From IMG/VR virus record IMGVR_UViG_3300047462_000385, positions 1 through 64,000 of that record: a stretch of DNA of 64,000 nucleotides; one strand, given 5' to 3'. The DNA comes from an uncultured virus (IMG/VR IMGVR_UViG_3300047462_000385) (lineage: Duplodnaviria > Heunggongvirae > Uroviricota > Caudoviricetes). Below are positions 1 through 64,000 of the stretch, piece by piece. The position numbers and the translations under genes are program-made. The number at the start of each line of letters is the position of its first letter. Position 1 is the first letter of the stretch. A model generated the notes under the pieces. The model was not told where the DNA came from, made no database searches, and saw only the letters and a list, made by a program, of their open reading frames with translations.

Positions 1-69
1 TAACTCAATGGTTAGAGTGCCATCCTGATAAGGTGGAAGTTCTGGGTTCGAGTCCCAGCTGTACGACCA
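1..69 (+). tRNA. tRNA-Ile(GAT), 5' end cut by window edge
   Basis: Anticodon arm CCATC-CTGATAA-GGTGG, T-arm CTGGG-TTCGAGT-CCCAG, ends ACCA. Confidence 0.9.
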
Positions 70-72
70 GCA

Positions 73-534
73 ATGCGTAATCAAGATGAGAACAATCAAG
101 ATGAGAAGCGTTGCGTTCGATGTGGTTATAACGCGCAATACACTTGGTCGGGATTAGAAGTTTGCGGCATGGGTTGCTATAAACTTCAAATGATAACTAA
201 TAAGCCAAACAAGAATCGTGATGTCGAATTCGAAATCATGAAACTATTATGTGATAATATTTCTGTGCAAGGGATTCAAGATGCACTTGATAACATCATT
301 AGGAATGGTGAAAGTGTTAAAATAGGGGCTACCACCTATTCAAGATATTATCCTAATCATCAAACTTGGGTAATAGAGCTTAATAAATATCATAGAGATA
401 ATTTACTCTGGTTATTCAATGTGATAGGTTATCCTTCTGGTAATGGAATTGAGCCATTTACATTTGCCAATACAGGTGATTGGGCTGTCGATGGTTCGAT
501 TCCATCAGGTACGACCAGTAACGAATGCAGTTAG
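73..534 (+). CDS. hypothetical protein; 3' end runs through an orphan tRNA 3' half, probably truncated
   Basis: 153-aa ORF whose last codons overlap a T-arm/CCA sequence at 490-517. Confidence 0.5.
   Translation: MRNQDENNQDEKRCVRCGYNAQYTWSGLEVCGMGCYKLQMITNKPNKNRDVEFEIMKLLCDNISVQGIQDALDNIIRNGESVKIGATTYSRYYPNHQTWVIELNKYHRDNLLWLFNVIGYPSGNGIEPFTFANTGDWAVDGSIPSGTTSNECS
490..517 (+). pseudogene. orphan 3' half of a tRNA (Ile-like)
   Basis: GATGG-TTCGATT-CCATC T-arm plus AGGTACG-A-CCA; the last 11 nt match the 3' end of tRNA-Ile at 2052-2062; no 5' half upstream. Confidence 0.75.
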
Positions 535-719
535 GATTACATAGCTAACGACCTTAAAGTAGCTACTAGTCCCGAGAGGGATCACACGACGGCATCAAAA
601 CGATCAAACAGGTAATGCTGAGGTCCACTGAACTCCTTGAGTTTAAGATGCGGGGCGAACGGCAATCGAAAGATTGCAATGTGCAGGTCATAAAGTGTCT
701 TAACAATTACTTGTCGTTA
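519..719 (+). ncRNA. Y-RNA-like ncRNA 1 (putative Ro60/Rsr-binding stem, non-tRNA inner module)
   Basis: TAACGA/TCGTTA terminal stem, ATGC bulge, GTTAGGAT/GTCTTAAC stem, TACAT; same frame as 2968 and 34279; several inner hairpins. Confidence 0.6.
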
Positions 720-1190
720 TATTCTTTTTTTATTTCTTCCACAATAGGTGGGCGTTTGAGAGTGACAATTTGGGCACAATAATCTAAGATTAGATAATTC
801 GTTATTTGTATTGTCTCCATCAATATGATCAAGGTGCAAAGAAAGAGGTTTTCCTTGCCACTTAGAAATATGACACTCAATACATTCATTGATAAAAATG
901 TTTTCCGAAATCAATCTTAAACGTAATTGATGAGTATTATATGGTTTGCCACCTTTTATCAAAAGGGTTTTTAACGGAATTTTAGCGTTGTTAGGATGAG
1001 GTTTTCCTTCCCAGTGACTTTGCCCTGTAAAATGGCTAATGTCTAAATTGAGTTCTTTGACTCTTTGATAAAATAATTTGTAGGAGCCTCCAGCGGGTAC
1101 TAGACCTAATGTTTTAAGTGCTCCTCTTACAGAGTAATTATTTTTAATAGCTTCGATAAATTGTTCGTTAGTATATGTTCTTTTACTCAT
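717..1190 (-). CDS. HNH homing endonuclease
   Basis: LHLDHIDGDNTNNELSNLRLLCPNCH motif. Confidence 0.9.
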   Translation of the reverse strand: MSKRTYTNEQFIEAIKNNYSVRGALKTLGLVPAGGSYKLFYQRVKELNLDISHFTGQSHWEGKPHPNNAKIPLKTLLIKGGKPYNTHQLRLRLISENIFINECIECHISKWQGKPLSLHLDHIDGDNTNNELSNLRLLCPNCHSQTPTYCGRNKKRI

Positions 1191-1229
1191 GGCACACTGA
1201 TATATAACAACAATAGATTAGTCTTCCAT

Positions 1230-1313
1230 GGTCTAGTGGGTTAATTGCAAAAGGCACAGCATGCGGGCTTAAAACTCGTACCTTTGTGGGTTCAAGTCCC
1301 ACCTGGACTACCA
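1230..1313 (+). tRNA. tRNA-Leu(TAA)
   Basis: GCGGG-CTTAAAA-CTCGT anticodon arm, GTGGG-TTCAAGT-CCCAC T-arm, ACCA; atypical D arm. Confidence 0.75.
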
Positions 1314-1329
1314 TGATATATAATAGGTT

Positions 1330-1500
1330 ATGAAACACCTAATCTATTTTCTAATTATGTTAAGCTGCATGAATTGTGGATCTGCTAAGCAACCACCAGT
1401 TGCGCCAAGCGCACCACCGATATACATTGAGCCAGATCACAATCTTTGTCGCTGCCCACCTTATTGTGTAAGGAAAGGTAAGACTTGTGTTAAAGAATAA
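1330..1500 (+). CDS. small putative lipoprotein (56 aa)
   Basis: Hand-translated MKHLIYFLIMLSCMNCGS...; hydrophobic N-terminus plus Cys. Confidence 0.5.
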   Translation: MKHLIYFLIMLSCMNCGSAKQPPVAPSAPPIYIEPDHNLCRCPPYCVRKGKTCVKE

Positions 1501-1813
1501 GCCGACCATTAAAGAAATGTTAGCCGCTCCTCCATTGGTATGTCCAATCTGTGAGCGCCCGAATTATTTTCCATCAGACCATCATATGGTTCCAAAGTCC
1601 AGGGGCGGTAAGACTACTGAGACTATTTGCGAAGATTGTCACAAAGCAATTCACGCTCACTTTACCAATAAAGAATTAGAAGAAACATATCATTCACCAG
1701 AAGCTTTGTTATCGCATGAGGGATTTGCTAAGCAAATCAGTTTCATTTCTAAGCAAGATCCTGGTGGCAGAACTAAAACGAAGAAAAATAAAGATAGGCT
1801 GCGTAGAGAATGA
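1487..1813 (+). CDS. small HNH endonuclease
   Basis: CPIC...DHHMVPKSRGG...ICEDCHKAIH. Confidence 0.85.
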   Translation: MLKNKPTIKEMLAAPPLVCPICERPNYFPSDHHMVPKSRGGKTTETICEDCHKAIHAHFTNKELEETYHSPEALLSHEGFAKQISFISKQDPGGRTKTKKNKDRLRRE

Positions 1814-1987
1814 CCAAAGAAGAACTTGTTGCACTAGAGGTTGAAAGAAGAGCTTTGCTAAAAACAGTTGCTGAAATGAGCAAAGGTTGCGATGCTCGTA
1901 TGGAAGTAAGTCTTGATGAGTTCTGTAAAAGTCTGGAAGACAAAGCCAGAGAGATTCAAAAGATAATAGATAGTAATACATAAATAT

Positions 1988-2062
1988 CGTACCTTCATCC
2001 AACGGTTAAGACGGATGTCTGATAAACATCAAACGGTAGTTCGACTCTGCCAGGTACGACCA
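1988..2062 (+). tRNA. tRNA-Ile(GAT)
   Basis: CGTACCT/AGGTACG acceptor, GATGT-CTGATAA-ACATC, ACCA. Confidence 0.88.
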
Positions 2063-2083
2063 TAATTCTTTATTGGAGCATTC

Positions 2084-2962
2084 ATGAGCAAGACAAATTA
2101 CGATGAGTTGATGGCAGAACATAATAGAGATGAACTTCTAGAAAAGGCTGCTAAATTCTATACTAAGCTAAGACTAGAGCTAGCAGCTAGATCAGACAAT
2201 GAGCATGTGGGCTCTGGAATGGGCGGCAATGCCTCTCAGTTTTTCTTTCTACTTTCGCACAAAGTAGAGATTGACACAGCGCCTGTCTCAGCTTTTTTCA
2301 GCCGTGTTGAAGGTCATAGAATTCGTTTTCATGTGCCGTCTAAACCAGACATCAAACAAGTTAGAAAAGAACTAACCAAGTTCTTTGATGGGCATCCAGA
2401 TAAATTGGAAGTAACGAACGAGCAATTGTTAGACTCTACGTTTCTTAAAGAGCACCAATCAAAATCTCTAGAAATAAAACTGCTTGCTAGAGCAATAGAA
2501 GAATCGAAATTATTAACTGAATGGTTGGATCGAAAGATTGCATTACAAAATACTATTCGTAAAGCTTTTAGTGAAGAATACAAATCAATCGAAACTTCAT
2601 TTCTGAAGGAAATGGATCTTCCACTTTCATATTTCAGTGATCAAGAAGATGAAGAAGAGGTAGACTATACTCGTTTACCAATAAGAAAAATGCTGAATCA
2701 ACATCCAGTTTGGGGTGTTCGAAAGAAGGCTGTAGCCAAGCGACAAGAAGAAATGATAAAGCAATTGCTAAGTCAAGAAGATTTGGAAAGGATTTCCTTC
2801 ATTGGAAGTTTCCCAACCTATACAACGCTATTCGCTTTTAGAGCGTGTATCGGTATTGAAAGAATAGTTAGTCTCAATTTAGATGAATTGCCAGAGTGCG
2901 CATTCCTGAGTAAGATTAACAGAATTATTTCAGATAAAGATGTTGAGTCTGACGAAGACTAA
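2084..2962 (+). CDS. hypothetical protein
   Basis: 292-aa ORF with GGAG RBS. Confidence 0.7.
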   Translation: MSKTNYDELMAEHNRDELLEKAAKFYTKLRLELAARSDNEHVGSGMGGNASQFFFLLSHKVEIDTAPVSAFFSRVEGHRIRFHVPSKPDIKQVRKELTKFFDGHPDKLEVTNEQLLDSTFLKEHQSKSLEIKLLARAIEESKLLTEWLDRKIALQNTIRKAFSEEYKSIETSFLKEMDLPLSYFSDQEDEEEVDYTRLPIRKMLNQHPVWGVRKKAVAKRQEEMIKQLLSQEDLERISFIGSFPTYTTLFAFRACIGIERIVSLNLDELPECAFLSKINRIISDKDVESDED

Positions 2963-2967
2963 AAAGT

Positions 2968-3113
2968 TTGAAACAAATGCCAGGTAAGGATTACATTCAT
3001 ATGGAGAACAAGGAGAAGGTCCGATTCCTTCCACTGCGACCAAAAGTTTTTATTGCAGTGTAGTGTAATGGCAGCACGTGAAAAAATAATCTTTCCAATT
3101 TTTGTTGTTTCAA
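2968..3113 (+). ncRNA. YrlA-like Y RNA with circularly permuted tRNA module
   Basis: Outer stems TTGAAACAA/TTGTTTCAA and GGTAAGGATTA/TAATCTTTCC enclose T-arm (3015-3031), acceptor 3' strand plus ACCA (3032-3042), linker, acceptor 5' strand TGCAGTG (3054-3060) and D-arm. Confidence 0.75.
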
Positions 3114-3115
3114 TT

Positions 3116-3192
3116 GGTGCTATCGTATTTGAGGTTCAAGACCGCCCGCTGAAAACGGGACGAAATGGGTTCGATTCCCTTCGGCACCACCA
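3116..3192 (+). tRNA. tRNA-Phe(GAA)
   Basis: CCCG-CTGAAAA-CGGG anticodon arm, GGTTCGATTCC, ACCA. Confidence 0.85.
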
Positions 3193-3216
3193 ATGTTATA
3201 TTACTAGAGAACTGCA

Positions 3217-3516
3217 ATGAAAAATCAAGACAAATTAATTCAAGATATTACAGAGTACTTCAATGCACTCAATGAATCCTTTGAACGTCCAAAAATTACT
3301 GTCTCCTTTAAAGAGAATCAATGCGTAGTTCATATCTCCAAGATGTATCATGGTCTTGGAAATTTAGTTTCATTTTCGGCATTGAAATGGTTATCTGAAA
3401 AATTGAAAACCGATAAAATCAATTTAGAAAATGAATACTACCGTGAGGGCTGCGAGTCATGCGATTGGGGCTCCGAGCATTGTGTAGATATCAAATGTTA
3501 TGATGTTCAAGTTTAA
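3217..3516 (+). CDS. hypothetical protein
   Basis: 99-aa ORF with CxxC (GCESCDWG). Confidence 0.65.
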   Translation: MKNQDKLIQDITEYFNALNESFERPKITVSFKENQCVVHISKMYHGLGNLVSFSALKWLSEKLKTDKINLENEYYREGCESCDWGSEHCVDIKCYDVQV

Positions 3517-3523
3517 GGAAGCT

Positions 3524-5320
3524 ATGAAATTAAAGTATTTATCATTTCTATTATTCTTAGTGGGTTGCGGAGCTTTGTTAGCTCCTGTTACCGCTCCCAT
3601 TGTATCTCGCCCCGTACAATATCTGCCTGGTTCCTCTTTTGATGGAACCATAACTAATGGATTAACGGCAGGGGAACGTAAGGCTTATTACTCCATGGAT
3701 GAAGGTATTCAATACCTTCCTATCGATGTACTAATGTCTCTGAAGCGCACTGACGCATCGGGACTAAGAGTAATGGATGAACTTCTCTTTGCTCATCCTG
3801 AAAGATTTGGCTTGTTACCTAACTATGTAAATCCTCAATCGGATATTCCATTAGGTATTACTGTATCAACGGACGGGGATTATGTTCCGATGGCGGGCAT
3901 TAACTGTGCTACTTGCCATACTACAATGATTTCCAATCAAGACGGAAAGTTCTTCTTAGTAGATGGTGGAGCTTCAAGATTCGCCATTGATCGTTTCTTT
4001 GGAGAGATGATCAAGGGGCTGGTTGCCACATTAGTTAATCCAGAAGAGTTTGAAGCTTTCTATGCTCGTTATCGCGCACGCTTAGCTGCCGAAGAAGTTC
4101 CAGAAGATACTGGAGCCCATCGTCAACAAATTGCTACTCTGGTGCAAAAGTCCTATACTGAATCTGATTTGACGCATCTAAAAGTTAAGCTCAATACATT
4201 ACCAGTAGTTGATTCGAGACCAACTACTTTGACTTCCGCCGCATATCCAACTCAAAAACAATTGTCTACTAAGTTGGGAATGTATGTTTATCTTGCTAAG
4301 AGATTCATTTTCTTCTTCGAGCAAGTTAAGTACGGAACTAAAGTCAGCGGCTCTTTAGAGGCTGACGCCGGCTTAGGTCGCTCCAATCCTTGGTCATCTA
4401 CCAAGAAGATGTTAAATGATAAATTTATTCACTCTAAGTCATCTTATCAAATTGAAGGTGGTCCAGTGAATACTCCATTCAATTGGGATTTGGATCGTCA
4501 ACACTGGATTTTCTATACTGGTGTTACCAACTCTCTAGTAGAAAGAAACATGGCACAAGGTGTTGCCCTGTTAACAGACTTCAATGACACCACCTTTGAG
4601 AGTACTGTCTCCATTAGGAAGTTAGACCAAGTAGTTTCTTATGCTAAGAGAACAGCTCCACCAGTTTGGTCAGAGAGTATATTAGGATCTATTGATACTG
4701 GGCTTGCTGATAAAGGCAAAGTTCTTTTCCAATCCAAATGCTTAGGGTGTCACGATCCTCATCAGAATGATACTGTTACTGCCTCTGCGTATTATCAATA
4801 CATGGATGTTGGAACAGATGATGCATACTTCAAAGGTCAGTTAGAAAAGCTTGATGGCAAGGATTTGTTTAAGGACGTATTAACTCCATTCATGGCTAAG
4901 GTAAAAACTACTGCAGCAAAGAATGAAAACATTTATTTCTTAGAACCATACGAGACCAACAGAACTCCTGTTGTTTGGAAGACTCCAACTATCAATGGGT
5001 TTGCAGCAAAGCCATTGTATGGTGTCTGGGCAACTCCTCCGTTCCTACACAACGGTAGTGTCCCAACTATGTGGGATTTGCTTCAACCAACTGCGCAACG
5101 TCCAAGACAATTTCATATTGGTGGGTTTGTTTACGACTCAAAGAAGCTGGGTTACGTAGAAGATAAGACCTTGCCAGATGGATTTGATTTCCAGGTTTCT
5201 TGTGCATCATGTGACGGCAATGATAATCGTGGACACGAATTTGGAACTGATTTGTCAGATAATGATAAGTGGGCACTGATTGAATTTATGAAGTCTTATA
5301 CAAAGGAAACGACGTTCTAA
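3524..5320 (+). CDS. exported di-heme cytochrome c (RoxA/di-heme peroxidase-like), putative lipoprotein
   Basis: Two CxxCH (CATCH, CLGCH), LYGVWATPPFLHNGSVPT, GNDNRGHEFG, signal peptide with LVGC. Confidence 0.85.
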   Translation: MKLKYLSFLLFLVGCGALLAPVTAPIVSRPVQYLPGSSFDGTITNGLTAGERKAYYSMDEGIQYLPIDVLMSLKRTDASGLRVMDELLFAHPERFGLLPNYVNPQSDIPLGITVSTDGDYVPMAGINCATCHTTMISNQDGKFFLVDGGASRFAIDRFFGEMIKGLVATLVNPEEFEAFYARYRARLAAEEVPEDTGAHRQQIATLVQKSYTESDLTHLKVKLNTLPVVDSRPTTLTSAAYPTQKQLSTKLGMYVYLAKRFIFFFEQVKYGTKVSGSLEADAGLGRSNPWSSTKKMLNDKFIHSKSSYQIEGGPVNTPFNWDLDRQHWIFYTGVTNSLVERNMAQGVALLTDFNDTTFESTVSIRKLDQVVSYAKRTAPPVWSESILGSIDTGLADKGKVLFQSKCLGCHDPHQNDTVTASAYYQYMDVGTDDAYFKGQLEKLDGKDLFKDVLTPFMAKVKTTAAKNENIYFLEPYETNRTPVVWKTPTINGFAAKPLYGVWATPPFLHNGSVPTMWDLLQPTAQRPRQFHIGGFVYDSKKLGYVEDKTLPDGFDFQVSCASCDGNDNRGHEFGTDLSDNDKWALIEFMKSYTKETTF

Positions 5321-5556
5321 TGAAAATACAATTAGAAAAAGCAAGTGGGTCAGCGAAATGTCGAGGACCCAATTGCACGGATAATCCAGCTTACATTTCT
5401 GAAAAAGGTCGCATCAAAAAAGATACCACATGTGTTGGTATAACTATCCGAAGTGCAGCGGGAAGCAATACCTCCTACTATTGTAGGGAGTGTATTGATA
5501 AATTGTATGAAGATATGAGAAAGATTCTTAATCCAAAGTTATGGATTTTCTTATGA
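5320..5556 (+). CDS. small Zn-finger hypothetical protein
   Basis: Cys pairs CRGPNC and CREC. Confidence 0.55.
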   Translation: MKIQLEKASGSAKCRGPNCTDNPAYISEKGRIKKDTTCVGITIRSAAGSNTSYYCRECIDKLYEDMRKILNPKLWIFL

Positions 5557-5564
5557 ATCTTTAC

Positions 5565-5638
5565 GGGTTCTTAGCTCAATGGTAGAGCTACCGGCTCTTA
5601 CCCGGTTGATGAGAGTTCAATTCTCTCAGGACCCACCA
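5565..5638 (+). tRNA. tRNA-Lys(CTT)
   Basis: ACCGG-CTCTTAC-CCGGT, full cloverleaf, ACCA. Confidence 0.9.
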
Positions 5639-5866
5639 TGTTATTTGAAATCAAAACATATAAACTAGAAATGTCTGGTATAGAATGCGGGTGGCATGCT
5701 TGCAAACGTTTACCAGAATATCATTGGCATATGATTGGGCAAGTGTATCATATTAAACAAGATACTATTTGCGCCACTATATGTGTTGATGGATTTACAA
5801 TAACAGTTCCAATTGTCATCGTAGAAAAACAGCTAAAGATTTTGGTTGGTATAAAAATATAGATAT

Positions 5867-5943
5867 GGATCAATAGTGTTAATGGTAGCACAGCAGACTT
5901 TTAATCTGTTTAGGTCTCGGTTCGAATCCGGGTTGATCCACCA
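5867..5943 (+). tRNA. tRNA-Lys(TTT)
   Basis: GCAGA-CTTTTAA-TCTGT, GGTTCGAATCC, ACCA. Confidence 0.92.
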
Positions 5944-6172
5944 AATGTTTTGTGATTACTGCGATTGTGAAGGTTGTCAATTTGGCGATGAACTTTCTAG
6001 ACACGCTCAGACTGCCCATGGTGCATGGATTTGTCACACGTGTTATACTTATGATCTGTGTACCGAAGATGGTCCAATGAGAAATTGGACAGGACCCTGT
6101 AAGGAAAAAGTTTGTCCACATAGACCTACATTGATTACTGATTGGATTCAATTTAAAGAATAAGAGGAAGAC

Positions 6173-6739
6173 ATGAAGCATGACAACACCATGAAAACCA
6201 CCATCGTCAATTTATATGGAGGTCCTGGTAGTGGTAAATCTACTTCAGCTGCCTACTTCTACTACCTCTTGAAGACAGAGGGTTTGAACGTAGAGCTAGT
6301 CAGAGAGTACGTCAAAGACTGGGCATGGGAAGGTCGAAAGATTAGTACCTACGATCAAATCTATTTCCTTGGCAAACAAGTTCGTCGAGAGAGCATGTTG
6401 TATGGAAAGGTGGACTGGATCGTAACAGACTCTCCAGTCATGATGAATCTTTACTACGCCCAAAAATATTGTCCGCAATCTTTGGCAGAAGGTGTTCGAG
6501 CTTCAACCTTATCTTTCTATCGTCAAGCCGCAGAAGATGGTCATAAACATATTCACGTTTTCCTTAATCGAAACAAGCCTTACTTAAGCGAAGGTCGCTA
6601 TCAAACTGAAGAAGAGGCACGTGAAATTGATGGTGGTATCAAAAGACTATTAGAAGATTTTAAGATGCCTCATATTGAATCTACTCCAGATGAATCCGAA
6701 TTACTTAAAGTGATGAATAAAATCCAAGGTAAGGTATAA
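6173..6739 (+). CDS. P-loop kinase/ATPase (AAA_28/NadR-like)
   Basis: Walker A GGPGSGKS, VTDSP. Confidence 0.8.
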   Translation: MKHDNTMKTTIVNLYGGPGSGKSTSAAYFYYLLKTEGLNVELVREYVKDWAWEGRKISTYDQIYFLGKQVRRESMLYGKVDWIVTDSPVMMNLYYAQKYCPQSLAEGVRASTLSFYRQAAEDGHKHIHVFLNRNKPYLSEGRYQTEEEAREIDGGIKRLLEDFKMPHIESTPDESELLKVMNKIQGKV

Positions 6740-6742
6740 GTC

Positions 6743-7156
6743 ATGATTGAAAAATTGGAAGATTTAGAATTGTCGCATGATGATGAAATGGAAACCATTG
6801 AGAAGAAGATTCAAGATAAACTCGGCATTTCTGTAAATGAAATGAGACAGGCTCTAAGTGCCTGGACAATGGAGCATGCCGAAGAGTTGACGCAAGACTT
6901 TGTTAACATGGCTCCATTGGGAGATTACAGCAAGTTGCTAGAGGATAACGATAGCATGGCAGAGTTTCTCAAAGCAGAAGCACATAAACCAGAACATTGG
7001 ATGTTATATTCCGTTAGAACTAGTGACGCCAACAAGGCTTTACTTTCTTTTGATTTCAAAAATGATGCTGTTGATGACGGCGATATTTTCAGTGGATTCG
7101 TATTTGTTTCTCTGAGTGGCAAAATCAGACATGCTTTTGCTCAAGGTGAGTCATGA
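6743..7156 (+). CDS. hypothetical protein
   Basis: 137-aa ORF coupled to neighbours. Confidence 0.65.
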   Translation: MIEKLEDLELSHDDEMETIEKKIQDKLGISVNEMRQALSAWTMEHAEELTQDFVNMAPLGDYSKLLEDNDSMAEFLKAEAHKPEHWMLYSVRTSDANKALLSFDFKNDAVDDGDIFSGFVFVSLSGKIRHAFAQGES

Positions 7157-7428
7157 ATTATAATGTAAAGTGGGATGTAATTGGTTTTCTTATTGTTGTA
7201 GCTGGCACCCTCCTTTCATTTGTAGGTTGTGATCCGGTGGAAATGAAACGAAATGAAATCACCAGTTCAGCTCAAAAATTATCCAAAGAGCTACATTACT
7301 ACAAAGACAGTAATACACATTTATGTTTCGCTGCTTATCACGTTGGTTTGCAATCAACATCTATAACTAATGTTCCTTGTACGCCTGAAGTGGAAAAGAT
7401 GGTGGATATGTTTTCAACGGTAAAGTAA
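7153..7428 (+). CDS. putative lipoprotein
   Basis: TM segment plus FVGC; YYKDSNTHLCFA motif. Confidence 0.65.
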   Translation: MNYNVKWDVIGFLIVVAGTLLSFVGCDPVEMKRNEITSSAQKLSKELHYYKDSNTHLCFAAYHVGLQSTSITNVPCTPEVEKMVDMFSTVK

Positions 7429-7641
7429 ATGAAAAAGATTATAATTCTCTGTGGAATATTATTAGCTTGCGAAAAACCTTATTCTGAAAAAGAAAAAGTA
7501 GGGATGCGTCAAGACTATGTAGACCGGAATGTGACATCATTAAGATTTGTAATATATTTCAAAGACAGCAAAACATAGATTTGTTTTGCTGGAAGTAATT
7601 TGAATCAGTATGCGGCAACTCCAAAGAAAGTAGTAAGATGA
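7429..7641 (+). CDS. paralogous putative lipoprotein with in-frame TAG at 7576-7578
   Basis: MKKIIILCGILLAC...YFKDSKT*ICFAG aligns to the upstream paralog; read-through ends in an ATGA overlap with the next gene. Confidence 0.6.
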
Positions 7642-8561
7642 AACGATATTTGGCATTGATAGTTATTTTGGTTTTTATTGGTTGTGCTTATGGTGTCGCA
7701 GATGAATCGGAAGGCGGCTCGCCAGATGCATCTTCCGATGTAGCCGATGAACCTACTTTGCCAGATGCTTCCTTACCACATATGGATGCAAGCGTTTCAT
7801 ATGGTGGGTTTGATTTGGGAGGAACAGAGCCCACACCAATTCAATATCATGGTGGTAGAGTAATGACTAACCCAGTCCATGTATATCTCATTTGGTATGG
7901 TAACTGGCAAAACAGACGCACTGTCCCAATCATCGAAGATTTAATTACTGACATAGGATCTAGTGATTGGTTTAAGATCAATACCACTTATTATGAACTA
8001 CCACCAAGTGATGCTGGTACTGAGTCGGGAATCATCTTCCATTTTGATGCTGGGAACGTTACCACAGATGGTGGAGTTGTTTTGGATTCAGGCACTTATG
8101 ATGCCAGTGACGATGCTGCCCTTGACAGCGGTCTTCCGAAGACTTATGTTATTAGTCAGGTATCACTGGCTCAAGAAGTCTTTATCGGTTATACTCACGG
8201 TTATACATTAGTTGATAACGATATCAGAGATATCGTTAAAGAGCAAATTACTAATAATCAGTTACCTTCAGATGAAAACGGTATTTATTTTGTTTTAACT
8301 GATGAATATGTATCTGAAGTTGGTGGAATGGGTGGATTTTGTACAGCCTATTGTGGCTGGCATGATTATGCCAAAATCAATGGTGCTGATATCAAATACA
8401 GTTTCATTGGGGATACCGAGCGCTGTCCAGCTGATTGTTCTACCAAAGCAGAATACATTAGCTTAGGCTACAATAGTTCTCCAAATGGGGACTGGAGTGC
8501 AGATGGAATGTTTGGTATCACATTAAGAAATAATCTTCAAGCGGAAGGTGTTCTTAATTGA
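7638..8561 (+). CDS. Phi-1/EXORDIUM-like exported protein, C-terminus probably truncated
   Basis: IQYHGGRVM...VYLIWYG...GIYFVLT...YCGWH...SPNGDWSADGM; D/A/G-rich linker. Confidence 0.7.
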   Translation: MKRYLALIVILVFIGCAYGVADESEGGSPDASSDVADEPTLPDASLPHMDASVSYGGFDLGGTEPTPIQYHGGRVMTNPVHVYLIWYGNWQNRRTVPIIEDLITDIGSSDWFKINTTYYELPPSDAGTESGIIFHFDAGNVTTDGGVVLDSGTYDASDDAALDSGLPKTYVISQVSLAQEVFIGYTHGYTLVDNDIRDIVKEQITNNQLPSDENGIYFVLTDEYVSEVGGMGGFCTAYCGWHDYAKINGADIKYSFIGDTERCPADCSTKAEYISLGYNSSPNGDWSADGMFGITLRNNLQAEGVLN

Positions 8562-9049
8562 ATATCTTCCACCCAATGCTCTATTGCATGACAAATAGCA
8601 CACAACACTTCTAAATTAGATAGTGAATTATTGTCACGGTTTCTATCTTTATGATGAATAACAATAGCAGCTATGTGCTCATCATATCCACAACGTTCAC
8701 ATTTCGGTGGTTTGTTGTGAAGAGCCTTGTCCATATAATGTGTGATTCTAGTTTTGTAATGTGGAAGTTGCATTCCAACTACCCCACCAATCTGTTGCGC
8801 CAAATCTTTATGTTTTCGACAGCAAAAATATAAACCGCTTTTGGAGCGAGATTTTTGTGTAGTGTTTAGATAGAATTTTGTTTGACAATAAGCGCACTCC
8901 ACATTAGGTTCTGGTTTAGTTTCTTGTGCTCTATTATAAATGCTAGAGCAACTTTGGCTACAAAATTTGGCAAAGCCGCGCTTGACATCTTGTGAGCGAG
9001 CCTTAAATTCTTGTTGACAATGTAAGCAATTTCTTGTAATAGTTGACAT
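8537..9049 (-). CDS. HNH endonuclease with Zn-ribbon repeats
   Basis: IHHKDRNRDNNSLSNLEVLCAICH; likely start MSTITRNC after GAGG. Confidence 0.85.
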   Translation of the reverse strand: MSTITRNCLHCQQEFKARSQDVKRGFAKFCSQSCSSIYNRAQETKPEPNVECAYCQTKFYLNTTQKSRSKSGLYFCCRKHKDLAQQIGGVVGMQLPHYKTRITHYMDKALHNKPPKCERCGYDEHIAAIVIHHKDRNRDNNSLSNLEVLCAICHAIEHWVEDIQLRTPSA

Positions 9050-9127
9050 ATGTACCTCGTTGATTTTGCGCAAACGTTTTGCATTACATGCAAATCTATG
9101 CATAGCGAGATATATAGATTGTGTTAT

Positions 9128-9201
9128 GGGCTTGTGGGTAAATGGTATACTTTTTCGCTTGCACCGAAAAGTTGAGAGTTCGATTCTCTCCGGGTCCACC
9201 A
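9128..9201 (+). tRNA. tRNA-Ala(TGC)
   Basis: TTTCG-CTTGCAC-CGAAA, G3:U70, ACCA. Confidence 0.9.
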
Positions 9202-9396
9202 AATTATGACGAGAAAATTCGATCGTAAAGAAAAAGAAAGAAACGATTACATTCAAGAACATGCAGCTAAAAGAACATATTCAGCTGAGTTGAATGCGTT
9301 AAGAGAAGAAAATGAAAAGCTACAAGCAAAGGTAGCTAAGTTAGAGAAGAAGATAAAAGATTTGAAATCTAAATAAATTCAAAGGTTAATTCTTTT

Positions 9397-9545
9397 GAGG
9401 TTATCAATAGCTCACTGGCTGATTAGAGAAATGAAAGAACGTTCAGTTTCTCACATTAATCAGCGTCAGATTGAGCACAACTTTGGTCCCTACACGGACC
9501 TAGTGAGTCCTGGAACACCGACTCAATAGAAAAATAAACTGTTCC
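9397..9545 (+). ncRNA. unidentified structured RNA (long hairpin plus H-type pseudoknot)
   Basis: GCTCA..TGAGC long stem 9410-9476, GGTCC/GGACC, TGAGTC/GACTCA with loop GGAACA complementary to TGTTCC 9540-9545. Confidence 0.45.
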
Positions 9546-9552
9546 TAGTTAT

Positions 9553-9626
9553 GGGTTCCTAGTTAAATGGGATAACTTTTGGCTGGCAGTCAAAAATTCA
9601 GGGTTCGATTCCCTGGGGATCCACCA
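9553..9626 (+). tRNA. tRNA-Ala(GGC)
   Basis: TTTGG-CTGGCAG-TCAAA, G3:U70, ACCA. Confidence 0.88.
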
Positions 9627-9641
9627 AGTAAGTTTTGTTAT

Positions 9642-9717
9642 TGAGGAATAGACCAATTGGTAGGTCCCCTGACTTTGATTCAGGTCGGTGTAGGTTCGAA
9701 CCCTACTTCCTCATCCA
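9642..9717 (+). tRNA. tRNA-Gln(TTG)
   Basis: CCTGA-CTTTGAT-TCAGG, U1-A72, CCA. Confidence 0.9.
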
Positions 9718-9722
9718 GTTAT

Positions 9723-9796
9723 TCGGGAATCGTCTAATGGCAAGACAGTGGTCTCTGAATCCACGAATAGGAGTTCGATTCTCTTTTCCCGAACCA
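9723..9796 (+). tRNA. tRNA-Gln(CTG)
   Basis: GTGGT-CTCTGAA-TCCAC, U1-A72, CCA. Confidence 0.85.
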
Positions 9797-9810
9797 GTTA
9801 CGAAAATATA

Positions 9811-9915
9811 TGCAGATGGGTGAAACGGTTCCACGCTAGGTTCAAGGTGAGAGCATCATGCTCATACCACGGATACCCTAGAGACATCGGGTTCAACTCC
9901 CGCTATCTGCTACCA
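9811..9915 (+). tRNA. tRNA-Met(CAT)-like gene with 29-nt insertion in the anticodon
   Basis: GCAGAT/ATCTGC acceptor, CTAGG/CCTAG anticodon stem around a 36-nt loop; removing 9845-9873 gives TTCATAC; T-arm and ACCA. Confidence 0.65.
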
Positions 9916-10129
9916 ATTTGAAGTTATTAAATTGTCATGAAGATCAAGCGCAGCACCTTAAAAAAAGCTAAGCCTGAGAATCTACTACGTCTGGCAAAGT
10001 ATCTTAAACTTAGAACCGATGGCATGAGTCATCGAAATGTTTCTAAGCTAATCTACTGGCTTCTTACCCGCCGCGAAAAACGTGAGCGAGGGCTTACTTG
10101 GGCTCCATATTAATTGATATATTTAATAT

Positions 10130-10549
10130 GTGGATCCAATAGCAAAGAAAATACTCAATTCTCTTAAATGTCCAATTTGTGGCGGGCAAATTGATTTATT
10201 AACTTATAAAAAGCCTATTAGTAGCAAAGGCAATAATTTTGGCTGTGTAGTGGATCAAATGCACTACGCTATCTTTTTTGTTCACTGGGAAGCTCCCATT
10301 CGTATCGAAAAAGAAACCGTGATGCTATATGAGGGAACCAAGCTTTATGAAGTAAAGCAAGAGCATTACTTCCTAGGACGCCCAGTTCCTTGCACTGATA
10401 TCTACATCAAGCCAGTAGATTTAGAGAATAGAGTGTTGGATAATATCAAGCCTAAACACTTTCACTTTAATAAACTTTTGTTTGATTTTACTAAAACTAA
10501 TCGAGAAAAACTACTTAATAGAATTAAGACTATATTAGTCTTTCAATAA
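10130..10549 (+). CDS. hypothetical protein
   Basis: 139-aa ORF, CPIC. Confidence 0.65.
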   Translation: MDPIAKKILNSLKCPICGGQIDLLTYKKPISSKGNNFGCVVDQMHYAIFFVHWEAPIRIEKETVMLYEGTKLYEVKQEHYFLGRPVPCTDIYIKPVDLENRVLDNIKPKHFHFNKLLFDFTKTNREKLLNRIKTILVFQ

Positions 10550-10572
10550 TTTGTCTCTTTACGGAGAATGAA

Positions 10573-11478
10573 ATGTCTACTAAAAATCTAGCTAAGACCG
10601 TTATCGAGGGCGGTCGTTATGGCGGCAACAAATACGACCGTAGAAAATCCTCTCAAGAAGAACGTGTCCGCGCCAAAGAGTTTTGCAAAAAGGCAAAGCT
10701 TGATCCAGAGGTTGCAGAAGAAGAGGTAATGGAAGAACGTCAACCAGTTTACAAGGGCTTTACCGATAAACTGGCTCCAATGTATCGCTGGCTTGACTCT
10801 CAAGCAGGTCGTCCTTGGAGTGATGTTCGTTCCGAGGTTTTCCAAAACTTCGATACTCGTACTACCGCTGGTCGTCATATTACCTTCGATCATCTTCTTC
10901 GTTCCGTCGTCGAGACCGAAAGCGGCTTTGATGATCGCGGCTACATCGCAGATCCCAATATCCCAAAAGAAAGTAGCAACAATCGTATTTGGTGGGCATA
11001 TTCCGATTACTATGTTGATTAACAAGGTATTTTTCAAAAAGCTGGTAACCGTCGCCGTCGTAATCGCGGTCCTCGTGCTTGTACCGAAGAAGAGTATATG
11101 GCTGCCGGTAAATGGTTAGATGGTCGCATGATTATGCAAGATGCCGGGAAGCTTCACTGGGTTTCCGCCAACGATGGTATCTGGATGGCTTCCTGGTTCG
11201 ATCCAGAATATCCTCCTCCACCATATTCTTATGCAAAGCTTGCTTACTATCTACGTGACAATGGTCATCACGAAGAGAAGCGCCAGATGCTTCCTCTCTT
11301 CCCAGGTGGTACTGGTTATACTATGACCCTTCAAATCCACAGCGATTTCTGGAACAAAGTGGATCATCCTTTCTCTTTCCGTCAACGTGGTGAATTAACC
11401 GATGACGAAGCTTACTTCTTTAAATCTATGCCTCAACGAATCCGCGACGATATTCTTGCTTATACCAAAAATAGATAA
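10573..11478 (+). pseudogene. hypothetical phage protein interrupted by in-frame TAA at 11020-11022
   Basis: ORFs 10573-11022 and 11098-11478 are in frame with open sequence between them (YYVD*QGIF). Confidence 0.65.
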
Positions 11479-11502
11479 TGCGTATATTCTATCATATAAA
11501 TT

Positions 11503-12033
11503 ATGGAAAATTTCAAAGTCCATGGACCATATAAAAGAAGAGACGGCAGGCAAATCGTTATTATCATTGAGAATAATGGTAAACGTAGAACTGTATCTTA
11601 TCCAAAATGGTTAATGGAAATACAATTGGGCAGGCAGCTTGACCCAAATCTAGAGACTGTGGATCACATTGATAGTGATTTTAATAACAACGAATTAAGT
11701 AATCTTAGGATTATGCCAAGGAATGAGCATTCGACAGAAGATACTCGACGTGTTAAACCAGTAAAGTTTATTTGTGCTTGGTGCGACAAAGAATTTGAAC
11801 GTAGTCCTCGTCTAATCAGAGATAAGGCTCGTAAGAACAAAGCTGGTCCATTCTGTTCTAGGAATTGTGCTGGCAAGTATAGTAGACAGCTGCAACTCAA
11901 ACTAATTGATAAGTTTGATTCGCAGAAGGCAGTAGATAGTGAATACTACAAAAAGAAGTATGTAGCAGCATCTGCTCCAGTGATCAGTATTGATTACTTC
12001 ATCGACTATATGTGTGACGTTTGGGATGAGTAA
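11503..12033 (+). CDS. HNH endonuclease
   Basis: VDHIDSDFNNNELSNLRIM plus Zn ribbon. Confidence 0.85.
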   Translation: MENFKVHGPYKRRDGRQIVIIIENNGKRRTVSYPKWLMEIQLGRQLDPNLETVDHIDSDFNNNELSNLRIMPRNEHSTEDTRRVKPVKFICAWCDKEFERSPRLIRDKARKNKAGPFCSRNCAGKYSRQLQLKLIDKFDSQKAVDSEYYKKKYVAASAPVISIDYFIDYMCDVWDE

Positions 12034-12051
12034 TTTAAAAATTAATACCGC

Positions 12052-12079
12052 TTGACCCGAGCCCGGGGGTGGTTATATT
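12052..12079 (+). promoter_or_regulatory. sigma70-like promoter
   Basis: TTGACC-N16-TATATT with TGG upstream of the -10. Confidence 0.55.
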
Positions 12080-12267
12080 GGCTGCACACGATTCTGTGAG
12101 GTATTCAATGTTAACTATTCTAACGGTGCTTGGTATTGTGGTAGGATTAATCGCTTTACCGATTCTAATCAATTTAGATTACGGTGGAAGTGTATGGAAT
12201 ACATTCGACTTTGATCTGACTCAAAGTGAAAAATCTAAACCATCTAACAAGTAAAAGGAAAATAAGT

Positions 12268-12774
12268 ATGTCTAATATGACTATTGCGCAAGCGCTTCGT
12301 AGAATTAAGAAACTCAAGGGACAGATTGCTGAACATCAGCAACGCGCCCAATTTGGTGTCTCTTATGATGCCTCCAAGAAACCAGCCTTCCCATTTAAGG
12401 AAGCAGTGACTGCCATGTTTGCCATTCAAGACGAAATGGTGCAGTTAGAATCTCGCGTGGCAATCGCCAATGCGAGCGCAACCGTTAAAGACGGCAGCGT
12501 TGAAATGCCAATGGCTCTTGCCATTCGTACCCTTCAAGAGTTGAAGGGACGCATTGCATTCCTTAAGGGATTGCATTTGCGCAGTGAGACGGTGAAAGAG
12601 CGTCTGACCGAGTGGGATAACATAGAGATGAAAAACATCTCGCGTGTAACCGAAACGACTTTCGTTTCGGATCTCACCGAGCAAGATCGTGACTCTCAAG
12701 TCAAGAGCTTGCAAGATCGTTTTGAGGCGTTAAATAACGCAGTCGAAGACGCAAATCACGCCGTAACGGTGTGA
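12268..12774 (+). CDS. coiled-coil protein, DIP1984-like
   Basis: MTIAQALRRIKKLKGQI...IAIANA...LNNAVEDANHAVTV helical-hairpin pattern recalled from DIP1984-family proteins. Confidence 0.6.
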   Translation: MSNMTIAQALRRIKKLKGQIAEHQQRAQFGVSYDASKKPAFPFKEAVTAMFAIQDEMVQLESRVAIANASATVKDGSVEMPMALAIRTLQELKGRIAFLKGLHLRSETVKERLTEWDNIEMKNISRVTETTFVSDLTEQDRDSQVKSLQDRFEALNNAVEDANHAVTV

Positions 12775-12801
12775 AAAGATTTGCCCGTAAGGGCGCAGGA
12801 T

Positions 12802-13061
12802 TAGGGTACGCAAAACGTACTGTAAGCGACTGGAACCCCTCTCTCATAGGATAATGCCCTCGGGCATTCATTGAGTACAAATGGCTGCTCCTGATAAGAG
12901 CAAAACTCGCTTTCGATATCGATACTCTCCCCAGCGATCTTTAAGCTGGTTAGCAGTTAGCCTTTATAGCATCGTCAGCAGTAAGCTCTGAGCCATTAGC
13001 CATCAAGACTAAGCAGGAAGCATTTGTAAACCAGCTCCTTCGGGAAATTTTTCGTACCCTA
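12802..13061 (+). ncRNA. structured RNA with 7-nt periodic AGC repeats
   Basis: TAGGGTACG/CGTACCCTA closing stem, inner hairpins, AGCTGGTT/AACCAGCT stem enclosing about 10 NNAGCNN units. Confidence 0.65.
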
Positions 13062-13076
13062 TATTTTTATAAAGTT

Positions 13077-13406
13077 TGAGAGTGGATTGGACAATCGCGA
13101 TTATATCGAGGAAAGTCGGAGCAGTTAGAGCAACTTGCCAGGTAACGCCTGGACACCGTGAGGTGGTGGAAAGTGCAACAGAAAATATACCGCCCGTAAG
13201 GGTAAGGGTGAAAAGGTGAGGTAAAAGCTTACCGCATATTTGGTAACAAGTATGGCATTGCAAACCCCAAGTGCTGCAAGCCTAATAGAGAGTGACACGC
13301 TCGGTCAATACTCTCTGGTTGGTGCTAGAATGATTGGGTGACCAATCATCAAGATTAATGATTGTCTCGTTTTATAGACAGGACTCCGCTTATAGATCCA
13401 CTCTCA
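13077..13406 (+). ncRNA. rnpB: RNase P RNA, bacterial type A
   Basis: P1 TGAGAGTGGAT/ATCCACTCTCA; GAGGAAAGTC; GGAAAGTGCAACAGA; AAGGGTGAAAAGGTGAGGTAA; GCAAACCCC; ACAGGACTCCGCTTA. Confidence 0.93.
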
Positions 13407-13431
13407 TTTTTTATTTGGAGAACATGACATT

Positions 13432-13941
13432 ATGAAAATTATTCCCATTAAACCAATCACACCAGAATTAGTTAAAGAAGCAGAAGATTTAGCTTCTAAG
13501 GCGGGTCGATTAGAAGAACGAATTATTGAGCGCATTCACTATATAATGGTATCAATATTTAAAACCTTCAATAAAAAAGAAGCCTACTGGTATTTTTATG
13601 GAGCTGAAGAAGGTGATGTTGGAGACCTTTGGAAACATTATAATAAAGATGATATTAATGTGGTGGTAATTAATGCTGTTGGTGGTGACAAGATGATAAT
13701 CCTTCTCAAAGATGGAAGTGAATGGGGATTTGAAGATAGTATTCCAACACGATGGTTATTTGAAGACTTCGAAGAAGAGTTGTCTGAAGGAAAGAAAAAG
13801 TTTAAGGAAAAAGAAGAATCCAGGAAACTTGCTGAACAAGAAAAGCGGCGTCAGAAAAAAGACACTGATGTTGCTATCGCAAAAGTTGCCAAGGCAAAAC
13901 TTTCCAAAAAAGAGCTGGCGGCACTTAAAAGGACTCTATGA
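13432..13941 (+). CDS. hypothetical protein
   Basis: 169-aa ORF with GGAG RBS. Confidence 0.65.
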   Translation: MKIIPIKPITPELVKEAEDLASKAGRLEERIIERIHYIMVSIFKTFNKKEAYWYFYGAEEGDVGDLWKHYNKDDINVVVINAVGGDKMIILLKDGSEWGFEDSIPTRWLFEDFEEELSEGKKKFKEKEESRKLAEQEKRRQKKDTDVAIAKVAKAKLSKKELAALKRTL

Positions 13942-14552
13942 AAATAGATCTCATCTATCCAAAAATTCCAGAGAACTCTGATAAATTTCATGGCAAATGC
14001 ATTGCCTTTGAAAAGTATGATGGGACCAATCTACATTGGAAATGGGACCCTAATATGGGATGGTCTCACTTTGGAACTAGACGCACTCAGTTTACCCTGG
14101 ATAGAATTGGTATCGCCTCCTTCTCAAAAGAACATTCAGAGCTAGCATCGGCACCATATATTTTTAACGAAGCATTGCGCGATCAACTAACAATGTTTTT
14201 TTGCATAAATAGTGCGTTGCATCTACATAACATTATAGTTTTTACAGAATTCTATGGTCCTAACTCTTTTTCGGGCGGACATGTCGCACAAGATGATCAT
14301 AAGCTTGTTATGATCGATGTTATGATAAATGGCAGGTTGATGCCTCCCGAACAACTTATTCAAGACTTTTCCCAATTCGAAATTGCTAAGGTTATTTATA
14401 AAGGAAAATATTCCGGGCAGTTTGCCGAGGATGTTCGCAAGGGTAAGTATGATGTTAATGAGGGCGTGGTCGTCAAAGGCGTCGTAGATAATGAAGTTTT
14501 CATGACCAAGGTTAAAACTAAGGAATATCTAAAAAGATTACAGAAAAGGTAA
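13938..14552 (+). CDS. Rnl2-like RNA ligase/nucleotidyltransferase domain protein
   Basis: Motif I EKYDGTN, EFYG, EGVVVK, KVK. Confidence 0.75.
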   Translation: MKIDLIYPKIPENSDKFHGKCIAFEKYDGTNLHWKWDPNMGWSHFGTRRTQFTLDRIGIASFSKEHSELASAPYIFNEALRDQLTMFFCINSALHLHNIIVFTEFYGPNSFSGGHVAQDDHKLVMIDVMINGRLMPPEQLIQDFSQFEIAKVIYKGKYSGQFAEDVRKGKYDVNEGVVVKGVVDNEVFMTKVKTKEYLKRLQKR

Positions 14553-14570
14553 TTTTTTAAATTCAAGATA

Positions 14571-14598
14571 TTGACAATCAAAAGTAAATGCTTATAGT
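14571..14598 (+). promoter_or_regulatory. sigma70-like promoter
   Basis: TTGACA-N16-TATAGT. Confidence 0.55.
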
Positions 14599-14645
14599 AG
14601 TGGCATATACAGGGAACCTTCCCTGCAAATTATAGGAGATTTACA

Positions 14646-14963
14646 ATGAGCACAAATACAGATGTTCAAGAACAATTGGCAAGCATTCAGCCCATTCTTG
14701 AAGCCGCACATACGGTTATCGATTCGATGAAGCTTGGTGAGCGCAAACAAATCAAGACTTTGGCACAAGAAGTCGGAGCAAAGCTTGGCAAGGAAGCCAA
14801 GGATGTGCTAGGTTTTGTCAATCATTTCGCCCACAATACCAAGATTGCTTATGTAACTCGTGGTAAGAATGGTGGAATCATCAAAGGTGTCAAGCCTGTC
14901 AAGACCCCAAAGGTCAGCAAGAAAGATAAGGCTGCTGATACTTTTACGACTCCAACTGTCTAA
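14646..14963 (+). CDS. small basic hypothetical protein (possibly DNA-binding)
   Basis: AGGAGA RBS; Lys-rich, TRGKNGG. Confidence 0.65.
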   Translation: MSTNTDVQEQLASIQPILEAAHTVIDSMKLGERKQIKTLAQEVGAKLGKEAKDVLGFVNHFAHNTKIAYVTRGKNGGIIKGVKPVKTPKVSKKDKAADTFTTPTV

Positions 14964-15007
14964 TAATCCTGCATCTAGATTAGATATAGTCTAGTTGCGA
15001 GGTTTGT

Positions 15008-15331
15008 TTGACTAGAGACCGCGAATTTATAGAAAAGTTAATTAAGTCCTGGGCGCAAGACCATCACAGTGGTTTTGTGATTGCAGAATTAGACCCCACT
15101 CAAGAAGCTCTGGATAAAACCGGAGGACACTTGACTTGGGTGATTAGAGAGAAGCATGCCAACATCGATCTGCTTGCTTTAGCGGATCGTTTGGAAGTCT
15201 TTCTTGAGAACAAAAAGCGTCGTCTTGCTGGCATGCATTGCAAAAAATGTATGGTCTTTTACGACTATGCAGAGCCTAACCAAGCTGACGGTTCCATGAT
15301 TTGTTATTCGTGTCGAAACCCTTGTGGCTAA
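15008..15331 (+). CDS. hypothetical Zn-ribbon protein
   Basis: CKKC...CYSC. Confidence 0.6.
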   Translation: MTRDREFIEKLIKSWAQDHHSGFVIAELDPTQEALDKTGGHLTWVIREKHANIDLLALADRLEVFLENKKRRLAGMHCKKCMVFYDYAEPNQADGSMICYSCRNPCG

Positions 15332-15349
15332 GTTATAGGTGAGTGTAAG

Positions 15350-16636
15350 ATGAAGAACCTAGAAATTATTGGCGGTGGTACGGTCTTTCATGTCCGTAAC
15401 CATCTCGCATTAACTGCGCCTGCTTATGGCGAAACAGCCCGACAATTACAAGAAATGTGCTTCGAGCACGGCTCTGATTACTACAACATCAACTTACATT
15501 TAACCAAAATGGCTAATGCTGGTGTAGGAAATTTGGAAACCAATCAAGACATTTCAAAGCTGGTTGATGAGTTGATTGCCAACAAGGATACACGAATCAT
15601 TTTCTTCAACCCCGCTTTAGTGGACTATGAAGGTAGCATTGCTGCGTCTGGTCCAGTTGGGTATAACTGGGCAGATGATTTGCCAACCAAGAGTGGTAAA
15701 TACGAAGATCGACTCAAGACTTCGCAAGGTAAACAGATGATGATTCTAACACCATCCGATAAGGTGTTAAAGAAAATTCGTAAAGAGCGCAAAGATATTT
15801 TCTTGGTTGCTTTCAAAACAACTTGCGGGGCTACAGCAGATGAGCAGTTTTTAACTGGATTGCACTTGCTCAAATCCTCCAGCTGTAACCTTGTTTTGGC
15901 TAATGATACTAAGACTCGCGTCAACATGATCATTACTCCTGAGCAGGCTCGCTACTGTGTTACCACTAATCGCAAGGAAGCTCTTGAGAATTTGGCTAAG
16001 ATGACAATCCATAGAGCAGATGCTAAGTTTACTCGCTCTACTGTGGTTCCCGGCTACCTAGTTCCATGGGATATGGACAACATTCCCCATTCTTTGAAGG
16101 CGGTTGTTGATCACTGCATTGCCAAGGGAGCATACAAACCTTTCAATGGATCTACCGTTGGTCACTTCGCATTCAAGGTCAGTGACTCTAAGTTCATTAC
16201 GTCTATGCGTAAGACAGACTTCAACAACCTAAGCAAGGTTGGAGTGGTTTTGTGTGAAGCTGATGGCGATAATTCGGTGATTGCCCATGGAGCCAAGCCA
16301 TCTGTTGGTGGACAGTCTCAAAGGATTGTATTCAAGGATCATCCTGAAACAGACTGCATTGTTCACTTCCATTGCCCGCCTAAGCCAGAAGCTAAGCTGT
16401 CAGTTAGGGAACAGAAGTATTTCGAGTGTGGTAGTCATGAGTGTGGAAAGAACACTAGCATTGGTCTTAGGGAAGAGGTTCCGGGTGTCAAATGCGTCTT
16501 TCTAGACCAGCATGGACCAAACATCGTTTTCAATCATAGCATCGATCCTAAGAAGGTAATTGACTTCATTGAGAGAAATTTTGATCTGTCCAAGTCTACT
16601 GACCAAGTAAATCGTAATGTGGTGGAAGTCAAATGA
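15350..16636 (+). CDS. CoaB/DFP-like ligase domain fused to class II aldolase/adducin-like domain
   Basis: GGGT..VRN, ALVDY, KVLKKIRK..LVAFK, LVLAND; C-terminal HPETDCIVHFH. Confidence 0.65.
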   Translation: MKNLEIIGGGTVFHVRNHLALTAPAYGETARQLQEMCFEHGSDYYNINLHLTKMANAGVGNLETNQDISKLVDELIANKDTRIIFFNPALVDYEGSIAASGPVGYNWADDLPTKSGKYEDRLKTSQGKQMMILTPSDKVLKKIRKERKDIFLVAFKTTCGATADEQFLTGLHLLKSSSCNLVLANDTKTRVNMIITPEQARYCVTTNRKEALENLAKMTIHRADAKFTRSTVVPGYLVPWDMDNIPHSLKAVVDHCIAKGAYKPFNGSTVGHFAFKVSDSKFITSMRKTDFNNLSKVGVVLCEADGDNSVIAHGAKPSVGGQSQRIVFKDHPETDCIVHFHCPPKPEAKLSVREQKYFECGSHECGKNTSIGLREEVPGVKCVFLDQHGPNIVFNHSIDPKKVIDFIERNFDLSKSTDQVNRNVVEVK

Positions 16637-16956
16637 CTTTTGTACATTATAATGGAAATATAGTTAACAGCCAAGACATTACCTTAGTTTCTTATGAAGA
16701 TTTACCTACTAAAGGTAGAGTTGTGGTTAAAAGAATTGGGCATGTAGACGAGGTTGTTAGTGGGGTAGAGGCGTTAAATTTGGTCATGAGGCTGTGCCCA
16801 GAGGCTTTGGAAGGTAAGCGAATGAAGTACCTTCGTCATCGATGGGCGGTCCACAATTTGGTCGGTCACCCCTTGATGCAGCTGCTATCGTGGTTACATT
16901 TGCCCTCCCTTGGCATCAAAATTCACAATGCCACCATTCCCATGCCAATAGAGTGA
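16633..16956 (+). CDS. hypothetical protein
   Basis: 107-aa ORF, HNLVGHP. Confidence 0.6.
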   Translation: MTFVHYNGNIVNSQDITLVSYEDLPTKGRVVVKRIGHVDEVVSGVEALNLVMRLCPEALEGKRMKYLRHRWAVHNLVGHPLMQLLSWLHLPSLGIKIHNATIPMPIE

Positions 16957-16981
16957 TTGAACGAAAGTTATATAGTCAAAT

Positions 16982-17514
16982 ATGACTTTCTGTCTTATCT
17001 ATGTGGTTAAAATACTATCAACAACAAAGTCTATGTTGGACAAACTTGGCGTTCACTTGCCGTTAGATGGCACGCCCACTTGCTGCCTAGTACATATAAT
17101 CACTGCATAAAACTAAGAAGAGCACTTAAAAAGTATGGTAGTGAAAATTTTTGGATTGAGCTACTAACCATTTGTCATACTCAAGAGAAGTCTGATTATT
17201 GGGAAACTTACTTTATACATAAGTTTGATAGCATAAAACATGGTTACAATACATTAGAAGGTGGAGGATTTTCTCGAAAAGGAACCAAACATTCTTCTAA
17301 AACTAAAAAGCATATGTCCGTTAGTCGTAGGGGTGGCGGTAATGCTAATTCTGTTTTAACACTATGGCAAGTTAATCAAATTAGAACAGAATATAATGAT
17401 TTCAAAAACCCTAAGACTGGCTCAAAATATGGAGCGATAACAATGTTATCTAAAAAATATGATGTAGGAATTTCCACTATATTTGAGATCGTAAAAGATC
17501 AGGCTTGGCAATGA
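16982..17514 (+). pseudogene. GIY-YIG homing endonuclease, frameshift near 17010
   Basis: LIYVVK / NTINNKVYVGQT in different frames at an A-run; GYN motif; C-terminal HTH. Confidence 0.75.
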
Positions 17515-18041
17515 GTACTAAGCTAGAAATTGAGCGTAAATTCTTAGTAAAATTTCCAAAGTCGTGGTCAGCATTAGCCGAACTTTTTGATGGAATCGTG
17601 GATGTCAAACGAATCAGTCAAACCTATCTAACTCCCAAAGGGGATGAGCCAGCCGCTCGTGTTAGGAAGACAGTTGAGGGTTTGAGTGGAGATACCGATA
17701 CGGTTTTCCATTTCAATCAGAAGAAGCCGACTGGCGATACCGGAGTTCATGAAGAGACGGAGCACGAGATTTCCGAAAAAGAATATGAGAAATTCTTGAA
17801 GAAATCAAATCCATCCAAGTGTACCATAAGTAAGACCAGATTCGTTTTCAATTACCATGATCAGATATTTGAGTTAGATTTGTTCAAAGAACATCTAAGA
17901 GGCTTGGCTATTCTTGAGATTGAATTGAAGGACAAGGATGACACTGTGGAGTTACCTCCGTTCCTCAAAGTCATGAAGGAAGTAACAAAAGATAAAAGAT
18001 TTACCAATTTCAGTTTGGCGGATAAAGTCCTCAAGGAATGA
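17511..18041 (+). CDS. CYTH-domain triphosphatase
   Basis: EIERKFLV, KTR, ELD, LEIE. Confidence 0.88.
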   Translation: MSTKLEIERKFLVKFPKSWSALAELFDGIVDVKRISQTYLTPKGDEPAARVRKTVEGLSGDTDTVFHFNQKKPTGDTGVHEETEHEISEKEYEKFLKKSNPSKCTISKTRFVFNYHDQIFELDLFKEHLRGLAILEIELKDKDDTVELPPFLKVMKEVTKDKRFTNFSLADKVLKE

Positions 18042-18343
18042 TAAAATATCTCAGAATTGAAGATATGCATCCTAAAATTAGGGCTTTCTTTGAAAGAGCG
18101 GGGAAGCTTAAATTGGATGACGAAGAAACTCCTGAAATGGTTTTCCTCACACCTAATGGTGATATTCATGGTCATAGCATAGCTATAAGTGCGGCAGAAC
18201 TCAAATGGCTCGAAGATGAACCGAGAGTTTACGCCAAATTATGGGAAAATTGTCCTCCTGACAAATGGTTATATTGGGGCGTGGATAAGTGGGTTACAGA
18301 AGAAGAAATGCTTAAAATTATCAAGCTAAAAGCATTCATTTAA
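18038..18343 (+). CDS. hypothetical protein
   Basis: 101-aa coupled ORF. Confidence 0.6.
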   Translation: MIKYLRIEDMHPKIRAFFERAGKLKLDDEETPEMVFLTPNGDIHGHSIAISAAELKWLEDEPRVYAKLWENCPPDKWLYWGVDKWVTEEEMLKIIKLKAFI

Positions 18344-18376
18344 GCTATCAATATCGCGATATAATACATACACTAA

Positions 18377-18453
18377 GTCGTAGATCCCATATTGGAATTG
18401 GGCACAGTCTGCAAAACTGTTGGTTGCGAGTTCGAATCTCGCCTACGACTCCA
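18377..18453 (+). tRNA. tRNA-Cys(GCA)
   Basis: ACAGT-CTGCAAA-ACTGT, U73, CCA. Confidence 0.9.
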
Positions 18454-18939
18454 ATGAGTAAGATGAATTTGGCATATATTCCAGGTTCGATTTGCAATAA
18501 ACCAATCTATAGACGACCTGCTCAGTTAGCAAAAACGACAGTAATCTTTTGTTCACATGAATGCAAAGGAAAGTCGCAACAGAAGCTTAATAAATGTACT
18601 ATGTGTGACAATATGATTTTGTCACGTCAACATAAAAAGACATGTAGTCGAAAATGTGCCAATAAACAAAAAATTGGTTTGAGATATAAACAGCTTGGTA
18701 GACCAGTAAAAGATAAGGTAAAAGATTTAGAAGCTCTTAGAAATAGGCTAATTTCATTACATGGTAATGAATGTAAAAGATGCGGATACAATAAGTATCC
18801 AATATTACACATTCATCATATAATAGAAAAATCAAAAGGTGGTCCGGACGATATCAATAATCTAGAATTAATATGCCCCTTATGTCATGCGGAAGAGCAT
18901 TACTTAAGGAGAATAGGGAATGGTGCAGGAGTGGCTTAA
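18454..18939 (+). CDS. HNH endonuclease
   Basis: HIHHIIEKSKGGPDDINNLELICPLCH; stop lies inside the next tRNA. Confidence 0.85.
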   Translation: MSKMNLAYIPGSICNKPIYRRPAQLAKTTVIFCSHECKGKSQQKLNKCTMCDNMILSRQHKKTCSRKCANKQKIGLRYKQLGRPVKDKVKDLEALRNRLISLHGNECKRCGYNKYPILHIHHIIEKSKGGPDDINNLELICPLCHAEEHYLRRIGNGAGVA

Positions 18940-19006
18940 CTGGCAACCCTGGAAAGGTTGTGGCGTCGCAAGACGTCCGAGGGTTCGAATCCCTCCCATT
19001 CCTCCA
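18917..19006 (+). tRNA. tRNA-Ser(GGA)
   Basis: CAACC-CTGGAAA-GGTTG, long variable arm, CCA. Confidence 0.92.
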
Positions 19007-19009
19007 AGT

Positions 19010-19097
19010 GGAAATGTGCTAGAGTGGTTTATAAGGCTTGTCTACTAAACAAGAGAACCGAAAGGTTCCGTGGGTTCGAATCCCACCATTTCCTCCA
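19010..19097 (+). tRNA. tRNA-Ser(ACT)
   Basis: CTTGT-CTACTAA-ACAAG, long variable arm, CCA. Confidence 0.85.
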
Positions 19098-19302
19098 ATA
19101 TTAAGAGTTAACAATGTGTGATAAGTGCATTAAAAGAGCAGTTGGTCGTGAGATTCTTGATGTCCAACTTAAGGTTGAAAAGCTTTTCAAGAAAGTGGAT
19201 GAAGATGAATCATTAAAGTAGGTTACTTAGTTGTATGGCGGATCTTGTAAAGAAATACGACAAAATTTTGGTTAAAGAGAAGAAGAGAGTAGAAGCAATT
19301 AG

Positions 19303-19393
19303 GGAAGTATGGCAGAGTGGTTTATCGCGTTCGCCTTGAAAGCGAAAGGGGGTTAATAGCCTTCCGTGGGTTCGAATCCTACTACTTCCTCCA
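19303..19393 (+). tRNA. tRNA-Ser(TGA)
   Basis: TTCGC-CTTGAAA-GCGAA, long variable arm, CCA. Confidence 0.92.
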
Positions 19394-19413
19394 GTTATTT
19401 TATTAGGTATTCA

Positions 19414-20355
19414 ATGAAGAAGATTGCTACATTAGTTGGTTGCGCCATTGGTGATGCCCTTGGTAACCCATTTGAAACAAAGCCTGCTGACAATCCAAAG
19501 CTAGTTGCTTGGGATGGGCAGTTCCAAGCTGGTGGTACGTTTTGGGTTGGTGAACCAGGTCAATACACCGACGATACCCTAATGAGTATTGCATTGGCAA
19601 CTAGCCTAGTAGAACACAATGGCTTCAATGCTGAGGACGTTGCTCAGAGATATTTGGCTTGGATGGAGTCTGGTAATACCCGAGGTATTGGTGGGACTAC
19701 TGCGGCTGCTCTTCATAATATCAAGAACGGAATGTCTTACTTGGAAAGTGGATTATCACTTAACAATGATGGCACTCCTGTTGGTGGCAATGGTACTGCA
19801 ATGAGAGCTTCACCAATTGGTTTGGCTTATCGTCATGATTTAAGCAAGCTATTGTCGGTTGCAGTGGAAGATGCTTCCATTACTCACAATTCGGATGAAC
19901 CTAAAATGGGATCCATTGCAGTTGCATTGGGAACTGCTTTATTGGCTATGGGAGATGTTCCAGCAGTCAAACATTCATCTCTTGGAGTTCTTCCGGGAGT
20001 GATTAATGTCCTTTCGGTTAACGATTGTATTGTTGTTGCCAAATTGAAATTGGCATATGAACTTTGGAAAGATGAGGTTCCGGCAGAAGAGGCACTTGCC
20101 GAAATCGGGACCAGGGGTTATGTTCCTGAGACGGTAGCCGCCGCTTTCTATTGTCTCGCCGCCACAGATAATTTTAAAGATTGTGTTGTGATGGCAGTCA
20201 AGGGTGGAGGCGATACGGACACAACGGCTGCTATAGTGGGCGCTATGGCTGGCACGCTGTATGGTTTAGAGGGCATTCCAGAAGAGTATAAGAGCGTTGA
20301 AAACTTCGAATTATTGCAGGATTTGACTGACGAACTTATCAATATCGAGATATAA
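19414..20355 (+). CDS. ADP-ribosylglycohydrolase (DraG/ARH family)
   Basis: AIGDALG, YTDDT, GNGTAMRASP, GGDTDT. Confidence 0.92.
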   Translation: MKKIATLVGCAIGDALGNPFETKPADNPKLVAWDGQFQAGGTFWVGEPGQYTDDTLMSIALATSLVEHNGFNAEDVAQRYLAWMESGNTRGIGGTTAAALHNIKNGMSYLESGLSLNNDGTPVGGNGTAMRASPIGLAYRHDLSKLLSVAVEDASITHNSDEPKMGSIAVALGTALLAMGDVPAVKHSSLGVLPGVINVLSVNDCIVVAKLKLAYELWKDEVPAEEALAEIGTRGYVPETVAAAFYCLAATDNFKDCVVMAVKGGGDTDTTAAIVGAMAGTLYGLEGIPEEYKSVENFELLQDLTDELINIEI

Positions 20356-20367
20356 TACATACAATAC

Positions 20368-20459
20368 GGAAGGTTGGCAGAGAGGCTTATCGTGTCAGTT
20401 TGCTAAATTGAAGAGGGTGTAAAAGCCCTCCGTGGGTTCGAATCCCTCACCTTCCGCCA
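20368..20459 (+). tRNA. tRNA-Ser(GCT)
   Basis: TCAGT-TTGCTAA-ATTGA, long variable arm, GCCA. Confidence 0.92.
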
Positions 20460-20601
20460 ATGATAGATAAGGTTTTGTGTTGGCTAGGCTATCATAAGTT
20501 GATCTTCAACAATAAGATACAACGAGCTGGTACCTATGAAAGTGTTTGTTCTCGTTGTGCTTTTAAAGAGATAGTCTATTGTGTTGGCTGACACGTAAGA
20601 T

Positions 20602-20693
20602 GGAAATGTGGGTGAGTGGATTATACCGCTTGTCTCTAAAACAAGAGACCGCCTAACGGTGGTCCGAAGGTTCGAATCCTTCCTTTTCCGCCA
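20602..20693 (+). tRNA. Ser-body tRNA with CTA anticodon (amber suppressor-like)
   Basis: CTTGT-CTCTAAA-ACAAG, long variable arm GACCGCC-TAA-CGGTGGTC, G73, CCA. Confidence 0.85.
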
Positions 20694-20758
20694 CTTGGGA
20701 ATATTATCGCCTTGTTGAGCTATACAATGCTTTGGAATCAACAAAAAGGATAAGATAC

Positions 20759-20832
20759 AGGGGTATCGTCTAATGGTAAGACTGAGGCTTCCAACACCTC
20801 CTACGTGGGTTCGATTCCTACTGCCCCTGCCA
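20759..20832 (+). tRNA. tRNA-Trp(CCA)
   Basis: AGGGGTA/TGCCCCT acceptor, G73, loop TTCCAAC. Confidence 0.8.
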
Positions 20833-20843
20833 CTGTAGAATGT

Positions 20844-20887
20844 AAGGCGCTCCCAATCTTTAAGATTCGGGGCGCCTTGACTTTTTA
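20844..20887 (+). terminator. putative intrinsic terminator after tRNA cluster
   Basis: AAGGCGCTCC...GGGGCGCCTT hairpin followed by a T-run. Confidence 0.5.
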
Positions 20888-20929
20888 TTTGGCATGATTA
20901 TATTGATTCAAAATTGAGGAAGCTATCAA

Positions 20930-21499
20930 ATGAATACGACTAAAGGCATGCACCAACTCAGTGAAATGTTCAAAGGTAAAGACTGGTTCCATGATGTTGG
21001 AGTAGACCCGTATGGAAGACTGGTAGTGTACGTCAAGTACGCCTGTGAAGAAACCATTCGTCATATTCCAGATACAGCCGATGGTATTCAAGTATTGGTT
21101 CACTTTGCTGGCAGCGTGACCGCTCGTAAAGAAGACTTCGTTGCTTCACCTTCGTCCAGGTTGGTGATTCAGAATCCAGACTATATGATAGTCAAACGCG
21201 AAGTTCCCAAGGTAGTGGACATTTCTCAGGAAGCTGAGTACATTGGTCAAGAGGAAGACGAACTGGAAGAGTTGCCCTCTAGCTTCTTGGTCAGCGATAT
21301 TGGCGTCCTTGCCAGAGAGTTAGATCGCTTGGAACGAATTTGCGGCAGCAATATTCTGCAAGACATTTTTTATGAGATTCATGATGGCAAGAATGCTGTC
21401 ACCAATCTGTCAGCAAGATATACTGATGTTCGTGATTCTTTGAAAGAGTTGTACGAAGAATACGGTTTCGATGTCATCTATGAAGAAATGGACGGTTGA
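20930..21499 (+). CDS. hypothetical protein
   Basis: 189-aa ORF with GAGG RBS. Confidence 0.65.
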   Translation: MNTTKGMHQLSEMFKGKDWFHDVGVDPYGRLVVYVKYACEETIRHIPDTADGIQVLVHFAGSVTARKEDFVASPSSRLVIQNPDYMIVKREVPKVVDISQEAEYIGQEEDELEELPSSFLVSDIGVLARELDRLERICGSNILQDIFYEIHDGKNAVTNLSARYTDVRDSLKELYEEYGFDVIYEEMDG

Positions 21500-21502
21500 G
21501 CT

Positions 21503-21799
21503 ATGAAAAATCTATTAGTGATCATGTGCGCCGTGACTATAGGATGTAGCGCAGAGAGTTATACTATCAGACCTAATGCTTCTTATGAGGATATGTCATT
21601 TGTCATATCAGAATCTGGGTATCCAATCATTGCGGTACGAGATGATGTAATAGCTCATGTTAAACATTTTTGCGCAGTCCGAGATAAGCAGTACGCGTTT
21701 ATTGATTGGCAAGAAAGTTTTGAAGAGCAGCATGACACTGACACTGTTAATGCCAAATTTATTTGTGTGAAATCGCTATGGGCTCCGAAAAGAAACTAA
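21503..21799 (+). CDS. putative lipoprotein
   Basis: MKNLLVIMCAVTIGC. Confidence 0.6.
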   Translation: MKNLLVIMCAVTIGCSAESYTIRPNASYEDMSFVISESGYPIIAVRDDVIAHVKHFCAVRDKQYAFIDWQESFEEQHDTDTVNAKFICVKSLWAPKRN

Positions 21800-22107
21800 T
21801 TAGAAAAGCCTTTCGAGACGCCTGCTACAAGCGTGACGGCTTCCGTTGCGCCATGTGTAACATGAAGTCTTCTAAGGAGAAATCGGAGCAGGAGCTTGAC
21901 GCTCATCATGTGACCAGAAAGATTATGCCTAACGGTGGATACGTCAAAGAAAACGGTATCTCCTTGTGTGAGGAGTGCCATAAAAAAGCTGAAGAGTTTC
22001 ACTCAACTGGAGTGGCTCACCCCGGATATGCACCGGACGATCTATACAGAAAGATCAATTCCAATTATGAGAAAGCAGTAGAAGCGAGTAAGAAATTAAG
22101 TCAATAA
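21778..22107 (+). CDS. HNH endonuclease
   Basis: RDGFRCAMC...DAHH...NGISLCEECH. Confidence 0.85.
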   Translation: MGSEKKLIRKAFRDACYKRDGFRCAMCNMKSSKEKSEQELDAHHVTRKIMPNGGYVKENGISLCEECHKKAEEFHSTGVAHPGYAPDDLYRKINSNYEKAVEASKKLSQ

Positions 22108-22243
22108 ATACCTTGTTTTAGGCGTTATATAGTAGATAGATATTAATAAAATGGAATATCTTATGTAACCAACTTGAGGAGGTAATTGAATTCTGAATTT
22201 CCCAAAACCGCTTACTGATTGATTTTCATAAAATGGAGTTGCA

Positions 22244-22594
22244 ATGACTGCACAAGACTTAGAAGTTTTAACTGTTTCCGAAACAAACTCTAACGACCAG
22301 GATGACGAATACAGCATCCCCCTAGATATCTCTGACATCATTTCAATTTGCAGAGAGTTCAATAAGCTTGGCTGGCAAATACAGAATCAAGTCGAAAATA
22401 TCCTAGAAGTCGGCGTCGAAGAATCCATTAGAAGCGGTAATGTAAAAAGAGAATCATTGCCCCATATCAAGTCCTTTTTGGAAAGTATTTGCAAGAACGC
22501 TTATTTTGGGGATGCCATTGTGCAAGCCAAAGAATGTATCTTTTTAATAAACTCATATTGTGAAAAAGATATAATATTTTCAGTTAAAAACTAA
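22244..22594 (+). CDS. hypothetical protein
   Basis: 116-aa ORF, GGAG RBS. Confidence 0.6.
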   Translation: MTAQDLEVLTVSETNSNDQDDEYSIPLDISDIISICREFNKLGWQIQNQVENILEVGVEESIRSGNVKRESLPHIKSFLESICKNAYFGDAIVQAKECIFLINSYCEKDIIFSVKN

Positions 22595-22752
22595 AATATT
22601 GTGAGCATGCAATATATTATATGCATGCTAACACCTGCACAACAAAGACGTGAACAAGATAAAAAAGATAAAGCCACTACTCTACTGGAAACGAATAGTA
22701 GAGAGTAGAGAGTGGTGAGCTTGAATGTCGAGTTTGTCACAAAATTTTACCC

Positions 22753-23217
22753 TTGAAAGATAATTTTACTCCTTGCCTTAAAAAGTTTGAACAAGCAGGA
22801 TATCTTTCTTTCAACAAAGAATGTCAAGGCTGTCGAAGCAAAAGACATTTTAATGATAGACATTTTGTTAAAACATCTTTAAGGGATGTGTTGGCAGATC
22901 GTTTATATGTTTCTACGATCAGGGCATCTAATAAAAATCTATCATTAGATATTGATTTACAGTTCTTGCTCCAGCTTTGGGAACAGCAAAATGGATTATG
23001 TTATTATACAAAGAAACCTCTATCATTGGAAATTAATAATACTAATAAAGTATCTATTGATCGTTTAGATTCTTCAAGAGGGTATACACGAGATAATGTA
23101 GTTCTATGTCGTAACTCCATCAATTATCTTAAAGGAGAGTTGCCCATTAACGATTTTAAATCTATCATAGAAGAGATTTACGACAACTTTATTAATGTTA
23201 ATTATGAAAGTATTTGA
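22753..23217 (+). CDS. HNH-like endonuclease (5' part from about 22625 is frameshifted)
   Basis: QNGLCYYT...SIDRLDSSRGYTRDNVVLC. Confidence 0.75.
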   Translation: MKDNFTPCLKKFEQAGYLSFNKECQGCRSKRHFNDRHFVKTSLRDVLADRLYVSTIRASNKNLSLDIDLQFLLQLWEQQNGLCYYTKKPLSLEINNTNKVSIDRLDSSRGYTRDNVVLCRNSINYLKGELPINDFKSIIEEIYDNFINVNYESI

Positions 23218-23662
23218 AGACAATCCGAAAAACATTTATGCTATCAAGCACAGACTTGGTGAGCTAAAGAAACACAAATCGGATTCTTGTTTTCATTACT
23301 ATGTTGGAGGCTTCATTGTCAAAATCTTTACCCATAAGATTCAAGAAGCTGGCACCATTGACATTATGTCTAACTGGATTATTAATCCAGATGGAACTCA
23401 TAGTGTTGATAAGTCATTGGACGATTGCATCACGAAACACAAAGATGTGGACGTTCAGCTTTATGAAAATAAGAAGGGTCCCGGACATACTGTCTATGAG
23501 GCTTTCATTAATATGGATTTTGATTCTCGTTTTTGTAACTATGAGCCCATTAAACATGGCGATAAGTGGGGCTCAAGAACGGGCGATAGCATGCCCATTA
23601 TCAACTTGTGCGAATTAATTAAGTATTTACATCGTTTATCTAATCTAGCAGTTTTCTTTTGA
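23195..23662 (+). CDS. hypothetical protein
   Basis: 155-aa ORF. Confidence 0.6.
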   Translation: MLIMKVFEDNPKNIYAIKHRLGELKKHKSDSCFHYYVGGFIVKIFTHKIQEAGTIDIMSNWIINPDGTHSVDKSLDDCITKHKDVDVQLYENKKGPGHTVYEAFINMDFDSRFCNYEPIKHGDKWGSRTGDSMPIINLCELIKYLHRLSNLAVFF

Positions 23663-23885
23663 GGAATATCATGAACGCAGAAGACAAAAAGGCATTGGCA
23701 GAGATTATAAAGAATTATCCTATTCGGGATGTCTTAGACACACTAACCGAAGTAATCAATGATCAGATAGATGAGCTAGTTGATTTAAATGCTGGGGAGT
23801 CTGGCATGGTAAAAGAAATGAGCATTGTCGCCCATCACTTGGAACTTTTGTGAGATAAACTAGGGCTATCATACTGCATATTAGT

Positions 23886-24389
23886 ATGGTAGCCATTCTT
23901 CTTACAATTCTCATCAGTTACATCGTTGCCAGTCTGACGGGTCATCTCATCCATTGGGCGCTACATCAGTCTTGGACCGGATTCTTAAATCAAGCCCATA
24001 TGTCACATCATTTGAAGATGTATCCTCCTGAGGACTTCACTTCAGATGTTTATAGACATGCTGGTTCTAGCAGTAGCCCAAGGTACTTTGCCTTGGTTGC
24101 CCTACCAGTTATCATAGCTCCAATTGTTTTAGGCATTCTAGGATTCTTACCATTACACTTAGTGATAATCGTATTGGCTATGGAAGGACTAATAGGATTA
24201 TTGAGCGATCGTATTCATGATGCCTTCCATATTAACAATCATTGGATGACCCGCGTGCCTGGGCTGCGTGTTATATTCGCTAGGTGGACCAAGCTCCATT
24301 ACATCCACCATGTGGATATGAGCAAGAACTACGGCATCTTCGCCTTCCACTGGGACCGTTTATTCAAAACATTTCAAGACACTAAATAA
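23886..24389 (+). CDS. fatty acid hydroxylase/sterol desaturase family membrane protein
   Basis: His boxes HWALH, HMSHH, HDAFH, HYIHH; NYG...WDRLFKT. Confidence 0.88.
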   Translation: MVAILLTILISYIVASLTGHLIHWALHQSWTGFLNQAHMSHHLKMYPPEDFTSDVYRHAGSSSSPRYFALVALPVIIAPIVLGILGFLPLHLVIIVLAMEGLIGLLSDRIHDAFHINNHWMTRVPGLRVIFARWTKLHYIHHVDMSKNYGIFAFHWDRLFKTFQDTK

Positions 24390-24406
24390 GAAAGTTGTAT
24401 ATCAGC

Positions 24407-25106
24407 ATGAGGAAAGTTTATTGCCAAAAGAAGAATGGCGAGCTGATTACCACCAATACTTACTATGCCTGGGAAGGTTTCCGATTGAAAGGATATCAAA
24501 CTCTTTTCTTTGAAGGTGAGTTTGAATCCGAAGAATTAGACAACATTCCCTTAACCAAAGACGATATCGTTTGTGGTTACATCCCTATTGTAAGGAAAGT
24601 ATTTGATAGGCTAGCTATCACCCTTCTGTGGAAGGCATATTAGGTATGGAACTCTGGCAGAGATTCACCAGCAAGACTATGATGTTAAGCCTGTCTTCAT
24701 TAAGCCGCGCTACATTCAGAAGCAATTTGTTGGTCATGTGGTGTCCCAGTTCCGAGATTTAATCAAAACCTCATCTCAGAAAATGGATATGGAGATTCAA
24801 ATCTCCGAGCCCGTTGAATTCGTAACAGAGTATCGAGGATTCGTCCTACGAGGCGATTTAGTGGGCTTAAAACACTATAAGGGCGACTTTGGCTTGGTGC
24901 CTGACGTGGCGGTCATCAAACAGGCTATCGCCGCTTATAAGGGCGCCCCAGTCGCCTATTCCATTGATTTTGGTGTTGATGACAAGGGACGTTCTTTATT
25001 AGTGGAAGTGAATGATGCTTTTGCATTAGGCAATTATGGTTTGAACAGTTTGATTTATACTGACATAATTGAGGCAAGATGGGACGAAATAATGGGCGCC
25101 ACTTGA
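24407..25106 (+). pseudogene. ATP-grasp (DUF4343-like) protein, disrupted near 24625
   Basis: PVFIKP...EYRGFV...IDFG...LVEVNDAFALG split across frames. Confidence 0.65.
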
Positions 25107-25131
25107 CACGAGCCCTCTAAATGGTTACATT
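25103..25131 (+). promoter_or_regulatory. sigma70-like promoter
   Basis: TTGACA-N17-TACATT with TGG. Confidence 0.55.
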
Positions 25132-25153
25132 GAGTACTAAGATAGATTTATTC

Positions 25154-26152
25154 ATGATTGATTTTGATCCGTATAAAACGCTAGAAGTTAGTTCTAGGGC
25201 TAGTCAATTAGTTATTAAAGCCGCCTACCAAGCTCTGATGAAGAAACATCATCCAGACCATGGCGGCACCAAAGAACAAGCCCAAGAATTGAACGAAGCT
25301 TACGAATTGCTCTCGGATACCGTCAAGCGTAAGCAATATGACAAGACCAAGAACCCTAAAGGTGGAACTGTCATTGGGAACTATAAGGTTCTAGAAGACA
25401 TTGCTGAGGGTGGTTTCGGTGTTACCTACAAGGGAGAGCATGTTATCACCAAGGATCCAGTATGCATCAAGCACTGTTCCATGGTATCAGCCGCTCATGA
25501 CAAGATTCTCATCCAAGAGATGAAATCCATCTGGGATTTGCGTCACTACGCGCTTCCAGTAATGCGTGACCTTCAGAGACTAGATGATGGTAGCTTGGCA
25601 CTCATTATGAGCTACATCAAGGGTCCTACCTTGGAACAGATTGTAGAGAAGGCTGGAAAGATTGAGCCAGAGAGCACAGCATGGATCGTTGAGCGAATCC
25701 TTAATGCTCTACTTTACCTTCATCACCATGGTGTTATTCATGGAGATATCAAGCCACAGAACGTTATCATTCAACCTGATACCCACTCAGTAGTTTTGGT
25801 AGACTTCGGTTTAGCAATGGTTAAGCCAGGAAGTTCGGACAAGTCACTAGGATACACACCAGTATTTGCCTCCCCCGAGCAAATTGATGGCAAGGCTTTA
25901 TTACCAGCGAGCGATTACTATAGCCTCGGAATGCTAATGGTATATGCCCTCAATGGTGGTAAGCGTATGGATAAAAAAGAGGTACCATCTAACGTGCCTG
26001 ATCCCATGTGCGATTTCATTCAGAAGATTACAAAGAAGGATATCTTACAAAGACCGCAACGCGATCTCTTCGATGAGTTCGTTGAAGTTCGCCACAAGTC
26101 TTTCGGTCGTTCCCGTTCAGGAATGAAGAATATCCCAGGGTTTAATAGTTAA
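25154..26152 (+). CDS. J-domain / Ser-Thr protein kinase fusion
   Basis: HPD J motif; GGFGVTY, HGDIKPQN, DFG. Confidence 0.92.
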   Translation: MIDFDPYKTLEVSSRASQLVIKAAYQALMKKHHPDHGGTKEQAQELNEAYELLSDTVKRKQYDKTKNPKGGTVIGNYKVLEDIAEGGFGVTYKGEHVITKDPVCIKHCSMVSAAHDKILIQEMKSIWDLRHYALPVMRDLQRLDDGSLALIMSYIKGPTLEQIVEKAGKIEPESTAWIVERILNALLYLHHHGVIHGDIKPQNVIIQPDTHSVVLVDFGLAMVKPGSSDKSLGYTPVFASPEQIDGKALLPASDYYSLGMLMVYALNGGKRMDKKEVPSNVPDPMCDFIQKITKKDILQRPQRDLFDEFVEVRHKSFGRSRSGMKNIPGFNS

Positions 26153-26165
26153 CAGGAGAATTATC

Positions 26166-27116
26166 ATGTCAGAATCATCAAATTATAGTCCCGGCGATTG
26201 GAAAGGTTATGACTTCGACGCAGCTCGTAAGTCCTACGATAAGCATGTAGGGCGCAGCTATAGCGACGCAAAGGCAGACAACAAGAGGACAGCGGACTTA
26301 GTTCCAGCCTCTATTAAGACTGAGAGTGAAGCTCCTCTAGTAATTTTAGTTGACGTAACTGGTTCAATGGGAGATTGGCCAGCCGTTATGTTTTCCAAGC
26401 TTCCTTATATGGATAATGAGTGTAAGGAGTATTTGGGAGAGAACTTTGAGCTAAGCTTTGGTGCAGTTGGTGATGCTAACTCTGATCAATATCCAATTCA
26501 AGTTCGTCCTTTTGCTAAAGGTCGTGATATGGAGAAGCAACTCAAGGAGCTAGTCATCGAAGGCAACGGTGGTGGTCAGTGCCATGAGAGCTATGAGCTA
26601 ACAGCCTTATACTATGCTCGTAATGCTGAAATGCCTAATGCAAAACGTCCTATTATGATTATCATTGGTGATGAAGGTTATTATGATCACGTCATCAAGA
26701 AACATGCCGCTCTAGCTCAAGTCAAGTTAGAAGGCAATGATATTTCTACCAAAGACATCTTCAAGGAGTTGAAGGAAAAGTTTTCGGTCTATTTGATCCG
26801 CAAACCTTATGACTCTGGTGATGATAAGTATATTCAGAAGAAGTGGGAAGACTTGGTGGGCAAAGAGCACATCGCCATCCTTCCTTCGGCTGATCGAGTG
26901 GTAGACGTCATCTTCGGCATCTTGGCGCAAGAGAAGAACAAGGTTCATTACTTCAAGGAAGAAATTGAAGAACGTCAACGTGAAGACCAAGTAGATACAG
27001 TTTACAAGGCTCTTAAGACCATCCACGCTATTCCTGCTAAGGTTACTGACAGTGGTGGCAAATCAGTATTACATACTCATATGAAAGGTAGCAAAACTAA
27101 GCGATTACTGCCATGA
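26166..27116 (+). CDS. vWA-domain protein
   Basis: MIDAS DVTGSM; GGGQCHESY; IIGDE. Confidence 0.85.
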   Translation: MSESSNYSPGDWKGYDFDAARKSYDKHVGRSYSDAKADNKRTADLVPASIKTESEAPLVILVDVTGSMGDWPAVMFSKLPYMDNECKEYLGENFELSFGAVGDANSDQYPIQVRPFAKGRDMEKQLKELVIEGNGGGQCHESYELTALYYARNAEMPNAKRPIMIIIGDEGYYDHVIKKHAALAQVKLEGNDISTKDIFKELKEKFSVYLIRKPYDSGDDKYIQKKWEDLVGKEHIAILPSADRVVDVIFGILAQEKNKVHYFKEEIEERQREDQVDTVYKALKTIHAIPAKVTDSGGKSVLHTHMKGSKTKRLLP

Positions 27117-28039
27117 AAAATAAAGTTCCAGAACTATCAGTTACATTATGGCCAAGCTTTCCACACTTTAAACGTTTTGCTCATGATAGCCGAGTGGATG
27201 GTATTCGACTCAATAGTGCTATGATGAGCAATCCTGAGCTGGATAAAGAGCTAGAGATTGTTAAAGGCATGACTAGCTCTAATCCCCTCTTCTTTGACGT
27301 TAAAGGACGTCAATTGAGGGTAACTGAGGTAATCCCTAATAAAGATTACTTAGATATCAGACTCAATCATCCTATCAGTGTTAAGACGCCTAGCGTAGTC
27401 TTGTTCAAGGCTGGGGCTGACGTAGCCTTATTGGATCGCCTAGAAGAGGATGGTCAAAGGCTTATCTTCGAGGGTGGACCACGATACAATGTAATTGCTG
27501 GAGAGTCACTACACATTAGAGATAAGAGCCTAGAAGTTCGAGGAAACATCTTTACTCCCCAAGAGATTCAGAAGATTGAGAAGGTTCGTGCAGCGGGCTT
27601 CAACAAATACTATCTGTCTTATGTGGAGCAGCAAAGTGATGTGGATCAGTTTTTGGAACTGGTTGGTCGTGATGCTGAGGTCTGGTTGAAGATTGAAAGC
27701 CTTGCTGGCATGAAGTATGCCATCAACACATTTAAGAAGAAAGACAACCTGGTTTTGGTGGCAGCTCGTGGAGATTTGTTCGTTGAGCTTGACAAACCAC
27801 ACCATATGATTCATGCTTTGCGTGCAATTATTAAAGCAGACCCCGAGGCTTGTGTTGGGTCTCGCATCTTGCTTTCAGTCATTGATAGCCCAGTTCCATC
27901 GTGTGCCGACCTAATTGAGATTGCTTGGCTAAATGATATTGGCTTCCGTCGCATGCTACTATGTGACGAGCTTTGTCTTAAAGAAAACCTATTAGCCACG
28001 GCAGTAGCCGTTTTTGATGGTGTCAAGCGAGAGTTGTGA
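27113..28039 (+). CDS. pyruvate kinase-like barrel protein (no C-terminal domain)
   Basis: IRLNSA, DVKGRQLRV, KIES, ARGDLFVE. Confidence 0.8.
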   Translation: MKNKVPELSVTLWPSFPHFKRFAHDSRVDGIRLNSAMMSNPELDKELEIVKGMTSSNPLFFDVKGRQLRVTEVIPNKDYLDIRLNHPISVKTPSVVLFKAGADVALLDRLEEDGQRLIFEGGPRYNVIAGESLHIRDKSLEVRGNIFTPQEIQKIEKVRAAGFNKYYLSYVEQQSDVDQFLELVGRDAEVWLKIESLAGMKYAINTFKKKDNLVLVAARGDLFVELDKPHHMIHALRAIIKADPEACVGSRILLSVIDSPVPSCADLIEIAWLNDIGFRRMLLCDELCLKENLLATAVAVFDGVKREL

Positions 28040-28541
28040 GGATAATATGTGCGAAGATTTATCAGACGGATTATTTACAGTCAAATGTGATTGTGGTGTT
28101 GAGTTCCCCGCCGAGAATGGCAAATGTTCTTGTGGCAATAAAGGGGGAGAGTTGAGATTGGATGTTGATCAATTTCTTAACCGAGTCTATTCTTTACAAA
28201 AAAGGAAAAAAGATGAGGGTGAAGGATTAGATCTTGTCTTTGATGTATTCTGGCAGTTGTATGATCGCTTTGATATTATGAATGATATCCTGGCAAAATT
28301 AGATGTTACTCAAATAGATACAACTCTCATGGTTGGGTTTATAACTCAAACTTTTAAATATGATAAGCAAGTTACAAATCATGCGGGGCTTTGTGATCGA
28401 ATAGAAGCACGTCTTAGAGAGCTGGGCGAATCTGAAGAAAGAATTGCTCGTCTAGTTACCGGACGGCGTACAGCTGGTAATTACTGGGACAATATGAAAG
28501 CTTTTGGGGCTCCCGGCTGGTTAAGCGGACCAAAGCCGTGA
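28014..28541 (+). CDS. hypothetical protein
   Basis: 175-aa ORF. Confidence 0.55.
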   Translation: MMVSSESCEDNMCEDLSDGLFTVKCDCGVEFPAENGKCSCGNKGGELRLDVDQFLNRVYSLQKRKKDEGEGLDLVFDVFWQLYDRFDIMNDILAKLDVTQIDTTLMVGFITQTFKYDKQVTNHAGLCDRIEARLRELGESEERIARLVTGRRTAGNYWDNMKAFGAPGWLSGPKP

Positions 28542-28954
28542 ATGCTGGCTCACTACTAATTCTATTGGCGGTAATGTTTTGGGGCGTTAGCACCTTCATC
28601 CAAAGGATGTCAGCTGAGAAGTTATCTCCATTCCTAATGCAGATAGTGGCGGCAGTAGCTTACGTCTTCTTTATCCCCTTTGCTTATAAGTTGGCTGGAC
28701 CAAGCCCCAAATGGAACACCAATAGTATTATACTTACCTCTATTGCTACTCTCATCTCTATTGGTGGCAACGTACTGTTGTATAGTGGTTTGAAGGGAAA
28801 TCAAAACTCTGGTGCCTCCGCCATGTTGATTTCGTTGTATCCAGTCATCACAATGATGCTGTCTATGTTTATTTTGAATGAGCAAATGACCGTCACCAAA
28901 ATACTTGGTGTAGTGGCAATGATTGGTGGAGCTATCCTCCTGAGTCTAAAATAA
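28538..28954 (+). CDS. EamA/DMT-family transporter (single domain)
   Basis: Five hydrophobic segments, LYPVIT...LNE. Confidence 0.85.
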   Translation: MNAGSLLILLAVMFWGVSTFIQRMSAEKLSPFLMQIVAAVAYVFFIPFAYKLAGPSPKWNTNSIILTSIATLISIGGNVLLYSGLKGNQNSGASAMLISLYPVITMMLSMFILNEQMTVTKILGVVAMIGGAILLSLK

Positions 28955-29293
28955 TTACTTTTTCTTTTTCTTAGACTTCTTTTTCTTTAGCTTGCCGCCC
29001 ATTTTACGATATACGTCATAGACAACTGCCCAAGGCTCATCATACTTTTTCCAGTACTTCTTGACGGACTTCTTGGCTCTGTCCCAGGTTTTCTCGCTAG
29101 CAACAACGCCTGGAGGATTATGAGGCAAGTACTTATCATTAGTACCATTTTGTTTGATAAGCCAGCGCTCACCTGGGTCTAACCAAGTTAAATCTTCAGA
29201 CTTCACATCTAGAGGGGCATTGTCCTCATAATGACGTGCGGCAATTTTAGCTAGGTAATCATCTGCCAGATCGGCTACTTTATCAAAACTCAT
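28955..29293 (-). CDS. basic hypothetical protein
   Basis: 112-aa ORF with Lys-rich tail. Confidence 0.6.
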   Translation of the reverse strand: MSFDKVADLADDYLAKIAARHYEDNAPLDVKSEDLTWLDPGERWLIKQNGTNDKYLPHNPPGVVASEKTWDRAKKSVKKYWKKYDEPWAVVYDVYRKMGGKLKKKKSKKKKK

Positions 29294-29303
29294 ATCATTA
29301 TAC

Positions 29304-29627
29304 TTGGTTAGTAATATGTCCCTAGAATATCATTATAAGCCGGAAGATTTAACTTATAGAATTGAGTTTGTTACCAAAAAGAATAAAAACATTTCCAATA
29401 TCTTTATTGAGATATATGGCAAACCATTTAAAGAATTTTTATTAGACTTGACTGGTAATTATCATTTGCCCCTTCTTAGTAAACAAATCATTCAAAAAAA
29501 GATTATGTGGGGAGTTACAGATAATCAGTGGTTCCAGATGAAGTTCGTGATTATTGCGATAGAGTGGTTAAAAACATGGCATTCCTGTAGAGGTCAACAT
29601 GATACAATATACTATTGGGGCGGATGA
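29304..29627 (+). CDS. hypothetical protein
   Basis: 107-aa ORF. Confidence 0.45.
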   Translation: MVSNMSLEYHYKPEDLTYRIEFVTKKNKNISNIFIEIYGKPFKEFLLDLTGNYHLPLLSKQIIQKKIMWGVTDNQWFQMKFVIIAIEWLKTWHSCRGQHDTIYYWGG

Positions 29628-30201
29628 GGTAGGGTATGGTCCATTAGCTGGACCCGTGGTAGTTTGTGCAATTCGTGCTCCTGCCGATTGGAAAATCGAT
29701 GGACTCAATGATAGCAAGAAGTTGTCAGCTAAGAAAAGGGAATCCGTCTGTGACAAGCTGAACGATTTGATTGCCAATGCATCCATTAGGTTCGCTCTTG
29801 CTGAAAGAAGCAACGTTCAGATTGATAAGGTAGGAGTAGCTGTTGCCTTAAAGGATTGCTACGTAGAATGCTTCAAGCGGTTGTACGACGAAGAGTCAAC
29901 GATCATTGTGGATGGAATTTTAAAGTTTGACAACTTGGGCGTGGATGATTATCGTATCCAGAGCGTCATCAAGGCGGATAGCAAGTATCCAACGGTGATG
30001 GCTGCTAGCATTTTTGCCAAGGTGTATCGAGATAAGAAGATGCAATTATTGCATAAACAATATCCCGAATACGGTTGGGATTCAAATGCCGGTTATGGTT
30101 CAAAGGATCACTTGGCTGCCATTGAGAAGTTCGGACCTTCTCCTTTGCATCGCATGTCCTATGCTCCAATGAAGAATATGAAAATTGAAGATACCAGATA
30201 G
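29599..30201 (+). CDS. rnhB: ribonuclease HII (possible read-through to 30216)
   Basis: GADEVGYGPLAGP, DSKK, KAD, AASIFAKV, HRMSY. Confidence 0.95.
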   Translation: MIQYTIGADEVGYGPLAGPVVVCAIRAPADWKIDGLNDSKKLSAKKRESVCDKLNDLIANASIRFALAERSNVQIDKVGVAVALKDCYVECFKRLYDEESTIIVDGILKFDNLGVDDYRIQSVIKADSKYPTVMAASIFAKVYRDKKMQLLHKQYPEYGWDSNAGYGSKDHLAAIEKFGPSPLHRMSYAPMKNMKIEDTR

Positions 30202-30207
30202 TTAAAT

Positions 30208-30862
30208 CTATTCTAATTTTAGATCAATGATTTCACAAACAATGCGAAGATATTTTTCAGCATTTTGTTGTTTGAAATATTTGAGGGCAGAAACATCTAA
30301 TATCACTAATTCAATACCACGTTCCAAACAAGCTTGAAATTTTCTGTTATCATTATTTTGGATCGATGATAATTTTTTTGAACCAAAAATAGGTTCGTAG
30401 TGAAAAAATTCCATTTAGCTCAAAAGCAATCTTCAATGAAGGAATATAGATATCGAGTTCAGAATTTATGATTTCTTTATGATTGTAAAGTATGTTCAGT
30501 AGCGGATACTTATTAGTTAATTGTTTTTCAAGCCATGCTTCTAGTTTGGAACGCCTATTACCTTTTGTTTTATGTGTGTTATTATAGGTGCCAGCACAGC
30601 TCTTACTACAAAAATTATTTCCACTTTTTGATTGTTTTTTAGTGCTCAATCTAATGGCAAATGTTTTTTCGCAATTAGCACAGGTTGCCAGTATTCTTAC
30701 CTCTCTTGATGCATTAAAACATTTTGGGCTGCAGAAGCGACATTTATTTTTACCCAATTTTAGATCACTTCGAATTTGTTTGGTTTCTTTATAAAAAGAA
30801 TTTTGGCAAAATTCACATTCCAGTGGCAATGTCTTATCTTGGAATTCATTAATTTTGGACAC
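30208..30862 (-). pseudogene. Zn-ribbon plus PD-(D/E)xK endonuclease, frameshift near 30405
   Basis: SKLE..ELDIYIP..FELNGIF / HYEPIFG split at a T-run. Confidence 0.7.
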
Positions 30863-30959
30863 GTCAAATAGCGGTTTAATACAGATATATAATTGTATGC
30901 ATAGAATTTCAAATTTCGAAAATGCAATCTGCTACTCAAATAATAGTACATATGTTTAC

Positions 30960-31033
30960 GGTAGTTTAGTTCAATGGTAGAACGTCCGTTTCATACGCGG
31001 AATACAAGAGTTCGATTCTCTTAATTACCACCA
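30960..31033 (+). tRNA. tRNA-Met/Ile2(CAT)
   Basis: TCCGT-TTCATAC-GCGGA, ACCA. Confidence 0.9.
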
Positions 31034-31034
31034 C

Positions 31035-31457
31035 TTATTTCTGAGCTACTTGAGGTTCGTTTGGATAACTCAAGTGAACGGTGAAGTTACTGTAATCTAA
31101 TTCTTCACCATTTCTTTTGGTAGGATAGATTTCCCAATACTTTTCTAAGAAGGCTTTGATTTGAGTTGTTAATGGTTGATATTTTGGCAGCAGATTATTT
31201 TTCTCTGCTGGAGCAATGTTCAAATTGGAAACTGTAATGGTTCTATCATTGTTGGTAACATCAAATGATAGATTGATGCCATCAGTAGTAGCCATTTGTG
31301 GAAATGGGATGATGCCATATTGTCTTTGACCTGCAGCGTTTCTTAGGTTGGTCCAGATATCAGATTCAATCTCAGAACGGTAATCTTCGGCATTACGGTT
31401 GGCATACTTTTCGAATTTCTTAGCTAAAACAAGTAGATGGCGTTGAGATTTTTTCAT
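31035..31457 (-). CDS. hypothetical protein
   Basis: 140-aa ORF. Confidence 0.6.
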   Translation of the reverse strand: MKKSQRHLLVLAKKFEKYANRNAEDYRSEIESDIWTNLRNAAGQRQYGIIPFPQMATTDGINLSFDVTNNDRTITVSNLNIAPAEKNNLLPKYQPLTTQIKAFLEKYWEIYPTKRNGEELDYSNFTVHLSYPNEPQVAQK

Positions 31458-31495
31458 ACCTGATATATGATTTTAGCGGCATATAAAATACCAAT

Positions 31496-31570
31496 GCGCG
31501 ATTAACTCAGTGGTAGAGTGCTAGCTTTACAAGCTGGAAGTCGTAGGTTCGAGCCCTACATCGCGTACCA
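31496..31570 (+). tRNA. tRNA-Val(TAC)
   Basis: CTAGC-TTTACAA-GCTGG, ACCA. Confidence 0.92.
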
Positions 31571-31578
31571 GATACCAT

Positions 31579-31652
31579 GGGCGGTTAGTTAAATGGTATA
31601 ACACCTCGTTTACACCGAGGATTCAGGGGTTCGATTCCCTTACTGCCTACCA
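31579..31652 (+). tRNA. tRNA-Val(TAC)
   Basis: CCTCG-TTTACAC-CGAGG, ACCA. Confidence 0.92.
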
Positions 31653-31658
31653 AACTAT

Positions 31659-31729
31659 CTCTGGTTAGCTTGGTGGTAAAGCATCTGCTTGACTTGCAGA
31701 ATATGAAAGTTCGATTCTTTCACTGGAGA
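31659..31729 (+). tRNA. tRNA-Val(GAC), CCA not encoded
   Basis: TCTGC-TTGACTT-GCAGA; ends ACAA; overlaps the antisense HNH stop. Confidence 0.8.
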
Positions 31730-32202
31730 CAAGCGCGTCTGTGCTCTTTTGTATGACAGTTAGCGCAAAGTATTTCTAAATTCGTAAGCACATTATTCGA
31801 GTGATTCATGTCTTTGTGATGAATTTCTAATAGATCTACGTCATCAATTTTGCAGTTAGGATTTGCACAAATTAAAGGTCTACCACTTCTAAATACAATG
31901 AGTCGATGATCTTTCGTCACCACGTCATTGTATAATGGACCACCGAAAGATTGAGCTAATACTTTGTGTTCCATGCAACAAAAGAAAAGTTCTGTTTTTG
32001 AATTTTTAATAGCCGTTTTATTTCTATAAAGTGCCTTTTTACAAAAAGCACAAAAAGTATTAGGCTTGGGTTTATTTTTATTAGCAGTATGAAATCCAAC
32101 ACAAACTAGTGAGCAAAATTTGCCATTACCTCTTTTATGAGTATATGAGTCAACACTAAAATCTTTTTGGCACCATTCACATTTTTTAGTCACTTGTTCC
32201 AT
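31720..32202 (-). CDS. HNH endonuclease
   Basis: EIHHKDMNHSNNVLTNLEILCANCH. Confidence 0.87.
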   Translation of the reverse strand: MEQVTKKCEWCQKDFSVDSYTHKRGNGKFCSLVCVGFHTANKNKPKPNTFCAFCKKALYRNKTAIKNSKTELFFCCMEHKVLAQSFGGPLYNDVVTKDHRLIVFRSGRPLICANPNCKIDDVDLLEIHHKDMNHSNNVLTNLEILCANCHTKEHRRACLQ

Positions 32203-32263
32203 GGTAGGTTATATATCATTCATAAACTTAATCGCCTACTATTTAAAAATAAAGGAAAGTATT

Positions 32264-32464
32264 ATGAAGAAATTTATCTCAATTTTAGTTGTTGGTATGA
32301 TTTTAGTTGGTGTGTTGGCTCCTTCTCAACCAGCTGAAGCTCAGGTTTTATTGAGTCGTAAGTGTTGTGATGCTGGCGGAAATGTCCGTTGTGTTCTAGA
32401 GAACTGGACACCAGTTGGCAATACATGTTTTTGCTATGGTCAAGGTTGGGGCGTTACCTGCTAA
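32264..32464 (+). CDS. secreted Cys-rich small protein
   Basis: Signal peptide ending AEA; mature 40 aa with 6 Cys. Confidence 0.65.
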   Translation: MKKFISILVVGMILVGVLAPSQPAEAQVLLSRKCCDAGGNVRCVLENWTPVGNTCFCYGQGWGVTC

Positions 32465-32473
32465 GGTAATCCC

Positions 32474-32749
32474 ATGTTTGGTCAAATGAGAAAGCGCTCA
32501 CGACCAGGACCGCCTTGTCCGTGCGGAGGTAAATGTGACTGTCATCGACCAACGGATGATCGCTGGTTAGTTCCACTTATCCTTTTAGGATTAGCAGCAC
32601 TGGTACTTGTAATTGTAGTTTGTGGTCAAGCTAAAGCGCCTGTCCGCCATATCATGGTGGACGGCAAACAATGCACAGTACATTGGGTAACTGATCACTG
32701 CACATCTACTGGTGCCTGTAGTGGGCACGATGAGGCTATTTGTCCATGA
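32474..32749 (+). CDS. small membrane protein, Cys-rich
   Basis: Single TM segment, Cys clusters. Confidence 0.55.
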   Translation: MFGQMRKRSRPGPPCPCGGKCDCHRPTDDRWLVPLILLGLAALVLVIVVCGQAKAPVRHIMVDGKQCTVHWVTDHCTSTGACSGHDEAICP

Positions 32750-33048
32750 TTAACAAGAAAGAAATATTCAAATTTCTACTCTCTTCATTTGAGGAAGAGA
32801 CTAAGTTTCTTTCCTTCACTGAAACAAAACACCCATATTATCAAGCAATGTTACATTGGGGGGAAAGCAGAGCCTGATGTAATTGTAGGCTTTTTGTTAG
32901 AGGCAGATAAGATTGATCCTAGTTGGACTATTCATCATCTCTTGTTTGATTTAGTTCCCACAAAAGAACATCCCCACGTTCCAGAGGAATCGCGGGGAGT
33001 TCACGAAGACATTGCAAACATTTGGCTTGCCTGGGGCAAGCTCAAAGG

Positions 33049-33999
33049 TTATAGTTGAGACCAGGTAGTTCCAGACCAAGCCCAGGTTTGAGATGTAACT
33101 GCGCCAGTAGAAATTGAACTGTCACCTGAGTTAAAGCCACCAAACATCATAACTCTGTTTGTATGACCGTCCCAGCACATTTGACCCCAAGTAACTCCAG
33201 CTGGGGAGTTTTGAGGACCACATAGTGTCCAGTTGGTTCCGTCAAAGATCCAGGTTTCTGCCAAACGACCTGCGGTGTTTTGTCCGCCGAACATAACCCA
33301 TACGTTACGAGTTTGGTCATAACACATTTGAGCGCCAGTTCTTACAGAAGGAACTGTTGCTGGGTTTAGTTGGGTCCAGTTGGTACCATCATATTTCCAG
33401 GTATCGTTTAGAAGAGAGTTGGTTCCTTGACCACCAAACATAATGGTGTAAGAAGGTCCACCGTCCATACAGTGTCCGATTCTAGCAGGAGGAGATGCAG
33501 CTGTGGTTATTTGGGACCATTGCTTAGATGCACCGTTCCAAGACCATGTTTCATTTAGGAACGTACCACCGCCACCACCACCGAATCCGCCGAACATAAT
33601 AGCAGAAGTAGCACCAGTATTAAACTGACAAGCTTCAGCATAAGTACGTGCGAATGGTGCGGTACCTGTTGCCTTAGCCCAAACGGTTCCGTTCCAAGTC
33701 CAAGTATCATTTAAGGAACCGCCAGTTTCAGAACCTGCCTGACCACCATACATCATGATGTTAGTTCCATCATAAGTCATCGCAAAATTTTGGCGGCTAG
33801 GTAATGGACCAGCAGAGTCAATACCGTTAGCAGCAGTAGTAACGGCAGTCCAGTCGGTACCGTTCCAGGTCCAAGTTGCATTTACATAGTTAGAAAATGC
33901 TGGGTACGATCCTGAATCAAGAAGCACAACCTTATTGGTTGCTCCTGGCAAACGTGCCATACCAGCGAAAGCACAAGCAAATGGTGAGTGAGCAGTCAT
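33049..33999 (-). CDS. Kelch-like beta-propeller protein
   Basis: Repeated MFGG...LNDTWTWNG units. Confidence 0.88.
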   Translation of the reverse strand: MTAHSPFACAFAGMARLPGATNKVVLLDSGSYPAFSNYVNATWTWNGTDWTAVTTAANGIDSAGPLPSRQNFAMTYDGTNIMMYGGQAGSETGGSLNDTWTWNGTVWAKATGTAPFARTYAEACQFNTGATSAIMFGGFGGGGGGTFLNETWSWNGASKQWSQITTAASPPARIGHCMDGGPSYTIMFGGQGTNSLLNDTWKYDGTNWTQLNPATVPSVRTGAQMCYDQTRNVWVMFGGQNTAGRLAETWIFDGTNWTLCGPQNSPAGVTWGQMCWDGHTNRVMMFGGFNSGDSSISTGAVTSQTWAWSGTTWSQL

Positions 34000-34085
34000 A
34001 TTATCCTCTTTTTAAGTAGAGCCAAAACTTAATTTAACTTAATTCTATGACAGATAAGTGATAGAATTTTTAACAATAGTCGGGA

Positions 34086-34113
34086 TTGACAATAGGGCAT
34101 AACGTGATATAAT
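34086..34113 (+). promoter_or_regulatory. consensus sigma70 promoter of Gly tRNA cluster
   Basis: TTGACA-N16-TATAAT with TG extended -10. Confidence 0.7.
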
Positions 34114-34122
34114 AATGAATAC

Positions 34123-34196
34123 GCGGGCATGGCATAATGGTTGTGCTCTAGCCTTCCAAGCTAGCTATACCGGTTCGATTCCGGTTGCCCGCTCCA
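34123..34196 (+). tRNA. tRNA-Gly(TCC)
   Basis: CTAGC-CTTCCAA-GCTAG, TCCA. Confidence 0.93.
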
Positions 34197-34202
34197 TACC
34201 AT

Positions 34203-34277
34203 GCGGATGTAATTCAGTGGTAGAATGTCTGCTTGCCAAGCAGAATGTCACGGGTTCGAGCCCCGTCATCCGCTCCA
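34203..34277 (+). tRNA. tRNA-Gly(GCC)
   Basis: TCTGC-TTGCCAA-GCAGA, TCCA. Confidence 0.93.
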
Positions 34278-34278
34278 C

Positions 34279-34398
34279 AGACGAATGCTGATGTGATTAC
34301 ATGGTAAATTTCTAAGGGAAACTTTAGAATAGATGGTTCAAACCCATCAACCTTTCTCGTAAGAGATTGGAAAAAGATCTCATCAATTTTAGTCGTCT
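34279..34398 (+). ncRNA. Y-RNA-like ncRNA 3
   Basis: AGACGA/TCGTCT stem, GACGAATG motif, TGATGTGAT/ATCTCATCA, TACAT; inner T-arm GATGG-TTCAAAC-CCATC. Confidence 0.7.
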
Positions 34399-34403
34399 AT
34401 TAA

Positions 34404-34477
34404 GCGGTTATGGTCCAATGGTAGAATCCTAGATTGCCATTCTAGGGACACGAGTTCGATTCTCGTTAACCGCTCCA
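34404..34477 (+). tRNA. tRNA-Gly(GCC)
   Basis: CTAGA-TTGCCAT-TCTAG, TCCA. Confidence 0.88.
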
Positions 34478-34500
34478 AGTAAGTGCAAAGCTGTTAAAAT

Positions 34501-34578
34501 GCGGGTGTGGCTCAGTGGCGACGGCATCTGCCTTCCAAGCAGACATCATCATGGGTTCGAGTCCCATCACCCGCTCCA
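34501..34578 (+). tRNA. tRNA-Gly(TCC)
   Basis: TCTGC-CTTCCAA-GCAGA, TCCA. Confidence 0.92.
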
Positions 34579-34582
34579 TTAT

Positions 34583-35323
34583 TTAGAATATTCCTAGAAA
34601 CTTTTTTCTAGTCTTAGAAGGACGCTTAGCTGCTTTGGCACGCTTAACTTCTCTCTTCCATTCTGGCATCTCTTCACCAAATACTTGAGAGACCGTACCA
34701 GACTGACGAACGATCATGTAGCCGCCAGGAGTCATGGTAAATGGTGCTTTGAGTTTTCCTAGATAATCAAATGGCAAGTTAACTGTCGTTGCTTCTGGAT
34801 TGAACCAAGAAGGAAAGATGAAGTTAGATACTGAAACCTTTGCACCATTAACAGTAATGGCATAAGAATCGCCTTCTACTGGATCGCATAATTCTTGAGC
34901 ATATTCGCTACCTTGAGCGATGGCTGGACCATCGACCCATGCATTGGCAAAGCGATCACCAACCATTTCACAAATTTCATGACTCAATACAGAAGCAACG
35001 CTGACATTTTGTGGATTGTTTGTATCATACAATACCACCCCAGCATTACTTAAAACTGGTTGAGCAAAGATGTATCCATCAACCTTATCATTGTCTTCGG
35101 AGTGATAACCAAGAGCGCCAGCTTGTGTAGAGTTATCAAGCACGCTAATTACCCAAGCATAGCCTGGGACTTTAGTTTTATCGGCATAGAAAGTAACAGT
35201 AGCTGCCTTCATATTATAAGCAGGTAGTACATGCAGACTAAGCTGAATTTGAATGGCTTGGCACATGGTATTTACATCAATATTATTTACCATTGTAGAT
35301 TGATTAATAACAGCAATAAGCAT
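34583..35323 (-). CDS. zincin-like hypothetical protein
   Basis: GALGYH, SHEICEM, ELCDPVE. Confidence 0.65.
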   Translation of the reverse strand: MLIAVINQSTMVNNIDVNTMCQAIQIQLSLHVLPAYNMKAATVTFYADKTKVPGYAWVISVLDNSTQAGALGYHSEDNDKVDGYIFAQPVLSNAGVVLYDTNNPQNVSVASVLSHEICEMVGDRFANAWVDGPAIAQGSEYAQELCDPVEGDSYAITVNGAKVSVSNFIFPSWFNPEATTVNLPFDYLGKLKAPFTMTPGGYMIVRQSGTVSQVFGEEMPEWKREVKRAKAAKRPSKTRKKFLGIF

Positions 35324-35500
35324 ATTGTTCCTCTCTAATTCTATTATCAGTATGATCTATTATTCACATTAAGTTTATAAATTAAAAAGAGGCAGGAATC
35401 GTTATATGAGTCGAGGCGGCTCAAGATATTTGGATTATATTAAAAATTTGCCGCCCTTGACTTACAATTTTTAAGATTTACTTTGCGCAAAGGTATTACT

Positions 35501-36358
35501 ATGAACAACACTGATCTGATCAAAGAGTTACGAGCACTTACTCAAGCTGGCATGAAGGACTGCAAAGATGCCCTCGAAGAAGCCGCATGGGACTTGCAAA
35601 AGGCAGTGGATATCGTAAAGATCAAAGGTCTTAATGTAGTCTCCCGCACCAGCAATAATGTTGCTACGGAAGGTATTGTTCGCATTGGTCATGTTGGAGA
35701 TAATCGAACCAAGAGTATGGTCGAGGTCAATTGCCAGACTGATTTTGTTGCTAATAGTCCTGACTTTAATAAGTTTGTGGATCTAGTATCTTTCCAACTT
35801 GGATCCGATGTAGCTCAGTCTAATCCATTCTATCATGATTGCGACGTCTTGGAAAATGCACGAAAGGACTTAATCTCTAAAACTAAAGAGAACATTGTCA
35901 TTCGTCGTTGGTGGGTTGAGCAAGTGATGCCAGAGGCTGGCAGAGTGTGTCACTACATACACTCCAATAATAAGATTGGTGTCTTGCTTTCCATGGTAGC
36001 TCCCTCGGTAGAGGCGGCTAATACTGAAGATTTCAAAACTCTTGGAGAGGAATTAGCAATGCAAGTGGCAGCCATGAGTTCAGTTGCAGTTTCTGTTGAC
36101 TCTTTACCAGCCGAGGTAGTTGAAAGACAAAGGGGAATCTTTGAAGCGCAACTGAAGGAAATGAACAAACCTCAGGCTGCTTGGGCAAAGATTTTAGAAG
36201 GAAAGTTCAAGAAGTGGCATACTGAAGTCTGTTTGTTAGAGCAGGAGTCAGTGGTTCAGCCTAAGACTTCAGTTCAACAGGTCGTGAAAAATATGAGCGC
36301 CAAACTGGGCGGAGACATTCAAGTAGTTGGATTTATCCGTTGCCAAGTTGGTGCATAA
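35501..36358 (+). CDS. tsf: translation elongation factor Ts
   Basis: IKELRALTQAGMKDCKDAL, EVNCQTDFVA, AMQVAA, LLEQ. Confidence 0.95.
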   Translation: MNNTDLIKELRALTQAGMKDCKDALEEAAWDLQKAVDIVKIKGLNVVSRTSNNVATEGIVRIGHVGDNRTKSMVEVNCQTDFVANSPDFNKFVDLVSFQLGSDVAQSNPFYHDCDVLENARKDLISKTKENIVIRRWWVEQVMPEAGRVCHYIHSNNKIGVLLSMVAPSVEAANTEDFKTLGEELAMQVAAMSSVAVSVDSLPAEVVERQRGIFEAQLKEMNKPQAAWAKILEGKFKKWHTEVCLLEQESVVQPKTSVQQVVKNMSAKLGGDIQVVGFIRCQVGA

Positions 36359-36373
36359 CAATAAAGGTATACT

Positions 36374-36673
36374 ATGAAGAAGAATATGAATGTTACAACC
36401 GATCAATTGATGGACAAACTAACTAAGGCGGTTAGCTTTAGGTTTCGCGACGACAAGACGTCTCCAGGAGTTACAGTCTCTGCTCTCAAGAAGGGCTATT
36501 ATTGCTCTGTGGTTCGTTATACTGGTGCATTCGCCAAGGATAAGTTGGTAGTTTGCAAGGCTCAGGGAAGCGATCTTCCTTCGGCATTAAAGGAACTTGC
36601 TAACAAGTTTGTTGCCATGACCGTGCAACCAAAAGATCCAGTTCAAGAGTTAGGCGACTTGGTTAGCCAATGA
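36374..36673 (+). CDS. hypothetical protein
   Basis: 99-aa ORF. Confidence 0.6.
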   Translation: MKKNMNVTTDQLMDKLTKAVSFRFRDDKTSPGVTVSALKKGYYCSVVRYTGAFAKDKLVVCKAQGSDLPSALKELANKFVAMTVQPKDPVQELGDLVSQ

Positions 36674-37026
36674 ATTCAAAAAATGCTGAAGTCCCCACCA
36701 CTTTTGAAGAGGCGATGGTGGCTCTAACCAAGATATTATCTCCTGAGGAACAAATTGAGTTGACCAAGGGTACTAGAGAAGATCTGTATAGATATCATCA
36801 TGGTTTGGGTAGGTGGATGCGTAACAACTGGGGACTTTGGAGTGGTGGACCCTTAGCCGCCCAAATGACTTCCTTAGGGTTTACTCATGCAGATGATATG
36901 TCTGGTTCACTCATTAAAGAGTTTTGGTTGCGCATGAATAATCTGCCTTCCGAATTAGAGCGGGATATCAAGGAATACAAAGAATTTTGGGAAAAATCAA
37001 AACGAGAGCGAGAAAGCATAACATGA
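36670..37026 (+). CDS. hypothetical protein (DUF6794-like)
   Basis: HHGLGRWMRNNWGLW...HADDMS. Confidence 0.6.
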   Translation: MNSKNAEVPTTFEEAMVALTKILSPEEQIELTKGTREDLYRYHHGLGRWMRNNWGLWSGGPLAAQMTSLGFTHADDMSGSLIKEFWLRMNNLPSELERDIKEYKEFWEKSKRERESIT

Positions 37027-37388
37027 AACGTGAAGATGTATTAAAAGATATGAAGCACATGATTGGAAATAAAGATCCGATTGAGTTCTTTGCAAAGATG
37101 GTTGATGCATTTGATTTGTTATTTGATCGTCTTGATGAAGTAGAGATAGAGCTTCGTAAGGTTAAAACCAACACAGCTCTCGCTATTAATTGGGAGCCGC
37201 GTGTTGCATCTGATATGCTTGCAAAGCAAGTGGACGTTTTAAGGCAAGATAAGGATACTTATTTTGATGAGCTTACCAAACTAAAGAAAGCTTTCGCTGA
37301 AGACGTAGTTACTCAGGATTACCATACGTTCTGCAATTTTTGGTTGGATACACTTGGGTGGCATCCCTTCTTGGATTATGCTGAATGA
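37023..37388 (+). CDS. hypothetical protein
   Basis: Coupled ORF starting MKREDVL. Confidence 0.6.
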   Translation: MKREDVLKDMKHMIGNKDPIEFFAKMVDAFDLLFDRLDEVEIELRKVKTNTALAINWEPRVASDMLAKQVDVLRQDKDTYFDELTKLKKAFAEDVVTQDYHTFCNFWLDTLGWHPFLDYAE

Positions 37389-37612
37389 AAGCTGTCGATG
37401 TTTTTCTCAAGCTAGTTGACGCCTCTTATTGGTGGCTCAGCAGACAAATGCCAAGTAAAGTTCGTGATGGAACAGTGGAAACTAAGCCGGGAGACATGAT
37501 TAAAAAATTGTCTCCAGAAGAAGAGTTTTTGGAAAATTGCAAGCGTTACTGCTCTTCTAGACAACCGGTTGTATTAAAGAAGTGACTGGTAATAAGTTTA
37601 CATTATGTTGAT

Positions 37613-37686
37613 TGGGATATCGTCTAACGGCAGGACAAAGGTCTCTGAATCCTTTTATCTAGGTTCGAATCCTAGTATCCCAGCCA
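37613..37686 (+). tRNA. tRNA-Gln(CTG)
   Basis: AAGGT-CTCTGAA-TCCTT, U1-A72, G73, CCA. Confidence 0.88.
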
Positions 37687-37760
37687 TCCGGGTTCGTCTA
37701 ATGGCAGGATAGGTTATTCCGAATGATCTGATTTGGGTTCGATCCCCAACCCCGGAACCA
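37687..37760 (+). tRNA. tRNA with CCG anticodon (Arg) on a Gln-like body
   Basis: GGTTA-TTCCGAA-TGATC, U1-A72, ACCA. Confidence 0.7.
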
Positions 37761-38164
37761 TGAAATTACGATTAGATTTTGGTGAAAAATTAGACCTTTC
37801 TAAGTTTAGAAAGCAGGCAGCGTTCTATATAAGTACGCTTCCTCAGGTCAATTACTATCTAGTCTTACCGCACTACAAGGTCATAGCAGAAGTAGTTAGA
37901 CCGGAAGGAAGCCAAACCGGGCGCACTGTCACACTTAGTCTAACTGAATTGACGCGTGACAAAGAGGGCGAAATCATCGCAGAGAAAACTATTGTACCAC
38001 TTATTGATAACAGGTTTCAAGAGATAGAAGAAATCAAAAAAATATTTGTTATTGATCATTACGAAGCCACATTTGACTCTAACTCTCCTAATGAGATTGT
38101 TGATAAAATTTGTCACATTCTAAAAGTTGTTCACAAGATTAATCGATTGAAAGTATTTTTATGA
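37760..38164 (+). CDS. hypothetical protein
   Basis: ORF starting MKLRLDF right after the tRNA. Confidence 0.6.
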   Translation: MKLRLDFGEKLDLSKFRKQAAFYISTLPQVNYYLVLPHYKVIAEVVRPEGSQTGRTVTLSLTELTRDKEGEIIAEKTIVPLIDNRFQEIEEIKKIFVIDHYEATFDSNSPNEIVDKICHILKVVHKINRLKVFL

Positions 38165-38574
38165 AGTCTGTTGGTAAATTGGTGTATTCTCCGCGCACCC
38201 ACTTGTCTTCCTCTGAAAAGTGGCTAGTATTGATGTGCGATGATGAGATTTCCAAATACTACAGGCACCTGTTTACCAAGGATTACCCTTACCTAAACGG
38301 TGAGCGAATTGGTAAATTAACCCGTCCTGTATGGGGCACTCACGTCTCCGTAATACGAGGCGAGTTCATCCCCAACATAAAACTGTGGGGTTTAGATGCT
38401 AATAAACTTGTTGAATTCGAATATGATGGTGGTGTTATAGACAACAAGGAATACTATTGGCTCAAAGCTAAATGTCCGTATCTTTCTGAACTCAGAGAGA
38501 AATATGGACTATCTAGAGAGCCACGCTTTGGATTCCACTTAACTATCGGAAGGACCACCGAGGATGCTCGCTGA
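38161..38574 (+). CDS. 2H phosphoesterase-like protein
   Basis: Two HxS/T motifs: THVSV and FHLTIG. Confidence 0.7.
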   Translation: MKSVGKLVYSPRTHLSSSEKWLVLMCDDEISKYYRHLFTKDYPYLNGERIGKLTRPVWGTHVSVIRGEFIPNIKLWGLDANKLVEFEYDGGVIDNKEYYWLKAKCPYLSELREKYGLSREPRFGFHLTIGRTTEDAR

Positions 38575-39241
38575 CATTCAATTTACGCTTAGCCTTATTC
38601 GACACGGACAATCTGAGATTAACATCAAGCCAGATATTATGGGGCAACGGGCAGATGTCCAGTTAACCGATGTAGGTAGGCGGCAAGCAAGAGCATTACA
38701 TAATAAGTTTGTGCTGGATGGAAATTATTTCGATAAAATATATTCTTCTGATTACACTCGCGCACTCAATACTGCACAGATTGTTCGCGGAGAGTCGTCC
38801 CAAGAAATTATTTTGGCTGAGCCGCTGCGAGAATATGACGCGGGCGATTGGACTAATGCCAGCAGAAAAGAAACACTTAATGACCAAATGAAGTTAAGAA
38901 TGGGCTACCTTCATCATGGATTCTTGCCACCCAGTGGTGAATCAATGACTCAGGTAGAGCGTCGAGCTTCTAGATGGTTGGAAGAAACAATTTTATACAA
39001 TAAAGAAATGGCAGAGCTTTCTGCCTGGAAAAAAGAGAACGAACACCCTCCACTCAACATTGCTTGCTTCAGTCATGGCATGACTATAAAGTGCCTATTA
39101 CATTATGTAATGGGTTTTGAAAGAAATTTTACTTGGAAGGTAACTATAGACAATACTTCAGTATCAAAGCTTTCTTTTGGAAAAGAAGGTTGGAGACTGA
39201 TTAGTATTAATGACTGTTCTCACTTACTAGTAAAGAGTTAA
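38564..39241 (+). CDS. histidine phosphatase family protein
   Basis: RHGQS, SSDYTRA, LRE, SHG. Confidence 0.92.
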   Translation: MLADIQFTLSLIRHGQSEINIKPDIMGQRADVQLTDVGRRQARALHNKFVLDGNYFDKIYSSDYTRALNTAQIVRGESSQEIILAEPLREYDAGDWTNASRKETLNDQMKLRMGYLHHGFLPPSGESMTQVERRASRWLEETILYNKEMAELSAWKKENEHPPLNIACFSHGMTIKCLLHYVMGFERNFTWKVTIDNTSVSKLSFGKEGWRLISINDCSHLLVKS

Positions 39242-39242
39242 T

Positions 39243-39761
39243 ATGGGCGCACAAGAAAGAAAACGACAAAAAAGAATTAAAGAACATGTTATTGATCGTG
39301 ATGGGATGATTTGTTGCTACTGTGATAAAGTATTAACAGACGAAACTGTTACCATGGAACATATTGTTCCAGACAGTAAGAAGGGTACATTCAATAGTAC
39401 AAATCTAACCGTATCATGCTCTTATTGTAATAATAAGAGGGGAAATAAACCTTTCTTTGATTATTGTAAGCAATTTAATTTCTCGGAAGATAAGATTGAA
39501 AAATATAAAAAATTATATTACAACAATCTTAGAATCAAAGTATTGAATATAGCCAAAGAGGAATGTCTTAAAACCGACATTGCGGTCCCCAATACCATCA
39601 TTCAGCAGGCGTGCCAAGTTCTAAAAATTAGACCCATGACATTTGCCGATTATATGAGTATTTATCAGTTTGATATTAATTTTACTGAAATGTGTGAGCG
39701 TCGTCGCATCAAATTTTGTTTCGAGCAATTGATTAGAATAATAGAATCTGATTGTGGCTGA
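39243..39761 (+). CDS. HNH endonuclease
   Basis: CCYC..TMEHIVPDSKKG..NLTVSCSYCN. Confidence 0.85.
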   Translation: MGAQERKRQKRIKEHVIDRDGMICCYCDKVLTDETVTMEHIVPDSKKGTFNSTNLTVSCSYCNNKRGNKPFFDYCKQFNFSEDKIEKYKKLYYNNLRIKVLNIAKEECLKTDIAVPNTIIQQACQVLKIRPMTFADYMSIYQFDINFTEMCERRRIKFCFEQLIRIIESDCG

Positions 39762-39785
39762 TATATTTTGTGTAGGAGATTACAC

Positions 39786-40073
39786 ATGAGCGTTCATCCA
39801 ATTAGAGATCAAATTGTTGTTACTGTTGTCACTGCTAAGAAGCAAGAGGGACTTATTATTAGACCAGATACTATCGAAGAGAAGCTAGTTACTGGTAAGG
39901 TAGTTAGAGTTGGCTCTGGTCGTGTTACACAACAGGGCGCGATTATACCATTAGATGTTGTTGTTGGCGATGAAGTAAAGTTTAACAAGAATATGGCTAC
40001 TGAAGTTTCTCATGGCGGAGAAACTGTCTTCGTCTTAAGAGAAGACAACGTTACCTGCGTTCTCAGAGACTGA
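39786..40073 (+). CDS. groES: co-chaperonin GroES
   Basis: HPIRDQIVV, GKVVRVGSG, VGDEV, LRED. Confidence 0.9.
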   Translation: MSVHPIRDQIVVTVVTAKKQEGLIIRPDTIEEKLVTGKVVRVGSGRVTQQGAIIPLDVVVGDEVKFNKNMATEVSHGGETVFVLREDNVTCVLRD

Positions 40074-40097
40074 AAAAATTAAACTCAAACAATTTTT

Positions 40098-40128
40098 AGC
40101 CGCCCATTGTAATGATGAGGCGGCTTTT
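40098..40128. terminator. putative intrinsic terminator
   Basis: AGCCGCC...GGCGGCT followed by TTT between convergent genes. Confidence 0.55.
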
Positions 40129-40138
40129 GTATTTCCTG

Positions 40139-40592
40139 TCAATTACCACCAGCACGAGGCTGGTGGCTTGTAAGTAGCATTGCTGCTCCTACATTGGCAT
40201 TGCTGCCGTTAGGCTGATTGACATCAGCCCGATCCGAAAGCTTATAGCTTTCAAGATGCTTGTTGCAAATATTTCTACTTGCATTCAAGTCTGAATTGAG
40301 CCTAAATCCACATTGCTTGCACTCGAAAGAGTGCTGCTTGCGATTGCTTCGACATATACAACCGCACTCACTACATCTTTGGCTGGTATAACGAGCATCG
40401 ATGTATTCGATACTGATACCTTTCATCATTGCCTTATAGGTCAAGAATTGACCAAGCTGGAAGTATGACCAGCTATTGATGAGAGTGCGTTGTGGTTTAT
40501 GTAGGCGCCTATTGCGAATACCAGTAAGGTCTTCCAAAACAATAGTGTCGCCAGCGTTTAGGCTCTGTATAATCTGTTTCGATATTCTATCA
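40139..40592 (-). mobile_element. tnpB: truncated IS200/IS605 TnpB remnant (RuvC/Zn finger plus right-end hairpin)
   Basis: ISKQI..VLEDLTGIR, YTSQRCSECG, FECKQCG, DLNASRNI; CCACCAGC/GCTGGTGG end hairpin. Confidence 0.8.
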
Positions 40593-40905
40593 ATGTAAAA
40601 TAAAACCAGACATTTTTCAGGTAAATATGGGTGGCGGCATTTTAAAAGAAGATAGTTGGGAGCGTGACGCCCGCGCCTATGAATTTAATCAATGGGTAGC
40701 TAATGGTGGGGCTCACCAAGCCTTTTTAAATAAAAAAATGTAATACCAGTAAAGATTGCCCCAATGACGCCAAATACACTGTACTCTATAGTGAAGAGCG
40801 TCTGTTTAGTGAAGAATGCTGCTGCGAAGAACACAAAGCTTACCGAGAACTGGCAATCAATGCCCGATTAGTTCCATTTATTTCTAATACATTAAAAACA
40901 TTTAT

Positions 40906-41523
40906 ATGAAATCATATCCATCAATTACAAAAGAAGTTAGACACGGAGTTTACATTTATGCTTTTGACAAGCTAGATGGGTCAAACATCCGTGCCGAGTG
41001 GAACGCCAAAAGGGGCTTCTATAAGTTCGGAACCAAGAACCAATTAATCGATGAAACCAATAAACCATTTGGGTGCGCGATTAATTTGTTGAGGGACAAA
41101 TATGCGGCTGATCTGGAAATGGTATTCAAAGAGCAAAGGTGGCGTGACGTCATTTGCTTCTTTGAGTTGTGGGGACCAAGTTCGTTTGCAGGCAACCATA
41201 ACTTCCAAGAGAACTTGACTGTAACGCTGATCGACGTGAACCCCTATAAACAGGGCATCCTGGAGCCCAAAGAATTTATTAAATACTTTGGACACCTAGA
41301 CACCCCAAAGGTACTATATGAGGGGAAAGTTAATACAGAATTGTTTGATGAGGTCAAGCAATCCACCTTGCCCGGCATGACTTTTGAGGGTGTAGTTTGT
41401 AAGGGTGCGTCCGACAGTAAAGCTCGTATGCCCGTAATGTTTAAGATAAAATCGCAAGCATGGTTACAAAAATTAAAAACATATTGCAATGGCAATGAAA
41501 AACTGTATGCAATGCTGGAATAA
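40906..41523 (+). CDS. Rnl2-like RNA ligase/nucleotidyltransferase domain protein (paralog of 13938)
   Basis: DKLDGSN, ELWG, EGVVCK, KIK. Confidence 0.75.
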   Translation: MKSYPSITKEVRHGVYIYAFDKLDGSNIRAEWNAKRGFYKFGTKNQLIDETNKPFGCAINLLRDKYAADLEMVFKEQRWRDVICFFELWGPSSFAGNHNFQENLTVTLIDVNPYKQGILEPKEFIKYFGHLDTPKVLYEGKVNTELFDEVKQSTLPGMTFEGVVCKGASDSKARMPVMFKIKSQAWLQKLKTYCNGNEKLYAMLE

Positions 41524-41549
41524 TTAGACATTAGGGCATAGGAGATACT

Positions 41550-41783
41550 ATGCAATCAGGTGAACTAATTGTGACAGGCGCAGGTGAAGCAATAATTCAA
41601 TTGCGCAACTTCCCAGGAGAAGTCAAAGTTAAATTCATAAATGACCTTGAGCTGGTACCCTGCAACCCTCAGCATGTAGACACTTTGGAATATGAGGTAC
41701 AAACCACTGCAACTGGTGTAGTCTTAGTTGTTACTTGGAATGTAACTGGTGTTCGTGAAGTTAAATGGCATGTTGCCTACTAA
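41550..41783 (+). CDS. small hypothetical protein (paralog of next gene)
   Basis: MQSGELIVTG...PCNP...GVREVKW. Confidence 0.65.
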   Translation: MQSGELIVTGAGEAIIQLRNFPGEVKVKFINDLELVPCNPQHVDTLEYEVQTTATGVVLVVTWNVTGVREVKWHVAY

Positions 41784-41795
41784 AAGGATAAGCAC

Positions 41796-42074
41796 ATGCA
41801 TTCAGGCGCTTTAACTGTAACTGGAGAAAATTCAACAAGAATTCTCCTATCTGGCAGACCAAGAGAGGTAAGTGTTCGTTTCAGACATGAAAAAGAACCT
41901 CATCCTTGCAATCCACATCACCACGATCATTTAGATTGGGAAATTATTCATGTGGATGAAGACCAACATGAACACAGAAAAGTTATTCATCACCATCATG
42001 ATCGCCAATTCTTCTTATATATAGAATGGGAAGTATTTGGTGTGAGAGAGATTGACTGGTTTGTAATCTATTAA
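41796..42074 (+). CDS. small His-rich hypothetical protein
   Basis: MHSGALTVTG...PCNP...GVREIDW. Confidence 0.65.
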   Translation: MHSGALTVTGENSTRILLSGRPREVSVRFRHEKEPHPCNPHHHDHLDWEIIHVDEDQHEHRKVIHHHHDRQFFLYIEWEVFGVREIDWFVIY

Positions 42075-42079
42075 GTTAA

Positions 42080-43045
42080 ATGAAAGTTTTAGTATATGGT
42101 TGGTATAACCAATCAAACATTGGTGATGATTTGTTTGTTGAAGCATTTCAACAACTATTTCCCAACTGTCAGTTTGTTTTTTGTGACGCCATTACTACTA
42201 AAAAATTAGAAAATATTGATGCCGTCTTCTTTGGAGGCGGCTCTTTTCTTTACAGCCCGCCAAATATTCCTGCCGAAGTATTGCAGCTATTGAAATCTAA
42301 AAAAATATTTTACATTGGTGTTGGTGTCGAGATTGACATTCATCCAACTCATCTTGACCTAATGAGGGCGGCAAAACTAATAGCTACACGTTCTCCTGAT
42401 CAAGTTGATAGGTTAAAGGAAATAAATCCTAATACTAGATGGATTCCTGATTTAGTTTATTCCCTTCAATCCAAAGTGGTTAAATTGTCAAAATTTAATA
42501 AATCAGTTTTGATAATGCCTAATATTGCTGTGGTACCGAAAAATTCTGAACCGCACTGGAAACATGCGGCTTGGACCTACTTCAAGTCGGAATTTAGTCA
42601 GTTTTTAGATTATCTTGTTACTGAAGGTTATCGCATTAACTTTTTGTCTATGTGTCAAGGTAACAAAGATAATGATGATTGGGCAATAGCTGAGCTTCTT
42701 AGTTCAATGGATAAGGGCGACAAGACCTTTATCTTAAATGGTTTACCAGTAGGTATCAGGTCAGTCACCGCTCTTGTTTCCAAATATGAAACAGTTATTA
42801 CACAAAGATTTCACGGTATCATACTATCTGAAATGACCAGAACTCCATACCTAGCTATTCACCATCATGATAAGCTCAGGTTTGTACAGCCAAACGATGG
42901 AGTTTTCATAAACTACTATAATAGTTCCAAGAGAAAATTGATTGACTCTTTCGAGCAATCAATGAAAATGAAATTTCAAAATAGTTTTCCAACAGAATCC
43001 ACTATATTTGAGGCATTAAGTAAAGATGTGTTAAGTCTTACCTAA
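42080..43045 (+). CDS. polysaccharide pyruvyl transferase family protein
   Basis: GWYNQSNIGDD, FGGGS, PDLV, RFHG. Confidence 0.87.
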   Translation: MKVLVYGWYNQSNIGDDLFVEAFQQLFPNCQFVFCDAITTKKLENIDAVFFGGGSFLYSPPNIPAEVLQLLKSKKIFYIGVGVEIDIHPTHLDLMRAAKLIATRSPDQVDRLKEINPNTRWIPDLVYSLQSKVVKLSKFNKSVLIMPNIAVVPKNSEPHWKHAAWTYFKSEFSQFLDYLVTEGYRINFLSMCQGNKDNDDWAIAELLSSMDKGDKTFILNGLPVGIRSVTALVSKYETVITQRFHGIILSEMTRTPYLAIHHHDKLRFVQPNDGVFINYYNSSKRKLIDSFEQSMKMKFQNSFPTESTIFEALSKDVLSLT

Positions 43046-43051
43046 TGGCTG

Positions 43052-44344
43052 GTGGATATGGCGAGATTTGTTGGAGTTAGGCACAACCGCATATGTGTGG
43101 TGTCAGACAAAAGTTTTAGCAATGAGGGCTTGGAGATAATTGAAATCCCGCCCGAGCTTTCACATGTCTCACCTACAGAACTCATTACTTCTTGCGTCGT
43201 TTGCAACGGCAAAATTAAATACAAGCATATCAAAAAGTCAGCTAAAGATTTGAAAGTGGCTTTGGTTGGAAATTGGAAAATGCAATGTGGAATTGCCACT
43301 TACTCCCAAAATTTATGGCCAGAAGTCGTAAAGCATGTGGGAGATTTTAAATTATTCATCGAAGATAATTCGGTTATTGGAAATCTAAATGAGATTGGTG
43401 GGCAAATAATTCCAGATGACAAAGTTAAAGTTTGCTGGAAGCGCGGACAACCAACATCTGATTTGGCTAAAGCTATTAAGGAATATGATCCGGATATCGT
43501 GTGGATTCAGCATGAGTTTGGATTATTTCCTGATGCTCGCCATTGGCTATCTTTGATGAGTCAGCTATCAGATTATAGGGTCATCGTTACTATGCACTCA
43601 GTCTTTCATCACAAAGACAAAACGATTTGTGAAGCTGCTATACCAGAGATCGTGGTGCACTTACAGGGCGGTTATGAAGTTTTAAAGAATGAAAAGAAAG
43701 TTCCTGGCAAAGTATATGTAATACCTCATGGTTGTTTCCCTTGTACTAGCAAAGAACGACTTTGGAACATGTATAAGTCAGAGCGAACTTTTATGCAGTT
43801 TGGATTTGGATTTAGATATAAAGGATGGGAAAATTCAATTCGGGCGACTGCAGAACTTAAGAAAAAGTTTCCAGATGTCTTCTTCACTGGATTATTTTCC
43901 GAGTCAGCACAAAGCAAGACAGAGCATGATGTTTATTACCATGAGCTAACTGACCTAATAGAACAGCTTGATATCCAAGAAAATGTGGCGCTGATTCGTG
44001 GTTTTCAGTCAGATGAAACTTTAGATAGCTATATGAGAACGAATCAGGCAACTTTATTTCCTTATGTATCTCATCCTGCCCATGAAGTATATGGCGCATC
44101 CGGCGCAGCAAGAATTGCAATGTCAAAGGCATTGCCTGTAGTTACATCTTCAGTCAATCACTTCTCAGATTTGCCCACGATTAAGGCTGATACCTCTGAA
44201 GATATTGCTAAAGCACTAGAACAACTGTTTACTAACCCTGCCGCTCGTGAAGCTCAAGTTAAGAAACAAATTGATTACCTAAATGAAAATACTTGGGAAA
44301 ATATCGCTTCACGTTACATTTTATTGTTCGAAATGGGTTGCTAA
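43052..44344 (+). CDS. GT4-family glycosyltransferase
   Basis: CGIATYS, IQHEFG, IPHG, KG, SG...PVV. Confidence 0.85.
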   Translation: MDMARFVGVRHNRICVVSDKSFSNEGLEIIEIPPELSHVSPTELITSCVVCNGKIKYKHIKKSAKDLKVALVGNWKMQCGIATYSQNLWPEVVKHVGDFKLFIEDNSVIGNLNEIGGQIIPDDKVKVCWKRGQPTSDLAKAIKEYDPDIVWIQHEFGLFPDARHWLSLMSQLSDYRVIVTMHSVFHHKDKTICEAAIPEIVVHLQGGYEVLKNEKKVPGKVYVIPHGCFPCTSKERLWNMYKSERTFMQFGFGFRYKGWENSIRATAELKKKFPDVFFTGLFSESAQSKTEHDVYYHELTDLIEQLDIQENVALIRGFQSDETLDSYMRTNQATLFPYVSHPAHEVYGASGAARIAMSKALPVVTSSVNHFSDLPTIKADTSEDIAKALEQLFTNPAAREAQVKKQIDYLNENTWENIASRYILLFEMGC

Positions 44345-44427
44345 CTGAAATTAATGATAAAAAGTGATAATTTCTATGAAAGATATGATATATACGGTGT
44401 TGAAGGTTAACTAACACAGGAGATATT

Positions 44428-45390
44428 ATGTCTAACCCAAATTACACACTAGAAATCATTTCACACCACCCAAAGTTCGATAAGAAGAGCCTCCGTCAAT
44501 ATTACGTAGATGGCATCAATACTGTTGGAGCTTGGGGAGATGAACCATTTGAAATTGTATTCAAAAATCATTCTTGGCAGAAAGTTCAAGTAAAATTATC
44601 TATTGATGGAACTGACATTCTTACTGGAGATAAGGCTGATACAAAAGTCTCCGATGATATGTGGGTTGTAAATGGATATGGCACCTTAAATATAAAAGCT
44701 TGGCCAGAAACCAGTAATGGCGGTGCGCAATTAATATTTACTAGTGCGAACAATAGTGTAGCCGTTCATACTCATGGCGATCTATCTAGCAGAGGAATTA
44801 TCGCTGCAGCCGTTTTTACAGAAGGTCATGTGGAACCAGTTAGATTGAGCCCTCCTGTTATTGTTACTGAAGAGCATCACCATCATCACTATCCTAAGCA
44901 TTATAGTAATCCATTTTATTATCCTGTCATTTGGTACAATACCATCGGCGGCAATACTGGTGGACTTGGTTCAGGCAATGCAACTTTCAATTCTTCCAAT
45001 GTATTAAGAAACAGTCAATCTTTTGATTCAGTTGTTTCCAATAGTATAAATATTGGTGATGCTAGTGGAATTTATACATGCGATGCTTCTCCTCCTAAAG
45101 AACTAGAGAGTTTAGCTGCAGTTGGTGCAGGAGAACATGTTGATCAAAAGATTACTTATGTAACAGGTTTGATTAAGCCAACTCTATCTGAAACTGTTAG
45201 AGTCCGTTACATGTGGTGGGACGATTTGGTTGCCAAGTTGAAGGAACGCAATGTTCCAGCCCCTCATGCTTCCGGTTTTCCTGGCGACAAGAAACAACAC
45301 ATTATGAGCTTGGGTAATACTCCAAGAATTGGTTCTTTTAGTCGAGCTTTCCCACGAGAGCAGGCTGAACCAATGTACAGTAGGATTTGA
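44428..45390 (+). CDS. hypothetical protein
   Basis: 320-aa ORF with AGGAGA RBS. Confidence 0.7.
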   Translation: MSNPNYTLEIISHHPKFDKKSLRQYYVDGINTVGAWGDEPFEIVFKNHSWQKVQVKLSIDGTDILTGDKADTKVSDDMWVVNGYGTLNIKAWPETSNGGAQLIFTSANNSVAVHTHGDLSSRGIIAAAVFTEGHVEPVRLSPPVIVTEEHHHHHYPKHYSNPFYYPVIWYNTIGGNTGGLGSGNATFNSSNVLRNSQSFDSVVSNSINIGDASGIYTCDASPPKELESLAAVGAGEHVDQKITYVTGLIKPTLSETVRVRYMWWDDLVAKLKERNVPAPHASGFPGDKKQHIMSLGNTPRIGSFSRAFPREQAEPMYSRI

Positions 45391-45473
45391 GCAACGCGAC
45401 ATGACGTTCAAAGTGAAGCGGGCAGTCTGGAATGGTCCAAGGCTGCTCGTTTTATTTAAAAATAACGGTTGGT

Positions 45474-45501
45474 TTGACATCACGCAGTGCATGGTTATAT
45501 T
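45474..45501 (+). promoter_or_regulatory. sigma70-like promoter
   Basis: TTGACA-N16-TATATT with TGG. Confidence 0.55.
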
Positions 45502-45604
45502 TCAATTTGAGTGAATCATTATTTATATCCCAGTGAGGGATTTTAATTTTTCACATAGTTCTCCGGTGAGGAGGTTTAACAGACCGAAATTATAGGAGTA
45601 TACT

Positions 45605-45931
45605 ATGAAAAAAGCAAATATTGTATTGGACGAACAATCAACCGGGTTAACTATCATCGAAAGAATGGATTTTGAGCGCATAGACGCGTTTTTTGATGTA
45701 CTACATGATACTTTCCATCCCAATGAGTCACCTGATGAGTTTGATGTCAGGTTTATATCTTTCTGGAAATTATTTTTGGTTTCTGTTGGGTGGACAGAGA
45801 ATGAGTTTTGGGACGAATGGGATAAGAGACCACATACCTGCAAGGATTGTGGGGCTCATATGGATGAGGACGGAAATCATGTAGATGATGTCTCCAATCC
45901 ACAAACTCCACCAGAGTCAAAACCCAATTAA
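45605..45931 (+). CDS. hypothetical protein
   Basis: 108-aa ORF with AGGAG RBS. Confidence 0.65.
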   Translation: MKKANIVLDEQSTGLTIIERMDFERIDAFFDVLHDTFHPNESPDEFDVRFISFWKLFLVSVGWTENEFWDEWDKRPHTCKDCGAHMDEDGNHVDDVSNPQTPPESKPN

Positions 45932-46041
45932 TTAGTCAATTTTGATGAAGGTTAGTTCTTTCATCAAAATCTATAAAGTTTCCAGAGAGGAAATACAAAA
46001 ACTTATGCTCCGGTGAGGAGGTAACTTCTATCGGAATAGTT

Positions 46042-46806
46042 ATGCCTTTAAAATCTAAATATCATGTTTTTTGTAATGATCAATTTGGTTCTTGGACAGT
46101 AATCGAAATAAATAAGCCAAAATCTCGCACCTTAGTTAGATGTATTTGTGGTTTTGAAAAATCAATTAGAACAGCCGACTTGGTAACAGGTCGCTCCCGC
46201 TCTTGTGGAAAAAGAGTATGTTTTGCAGATTATTCATGTCTTTTGGGAATGAGATTTGGATTTTTGTCAGTATTGAAAATCACTGATGAAAGATCGAATA
46301 ATGGCTCAATTATATGGGAATGCAAATGTATTTGTGGAACAATTTGTTATATTCCTTCGAAAAACTTAATCGCTGGTGCATCAAAAAGTTGCGGATGCAA
46401 GCGTGCTCAAAATAAAAACTCAACAATTGGTTTATTATCAGAAGATGATAGAGCAACCAAAAGAATTTTGAATTCATATAAAAGAAATGCTAAGCGCAGA
46501 AATATTGAGTGGAAATTATCGTATGATGAATTCTCATCTCTAATATCTAAAGATTGCCATTATTGTGGCGTATCTCCCAATAAAACTGTAGTTATTAAAA
46601 GAACCGATAACACAATCATATTTAATTATAATGGCATAGATAGGTTGGATAGCAATAGCGATTATACCATACAGAATTGTGTAACTTGTTGCTGGGTCTG
46701 TAATCGTGCCAAATTAGATATGTCATATTCGGCGTGGGTAAAATGGATAGACCAACTTATTAAATTTCAAACCAATTGTGCTACTAATATCGTGATATAT
46801 GTTTGA
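46042..46806 (+). CDS. homing endonuclease (HNH-like, CxC repeats)
   Basis: WECKCICG..SKSCGC; CHYCG..NGIDRLDS..NCVTCCWVCN. Confidence 0.82.
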   Translation: MPLKSKYHVFCNDQFGSWTVIEINKPKSRTLVRCICGFEKSIRTADLVTGRSRSCGKRVCFADYSCLLGMRFGFLSVLKITDERSNNGSIIWECKCICGTICYIPSKNLIAGASKSCGCKRAQNKNSTIGLLSEDDRATKRILNSYKRNAKRRNIEWKLSYDEFSSLISKDCHYCGVSPNKTVVIKRTDNTIIFNYNGIDRLDSNSDYTIQNCVTCCWVCNRAKLDMSYSAWVKWIDQLIKFQTNCATNIVIYV

Positions 46807-46837
46807 ATGCAAGTTCTCATTGAGAGGACGAATGCAT
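46807..46837 (+). promoter_or_regulatory. conserved leader motif upstream of NadM-Nudix
   Basis: 23/25 nt identical to 47878-47902; own closing stem ATGC/GCAT. Confidence 0.6.
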
Positions 46838-46861
46838 GCTCTAAAGAAGAGCGAGGTTAAT

Positions 46862-47875
46862 ATGGAAAAATTTGATTTTTGTGTATTCATTGGGCGTTTT
46901 TCTCCCCTTCAGAAAGCTCACAAATTTATTTTGGACAAAGCTCTTACCATAGCAGAAAAGGTGATTGTGGTGGTGGGAAGTTGTGGTTCGCCCCGCACCA
47001 TAAGAAATCCGTGGTCTGGCGATGAGCGTCAAGAAATGATTAGGCGGTGTCTCTCTTCGGAAGAAAAAGATAGAGTGATATTTATTTCAATGAAGGATTA
47101 TACTTACAATGATAATTTGTGGATATCAACACTTCAACAAAAAGTGAGTGAAGCCACGGATTATTCCGAAAAAGTATCCCTAATAGGATACGAAAGTGAT
47201 GAATCATCATATTATTTGAAACTTTTTCCCCAATATAAATATATTCAATGCGGGACAGAATATAATTTTCATGCCACCCAAGTTAGAGATTTATATTTTT
47301 CACATAACGCATCTTACAAAACAATGGTACCAAATGGTGTTGCTGAATATTTAGAAAATTTTAAGCAAACCAAAGAATTCGTGAACATAAAGCAAGAAAA
47401 GTATTTTATAGACAATTACAAAGAACAATGGCGAGGAGCCCCATTTCCACCCATATTTGTAACTGTTGATACAATAGTTGTGAAGTCTGGTCACGTATTG
47501 ATTGTGACTAGAAGGTCTAATCCTGGTAAGGGTTTGCTGGCTCTGCCTGGTGGTTTCGTCAATCAAAAAGAGAAATTGCAAGACGCCGCCCTCAGAGAAT
47601 TAAAAGAGGAAACCGGTATCAAAATTAATACTCCAGATTTAAAAAAATCGATAGCCGACTTTAAAGTATTTGATGACCCCTTGCGTTCTGCTCGCGGTCG
47701 TACTATTACTAATGCATACCTAATTGATTTGGGGATAGGTCCACTCCCTCAAGTAAAAGGAGCTGACGATGCAGAGAGAGCGTTTTGGTTACCTTTGGGC
47801 GAATTTCATTCGATGGAGAATGAATTTTTCGAGGACCACTACCATATAATAAAGTATTTTGTTTCCAAGTTCTGA
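46862..47875 (+). CDS. nadM: bifunctional NMN adenylyltransferase / Nudix ADP-ribose pyrophosphatase
   Basis: IGRFSP..H, NPW, Nudix box LPGG...ALRELKEETG, DH. Confidence 0.92.
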   Translation: MEKFDFCVFIGRFSPLQKAHKFILDKALTIAEKVIVVVGSCGSPRTIRNPWSGDERQEMIRRCLSSEEKDRVIFISMKDYTYNDNLWISTLQQKVSEATDYSEKVSLIGYESDESSYYLKLFPQYKYIQCGTEYNFHATQVRDLYFSHNASYKTMVPNGVAEYLENFKQTKEFVNIKQEKYFIDNYKEQWRGAPFPPIFVTVDTIVVKSGHVLIVTRRSNPGKGLLALPGGFVNQKEKLQDAALRELKEETGIKINTPDLKKSIADFKVFDDPLRSARGRTITNAYLIDLGIGPLPQVKGADDAERAFWLPLGEFHSMENEFFEDHYHIIKYFVSKF

Positions 47876-47904
47876 GCCAAGTTCTCACTGAGAGAACGAA
47901 TGGC
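47876..47904 (+). promoter_or_regulatory. conserved leader motif upstream of NAMPT
   Basis: Second copy, closing stem GCC/GGC. Confidence 0.6.
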
Positions 47905-47922
47905 AAACATACGGAGAGTATA

Positions 47923-49323
47923 ATGAAAACCAATCGTTTTAGTTACTTGTTTGATACAGACAGCTACAAAGTTTCCCACTACTTGCAGTATCCTCCTGGT
48001 ACCACAAGTATGTTCTCCTACATCGAAAGCCGAGGCGGAGAATACAGTGAAACTGTTTTCTTTGGATTGCAATACTACTTGAAGGAATATTTGACTCATC
48101 GAGTTACAGTAGAAGAGGTTGAGAAAGCCAAGGTACTCTTTGCGGCACATGGCGAGCCATTCAACTATGACGGCTGGATGTACATTGCCAAAGATTTGAA
48201 AGGCAAGCTCCCCATTCGTATTCGCGCCGTACCAGAAGGAACTGTGGTTCCAACCCATAATATTCTTGTCAGTATTGAATCTACTGATCCGAAAGTGTTT
48301 TGGATTGTTTCTTGGATTGAAACCATGTTGCTTAGGGTTTGGTATCCTATCACGGTAGCTAGCCGCAGTCGTACAATTCGTGGTATTATTTTGCGTGCAT
48401 TGCAAGCATCTTCGGATGATCCGCAAGCAGAAATCAGCTTTAAGCTTCATGACTTTGGCTCGCGTGGAGTTAGTAGCCAAGAGTCTGCTATGATTGGTGG
48501 CGCAGCCCACTTGGTCAATTTTATGGGAAGTGATACGGTTGTGGGAGTGTTATGTGCCAATGAGTACTACAATATTCCAATGGCTGGATTCAGCATTCCG
48601 GCAGCAGAACATAGCTCCATTACTTCTTGGGGCAAAGAAAATGAAGTTGAAGCATATCGTAATATGCTAAAGCAATTCGCTAAGCCGGGCGCCTTGGTTG
48701 CCTGTGTATCGGACTCTTACGACTTGTGGAATGCTTGTTCTCACTTGTGGGGTGATCAGTTGAAGCAGGAAGTGATTGATTCTGGTGCAGTGGTCATCAT
48801 TCGCCCCGACTCTGGTCATCCTCCTACGGTAGTGCTAAAGACCGTTAAACTATTGGAAGAAAAGTTTGGAACGACCATTAACAAGAGGGGCTATAAGGTC
48901 TTGAAAAATGTCCGTATCATTCAGGGCGACGGCATCAATGAAAGGTCTATCCAGCTGATCCTAGACACTTTGATGGACAATGGTTACAGTGCCACGAACA
49001 TTGCTTTTGGTATGGGTGGCGCTTTGCTACAACAACTCAACCGTGATACTGAAAAATTTGCTATGAAGTGCAGCCATATTTTCATCGGAGACAAATCGGT
49101 GGATGTATTCAAAGATCCAGTGACTGACAAGGGCAAGGCAAGCAAAGCAGGACGTTTGGATTTGTGCTTCAATGAACGCGGCGGTTATGAAACCGTTCCT
49201 TTGTTTGAAGATGAGGTTTCTCATAAACGCACTGTTATGAAGACGGTATATGAGAATGGTGAGATTTTGGTGGACGATAATTTCGAAGAAATTAGAAAGA
49301 GAGTTCGTCATGAAGGTGCTTAA
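47923..49323 (+). CDS. nadV: nicotinamide phosphoribosyltransferase
   Basis: TDSYKVSH, LHDFGSRG, PAAEHS, IRPDSG, IQGDG, GMGG. Confidence 0.95.
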   Translation: MKTNRFSYLFDTDSYKVSHYLQYPPGTTSMFSYIESRGGEYSETVFFGLQYYLKEYLTHRVTVEEVEKAKVLFAAHGEPFNYDGWMYIAKDLKGKLPIRIRAVPEGTVVPTHNILVSIESTDPKVFWIVSWIETMLLRVWYPITVASRSRTIRGIILRALQASSDDPQAEISFKLHDFGSRGVSSQESAMIGGAAHLVNFMGSDTVVGVLCANEYYNIPMAGFSIPAAEHSSITSWGKENEVEAYRNMLKQFAKPGALVACVSDSYDLWNACSHLWGDQLKQEVIDSGAVVIIRPDSGHPPTVVLKTVKLLEEKFGTTINKRGYKVLKNVRIIQGDGINERSIQLILDTLMDNGYSATNIAFGMGGALLQQLNRDTEKFAMKCSHIFIGDKSVDVFKDPVTDKGKASKAGRLDLCFNERGGYETVPLFEDEVSHKRTVMKTVYENGEILVDDNFEEIRKRVRHEGA

Positions 49324-49490
49324 AAAACAAGATATTAGCAATTGGACATACAAACATACTTGTGTTACTTGATCGATTTTGAAGGATATAATCATCGTTA
49401 CCTAGAGAAATCCTGGGATCAGGTGGTTAATGATCCTGACCGCCCAGTAGGACAAGCATTTGCTTTGTGTATGATTTTGGAAGGATATTT

Positions 49491-50060
49491 ATGATTAAAG
49501 TCATCAACTACCACTACAAGTCCCAACCTGGTGATTTGGTGGTCAATGCAACTTCTCGATCAAAAGATTGGAGCCAGTCCTTAAGCCCATTCTTTTGTGG
49601 ACCATGTGAGTTGTATAATGGTTATGTTTCCCAAAATATGGAAAATGCTTGGCAATATAGCAAGGTCTATGAATATTATCTAGAAGATAATGGAACTGTG
49701 GGCAAAAGATATTTCGATTGGGCATAGAGCGGTTGGAACAAAATCAGAGCCGATCGTTATCCAATGGGCAAAGAAGCAAAACCTTTGTATTCTTATTGGG
49801 ACGGTGAAAAATTTTCTTATGTAGAAGCAAGAAAGAAAATATACATCCCGCTATATGCTCGTGCAGTACAGCGAACGTTTGCTTTTGAAAAATTAAAAGA
49901 TCTAGCTAAAGCTAACGAAAAAGTATTTCTTTTAGATTTTGATGCGCATAATTTGGAACCTGGTACGTTTGATTACTGGGAACTAGTTAACAATCCAAAT
50001 CTAAAAGTGGGACATGCATATGTGTTGGCAATGCTATTAGAAGGAATAATACATGAGTAA
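49491..50060 (+). CDS. NADAR/DUF6939-like protein with in-frame TAG at 49725-49727
   Basis: TSRS..LSPF..ENAWQYSKV..DWA*SGW..YPMGK..YVEARKKIYIPLY..HAYVLA; both halves in frame. Confidence 0.6.
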
Positions 50061-50967
50061 CGTACTATTAGGAACAGCTGTTGCAGATGCACTTGGCGTT
50101 CCGTTTGAAACTAAGCTAATAAACAACCCAGCCTTATTGGAATGGGATGGCAAAAGTTTCTTGGGTAGTGAACACCATAAGCTACAACCAGGACAATACT
50201 CAGATGATACTCAAATGAGTTTGATGGTTGCCGAATCTCTAATTGAGAATCGTGGTTTCAATCCAGACGATTTGTCTGCTAGGTACGTAGATTGGATGAC
50301 TTCTGGTCGAGCTAGAGGTTGGGGCAAAACTACCTTGATGGCAATTCAGAATTTGACTTCTGGCAAACATTGGAGTGAATCTGGTATTGTTGGCTCTCTT
50401 GGCAATGGTACCGCTATGCGCTCCGCACCATTTGGAGTCTATTTCCGCAATGACCTCAAATCATTAGTCGATATCTGTAAAGTTGATAGTGCTATCACCC
50501 ACGTATCACCAGATGCTGAGGCTGGTTCGATTGCTATTGCAGTGGCAGCTTATTACGCTGTCAATGATGATTCTGACAATTTGTTAGAAAAGATTTGGGC
50601 TCACTTGCCAGATAGTAAGGTAAAGAATACTGTCTATAGTTTAGATGCTTTGATTAGCTCTGACCACATTAGCCCACGGCAAGCTCTCAAGGTACTTGGT
50701 ACCAAGGCTAACGTTCAAGAAACAGTTCCAGCAGCACTATATTGCTTCTTGAAGTTTGATAACTACTATGATGCAGTGGTAACTGCTATCAAGGCTGGTG
50801 GAGATACTGACACGACTGCCGCTATTGTCGGCGCCTTATTTGGCGCAAAATATGGCATGAAAGCCATTGATCCTGCTTTCTATGCGGTAGAAGACTTCGA
50901 TAAGCTTATTGCTTTAGACAGTCAATTATTCAACAGATCTGATTCTTCATTCTTTCCAAGAGGGTAA
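50053..50967 (+). CDS. ADP-ribosylglycohydrolase (second copy)
   Basis: DALG, YSDDT, GNGTAMR, GGDTDT. Confidence 0.92.
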   Translation: MSNVLLGTAVADALGVPFETKLINNPALLEWDGKSFLGSEHHKLQPGQYSDDTQMSLMVAESLIENRGFNPDDLSARYVDWMTSGRARGWGKTTLMAIQNLTSGKHWSESGIVGSLGNGTAMRSAPFGVYFRNDLKSLVDICKVDSAITHVSPDAEAGSIAIAVAAYYAVNDDSDNLLEKIWAHLPDSKVKNTVYSLDALISSDHISPRQALKVLGTKANVQETVPAALYCFLKFDNYYDAVVTAIKAGGDTDTTAAIVGALFGAKYGMKAIDPAFYAVEDFDKLIALDSQLFNRSDSSFFPRG

Positions 50968-50968
50968 C

Positions 50969-51805
50969 ATGTCCAAGAAATTACATTGTTTCGGTCATGA
51001 TTGGGAACAAAATCATGAGACATGGTACACTACAATTGACAGATTTGTCGTTAATACTTGGAAATTTGGATCTATTCATCAGGCTAAAATTCTGGTAGAT
51101 TACGACTTAAAAATTGACGGAAAAACTCATGATGCTCCATTATCAAGACCGTACGTTGGCATTTGTTTACGTCCTGGTAAAACACGTGACGTAGCAATGA
51201 AGACTTGTCTTGATTGGATTGATGAGTTTAAAAAGAAAGGTCCGCCCACAGTTGAGGAGTCTTTTGAGTACTGCGCCAAATACTGGTCAGACATTTATCC
51301 GACTAGAGTTTCCTATCTTGATCATTGGTTCTTTACTATTGGTAATGGATATGATTGGTTAGATGGTAGCCTTATGAATACAAGCCCAGATAGTTATCTT
51401 GATTCTTTAGCTCGTCGCGAAGAAAATAAAGAAGTATTTGAGGCAGCCGCAGAGGTCAAGAAACTTCTCAAAAAATATGGATATGAAGAGATTCTAAACG
51501 AATACGACGATTATAGCGATCCACAATCCAAATATTGGACATCTGGTGTTTATAGCTTTTATCCTGTCTCCAAAGATTATTCCGATATTTGCAAGGTACC
51601 GGATGATGTGAAGCCAGATTGGTTAGCTTTAGCTTATGAAGCTGCCTTATTGTTGCGAGATAAAAGTGGCGTTCCTCAGGTCAAATCACGATATAGTAGC
51701 GGAGAAGATGATCACGCTCGCCAGGAAGAAAACAGGAAAATTGGCGTCCAAGTGGTTTCTGATTTAGAAAGAAGATTTCCTCATGTCCTCAAAAAAGGTC
51801 AGTAA
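50969..51805 (+). CDS. hypothetical protein
   Basis: 278-aa ORF. Confidence 0.7.
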   Translation: MSKKLHCFGHDWEQNHETWYTTIDRFVVNTWKFGSIHQAKILVDYDLKIDGKTHDAPLSRPYVGICLRPGKTRDVAMKTCLDWIDEFKKKGPPTVEESFEYCAKYWSDIYPTRVSYLDHWFFTIGNGYDWLDGSLMNTSPDSYLDSLARREENKEVFEAAAEVKKLLKKYGYEEILNEYDDYSDPQSKYWTSGVYSFYPVSKDYSDICKVPDDVKPDWLALAYEAALLLRDKSGVPQVKSRYSSGEDDHARQEENRKIGVQVVSDLERRFPHVLKKGQ

Positions 51806-53273
51806 GTTTCCACCCAAAAGACCAGATAATTCACACCTCGTCAAGTTCAATCCCAAGAGAGAGTGGTCTGACTTTCAGAAGAATATCTTCAAAGATATTG
51901 CCAAAGCATCAGATCATACTGTGGTAATTGCCCGCGCAGGTTCTGGTAAAACATCCACTATCGTAGAGGGATTCAAGTACATTCCGAGAGGTAAAAAGAC
52001 TCTCATGGTTGCTTTCAACAAAAGCATCGCTGAAGAGCTAAAGCAACGAGCACCATCCTACGTAGACACTCTAACCCTTCACAGTTTGGGCTTTCGCGCC
52101 ATCAAACAGAATTTTGGCAATGTCATCCTAGAGAACGATAAATGCAGAGCATTGGTCGCCACTTTGATTGGTGACGACTATGATTTGTGGGAGCTTAATC
52201 AAAGTATTTGCAAATGCGTTTCTTTATGCAAAGGCTTTTTATTTGACACTCCAACCAAAATCGATGAGTTGATGGACCGATTTGATATCGATCCTCTAGA
52301 TTTAGAACGACCCAAATTTATTGAGTACGTCATCAAAACACTAGGATTGTGCAAGTCTCAAAAGCAAGTTGTGGACTTTGATGATATGATTTGGTTTCCA
52401 TTCGTGTATCGTCTCAATGTTGGCAAATGGGATGTAGTATTCGTTGATGAGGCTCAGGATTTGAATGCTGCCCAAATTGCTATGGTAATGTCGGCAATCA
52501 AGCCAGGTGGTAGAATCATTGCGGTAGGTGACCCTGCTCAAAGCATTTATCAGTTTCGCGGAGCCGACAGTGAAGCTATTCCTAATTTCATTAATAAGTT
52601 GAAAGCTAAGACGTTGCCGCTTTCAGTCACATACCGCTGCCCTAAAAAGGTGGTGAAACTGGCACAAGAGATAGTTCCCGATATTCAGGCTCACGACAAT
52701 GCTCCAGATGGATTTGTTGTTGAAATGCCTGTGGAAGATTTGCAAAAATCAGTTAAGGCAGGAGATTTCGTTCTATCAAGAACTAATGCCCCATTGGTAA
52801 AACACTGCATGGCTTTGCTCAAAGCGGGTGTCCCAGCTAATATTCAGGGTCGAGATGTTGGTGCTAACCTATTGTACTTCATCAAAAAATCTAAGGCAAA
52901 AACCATTAATGATTTCATTGCTTATGTTGTTGAATGGAAAGAGCAAGAAATTAGAAGATTATTGTCGGAGAAGAGAGATACGACAGTATGTATCGATAAA
53001 GCGGAATGTTTATTGAACCTATGCGAAGGAACTTTGACGATTAAAGATCTCAAAGAGACTATCGAGAAACTGTTTAATGATGTTGATGATGCTGCTAAAG
53101 TTATGTTTTCTACGACTCATAAAGCCAAAGGTTTGGAACGCGATCGTGTCTTTATTTTGACCAGCACCTATCGAAAAAGCGGAATGGGCGGAGAAGAAGA
53201 TAACCTTTGGTATGTTGCCGTAACTCGTAGTAAATCTGAGCTATATTTGGTGAAGAAACTAGCCAAGATCTAA
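51783..53273 (+). CDS. UvrD/Rep-like SF1 helicase
   Basis: AGSGKT, VDEAQD, GDPAQSIYQFRGA, THKAKGLE, YVAVTR. Confidence 0.93.
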   Translation: MSSKKVSKFPPKRPDNSHLVKFNPKREWSDFQKNIFKDIAKASDHTVVIARAGSGKTSTIVEGFKYIPRGKKTLMVAFNKSIAEELKQRAPSYVDTLTLHSLGFRAIKQNFGNVILENDKCRALVATLIGDDYDLWELNQSICKCVSLCKGFLFDTPTKIDELMDRFDIDPLDLERPKFIEYVIKTLGLCKSQKQVVDFDDMIWFPFVYRLNVGKWDVVFVDEAQDLNAAQIAMVMSAIKPGGRIIAVGDPAQSIYQFRGADSEAIPNFINKLKAKTLPLSVTYRCPKKVVKLAQEIVPDIQAHDNAPDGFVVEMPVEDLQKSVKAGDFVLSRTNAPLVKHCMALLKAGVPANIQGRDVGANLLYFIKKSKAKTINDFIAYVVEWKEQEIRRLLSEKRDTTVCIDKAECLLNLCEGTLTIKDLKETIEKLFNDVDDAAKVMFSTTHKAKGLERDRVFILTSTYRKSGMGGEEDNLWYVAVTRSKSELYLVKKLAKI

Positions 53274-53301
53274 TATCGTCATAATGTAGCATTATGTTGA
53301 T

Positions 53302-54498
53302 ATGGTATGCTTCAAAATGCTTGGCAGAGACGTTGATTCGTCTCCAATACAATATAGAACTTGGGTAGTGAATGATACGCCGGATTTCACTGGTGCGCTA
53401 TATACTGGCGATAAATCAGGTCCTAGTCCGTTAGTGGATGTTACTGCTTATGAAATTCTTGATCCTAGTGTTGTAGCTAATTTCAATTTACCTAATGCAG
53501 AAGACTGGTCTACTACCAGAAGAGTGCTTCCATGCTACACCTGTGATTCACAAACCGCTGTTATTGATGGTTATGTCTATTTATTTGGTGGACAGAACAG
53601 TTCCAAGATTCTTCGTGCCCCCGTTAATAATCCGGGTGTTTGGGCTGATACTGGCGCTAAATTGCCAATACCGCTTGCTGGCTCGCAATTAGCTATTGTA
53701 AACAACTCTGTCTATTTGTTTGGTGGAACTACAGATGCTACCTTTGGAACACCAACCAATGCAGTTCTGTCGGCTCCAACCTCTAATCCATTAAACTGGA
53801 CCAATGATGGTTATATTCTGCCAAAAAATCTTCATCATTCCCAATTGGGCATTATTGATGGTTACATGTATTTATTTGGCGGCTATGATGGATATGGTCC
53901 AAGCAAAGCCATTCTAAGCGCCCCAACTAGCAGCCCACTATCGTGGAGTGATACCGGACAGACTTTACCAGATCCTTTATATGGTTCACAGCTAGCTATT
54001 GTAGATGGATATGCGATATTATTTGGCGGATTAACGACCAATAATACTACTACCAAGAATATTTATTCAGCACCGATTAATACACCAACTACTTGGTCTT
54101 TTACTAGCTTTTTACCATTTCCATGTTTTTATGGTCAGTTTGCCACAGTAGGTAATCAAGGATTTTTATTTACTCCAACTGATGGTTATGTTTCTCCAAC
54201 AAGAATCTTAAGATGTCAATTGTCTAATCCATTTTCATGGATAGATACAAAGACATCTATTCCTGGAGAAGTTTCTCAATCGCAACTTGCGATTATTTAC
54301 GATCGATTATTCTTATTTGGTGGCAATGGAAGTACTATTGTTTTTGCCAACAATTCTCTTTTGAAATACAAATTGGACGATGTGATTGCTGTCAGTTACG
54401 GCTCAGTTACACGAACCCAAGTCAATGCGACTCCTAACAAACTGGATTTGTTCGTAGTTCTCGGATTCCCTCCTTGGAAAACTGATTACGGCGCCTAA
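53302..54498 (+). CDS. Kelch-repeat protein
   Basis: Repeated SQLAI.DG.VYLFGG units. Confidence 0.85.
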   Translation: MVCFKMLGRDVDSSPIQYRTWVVNDTPDFTGALYTGDKSGPSPLVDVTAYEILDPSVVANFNLPNAEDWSTTRRVLPCYTCDSQTAVIDGYVYLFGGQNSSKILRAPVNNPGVWADTGAKLPIPLAGSQLAIVNNSVYLFGGTTDATFGTPTNAVLSAPTSNPLNWTNDGYILPKNLHHSQLGIIDGYMYLFGGYDGYGPSKAILSAPTSSPLSWSDTGQTLPDPLYGSQLAIVDGYAILFGGLTTNNTTTKNIYSAPINTPTTWSFTSFLPFPCFYGQFATVGNQGFLFTPTDGYVSPTRILRCQLSNPFSWIDTKTSIPGEVSQSQLAIIYDRLFLFGGNGSTIVFANNSLLKYKLDDVIAVSYGSVTRTQVNATPNKLDLFVVLGFPPWKTDYGA

Positions 54499-54551
54499 TT
54501 TTTCAGATTGGCGGGGCTTGACTTCCTTATTTTAGTGATTAAGATATTTGT

Positions 54552-55004
54552 ATGGAACCACTGGATTCATCAGAGGCAGCTGCAAAGCGAGCTAATCAAG
54601 AAGACCCTATTGTAATGTACCTAATCGTACGAGAGTCATTAGGCATGGGTATAGGTAAAACGGCAGCACAGTGTGCGCATGCTTCCCAAATGCTTCAGTT
54701 AAAGTACGACACTTTTCGTTCGGAAAATGAAGCAAACAATTTGTGTGGTTGGGAGCCAGAGCATGACCCTTCGTTAGTTACGTCTTTTAAAGCGTGGCTT
54801 GATGAATCTTTTCGTAAAGTTGTTTTAAAAGCTGATGATAAAGAATGGGACAAGATCAAAGCTGAATTTCCAAACAAGTTTGTTCTTGTGGTGGATGCTG
54901 GTTTGACTGAAATTGCTCCTATGAGTGAAACAGTTATTGGACTTTGGCCAATGAAGAAAAGCCAAGTTCCCAAAGTTATTAAAAAACTACAGGTATTAAA
55001 ATGA
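54552..55004 (+). CDS. pth2: peptidyl-tRNA hydrolase, Pth2 family
   Basis: GKTAAQCAHA, KVVLK, DAGLTEI..TVIGL. Confidence 0.9.
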   Translation: MEPLDSSEAAAKRANQEDPIVMYLIVRESLGMGIGKTAAQCAHASQMLQLKYDTFRSENEANNLCGWEPEHDPSLVTSFKAWLDESFRKVVLKADDKEWDKIKAEFPNKFVLVVDAGLTEIAPMSETVIGLWPMKKSQVPKVIKKLQVLK

Positions 55005-55648
55005 GACATTTTACTGTTAAAGAAGTTAAGCCAAAGATTTTTCATCTGAATTTCAAAGACCCATATCAATGCGCCATGCATTTCTTGCGATATCAAGAGT
55101 ATTATGAGTCGCCCAATCCTAAATTTCGCAATCACGCTTTTAGTTTGGTAGATTTTATGGAGTGGTATTCTGAAACTTTTGGCAATGGCTCTTTTACTTA
55201 TCCACTAGATTGGGCGGGGTTCAATGTCCCAAGCAATGTCATTACCATGGTTCATAGCTTGGGAATTCCAGATAAAAACAAGTATGATCAAGTCATGTTA
55301 GATGTACATGCCGCTTGCAGCCAAAAAGCTGGAGGCGATTTTTACCTTATTGGTTCTACTGGCAATAAAACAAAGAATCTATTTACCATGAAGCATGAAG
55401 TGGCTCATGGTATGTTTTATTTGATTCCGAAATATAAAAAGGAAATGGCTACTCTTGTCAGTGAACTTAAGCCTAATTTTCGAAACTCTATGTTTAAAGT
55501 CTTGAAACGCATCGGATATACTTCCCATGTCTACGTGGATGAATGTCAGGCTTATTTATCTACTGGAGTGCCTGCTGGATTCAATATCAAACTTAAAAAT
55601 GAAAACAAACCATTTATCGAACTTTACAATAAATACTACAATGCATAA
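55001..55648 (+). CDS. hypothetical protein
   Basis: 215-aa ORF, RYQEYYESP, HEVAH. Confidence 0.65.
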   Translation: MRHFTVKEVKPKIFHLNFKDPYQCAMHFLRYQEYYESPNPKFRNHAFSLVDFMEWYSETFGNGSFTYPLDWAGFNVPSNVITMVHSLGIPDKNKYDQVMLDVHAACSQKAGGDFYLIGSTGNKTKNLFTMKHEVAHGMFYLIPKYKKEMATLVSELKPNFRNSMFKVLKRIGYTSHVYVDECQAYLSTGVPAGFNIKLKNENKPFIELYNKYYNA

Positions 55649-56216
55649 ACTTTTATTTGTCATTCTATTTGTTTTAGTGGGCTGTAATGACATGCCCAAT
55701 ATCAATGAAAAACCAATCAAACGTGATCCCGTTATCACAGCCCCAACCACTGTACAAGAATCGTCTGATATCCAGTGGAACGCTCACTTCTCACCCAATG
55801 GTGGCTGCACCACTCATGTAGTGGAGGAACTTGGTAAAGCGCAACAATCTGTTTATGTTCAAGCGTATTCATTTACTTCGGTACCAATTGCTCAAGCTTT
55901 GATGGCTGCCCATCAACGAGGTGTGCATGTCGAAGTGATTCTTGATAAGAGCGACAGGACCGGCAAAGGAAGCGTTTTGCCAATGTTGGTGGGTCATGGT
56001 ATAACTACCTACATTGATGACAAGCACGCTATTGCTCACAACAAGATTATGATTATTGACAAGAAGACTGTTTTCACTGGATCTTTCAACTTTACCAATG
56101 CTGCCGAGCATAGCAACGCAGAGAATAGTATCGAATTAACTAATGCCAAAATTGCAGAAACATATCAGCAAAATTGGGATCATCACAAAGAACACTCAAC
56201 TAGGCAATCACTATGA
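55641..56216 (+). CDS. PLD-family nuclease (Nuc-like), putative lipoprotein
   Basis: HNKIMIID..TGSFNFT..N.EN; LVGC. Confidence 0.9.
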   Translation: MHKLLFVILFVLVGCNDMPNINEKPIKRDPVITAPTTVQESSDIQWNAHFSPNGGCTTHVVEELGKAQQSVYVQAYSFTSVPIAQALMAAHQRGVHVEVILDKSDRTGKGSVLPMLVGHGITTYIDDKHAIAHNKIMIIDKKTVFTGSFNFTNAAEHSNAENSIELTNAKIAETYQQNWDHHKEHSTRQSL

Positions 56217-56521
56217 AAAATAAGAAAACTGCAGAAACAGACTTGTTAATTGTCAAGATGCTTAATAGTTTGGGGGACGAAAAAATACTAAATTATTTGC
56301 TTCTTTCTTTTCAAGAAGATTTAAAAACATTAGATAATTCCATTAGGGATGAGCAAGTTTTTGCTAAAGAAAACCCTCCGCATAGTACATATGGTTTCGC
56401 TGGTACAGAGGCTCGCCAACGAGTGAAGTATCTAAAAAGAATTAGAAAAGAACGCGTACTACTTAACAAGAAGTTCAATTTGTGTATCAAGATGAAAACC
56501 CGTATAGATAAGATGTGGTGA
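56213..56521 (+). CDS. hypothetical protein
   Basis: 102-aa coupled ORF. Confidence 0.55.
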   Translation: MKNKKTAETDLLIVKMLNSLGDEKILNYLLLSFQEDLKTLDNSIRDEQVFAKENPPHSTYGFAGTEARQRVKYLKRIRKERVLLNKKFNLCIKMKTRIDKMW

Positions 56522-56525
56522 AATT

Positions 56526-57410
56526 ATGAGCAATGATAATCTAGGCGACAGAATGAAATCCTATGAGGATGCTTATAGGACACATTTGCCCATTAGAATG
56601 CCCGTTATTCTTCGTATTGACGGCAAAGCATTTCATACTTACACCAAGGGCTGTAAGCGACCTCTAGATCAAGGTTTGATCGATTGTATGAACGAAACCG
56701 CAAAGTATCTTTGCGAGCATGTTCAAGGCTGTCAAATTGCCTATGTGCAATCTGATGAGATTTCATTGCTGCTAAACAATTATACAGACGTTGACACCCA
56801 ATCATGGTTTGATAATAACCTACAGAAGATGGTTAGTATTTCTGCATCAATGGCATCGGTTACGTTTACAATGAACTCTTGGCAAATTTGGGCGCCCAAA
56901 ACTTCCGCTGAAGTTGATGCTGGTGCCGATCCTATGAGTGAGTGTGATTTCAACAGACCAGCTTATTTCGATAGCCGCGCCTTCATTGTTCCGAAAGAAG
57001 AAGTGGTGAACTATTTTCTATGGCGCCAACAGGATGCCACCCGAAACTCAGTTCAAATGCTAGCTTGTACTCTATACTCTCACAAACAATTAGAGGGTAA
57101 AGGTAATTCTGAGCTACAAGAACTATGTTTCCAAAAGGGTATCAACTGGAATGACTGTCCAACCTCTCAAAAACGTGGTCGCTGTATTGTCAAGACCAAA
57201 GTGATGAAACAGGGCACTAACCCCAAAACTGGTGAAGTATTCAATGCAGAGCGTACTGAGTGGGTAGTAGATAACGAAATCCCTATCTTTTCACAGGATA
57301 GAAGCTATATTGAAAAGCATGTCTACGTAAGCAAAAGATTTAATGACATGGTGAAAGCTGTGGGAGATCTGGAAACGACTGTACTTGCTACAAGGATTCC
57401 ACCAAAATGA
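56526..57410 (+). CDS. tRNA(His) guanylyltransferase / Thg1-like protein
   Basis: RIDGKAFH, QSDEIS, FDSR, YFLWRQQD. Confidence 0.93.
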   Translation: MSNDNLGDRMKSYEDAYRTHLPIRMPVILRIDGKAFHTYTKGCKRPLDQGLIDCMNETAKYLCEHVQGCQIAYVQSDEISLLLNNYTDVDTQSWFDNNLQKMVSISASMASVTFTMNSWQIWAPKTSAEVDAGADPMSECDFNRPAYFDSRAFIVPKEEVVNYFLWRQQDATRNSVQMLACTLYSHKQLEGKGNSELQELCFQKGINWNDCPTSQKRGRCIVKTKVMKQGTNPKTGEVFNAERTEWVVDNEIPIFSQDRSYIEKHVYVSKRFNDMVKAVGDLETTVLATRIPPK

Positions 57411-58507
57411 AAATAGATCAGGATGTTGGTCGTTTTAAAAACATCGTTCGAAATAAGGTAAAGCACAACCTTGGCAAATATGTAAGCTCCGATCAGTTAA
57501 TCGGACAGCAGGGAAATAAGCGCGTTTCAATTCCAATTGATAGTATTGACCTGCCCCATTTTACCCACAGTCATGGTGGTGGTACAGGTCAAGGAGAAGG
57601 TGAAGACGGTGATCCAATTGACGGTCAAGGCAAGCCTGGTCAAGGAAAAGGTAAGGCTGGTAATGATGAGGGTCAGCATGGCTATCAAGCCGAATTTACT
57701 GCCGATGAACTAGCTCAACTTTTGAGCGAAGAACTATCTCTTCCAAATGTTGATGAGAAGGGCAAAGGTAAAATTGCCTCCAGTAAAAACAAATATACTG
57801 GAATTAGAACGGTAGGTTCTGAAGGACTCAAACACTTCAAAAGAACCTACAAAGAGATGCTGAAGCGAAATATCGCTTCTGGCACTTATGAACCAGGAAA
57901 ACCTGGGATGTTTCCTATCAAGGCTGATAGGAGATATCGTGCCGCTATTCCTATTGAAGAACCAAATATCAATACTGTCGTTATCTATATGATGGATGTA
58001 TCTGGTTCAATGGGAGCCGAACAAAAGCACATAGTTAAATCTGAAGTATTTTGGATTGATCTATGGCTGAAATATCAGTACAAGGATATTGAATCCCGAT
58101 TCATTATCCATGATACAGTAGCATCAGAAGTAGATCGTGAGCAGTTTTTCACTATCTCTGAATCAGGTGGTACTAGTATTTCTTCTGCGTATAAATTCTG
58201 TGCCACTATGATGGAAAATGAATATCCATTTGCTGAATATAATGTATATCCATTCCACTTTAGTGACGGAGACAATTGGGGAGATTCAGATGATGCAGTT
58301 GCGGTCTCTTTATTAGAGTCGAAAATCATCCCTAACTCCAATTTATTTTGTTATGGTCAGGTTAATTCGGGAACTGGTAATTTCCTCAAAGTATTAGAAT
58401 CCTCCTTTCTTGGGACTTCTCAAAAGGATAAGGTGATTTTAAGTGAAATTAACAACCGAAATGAAATCTTGCCATCCATTAAAAAATTCCTGGGAACAGG
58501 AAAATAA
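57407..58507 (+). CDS. YeaH/YhbH (DUF444) vWA-family protein
   Basis: Gly-rich linker, MDVSGSM, ESGGT, HFSDGDNW. Confidence 0.9.
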   Translation: MKIDQDVGRFKNIVRNKVKHNLGKYVSSDQLIGQQGNKRVSIPIDSIDLPHFTHSHGGGTGQGEGEDGDPIDGQGKPGQGKGKAGNDEGQHGYQAEFTADELAQLLSEELSLPNVDEKGKGKIASSKNKYTGIRTVGSEGLKHFKRTYKEMLKRNIASGTYEPGKPGMFPIKADRRYRAAIPIEEPNINTVVIYMMDVSGSMGAEQKHIVKSEVFWIDLWLKYQYKDIESRFIIHDTVASEVDREQFFTISESGGTSISSAYKFCATMMENEYPFAEYNVYPFHFSDGDNWGDSDDAVAVSLLESKIIPNSNLFCYGQVNSGTGNFLKVLESSFLGTSQKDKVILSEINNRNEILPSIKKFLGTGK

Positions 58508-58516
58508 GGACATGTC

Positions 58517-59071
58517 ATGATTAAAGTTATTATGTTAGCGAGTTACTTGCTGACAGCCATGGTTTCATGGGTGCCACTCAAAGAACACTCGTATTATGAA
58601 AAAGAAGATTCTACTTTGCTAAGGTATTGTGAAATTGCGCTTGCTATGGCGACGGTCGCCCTAGACGAATCTCGTACTCCTGTGTTTAGCGGAGATGATG
58701 GAAAGGTAAAAACTGCCTTACTGTTAGCCTCCATTGCCTCTACTGAAACTGGATACGAGAAAAATGCTGTTACCTGTAAACGAAATGGTGATAATGGTAT
58801 CGCCTTTGGTCCATGGCAAACACATACCAGCAAGGCTCAAACTTGCAATAATTTATCAGATGCAGCAGGGTTTGCTTTGAACTTTGTTGAAAGAAGCTTC
58901 AATTGGTGTACAAGTCTAAATCCAAGAATTAATCCTTTGGATAAGCTTTCTGGTTATACAGATGGTCGTTGCCGTGAAAGTTGGCAATCTAGGCAAAAGA
59001 TTACTTGTGCCTTGAAATGGCATTCAAGTAATCCACTCCCGCCTGTTGAAATAGATGAGGGTGAAGAATGA
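58517..59071 (+). CDS. putative lysozyme/SLT-like protein
   Basis: IASTETGY...GDNGIAFGPWQ. Confidence 0.5.
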   Translation: MIKVIMLASYLLTAMVSWVPLKEHSYYEKEDSTLLRYCEIALAMATVALDESRTPVFSGDDGKVKTALLLASIASTETGYEKNAVTCKRNGDNGIAFGPWQTHTSKAQTCNNLSDAAGFALNFVERSFNWCTSLNPRINPLDKLSGYTDGRCRESWQSRQKITCALKWHSSNPLPPVEIDEGEE

Positions 59072-59637
59072 GACTGTACTATCTTTTACCATTGATTTTG
59101 GGGTGCCAATCAGTAGCCTCTTCATCTAATTTATCAGAAGAAGATGCCGGAACCGATGTTGCTCCTCCACATCAAAACATTACAATAGTGGGAGATTCTA
59201 CTGCTGGCTATGCCAGCTGGAAACTTAATGACGTCAGGCAGCCTAATGAGACAATTACAGTTCATTACAAGGGTGGTACGCCAATTACCTATTGGAATGA
59301 TGGTCATTTCACAGAAGCACTGAATCAATCTCCTAGAACTGATGTGGTAATCATCTTTTTGGGAACGGTTAATTTCAATTTTCCATGGTTACCAAGTGTA
59401 CAGCGAATATTAAACGAAGTTACCGCCCGTCACCTCAAGTGTATTTGGGTGGGACCAACCGCCGTACATGGCGAAAAACATGTCATCAACACTTTATTAA
59501 AAAATAAAGTCACTCCAACTTGTGCTTACATTGATACAGAGAGCTTGAACATACCACTGGGTGATGGAGTTCATCCCACACCGGACGGCACAGTCAAATG
59601 GCTAAAGGAAATCTGGAAAGTCAAAAGTACGTTATGA
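59068..59637 (+). CDS. SGNH/GDSL hydrolase, putative lipoprotein
   Basis: VGDS, LGTVN, DGVHP. Confidence 0.8.
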   Translation: MRLYYLLPLILGCQSVASSSNLSEEDAGTDVAPPHQNITIVGDSTAGYASWKLNDVRQPNETITVHYKGGTPITYWNDGHFTEALNQSPRTDVVIIFLGTVNFNFPWLPSVQRILNEVTARHLKCIWVGPTAVHGEKHVINTLLKNKVTPTCAYIDTESLNIPLGDGVHPTPDGTVKWLKEIWKVKSTL

Positions 59638-60701
59638 ATAACATCCCTAGCAGTATTATCGAAAAAATTGGTAAGAATCTGTACAATGAGCCAAATCATC
59701 CGATTGCCATTGTTAAAGAGAAGGTATTTGAGTACTTTTCGGATTTAGCCAAAATCGATATTGACAATCCATATGTACCTATCGAATATAATTTCGATAG
59801 ATTACGTGTTCCCGAAGATCACCCATCTAGAAGCCCATCTGATACATTCTATTTAGATGAAAAGACTGTATTAAGAACACACATGACTTGCTATTTGTAT
59901 CCACTTGGTCATACTAACAGTGGTCAAAGTAGACTTCGATATATTACCTGTGGTGATGTATATCGAAAAGACGCCATTGATGCGACCCATTATCCAGCTT
60001 TCCATCAGATGGATGCCTTCTACATCGTAGATCCTGGCACTGATGTTAAGAAGGATTTGCGTAAAAGATTAACAGGACTGGTAAAACACCTATTCGGTGA
60101 TAAGTGTGTCTTCCGATTTTTAGAGGATTCAGAGCACAAAAACATCTACTTCCCTTTTACAGTTGATTCTTTGGAAGTAGAGGTCAAGTTCAAGATGGAA
60201 GATGGGTCAACTAAAGACCTAGAAATCCTTGGCGCGGGTACCGTTCACCCCGATATCATGAAAGACCTTGGTTTACCAGGTACTCAAGCCTGGGCATTTG
60301 GTCTTGGGTTAGAGCGATTGGCAATGGTTATGTTCGATATCCCTGATATTCGACTATTCTGGAGCACTGACCCGCGTTTCTTAGATCAATTCAAGGCTGG
60401 CAAGATTACCAAATTCAAGCCCTATTCTAAGTATGAGATGTGCTATAAGGATGTGTCATTCTATCTTAGCCCTAAATTCACATACAATGACTTCTGTAGC
60501 ATTGCCCGTGAAGAAGATAAGCTCAACTACATTGAGTCCATTGAACTAATCGATCAGTTTAAAAAGAAGGATAAAACCTCGCATTGCTACAGAGTGACTT
60601 ATCGTTCTATTGATACAACTCTAAAAAACTCAGAAGTAGAAAAAATACAAAGAGCCATTAGAAAAAGGCTCGTTTCAGAACTAGAAGTGGAGATGAGATA
60701 A
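59634..60701 (+). CDS. single-chain (mitochondrial-type) phenylalanyl-tRNA synthetase
   Basis: HPSR..DTFY, LRTH, YRKDAIDATHYPAFHQ, FPFT, AFGLGLERL, DIRLFWS plus C-terminal anticodon-binding (FDX-ACB-like) domain. Confidence 0.9.
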   Translation: MNNIPSSIIEKIGKNLYNEPNHPIAIVKEKVFEYFSDLAKIDIDNPYVPIEYNFDRLRVPEDHPSRSPSDTFYLDEKTVLRTHMTCYLYPLGHTNSGQSRLRYITCGDVYRKDAIDATHYPAFHQMDAFYIVDPGTDVKKDLRKRLTGLVKHLFGDKCVFRFLEDSEHKNIYFPFTVDSLEVEVKFKMEDGSTKDLEILGAGTVHPDIMKDLGLPGTQAWAFGLGLERLAMVMFDIPDIRLFWSTDPRFLDQFKAGKITKFKPYSKYEMCYKDVSFYLSPKFTYNDFCSIAREEDKLNYIESIELIDQFKKKDKTSHCYRVTYRSIDTTLKNSEVEKIQRAIRKRLVSELEVEMR

Positions 60702-61036
60702 TGGGTGTTGATTTTTATACATGTGCAAATTGTAGTCGTAACTTTCCTGATTGTGGAAACTACTATTTCTGCGAAGAATGTTCCAATCAATTTTGTTCAA
60801 ACAAATGTGCTGACCCACAACCCTTAGACGAAGAAGAGGGTGAGGACGAAAATAATGATGAGAACGATGATGATTACGATAACACAAGATATAGCTGTTG
60901 TATTTGTCGTAAAGAAGAGGCAAATGACTATATTTTATTAGAGGCTCTTCTTAGACACTTTAAGATATCACGTGCTGATGCTTTAAAAATATGGCAGGAC
61001 GAAAAAGATTGCGATGCCTCCACCGAGCTTGATTAA
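60701..61036 (+). CDS. Cys-rich acidic hypothetical protein
   Basis: Multiple CxxC. Confidence 0.6.
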   Translation: MGVDFYTCANCSRNFPDCGNYYFCEECSNQFCSNKCADPQPLDEEEGEDENNDENDDDYDNTRYSCCICRKEEANDYILLEALLRHFKISRADALKIWQDEKDCDASTELD

Positions 61037-61123
61037 AGGGCGCGCAGTGGTTATATTAAAAATAGGCTAGAGATGGAGCCTGGATTATAGTCCGTAATTA
61101 TGGTAATATTGCCCCATACTTGT

Positions 61124-61684
61124 ATGAGGTTTTGTAATATACCAGATTGTAATAAAAAAGTTGTAGCGCGAGATTTATGTGATTTGCATTATAGGCGCTG
61201 GAAACGTCACGGAACTACTGATAAGCCAACTAGAATTGCTCACAATCAAAGGCAGTGGAAACCAGGTGAAAAAACTAAATTGATTAATTTGTATCTTGAT
61301 AAGAAAAATACTATAAATCAAATCAAAAACAAGTTCAAAATCTGTTCTGAACAGCTGTACATTGTATTAAAAGAGCACAATATTCCTTTAAGAGGAACCA
61401 AAAGGTTTGATAAATCTGGTAGAGATGGCTCAATAAAATCTGGTGGTTACCGAAAAGTATATAGAGATGGTAAATATATTCTTGAACACAGATACGTTAT
61501 GGAAAAATATTTGGGCAGATCTCTTTTAAAAAGTGAGAATGTTCATCATAAAAATGGCAACAGGGATGATAACAGGCTAGAAAATCTTGAACTTTGGAGC
61601 ACAAAACAGCCCTGCGGTAAAAGAATAGAAGATTTACTAAAATATGCTGAGGAGATAATTGAATTATATGGCAACCGAAAATAA
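61124..61684 (+). CDS. HNH homing endonuclease
   Basis: [25 protein letters not shown]. Confidence 0.9.
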
Positions 61685-62303
61685 AGAAACGTTTCAATCC
61701 AGAATTAGACCTTACTTTAGCCCTTCGGATCAGCTTGACGTCAAACTCGCATATACTCTAGCCAAATTCGGGCATCGTGCCCAGACTAGAAAAGAACTTA
61801 CGGACGGAAAACCTACTCGATATTTCGAGCACGTTCGCCGAGTTGCCATTGTCCTAATGGATGAAATGAAAATCATGGATAAAGACATGATTATTGCAGC
61901 TTTACTTCACGACTCTATCGAGGATTGTCAGGACCTGTCGCCAGAACTATTAGAGCATTGCTTTGGAACCGAAGTAGTATCCTTAGTCAAGGTCCTGAGC
62001 AAGGTCCCTAAAGAGGGATATCTTGACCGTCTAAACAACTGTAAAAATTGGAAGGCACTTGCCCTCAAGGCTTGCGACCGCCTAGACAACCTACGTTCTT
62101 TAATGATTCCTGGAACGACTCCCGAATTCCAGAAAAAGCAAGTTAAAGAAACCAAGGAAAAGTATTTTCCATTGTTTGATCAGATGATGCAAATTTGTCC
62201 TCCGATGTATTTGTCAAATATCACTGTAGTAAGAGATGAAATAAGGCACCTGATTACTCGATATAGTACCATTATCGAGCTACAGGAGCCGACCGTAGGA
62301 TAA
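61668..62303 (+). CDS. HD-domain Mesh1/SpoT-like (p)ppGpp hydrolase family protein
   Basis: [27 protein letters not shown]. Confidence 0.85.
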
Positions 62304-62313
62304 AGGAAATTAC

Positions 62314-62853
62314 ATGACTTGTATTGTTGGGTTAGTAGACAAAGGCAACGTGTATATTGGTGGTGATAGTGCTGGAGTTAATGCAAGCGAGCTATCTATT
62401 ACTCTTAGAGCGGACGAAAAGGTATTTATCAACGGTCCTTTCATTATGGGCTTTACAACCTCATTTCGTATGGGACAACTGTTGAGATACAAACTTAGCC
62501 CGCCGAAACAGACGGTGCACATGGATGATATGAAATACATGGTCACTGACTTCATCGATACTGCCATTAAGTGTTTCGTTGAAAATGGGTATGGCACAGA
62601 ATCCTCTGGCGGTTCCTTTTTAGTGGGGTATAAGGGTACACTCTATACTGTAGATAGTGATTTCCAAGTTGGCAAACCAATCAATCAATATGCCGCAGTT
62701 GGATGTGGCTCTAATTTAGCTCTTGGTTCATTGTATACTACTGTAGGCAAGGACCCCAAGTACAGAATGAAGGTTGCTTTGGAGGCTGCCGCTCATTTTA
62801 GTGCAGGTGTTGCAGCCCCATTCGTGTACATGAAGCAGCCCAAGGAAAAGTAA
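62314..62853 (+). CDS. Ntn-hydrolase / HslV-proteasome-like protein
   Basis: N-terminal MTCIVG..GDS, AVGCGS..ALG. Confidence 0.7.
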   Translation: MTCIVGLVDKGNVYIGGDSAGVNASELSITLRADEKVFINGPFIMGFTTSFRMGQLLRYKLSPPKQTVHMDDMKYMVTDFIDTAIKCFVENGYGTESSGGSFLVGYKGTLYTVDSDFQVGKPINQYAAVGCGSNLALGSLYTTVGKDPKYRMKVALEAAAHFSAGVAAPFVYMKQPKEK

Positions 62854-62873
62854 CCGGCAAGATCCGTGCCAAC

Positions 62874-62902
62874 TTGACATGGACGCTGCGAATGCCTATA
62901 TT
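62874..62902 (+). promoter_or_regulatory. sigma70-like promoter
   Basis: TTGACA-N17-TATATT. Confidence 0.55.
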
Positions 62903-62981
62903 TGATGGGCGAGGGAAGGTGTATCCGAAGCCCTGATTTTTACCTGGATTGCACTTACCCGCCTCTAAAAGGTGATAGAAA

Positions 62982-64000
62982 ATGACGAAGGATCGTATCA
63001 AAGAGCTAGAAAACAAGATTTTCCAAGCCCGCACTGATTATTACAACCATCAACCCTCTGTTTCGGATAAGGTATACGATGCCTGGGTAGATGAATTGCG
63101 AACTTTAGACCCTACCAGCAAGGCTGTCACTGCAATTGGTGCTCCTATCGTCCCTTCTGAATGGAAGAAAGCCAAGCATCAAATCCCCATGGGCTCATTG
63201 GATAAAGTCAATACACCTGCCGAGCTGTCCAAATGGGTTGAAGATACTTACCCTGATGGCAAACTTTTCGTTACTGAGAAGCTTGACGGTCTATCCATCG
63301 AGCTGATTTACGAAAAGGGTAGCCTCGTACAAGCCATTACTCGTGGTGATGGCGAGACTGGTGAAGACATTACAGTCAACGTTGTTAAGATGGGTGGTGT
63401 TCGGTCTCATCTGAAAGACAAGTTTACTGGTTCCTTGCGTGGCGAAATTATCATGACCAGGAGCAACCACAAGCAATACTTTGCTGACAAGGCTAATCCT
63501 CGTAATGCAGCCTCTGGTACCAGCAAGCGCTTGGATGGCGTAGGTGTTGATAAGCTCAACATCATGTTCTATCAGGTGCTAGGCGATGTAGACTTTGGTA
63601 ATGAGCAGTTGCAATTCGTATGGCTCGTCAATCAAGACCTCGATACCCCCAACTGGTGGGTAATGAAGAATGCTGATATGGTCAATAAGCATTGGCGAGA
63701 GTATCAAGATGACAAGCGTGACAAGTTGGATTACGATATCGACGGCTTGGTAATTCGTGTTGACAACATGGAGAAGCAACTTGCACTTGGTGACAAGGAT
63801 ATGCGACCCAAGGGAGCTATTGCTTTCAAGTTTGATAACGAAGCTCGCGAGTCAGTCATTCGTGATATCATTTGGCAAGTAGGTAACAGCGGACGTATTA
63901 CTCCGGTTGCTGTGGTTGATCCTGTGCAACTAGTGGGCGCGACAGTCACCCGAGCTAGCATCTACAATATGTCATACATTGAAGAGTTGAAGTTGGATAT
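62982..64000 (+). CDS. ligA: NAD+-dependent DNA ligase, runs off window end
   Basis: Hand translation: YY...SDKVYD, PMGSLDK, EKLDG, TRGDGETGEDIT, RGE, NPRNAA, IDGLV, QVGNSGRITPV. Confidence 0.93.
   Translation, partial: MTKDRIKELENKIFQARTDYYNHQPSVSDKVYDAWVDELRTLDPTSKAVTAIGAPIVPSEWKKAKHQIPMGSLDKVNTPAELSKWVEDTYPDGKLFVTEKLDGLSIELIYEKGSLVQAITRGDGETGEDITVNVVKMGGVRSHLKDKFTGSLRGEIIMTRSNHKQYFADKANPRNAASGTSKRLDGVGVDKLNIMFYQVLGDVDFGNEQLQFVWLVNQDLDTPNWWVMKNADMVNKHWREYQDDKRDKLDYDIDGLVIRVDNMEKQLALGDKDMRPKGAIAFKFDNEARESVIRDIIWQVGNSGRITPVAVVDPVQLVGATVTRASIYNMSYIEELKLD

Follow-up and report, generated by a model that had tools for sequence, protein, structure and literature searches.

A probable gene for a divergent YrlA-type Y RNA with a tRNA-like head in the tRNA array of a huge phage

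The element at positions 2968-3113 of the window (the whole stretch of DNA analyzed, which covers positions 1-64,000 of a viral record of 130,362 bp with an estimated completeness of ~30%) very probably encodes a divergent Y RNA of the YrlA type in a huge phage. The two ends of the RNA would pair into a rod (helix P1, an internal loop, and helix P2) bearing CAAAUGC, GGAUUACAU, and CAAUUUUUGU, a putative Ro60 (Rsr)-binding module, and the middle would fold into a tRNA-like head with a T-arm, an acceptor stem of 7 bp, and a D-arm, the rod standing in for the anticodon arm. The window contains 25 tRNA genes together with genes for EF-Ts, a Thg1-like protein, PTH2, two RNA ligases, a 2H phosphoesterase, and monomeric PheRS, and a CCA-adding-family nucleotidyltransferase domain was found at positions 67900-68061 of the 130-kb record. 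No match was obtained when positions 2000-5400 of the window were compared with GenBank phages by blastn, and promoter and terminator scans gave results no better than those for shuffled sequences. The RNA would be made within a tRNA polycistron, and its 3' end would probably be set by the release of the abutting tRNA-Phe by RNase P.

Table 1. Positions of the Y-like element, its parts, and related features in the window.
Feature	Position	Strand	Basis
Whole element	2968-3113	+	Sequence read directly; MFE fold
P1 5' strand, terminal helix (partner 3105-3112)	2969..2976	+	Fold, RNAalifold, covariation
AACAAAUGC, variant of the Ro60-binding motif GNCGAAN0-1G	2972..2980	+	Alignment to Rfam YrlA, orthologue conservation
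P2 5' strand and conserved GGAUUACAU block	2983..2996	+	Pairs with 3087-3096 (fold, RNAalifold)
Junction and variable region ("V") before the T-arm	2997..3014	+	Long variable arm in the ARAGORN re-permuted model
T-arm GAAGG-UCCGAUU-CCUUC, C at tRNA position 55	3015..3031	+	Sequence, fold, Rfam alignment
Acceptor 3' strand CACUGCG (partner 3054-3060)	3032..3038	+	Covariation
Discriminator A3039 and encoded CCA (3040-3042)	3039..3042	+	Sequence
11-nt A/U linker AAAGTTTTTAT, ends UAU	3043..3053	+	Sequence
Acceptor 5' strand UGCAGUG (3054-3060), then U8 A9 (3061-3062)	3054..3062	+	Sequence, covariation
D-arm GUGU-AAUGGCA-GCAC; A14, G18, G19, A21 present	3063..3077	+	Sequence, fold, covariation
P2 3' strand (3087-3096), CAAUUUUUGU internal loop, P1 3' strand (3105-3112)	3087..3112	+	Fold, RNAalifold
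Atypical tRNA-Phe(GAA), adjoining the element on its 3' side	3116..3192	+	ARAGORN
Paralogous Y-like RNA between two tRNA-Gly genes	34274..34403	+	R1 31.2 bits, full-length alignment
Third Y-like element, same 5'/3' module, long insert	514..724	+	R1 22.7 bits, E = 0.0067
RNase P RNA, class A, phage-encoded	13079..13408	+	257.1 bits, model positions 1-367

Direct reading of the sequence and the MFE fold recovered every part listed in the original prediction: the T-arm, an acceptor hairpin with ACCA, the 11-nt linker, the D-arm, and a closing stem. The acceptor stem consists of 7 pairs, and its 1-72 pair is U·G. The P2 helix spans 2983-2993/3087-3096, and two further pairs, C3009-G3080 and A3010-U3079, were found at the junction; the latter covaried (A-U in the window and G-C in five sequences). 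No 7-nt anticodon loop was present: the ends of the element form the P1/P2 rod with conserved internal loops. The original prediction was right that a long closing stem replaces the anticodon arm, and missed the stem's own putative role as a Y-RNA/Ro60-binding module.

Taken singly, the sequence was not striking. The MFE energy of the element was ordinary (z = -0.91; 41 of 200 shuffles were equally good), and the duplex of the closing stem was only moderately unusual: 272 of 3520 genomic samples with the same geometry were equally stable, as were 16 of 3000 shuffled sequences. ARAGORN made no tRNA call on the element in its native order. The tRNA expected from the re-permuted sequence was called by ARAGORN, under default settings, once the halves had been swapped and the closing stem artificially shortened. 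The case for more than chance is a comparative one, a single sequence being insufficient.

Orthologues were reached through the upstream ORF (2084-2962), which gave seven homologues with 41-50% identity; the alignment of these led to a metagenomic locus, L100. This alignment was needed for L100, since the neighboring proteins, when searched singly, matched an identical contig only. The gene order at L100 was the same as that in the window: tRNA-Ile, ORF, element, tRNA-like gene, tRNA-Phe, and tRNA-Lys genes. Its acceptor stem was recast (UCCCCCA/UGGGGGA versus CACUGCG/UGCAGUG in the window), with the rod sequences and the T- and D-loops almost unchanged, and its stem blocks were nearly identical next to a flanking protein of 50% identity. 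Four more orthologues were found by screening the loci of another pattern scan, on contigs of 45 to 447 kb, and a covariance model built from the MAFFT alignment of six orthologues (R1) later gave three more. There were consequently nine distinct orthologues in huge-phage contigs, including the element of the window, with R1 scores of 95-156 bits. The DNA identity of their flanks was 64-78%, which argues against the orthologues being recent copies of one insertion. At two other loci with homologues of the upstream ORF (L101 and L102), the conserved gene was followed by an HNH-type ORF and the element was absent, and the pattern CAAATGC..GGATTACA occurred in at least 120 stretches, with no family member in the 100 loci searched.

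In the six-sequence alignment, RNAalifold recovered the P1, P2, T, acceptor, and D helices, with compensatory changes in 13 of 32 pairs. When the two junction pairs were added, 95.1% of cells were paired, versus 44-59% with slid partners, and 14 of 34 pairs were compensatory, versus 2-7 with slid partners; none of 500 shuffles matched the observed values. Six of the 7 pairs of the acceptor stem changed on both sides among the six orthologues, and this stem was fully paired (7/7) in seven of the nine. The T-stem was paired in 100% of cells of the six-sequence alignment. Pairs of P1 were altered on both sides at 3 of 8 positions in the orthologues and at 7 of 8 across 41 distinct family members (see below). 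CAAAUGC and the GGATTACA of the P2 5' block were invariant in all six aligned orthologues, as were TTGTTG and the flanking bases of the return strand among the orthologues. The T-loop was UCCGANU in 9/9 orthologues; since C occupies position 55 in each, pseudouridine 55, which with dihydrouridine is one of the tRNA-type modifications expected of YrlA (made by TruB and DusA, respectively), cannot form. Judging from these comparisons, the element is a real, selected RNA structure, and neither a chance fold nor a decayed tRNA pair.

The best family for this structure was Rfam YrlA (RF02553), with positions 2970-3114 aligned over the full model (1-114). The score, 23.9 bits (E = 0.0083 for a search of 501 nt), was far below the Rfam gathering threshold of 69, and ordinary tandem-tRNA junctions of the same genome reached 14-21 bits with this model. 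A paralogue with canonical T- and D-loops (L262:8610-8742) scored 42.9 bits (E = 3.3e-6 in a 61.5-kb search); within the 61.5 kb scanned with this model, every family member stayed below 69 bits. In the parts of the published account covered here, YrlA follows the order T-arm, acceptor-like stem-loop, and D-arm, with the Ro60-binding motif GNCGAAN0-1G near the 5' end, and is encoded within 4 kb of the Ro60 gene on the same strand (Chen et al. 2014, RNA 20:1715, PMC4201824). This head order, closed by the ends of the RNA, is that of the element, and the YrlA topology claimed for it earlier is thus upheld by both the end-to-end Rfam alignment and the published order. Similarity extends, within the published sections, to the paired 5' and 3' ends, whose stem carries the Ro60 motif or, in the element, a variant of it, to the strand of the Ro60 gene (on which the relatives' copies lie), and to many tRNA-invariant bases (U8, A14, G18, G19, U54, C56, and A58), which the element retains. 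On the other hand, the motif is GNCGAANG in YrlA and AACAAAUG in the element, position 55 is U in YrlA and C in the element, and Ro60 lies within 4 kb in the former and 5-24 kb away in the relatives of the latter. AACAAAUG retains the C, A, A, and final G of the motif and has A at two of its G positions; a C-to-U change on the pairing strand matches one of these two substitutions. CAAAUGC aligned with the conserved CgaAUGC of Rfam YrlA. YrlA in phages is already known: the same account, as far as covered, reports it from 22 phages, including Bacillus phage G and Caulobacter phage CcrColossus, with one YrlA per phage in two rows of its Table S2 (PMC4201824). The phage element differs from the YrlA described there in being one of many paralogues in tRNA arrays and in having an encoded CCA and a tRNA-type leader in its acceptor loop.

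These paralogues were detected in the phages that carry orthologues as weaker full-length matches to R1, of which 153 kb yielded 42 at E <= 0.01. In 427 kb, 70 matches at E <= 0.001 corresponded to 67 distinct ones, one of which was a tandem-tRNA junction, leaving 66 family members. The frame common to all 66 was P1/AAUGC/P2/GAUUACAU...CAAUUUUUGU; more fully, P1 is followed by (C/U)(A/G)AAUGC and by P2 ending in GGAUUACAU, and the return strand carries CAAUUUUUGU and then P1. The sequence of P1 differed from copy to copy with compensation, which fits an RNA helix and not the fixed ends of a repeat. GACGAAUG, an exact fit to GNCGAAN0-1G, was present in at least 11 of the 66. The middles varied from bare hairpins of 66-84 nt, through a T-arm with another hairpin, to the full T/acceptor/D head. 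Dozens of paralogues lay between tRNA genes, often adjoining the tRNA to the base. At least 12 copies were present in one 63-kb fragment from this clade, and at least six in this phage, four of them on an overlapping contig upstream of the start of the window. Within the window, the paralogue between the tRNA-Gly genes combined the canonical GACGAAUG and a canonical T-arm with no D-arm, and was YrlB-like; the copy at 514-724 was the weakest of the three Y-like elements, with the module visible in its sequence. Two unannotated members (L291:200-333 and 552-663) were found in the tRNA array of Myxococcus phage Mx1, the nearest cultured phage by Ro60 (51% identity), and one of them lay beneath an annotated hypothetical ORF. 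The closing stem is itself the conserved half of the RNA, its putative functional Y-RNA/Ro60-binding module.

All four records of relatives with an orthologue encoded a protein of 520-563 aa with TROVE (31-45 bits; cut-off 23) and Ro60-type vWA (55-68 bits; cut-off 27.7) domains. This protein resembled Deinococcus radiodurans Rsr over the whole length (2NVO, E = 1.4e-19), and its profile also matched vertebrate Ro60 and the Ro60 of phage phiLo over the whole length; one Ro60 ORF of the clade is at L230:562-2136. The Ro60 gene was located on the strand of the element, ~5.5, 8, 13, and 24 kb upstream of it. A search with the Ro60 protein gave 25 loci, 21 of which had R1 matches; all 60 matches were on the Ro60 strand and 59 were downstream of the Ro60 gene, each locus having an equal upstream flank, in a setting where tRNA arrays, partly R1-like, sit downstream of the Ro60 gene anyway. 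R2, a covariance model of the rod (stem) alone, matched 10 of 15 records encoding the Ro60 vWA domain and 0 of 11 without it, a comparison confounded by the relatedness of the Ro60 records, which form one clade, and by the choice of two of them via the element. Searches for a Ro60 gene of this phage, in its 130-kb record and in an overlapping 25-kb contig (~142 kb in total), found none. This contig was identical over the region, extended 12.1 kb further upstream of the element, and had the gene order of the relatives; its last ORF before the end was homologous to the gene directly after Ro60 in two relatives, L262/L281 and L277, so that the sequence to hand breaks off close to the expected site of Ro60. 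The association with Ro60 points to a Ro60/Y-RNA ribonucleoprotein. A survey of jumbo phages, in the sections covered, noted TROVE proteins in some, within RNA-repair sets with "a tRNA-like partner" (PMC7824862).

The family could instead consist of structured spacers of tRNA operons unrelated to Ro60, with the rod bound by another protein or aiding the processing or stability of the precursor, and the head serving as a processing handle. Family members do fill the spacers between tRNA genes, many as bare hairpins of 66-84 nt with no tRNA-like part, no Ro60 gene was seen in the 142 kb available for this phage, and the Ro60 association could reflect shared ancestry only. The exact published Ro60 motif in at least 11 copies, the rank of YrlA as the best Rfam match (significant for a paralogue), and the detection of the family only in records with Ro60 (10 of 15, versus 0 of 11 lacking it), always on the Ro60 strand, speak against such spacers, and we regard this explanation as improbable.

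If the element is a YrlA-type RNA, it would act together with a phage or host Ro60 ring, either gating the ring or tethering to it a partner that recognizes tRNA or degrades RNA, and, by analogy with the family, would serve RNA surveillance or repair during infection. Y RNAs attach to the Ro60 ring by their stem and act as a gate or as a tether for a partner, PNPase in D. radiodurans. In the parts covered of the account of Thermus phage phiLo, this phage encodes Ro60 together with Yrl1 and Yrl2, which carry a CGAA-type motif and lie near the Ro60 gene, and the complex binds the PNPase of the host (PMC12135203). phiLo resembles the present clade in encoding both Ro60 and Y-like RNAs; its Ro60 is ~24% identical to that of the clade, and the covered sections describe no tRNA-like head, tRNA-operon arrays, or link to RNase P (PMC12135203).

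The acceptor loop is built like an inter-tRNA spacer, in which the discriminator is followed by CCA, by a trailer without fixed length, and by the usual UAU leader of this phage. AU directly preceded the acceptor 5' strand in 9/9 orthologues, as it does in 74 of 110 tRNA genes of these phages (A at position -2 in 95 and U at position -1 in 82), in line with the earlier suggestion that the linker resembles a 5' leader. An acceptor hairpin whose loop is 7 nt or longer was present in 23 family members; 18 of these had AU, and 13, belonging to several paralogue groups, had NCCA. CCA was encoded in 99 of the 110 tRNA genes. NCCA started the acceptor loop in seven of the nine orthologues and was absent in L100 and L263/L072, so the encoded CCA is not essential. 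The linker between CCA and AU varied from 3 to 93 nt among the orthologues with no conserved sequence, and behaves like a 3' trailer plus a 5' leader that are discarded.

Because of this spacer-like make-up, RNase P (with the phage RNA or as the host enzyme) would probably nick the RNA at 3053/3054. The RNase P RNA placed 10 kb away by the original prediction was identified as a full-model match (Table 1); it is complete, with GGU retained in the L15 region, the site at which bacterial RNase P binds the CCA end of tRNA, and RNase P RNA also occurred in the records of two relatives, G001 and G002. The substrate features of the M. smegmatis YrlA type were present: a 7-bp acceptor on a 5-bp T-stem, NCCA, and U at position -1. 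A73 was able to pair with U(-1) in 5/6 orthologues, and this pairing could hinder or shift the cleavage by RNase P. An RNase P nick of YrlA is not new as an idea. In M. smegmatis, according to the published sections covered, RNase P cleaves a YrlA that has an acceptor of 7 bp, both in vitro and in vivo, at the position of a tRNA 5' end; CCA terminates the 5' piece, and both halves remain bound to Rsr (PMC4201824). In that RNA an "additional CA" is added after transcription, whereas in the phage element CCA is encoded and the cleavage is predicted (PMC4201824, same sections). The nick is plausible in the light of the leader signature, NCCA, the variable linker length, the 7-bp stem, the conserved phage RNase P RNA, and the M. 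smegmatis precedent. Exonucleases would then trim the 5' piece back to CCA, and the chances for and against a resulting two-piece RNA with a true tRNA-like acceptor end appear to be evenly balanced.

A wider scheme may be put forward tentatively, as a possibility that we consider rather unlikely in its full form: these phages would hold an arsenal of Ro60-binding Y RNAs in their tRNA operons, the YrlA types among them would be opened by the phage RNase P into two-piece, anticodon-less RNAs with an encoded CCA, and the acceptor end would be used, coupling Ro60 to the repair or surveillance of tRNA ends. Such use might be charging, or capture by the CCA-adding-family, Thg1-like, or PTH2 proteins encoded nearby. 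To our knowledge, there is only one species so far in which a Y RNA is opened into a two-piece, CCA-ended form. In this clade the signals for opening (a tRNA-type leader, CCA, and a linker of free length) are encoded in the gene and kept in several paralogue groups, and these encoded signals, the phage RNase P RNA, and the Ro60 of the relatives argue that the nicked, CCA-ended form would be the selected one. The clade is thus a compact system for testing the nicked form, and the culturable relative Mx1 makes a bench test possible. It also appears that Y-like RNAs can be numerous in the tRNA arrays of phages, hidden from the curated Rfam model. Published accounts, in the portions covered, describe no arrays of Y RNAs in phage tRNA operons, and no account was found there of this divergent subfamily, of its tRNA-operon paralogues, or of an encoded CCA with a tRNA-type leader.

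The original prediction assigned the nicked, CCA-ended, anticodon-less RNA the role of a decoy or sponge for acceptor-end toxins or anticodon nucleases. The conserved NCCA and tRNA-like acceptor/T minihelix would suit such a role, as would the richness of the window in genes for tRNA ends and RNA repair (Thg1-like, PTH2, two RNA ligases, and 2H phosphoesterase) and the nucleotidyltransferase at G000:67900-68061. However, conservation of the element is strongest in the rod sequences, for which a decoy of the acceptor end alone would have no need, two of the nine orthologues lack CCA, and no toxin or defense partner was identified. The lack of an anticodon loop makes the anticodon-nuclease version unlikely. 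The decoy role found no support in the analysis, and we consider it highly unlikely.

That the element is a functionless remnant, either the 3' half and 5' half of identical tandem tRNA genes or a permuted tRNA pseudogene, is scarcely credible: although its order (T-arm, acceptor 3' strand, CCA, spacer, acceptor 5' strand, and D-arm) is that of a tandem-tRNA junction, five of the six stretches of viral contigs with the T-loop and D-loop pattern GGTCCGATTCC..TAATGGCAG were such junctions (the other being the same phage), and the Rfam YrlA model also scores junctions, the acceptor strands of those five do not pair and those of the element do, true junctions match R1 in its middle alone (positions 51-105), the whole structure is kept in nine orthologues with compensatory changes, the flanking rod is better conserved than the neighboring protein, the record holds no close tRNA paralogue, and ARAGORN calls a tRNA after the swap of the halves and the shortening of the rod. 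A functional (permuted) tRNA gene was also considered and rejected, as the element has no anticodon stem-loop and the ARAGORN call needs the artificially shortened rod.

The reading as a YrlA-type Y RNA also distinguishes the element from two permuted systems of the same order. In the red alga Cyanidioschyzon merolae, permuted tRNA genes consist of the 3' half, a linker, and the 5' half; the linker is removed by tRNA end-processing enzymes, and the joined ends of the transcript give a normal anticodon loop and a working tRNA. The element shares this gene order, whereas its ends pair into a conserved rod of 20 bp that bears a Y-RNA-type motif and lacks an anticodon. In two-piece tmRNA, encoded by a permuted ssrA gene, the CCA-bearing acceptor 3' strand lies upstream of the 5' strand and processing of the loop gives two pieces; tmRNA also contains a reading frame for a tag and accepts alanine. 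The permuted order is common to tmRNA and the element, as the tRNA-like end would be, and the difference is that no sign of a tag frame or of alanine charging was seen in the element.

The tRNA-Phe gene that adjoins the element scored below the Rfam tRNA threshold and had a homologue at L102:2290-2368. A weak partial match to RF04321, a permuted tmRNA family of Rfam, was located at 3165-3219, on this tRNA-Phe gene, near the element and not on it.

Y-like RNAs, comprising the orthologues and paralogues of the element at window 2968-3113, were detected elsewhere in the window and in other phages (Table). The second RNA in the window contains the canonical GACGAAUG motif, a T-arm (GAUGG-UUCAAAC-CCAUC) and a GNRA-capped hairpin; the D-arm is absent, making this RNA YrlB-like. 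Among the relatives, a single 63-kb phage fragment (L262, G003:1-19000, and L263) carried at least 12 family members (E <= 0.01), several of which abut tRNA genes without a gap. In the cultured Myxococcus phage Mx1, both RNAs were located approximately 11.5 kb upstream of the Ro60 gene, and the one at L291:552-663 is overlapped by a CDS annotated as "hypothetical protein" (locus 559-681). In one orthologue (L078:1494-1632; G002:42400-42540), tRNA positions 8 and 14 are A and U, not U and A, an exchange (a single event) of the two bases that form the tertiary U8-A14 pair.

Features of the window and of related phages (coordinates are those of the window unless a record or locus is named)
Feature	Location	Context
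tRNA	1-69	
153-aa ORF	73-534	after tRNA 1-69
Second copy of the 3' half of a tRNA, comprising T-arm, acceptor strand and CCA	~483-516	
Third Y-like element	514-724	
Atypical tRNA-Phe(GAA)	3116-3192	called by ARAGORN only
Complete class A RNase P RNA	13079-13408	
Complete class A RNase P RNA, relative	G001:411691-412037	
Complete class A RNase P RNA, relative	G002:58158-58489	
Amber-suppressor tRNA (CUA) and tRNA-Ser with ACU anticodon	20602-20693 and 19010-19097	
Second Y-like RNA	34274-34403	spacer separating two tRNA-Gly(GCC) genes
NMNAT-Nudix and NAMPT, forming an NAD-salvage pair, with two ADP-ribosylglycohydrolases	46799-49323, 19366-20355, 50053-50967	
Monomeric PheRS, mitochondrial-type	59598-60701	tRNA-synt_2d and FDX-ACB domains
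Family member	14879-15014, L262/L263 fragment	tRNA-Leu on one side, tRNA-Asn on the other
Family member	15980-16174, L262/L263 fragment	extends to tRNA-Phe
Unannotated Y-like RNA, Mx1	L291:200-333 (OR576727.2: 45165-45298)	
Unannotated Y-like RNA, Mx1	L291:552-663 (OR576727.2: 45517-45628)	
tRNA-like gene	L100:3456-3557	immediately 3' of orthologous element

Three further huge-phage records with tRNA arrays (G006, G007 and G008, behind loci L012, L014 and L037; 350-476 kb) each encode a Ro60-type vWA domain (29.6-174.8 bits), and the stem-only model R2 gave no matches in them. Any Y RNAs in these records would be of a different type.

Several tRNA genes were also unusual. The first 724 nucleotides of the window look like a tRNA gene split or duplicated through ORF insertion. 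The tRNA-Phe(GAA), which is encoded in the same window as PheRS, has an aberrant D-arm and two mismatches in its stems, and scored under the Rfam tRNA threshold; it was kept in a second contig, at a homologous locus without the element (L102:2290-2368), with both mismatches repaired. The tRNA-like gene of L100, with a ~29-nt insertion within the D-loop, was called by neither ARAGORN nor Rfam. The amber-suppressor tRNA, whose variable arm is long, is closely similar to the adjacent tRNA-Ser genes, one tRNA-Ser of the window having the unusual anticodon ACU; the ORFs of the window are read well with code 11.

The RNase P RNAs of the phage and two relatives (257-288 bits) were all located downstream of the tRNA/Y-RNA region. 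The NMNAT-Nudix/NAMPT pair and the two ADP-ribosylglycohydrolases are likely counter-defence genes.

Follow-up and report, generated by a model that had tools for sequence, protein, structure and literature searches.

A gene for a DIP1984-like protein and a structured RNA with a seven-nucleotide AGC array form a widespread gene pair in giant phages

Results

Composition of the locus

The window analysed here comprises the first 64 kb of a virus record of 130,362 b, for which CheckV estimates a completeness of about 30%; a record of this length at this completeness indicates that the source virus is probably a giant phage. The window contains 25 tRNA genes, genes for HNH endonucleases and one RNA-ligase-like gene, and the module described below occupies an island of RNA genes (tRNAs and RNase P RNA). 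The module is composed of a protein-coding gene, a short hairpin after its stop codon and a structured RNA element closed by the helix P1, which contains several small hairpins and an array of short units sharing the triplet AGC (Table 1). The element is followed by a bacterial-type RNase P RNA gene, which lies outside the module. A search for the RNase P core motif 3' of the module found it in 15 of 50 related loci, all 15 of which belong to the closest clade; since the module stands without a following RNase P RNA in the other 35 loci, it is independent of RNase P. In several lineages, tRNA genes surround the module.

Table 1. Features of the module and of the adjoining RNase P RNA gene, in window positions
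Feature	Position	Strand	Evidence or remark
Gene of the 168-aa protein (predicted four helices and two β-hairpins)	12268..12774	+	ORF; AAGGA box ahead of ATG
Hairpin GCCC-GUAA-GGGC with GNRA-type loop	12783..12794	+	Directly after the stop codon
Whole structured RNA element, ~260 nt, closed by P1	12802..13061	+	Arms, covariation, RNA-library contigs
Helix P1, arms TAGGGTACG and CGTACCCTA	12802-12810 with 13053-13061	+	260-nt span
Segment d, CUGG, can pair with c	12830..12833	+	d–c duplex −7.8 kcal/mol
Hairpin P3, AAUGCC-CUCG-GGCAUU, UUCG-type tetraloop	12853..12868	+	Both-side changes in 4 of 7 pairs
Hairpin P4x, UGCUC...GAGCA	12886..12902	+	Both-side changes in 4 of 4 pairs; 91.5% of cells paired
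Segment a, CCAGC, small hairpin with b before the array	12931..12935	+	a–b duplex −9.2 kcal/mol
Segment b, AGCUGGUU, 5' strand of the 8-bp stem (AGCTGGTT)	12944..12951	+	b–c duplex −12.7 kcal/mol
Array, ten units U-N-A-G-C-(A/C)-N, unit 3 long (11 nt), then UUGU	12950..13023	+	Periodicity tests, logo
Segment c, AACCAGCU, 3' strand of the 8-bp stem (AACCAGCT)	13029..13036	+	Pairs with b or d
Class A RNase P RNA gene, bacterial type	13079..13408	+	Rfam RF00010, 257.1 bits, E 1.2e-82; neighbour, outside the module

The protein and its predicted fold

Profile searches relate the 168-aa protein to DIP1984 and DUF6847 at scores that lie below the family thresholds. The model NF038048 (DIP1984) matched residues 6–166 with 26 bits (E 8.2e-6; 24.5 bits in a genome-wide search) against a cut-off of 70 bits, and PF20935 (DUF6847) gave 20.9 bits (E 3.7e-4) against a gathering score of 27 bits. 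A few close homologs have a precomputed PF20935 match, and the Pfam matches to the protein are confined to DUF6847 and DUF2443, both weak. AlphaFold 2 modelling produced a structure with a pLDDT of 92.4, and a VIA-align comparison revealed its clear similarity to PDB entry 3kdq, an uncharacterised protein of Corynebacterium diphtheriae (Z-score 14.5, rmsd 2.4, 149 of 152 residues aligned; the next entry scored 9.1); Foldseek gave TM-scores of 0.76/0.83 for the same pair. The 3kdq sequence, in turn, matches the canonical family member L048 (147.6 bits on NF038048) with an E-value of 5.2e-18. The sub-threshold family scores, taken together with the clear fold match to 3kdq, point to a divergent branch with a DIP1984 fold, distantly related to DIP1984/DUF6847, rather than to a plain coiled coil. 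The original prediction, made from the sequence alone, had spoken of a coiled-coil, DIP1984-like gene; the gene lies where it was placed and the fold agrees with the family named, while "coiled-coil" is imprecise for a model of four helices and two β-hairpins, and the likeness to DIP1984 appears in the structure at profile scores under both cut-offs.

When clustered at 50% identity, the branch counts 532 clusters at an E-value of 1e-3, 295 at 1e-10 and 185 at 1e-30. Its members are nearly all stand-alone proteins of about 165–175 aa, many of them encoded on contigs of 200–490 kb; a tblastn search of GenBank phages with the window protein and one GC-rich relative found no match. Most residues that never vary within the branch have basic or polar side chains (Q8, R11, K15, K17, R26, N68, K93, R141, N156 and N163), a composition that would be compatible with RNA reading by the protein. 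No RNA-binding relatives of this fold are known, and the sole clear structural match, 3kdq, is itself without known function.

Two annotations obtained by other routes were considered as well. The label "tail fiber protein" of PHROG 1491 (E 8.8e-7) was rejected as a mere family label, to which none of the evidence gathered here lends support. PADLOC searches with four proteins found no match for three of them and one weak match, to PDC-S57 (E 0.017); no defence or toxin–antitoxin model was matched significantly.

Co-occurrence of the gene and the RNA

Fourteen loci with a related gene were identified on viral contigs. Two of the contigs are cut directly after the gene, and the array is present in all 12 of the others (7 distinct sequences); a second viral scan and a scan of genomes (MAGs) found it in all further loci with downstream DNA. 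The top period was 7 in 14 of the 20 viral and genome-scan loci, and likewise in L049. Among the six loci in which other periods ranked first, L022, L023, L024 and L031 have a hairpin inserted within the array; in L029, the period-3 signal of a neighbouring coding region exceeds that of period 7.

Metagenomes contributed 67 loci; six with partial protein matches and ten with less than 300 nt of downstream DNA were left out, leaving 51. Period 7 ranked first in 39 of these and reached a z-score of at least 3.0 in all 51. Two or more AGC–AGC spacings of 7 were present downstream of the gene in 47 of the 51 loci, as against one of the 51 coding regions and none of the 51 upstream regions. The viral and metagenome sets share duplicates (for example, L063 is identical with L003, and L074 with L024), and 57 distinct regions remain after their removal.

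No relative of the branch lacking the element was found among the loci with enough downstream DNA. The proposal of a module made of a protein and a noncoding RNA, for which the original prediction had looked to the homologs, is strongly supported by these loci: a period-7 signal follows the gene in every one of the 51 metagenome loci, and each relative with enough downstream DNA has a closed element with a period-7 array on the strand of the gene. The gene and the structured RNA constitute a new pair that is widespread in giant phages and is kept in several hundred clusters of divergent proteins from these phages. Since both were present together in every relative examined, they probably form one protein–RNA particle of an undescribed kind.

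Canonical DIP1984 loci of bacteria and plasmids were compared with these. Small plasmids often carry canonical DIP1984 genes (370 records, of which 342 are from Acinetobacter), whereas just 6 of the 401 genomes sampled from one phylum contain them, a scattered spread that is typical for accessory modules. No significant period-7 array was found in the canonical loci, with period 7 ranking first in one of seven, and the downstream DNA of none of the seven was matched by an nhmmer profile of either group A or group B; these results speak against a link between the canonical loci and the RNA described here. Inspection of several canonical loci by eye showed an unannotated gap of 260–620 nt that contains a closing helix and the motif GGCGAG, and a link is kept as a lead.

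The periodic array

The units of the window array read, in order, TTAGCAG TTAGCCT TTATAGCATCG TCAGCAG TAAGCTC TGAGCCA TTAGCCA TCAAGAC TAAGCAG GAAGCAT. Adjacent AGC triplets are spaced by exactly 7 nt five times in the array, whereas 300 dinucleotide shuffles averaged 0.26 such spacings and never exceeded 3. The letters and coordinates originally given for this array are correct. Among periods of 3 to 12, the best in the window was 7 (z-score 5.5). When the whole 130,362-b record was searched, AGC was in phase at 7 of 11 positions at 12977, and every other trinucleotide reached at most 5 of 11; the array is the only one of its kind in the 130-kb record, and its periodicity is beyond chance.

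A logo built from 324 in-phase units of the 57 distinct regions shows U at the first position (75%), a free second position, then A, G and C, a sixth position with A in 40% and C in 28% of units, and a free seventh. Automatic chaining counted ten units in 26 of the 57 regions, the commonest number, and nine to eleven in 35 of the 57; the larger counts, as judged by eye, result from chaining that runs into flanking helices or inserted hairpins. The inner order is shared as well: two regular units are followed by one long unit (9–11 nt), six or seven regular units and often UUGU. The long unit reads UUAUAGCAUCG in the window and UCAGACUCG or UUAGAUUGU in other loci. With a profile made from one subgroup, the array was recovered in 15 of 19 other loci (E ≤ 0.01), and the relatives span proteins down to 36–37% identity and lineages from AT-rich to GC-rich. 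The comparison shows that the motif and the number of units are kept while the remaining features drift.

The element appears to be noncoding: the only ORF in it has 36 aa (12881-12991), even when readthrough of TAG is allowed, and the pattern of conservation has period 7, not 3. Covariance-model searches with Rfam 15 on both strands of 12700-13120 found nothing at E ≤ 10. The nearby matches that reached gathering scores were all to RNase P RNA or tRNAs, and four related loci remained without a match at E ≤ 1.

Extent and fold of the element

The closed element of about 260 nt was recovered with the arms and letters that had been read from the sequence at the outset. Its closing helix P1 covaries in relatives, GGG/CCC being replaced by GAG/CTC in L003 and by GAA/TTC in L021. 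In a longest-helix control, 85 of 165 shuffled sequences equalled the window score for 9 bp, so that the 9-bp P1 is by itself within chance and its support rests on the covariation in relatives. Helices of at least 12 bp are enriched, with 17 of 55 real sequences having one, compared with 2 of 165 shuffled sequences; closing helices of distant loci have 12–24 bp and are unrelated in sequence. The minimum free energy of the whole element gave weak z-scores of −1.65 for the plus strand and −1.85 for the minus strand, and therefore MFE alone neither picks the strand nor proves the structure.

The position of the element would also be understandable if it were a cis-acting 3' untranslated region of the protein mRNA, active in stability, processing or autoregulation, with no separate RNA being made. 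It begins on the same strand about 28 nt past the stop codon of the gene, and no obvious promoter is needed; the end of the gene is marked by a conserved hairpin, which is kept in relatives with altered stems (GTCC/GGAC, GACTG/CAGTC) and with the loop GAAA, GCAA or GTAA, and a U-rich tract lies after the 3' arm of P1. We nevertheless regard a mere untranslated region as improbable, because a 260-nt fold of several helices with ten fixed units far exceeds what a stabiliser needs, about 170 nt or more separate the gene and the element in L022 and L067, and the contigs from RNA libraries described below cover the element itself.

Evidence for RNA rather than DNA

Covariation was assessed in an alignment of 12 close RNAs with four helices and 23 pairs. 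Of all cells, 86.6% were paired, compared with 79.4 ± 1.1% in shuffles, and 11 pairs were changed on both sides, compared with 5.8 in shuffles, with none of 500 shuffles reaching either value; these shuffles keep the relatedness of the sequences, and related sequences can beat shuffles without structure. Sliding the partners by 1–3 columns left 29–48% of cells paired. The slid controls and the unrelated closing helices of distant loci favour a real fold. The alignment contains 27 G·U cells against 10 A·C cells, and the loop of P3 is of the YUYG type on the plus strand in all 12 sequences.

Metatranscriptome contigs that do not differ from the window at any position cover 12854-13052, 12815-13013 and 12863-13030 in three runs, jointly 12815-13052; such contigs show neither strand nor ends, and libraries of this kind can contain DNA. 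A fourth run is an apparent duplicate, as X9 and X10 look like the same data set filed twice. Contig matches at about 13168-13234 are to RNase P of other organisms. The segment 12268-12774 and most of the RNase P gene are without contig cover, and this lack of cover carries no meaning.

The covarying helices, the tetraloops and the RNA-library contigs that cover the element support the view that it behaves as RNA. Heptad arrays in DNA are known in plasmid partition and repressor systems, and the units could instead be DNA sites, such as iterons or operator or centromere repeats, with the RNA structure being incidental. When viral contigs were scanned for four TNAGCNN units in phase, at least 158 places were obtained, which shows that viruses do contain heptad DNA repeats of such spelling; none of the 80 fetched places has a DIP1984-like ORF, and they represent another kind of repeat, with short arrays of near-identical units and often an inverted partner array, which makes the scan uninformative on how regularly the RNA described here is accompanied by the protein. 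Unlike in those 80 loci, the units of the present array vary at the free positions, point in one direction and number about ten; the array is enclosed by covarying helices, UUCG- and GNRA-type loops occur on one strand and the region is found in RNA libraries. A heptad DNA iteron array would have near-identical units, often arranged as direct and inverted sets, and no surrounding RNA structure, which does not correspond to what is found here. Taken together, these features make DNA sites a very improbable explanation.

Alternative pairings around the array

The strand 3' of the array, segment c, can pair with either of two upstream segments. The b–c duplex of the 8-bp stem, which the original prediction had described as looping out the array, is stable in the window (compared with −4.9 kcal/mol when shuffled) and has a mean of −10.0 kcal/mol in group A; it weakens to −3.1 kcal/mol in L069, where the stem fails. 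The alternative d–c duplex is available in all 12 group-A RNAs, with energies of −7.8 to −14.0 kcal/mol and a mean of −9.9. The stem is one of two candidate states and is unable to form in L069. The competing pairing of CCAGC, noted from the outset, is confirmed: the a–b hairpin (12931-12935 with 12945-12949) would form when c pairs with d, and it covaries in L003 and L059 (CCAAC/GTTGG in both) and in L069 (CCAATTA/TAATTGG). In distant groups, a stable tetraloop hairpin is located directly before the array. The b–c and d–c pairings are mutually exclusive, and the array would be unpaired in either; the two pairing states could act as a switch.

Discussion

Comparison with known RNA-reading systems

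The module has none of the defining features of TRAP, HutP, CsrB, type III toxin–antitoxin or Ro/Y systems apart from the periodic triplets. The beta-sandwich ring protein TRAP binds 11 triplets, one per subunit, separated by spacers of 2–3 nt, and the trp leader array lies in a 5' leader and decides termination. The window array resembles it in having about ten triplets in a single strand with free spacers and a unit count fixed near 10, and the recurrence of AGC every 7 nt corresponds to conserved triplets at a fixed short spacing. It differs in its strict period of 7, in the helical DIP1984 fold predicted for the protein and in its location inside a closed 260-nt RNA that follows the gene, whereas a TRAP-type array lies in a 5' leader with competition between a terminator and an antiterminator. 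The protein has no Pfam match to the TRAP or HutP family, and its model is helical with two β-hairpins. HutP is a hexamer that reads two sets of three UAG-N4 repeats in the 5' hut leader. A period of 7 composed of a triplet and four free bases is common to both, and many units of the window also read UAG; here, however, there are ten units with the core AGC, another fold and an element downstream of the gene.

Small RNAs of the CsrB/RsmZ type present GGA motifs in hairpin loops at irregular spacing and are encoded apart from CsrA/RsmE. The present RNA is likewise small, repeats a short motif many times and could act by titrating a protein, but its array is linear, strictly periodic and attached to the gene of its own protein. 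In type III toxin–antitoxin systems (ToxIN), repeats of about 36 nt (34–45 nt being the defining range) lie upstream of a Kid/MazF-like toxin and are cut by it. Adjacent genes for a protein and a repeat RNA, spread on phages and plasmids, are common to both, whereas the units here have 7 nt and are located downstream, within a folded scaffold, which sets the module apart from this class. The Ro protein (Rsr) forms a large TROVE ring, and its Y RNA is without a periodic array. Ro and Y RNA, too, have neighbouring genes in bacteria and phages, and a long terminal helix closes the RNA; no TROVE domain was found in the window protein by Pfam, and the window RNA has a periodic array.

Proposed mode of action

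We hold, with moderate confidence, that the neighbouring protein reads the heptad strand, with about ten units per RNA, because a periodic triplet with free spacers is the signature of a repeating protein surface, as in TRAP and HutP. The RNA would be a stable small RNA whose heptad strand serves as a platform for this protein. Its 5' half contains several small hairpins, and its 3' half has about 74 nt of unpaired strand with ten U-N-A-G-C marks, which the folded 5' domain and the closing helix would hold out. The protein, probably oligomeric, would dock on the heptads with one unit per AGC mark, about ten in all, and the strand 3' of the array, by pairing with b or d, might open or close access to it. 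As to its role, our guess is that the module serves RNA metabolism during infection, or else forms a self-contained circuit whose RNA titrates the partner protein; this guess draws on the tRNA genes around the module and on the RNase P RNA that directly follows it in the closest clade.

The constancy of AGC beside proteins that diverge so far might, instead, be due to a universal RNA target. The array might base-pair with a GCU-N-A loop, for example the anticodon loop of tRNA-Ser(GCU), in which case the RNA would be a rack or sponge for tRNA and the protein its helper or chaperone. The anticodon loop of the phage tRNA-Ser(GCU), UUGCUAA, complements UUAGCAA and, with one wobble, the first unit UUAGCAG; U1, A3, G4 and C5 of a unit would face A38, U36, C35 and G34, and opposite the free position 2 would lie position 37, a usually modified site of tRNA. 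The invariance of AGC across very different hosts and the tRNA genes around the module suit such a target too. Against this, position 6 is A in just 40% of units, although A is expected there opposite the invariant U33, and position 7 is free; a duplex of three to five base pairs is weak unless a scaffold supports it, no complementary GCU array was found in the 130-kb record and the strict link with the protein is left unexplained. Capture of tRNA by the array is consequently considered unlikely, and reading of the heptad strand by the neighbouring protein is the interpretation followed below.

In its fuller form, this interpretation is a tentative one that we consider somewhat doubtful as a whole: the module would represent an undescribed class of ribonucleoproteins of giant phages, perhaps also of plasmids, in which about ten copies of a DIP1984-fold protein sit on a strand written in a seven-base code, one per mark, with marks specific to subfamilies.

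Novelty and significance

The module is rated as new as a gene-pair ribonucleoprotein, and its likely mode of reading would resemble those of TRAP and HutP. The accessible parts of the literature contain nothing on DUF6847 and name DIP1984 merely as an annotation; the label "septicolysin", attached to DIP1984/DUF6847 on hundreds of plasmids, is unsupported by evidence in these same sources. A search for noncoding RNAs with heptad repeats in phages found none in the literature covered, outside which most subscription journals lie.

If the proposed reading is correct, the module would represent a class of structured RNA absent from Rfam 15 and tied to a protein family of 532 clusters, and it would give a first function, in the form of a concrete lead, to DIP1984/DUF6847, for which a structure has been solved and no function assigned. 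A strict 7-nt code with ten units would make it an unusually clean system for protein assemblies that read single-stranded RNA, and would be a novel means by which proteins measure and read RNA. Given that giant phages have the module in their RNA-gene islands, it may also bear on how their tRNA and RNase P functions are handled.

Variation and genomic neighbourhood of the module

The module, a DIP1984-fold protein gene followed by a structured RNA element with an array of heptad units, varies among relatives; in one clade, the array is interrupted between units 6 and 8 by a GC-rich hairpin of about 20–45 nt, and the heptad phase picks up again 3′ of the insertion. The module is also carried by MAG contigs labelled Patescibacteria or Gammaproteobacteria (L015, L016, L017, of 385 kb, and L018, of 971 kb), whose labels may reflect mis-binning of giant phages or the presence of prophages. 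The module adjoins other RNA-related genes, including an RNase P RNA. Of 50 related loci, 15 have an RNase P core motif 3′ of the module; the portions of the jumbo-phage literature covered by the search contained no mention of 'RNase P RNA' or 'rnpB'.

Positions of features near the module and in compared loci
Feature	Locus	Position	Strand	Details
HNH endonuclease gene	Window	11503–12033	+	Immediately 5′ of module
Bacterial class A RNase P RNA, full-length	Window	13079–13408	+	257 bits
RNA-ligase-like gene	Window	13938–14552	+	PF09414, E 1.6e-7; second gene 3′ of module
tRNA, anticodon CUA	Window	20602–20693	+	Long variable arm; ARAGORN label 'Pyl'
RNase P RNA	L003 (relative)	1852–2334		262.5 bits
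Hairpin inserted mid-array	L022, L023, L024, L031, L066			
Region 3′ of canonical DIP1984 gene	L053	1984–2182		Plasmid pAB0057
T-arm-like GGTTCGACTCC and D-arm-like hairpin	L057	about 1770–1790		
T-arm-like GGTTCGACTCC and D-arm-like hairpin	L058	about 1715–1735		

Canonical DIP1984 genes and heptad arrays in unrelated viral contigs

Canonical DIP1984 genes of plasmids and one small genome (L053, L055, L054 and L048) are followed by unannotated gaps of 260–620 nt, which, as judged by eye, start with the first arm of a long closing helix and then GGGCGAGU, and end with ACUGAC and the second closing-helix arm. No significant period-7 array was found in these gaps, and profile searches gave no match joining them to the phage RNA. 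In Streptomyces and Mycolicibacterium plasmids (L057 and L058), the DNA 3′ of the DIP1984 gene has a hairpin resembling a D arm and, after it, the T-arm-like GGTTCGACTCC, which suggests, from the sequence, a tRNA-like elbow.

Unrelated viral contigs commonly carry short arrays of 4–12 TNAGCNN heptads that differ little from one another; such arrays are present in several copies per contig and are often opposed by an inverted set, GCTNANN. None of the 80 loci sampled (L127–L206), out of at least 158 scan matches, contained a DIP1984-like ORF; judging by their sequence, these arrays look like putative protein-binding DNA iterons.

A possible amber-suppressor tRNA

The tRNA with the CUA anticodon is encoded among 25 tRNA genes. 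It may act as an amber suppressor, a hint that the phage recodes TAG.
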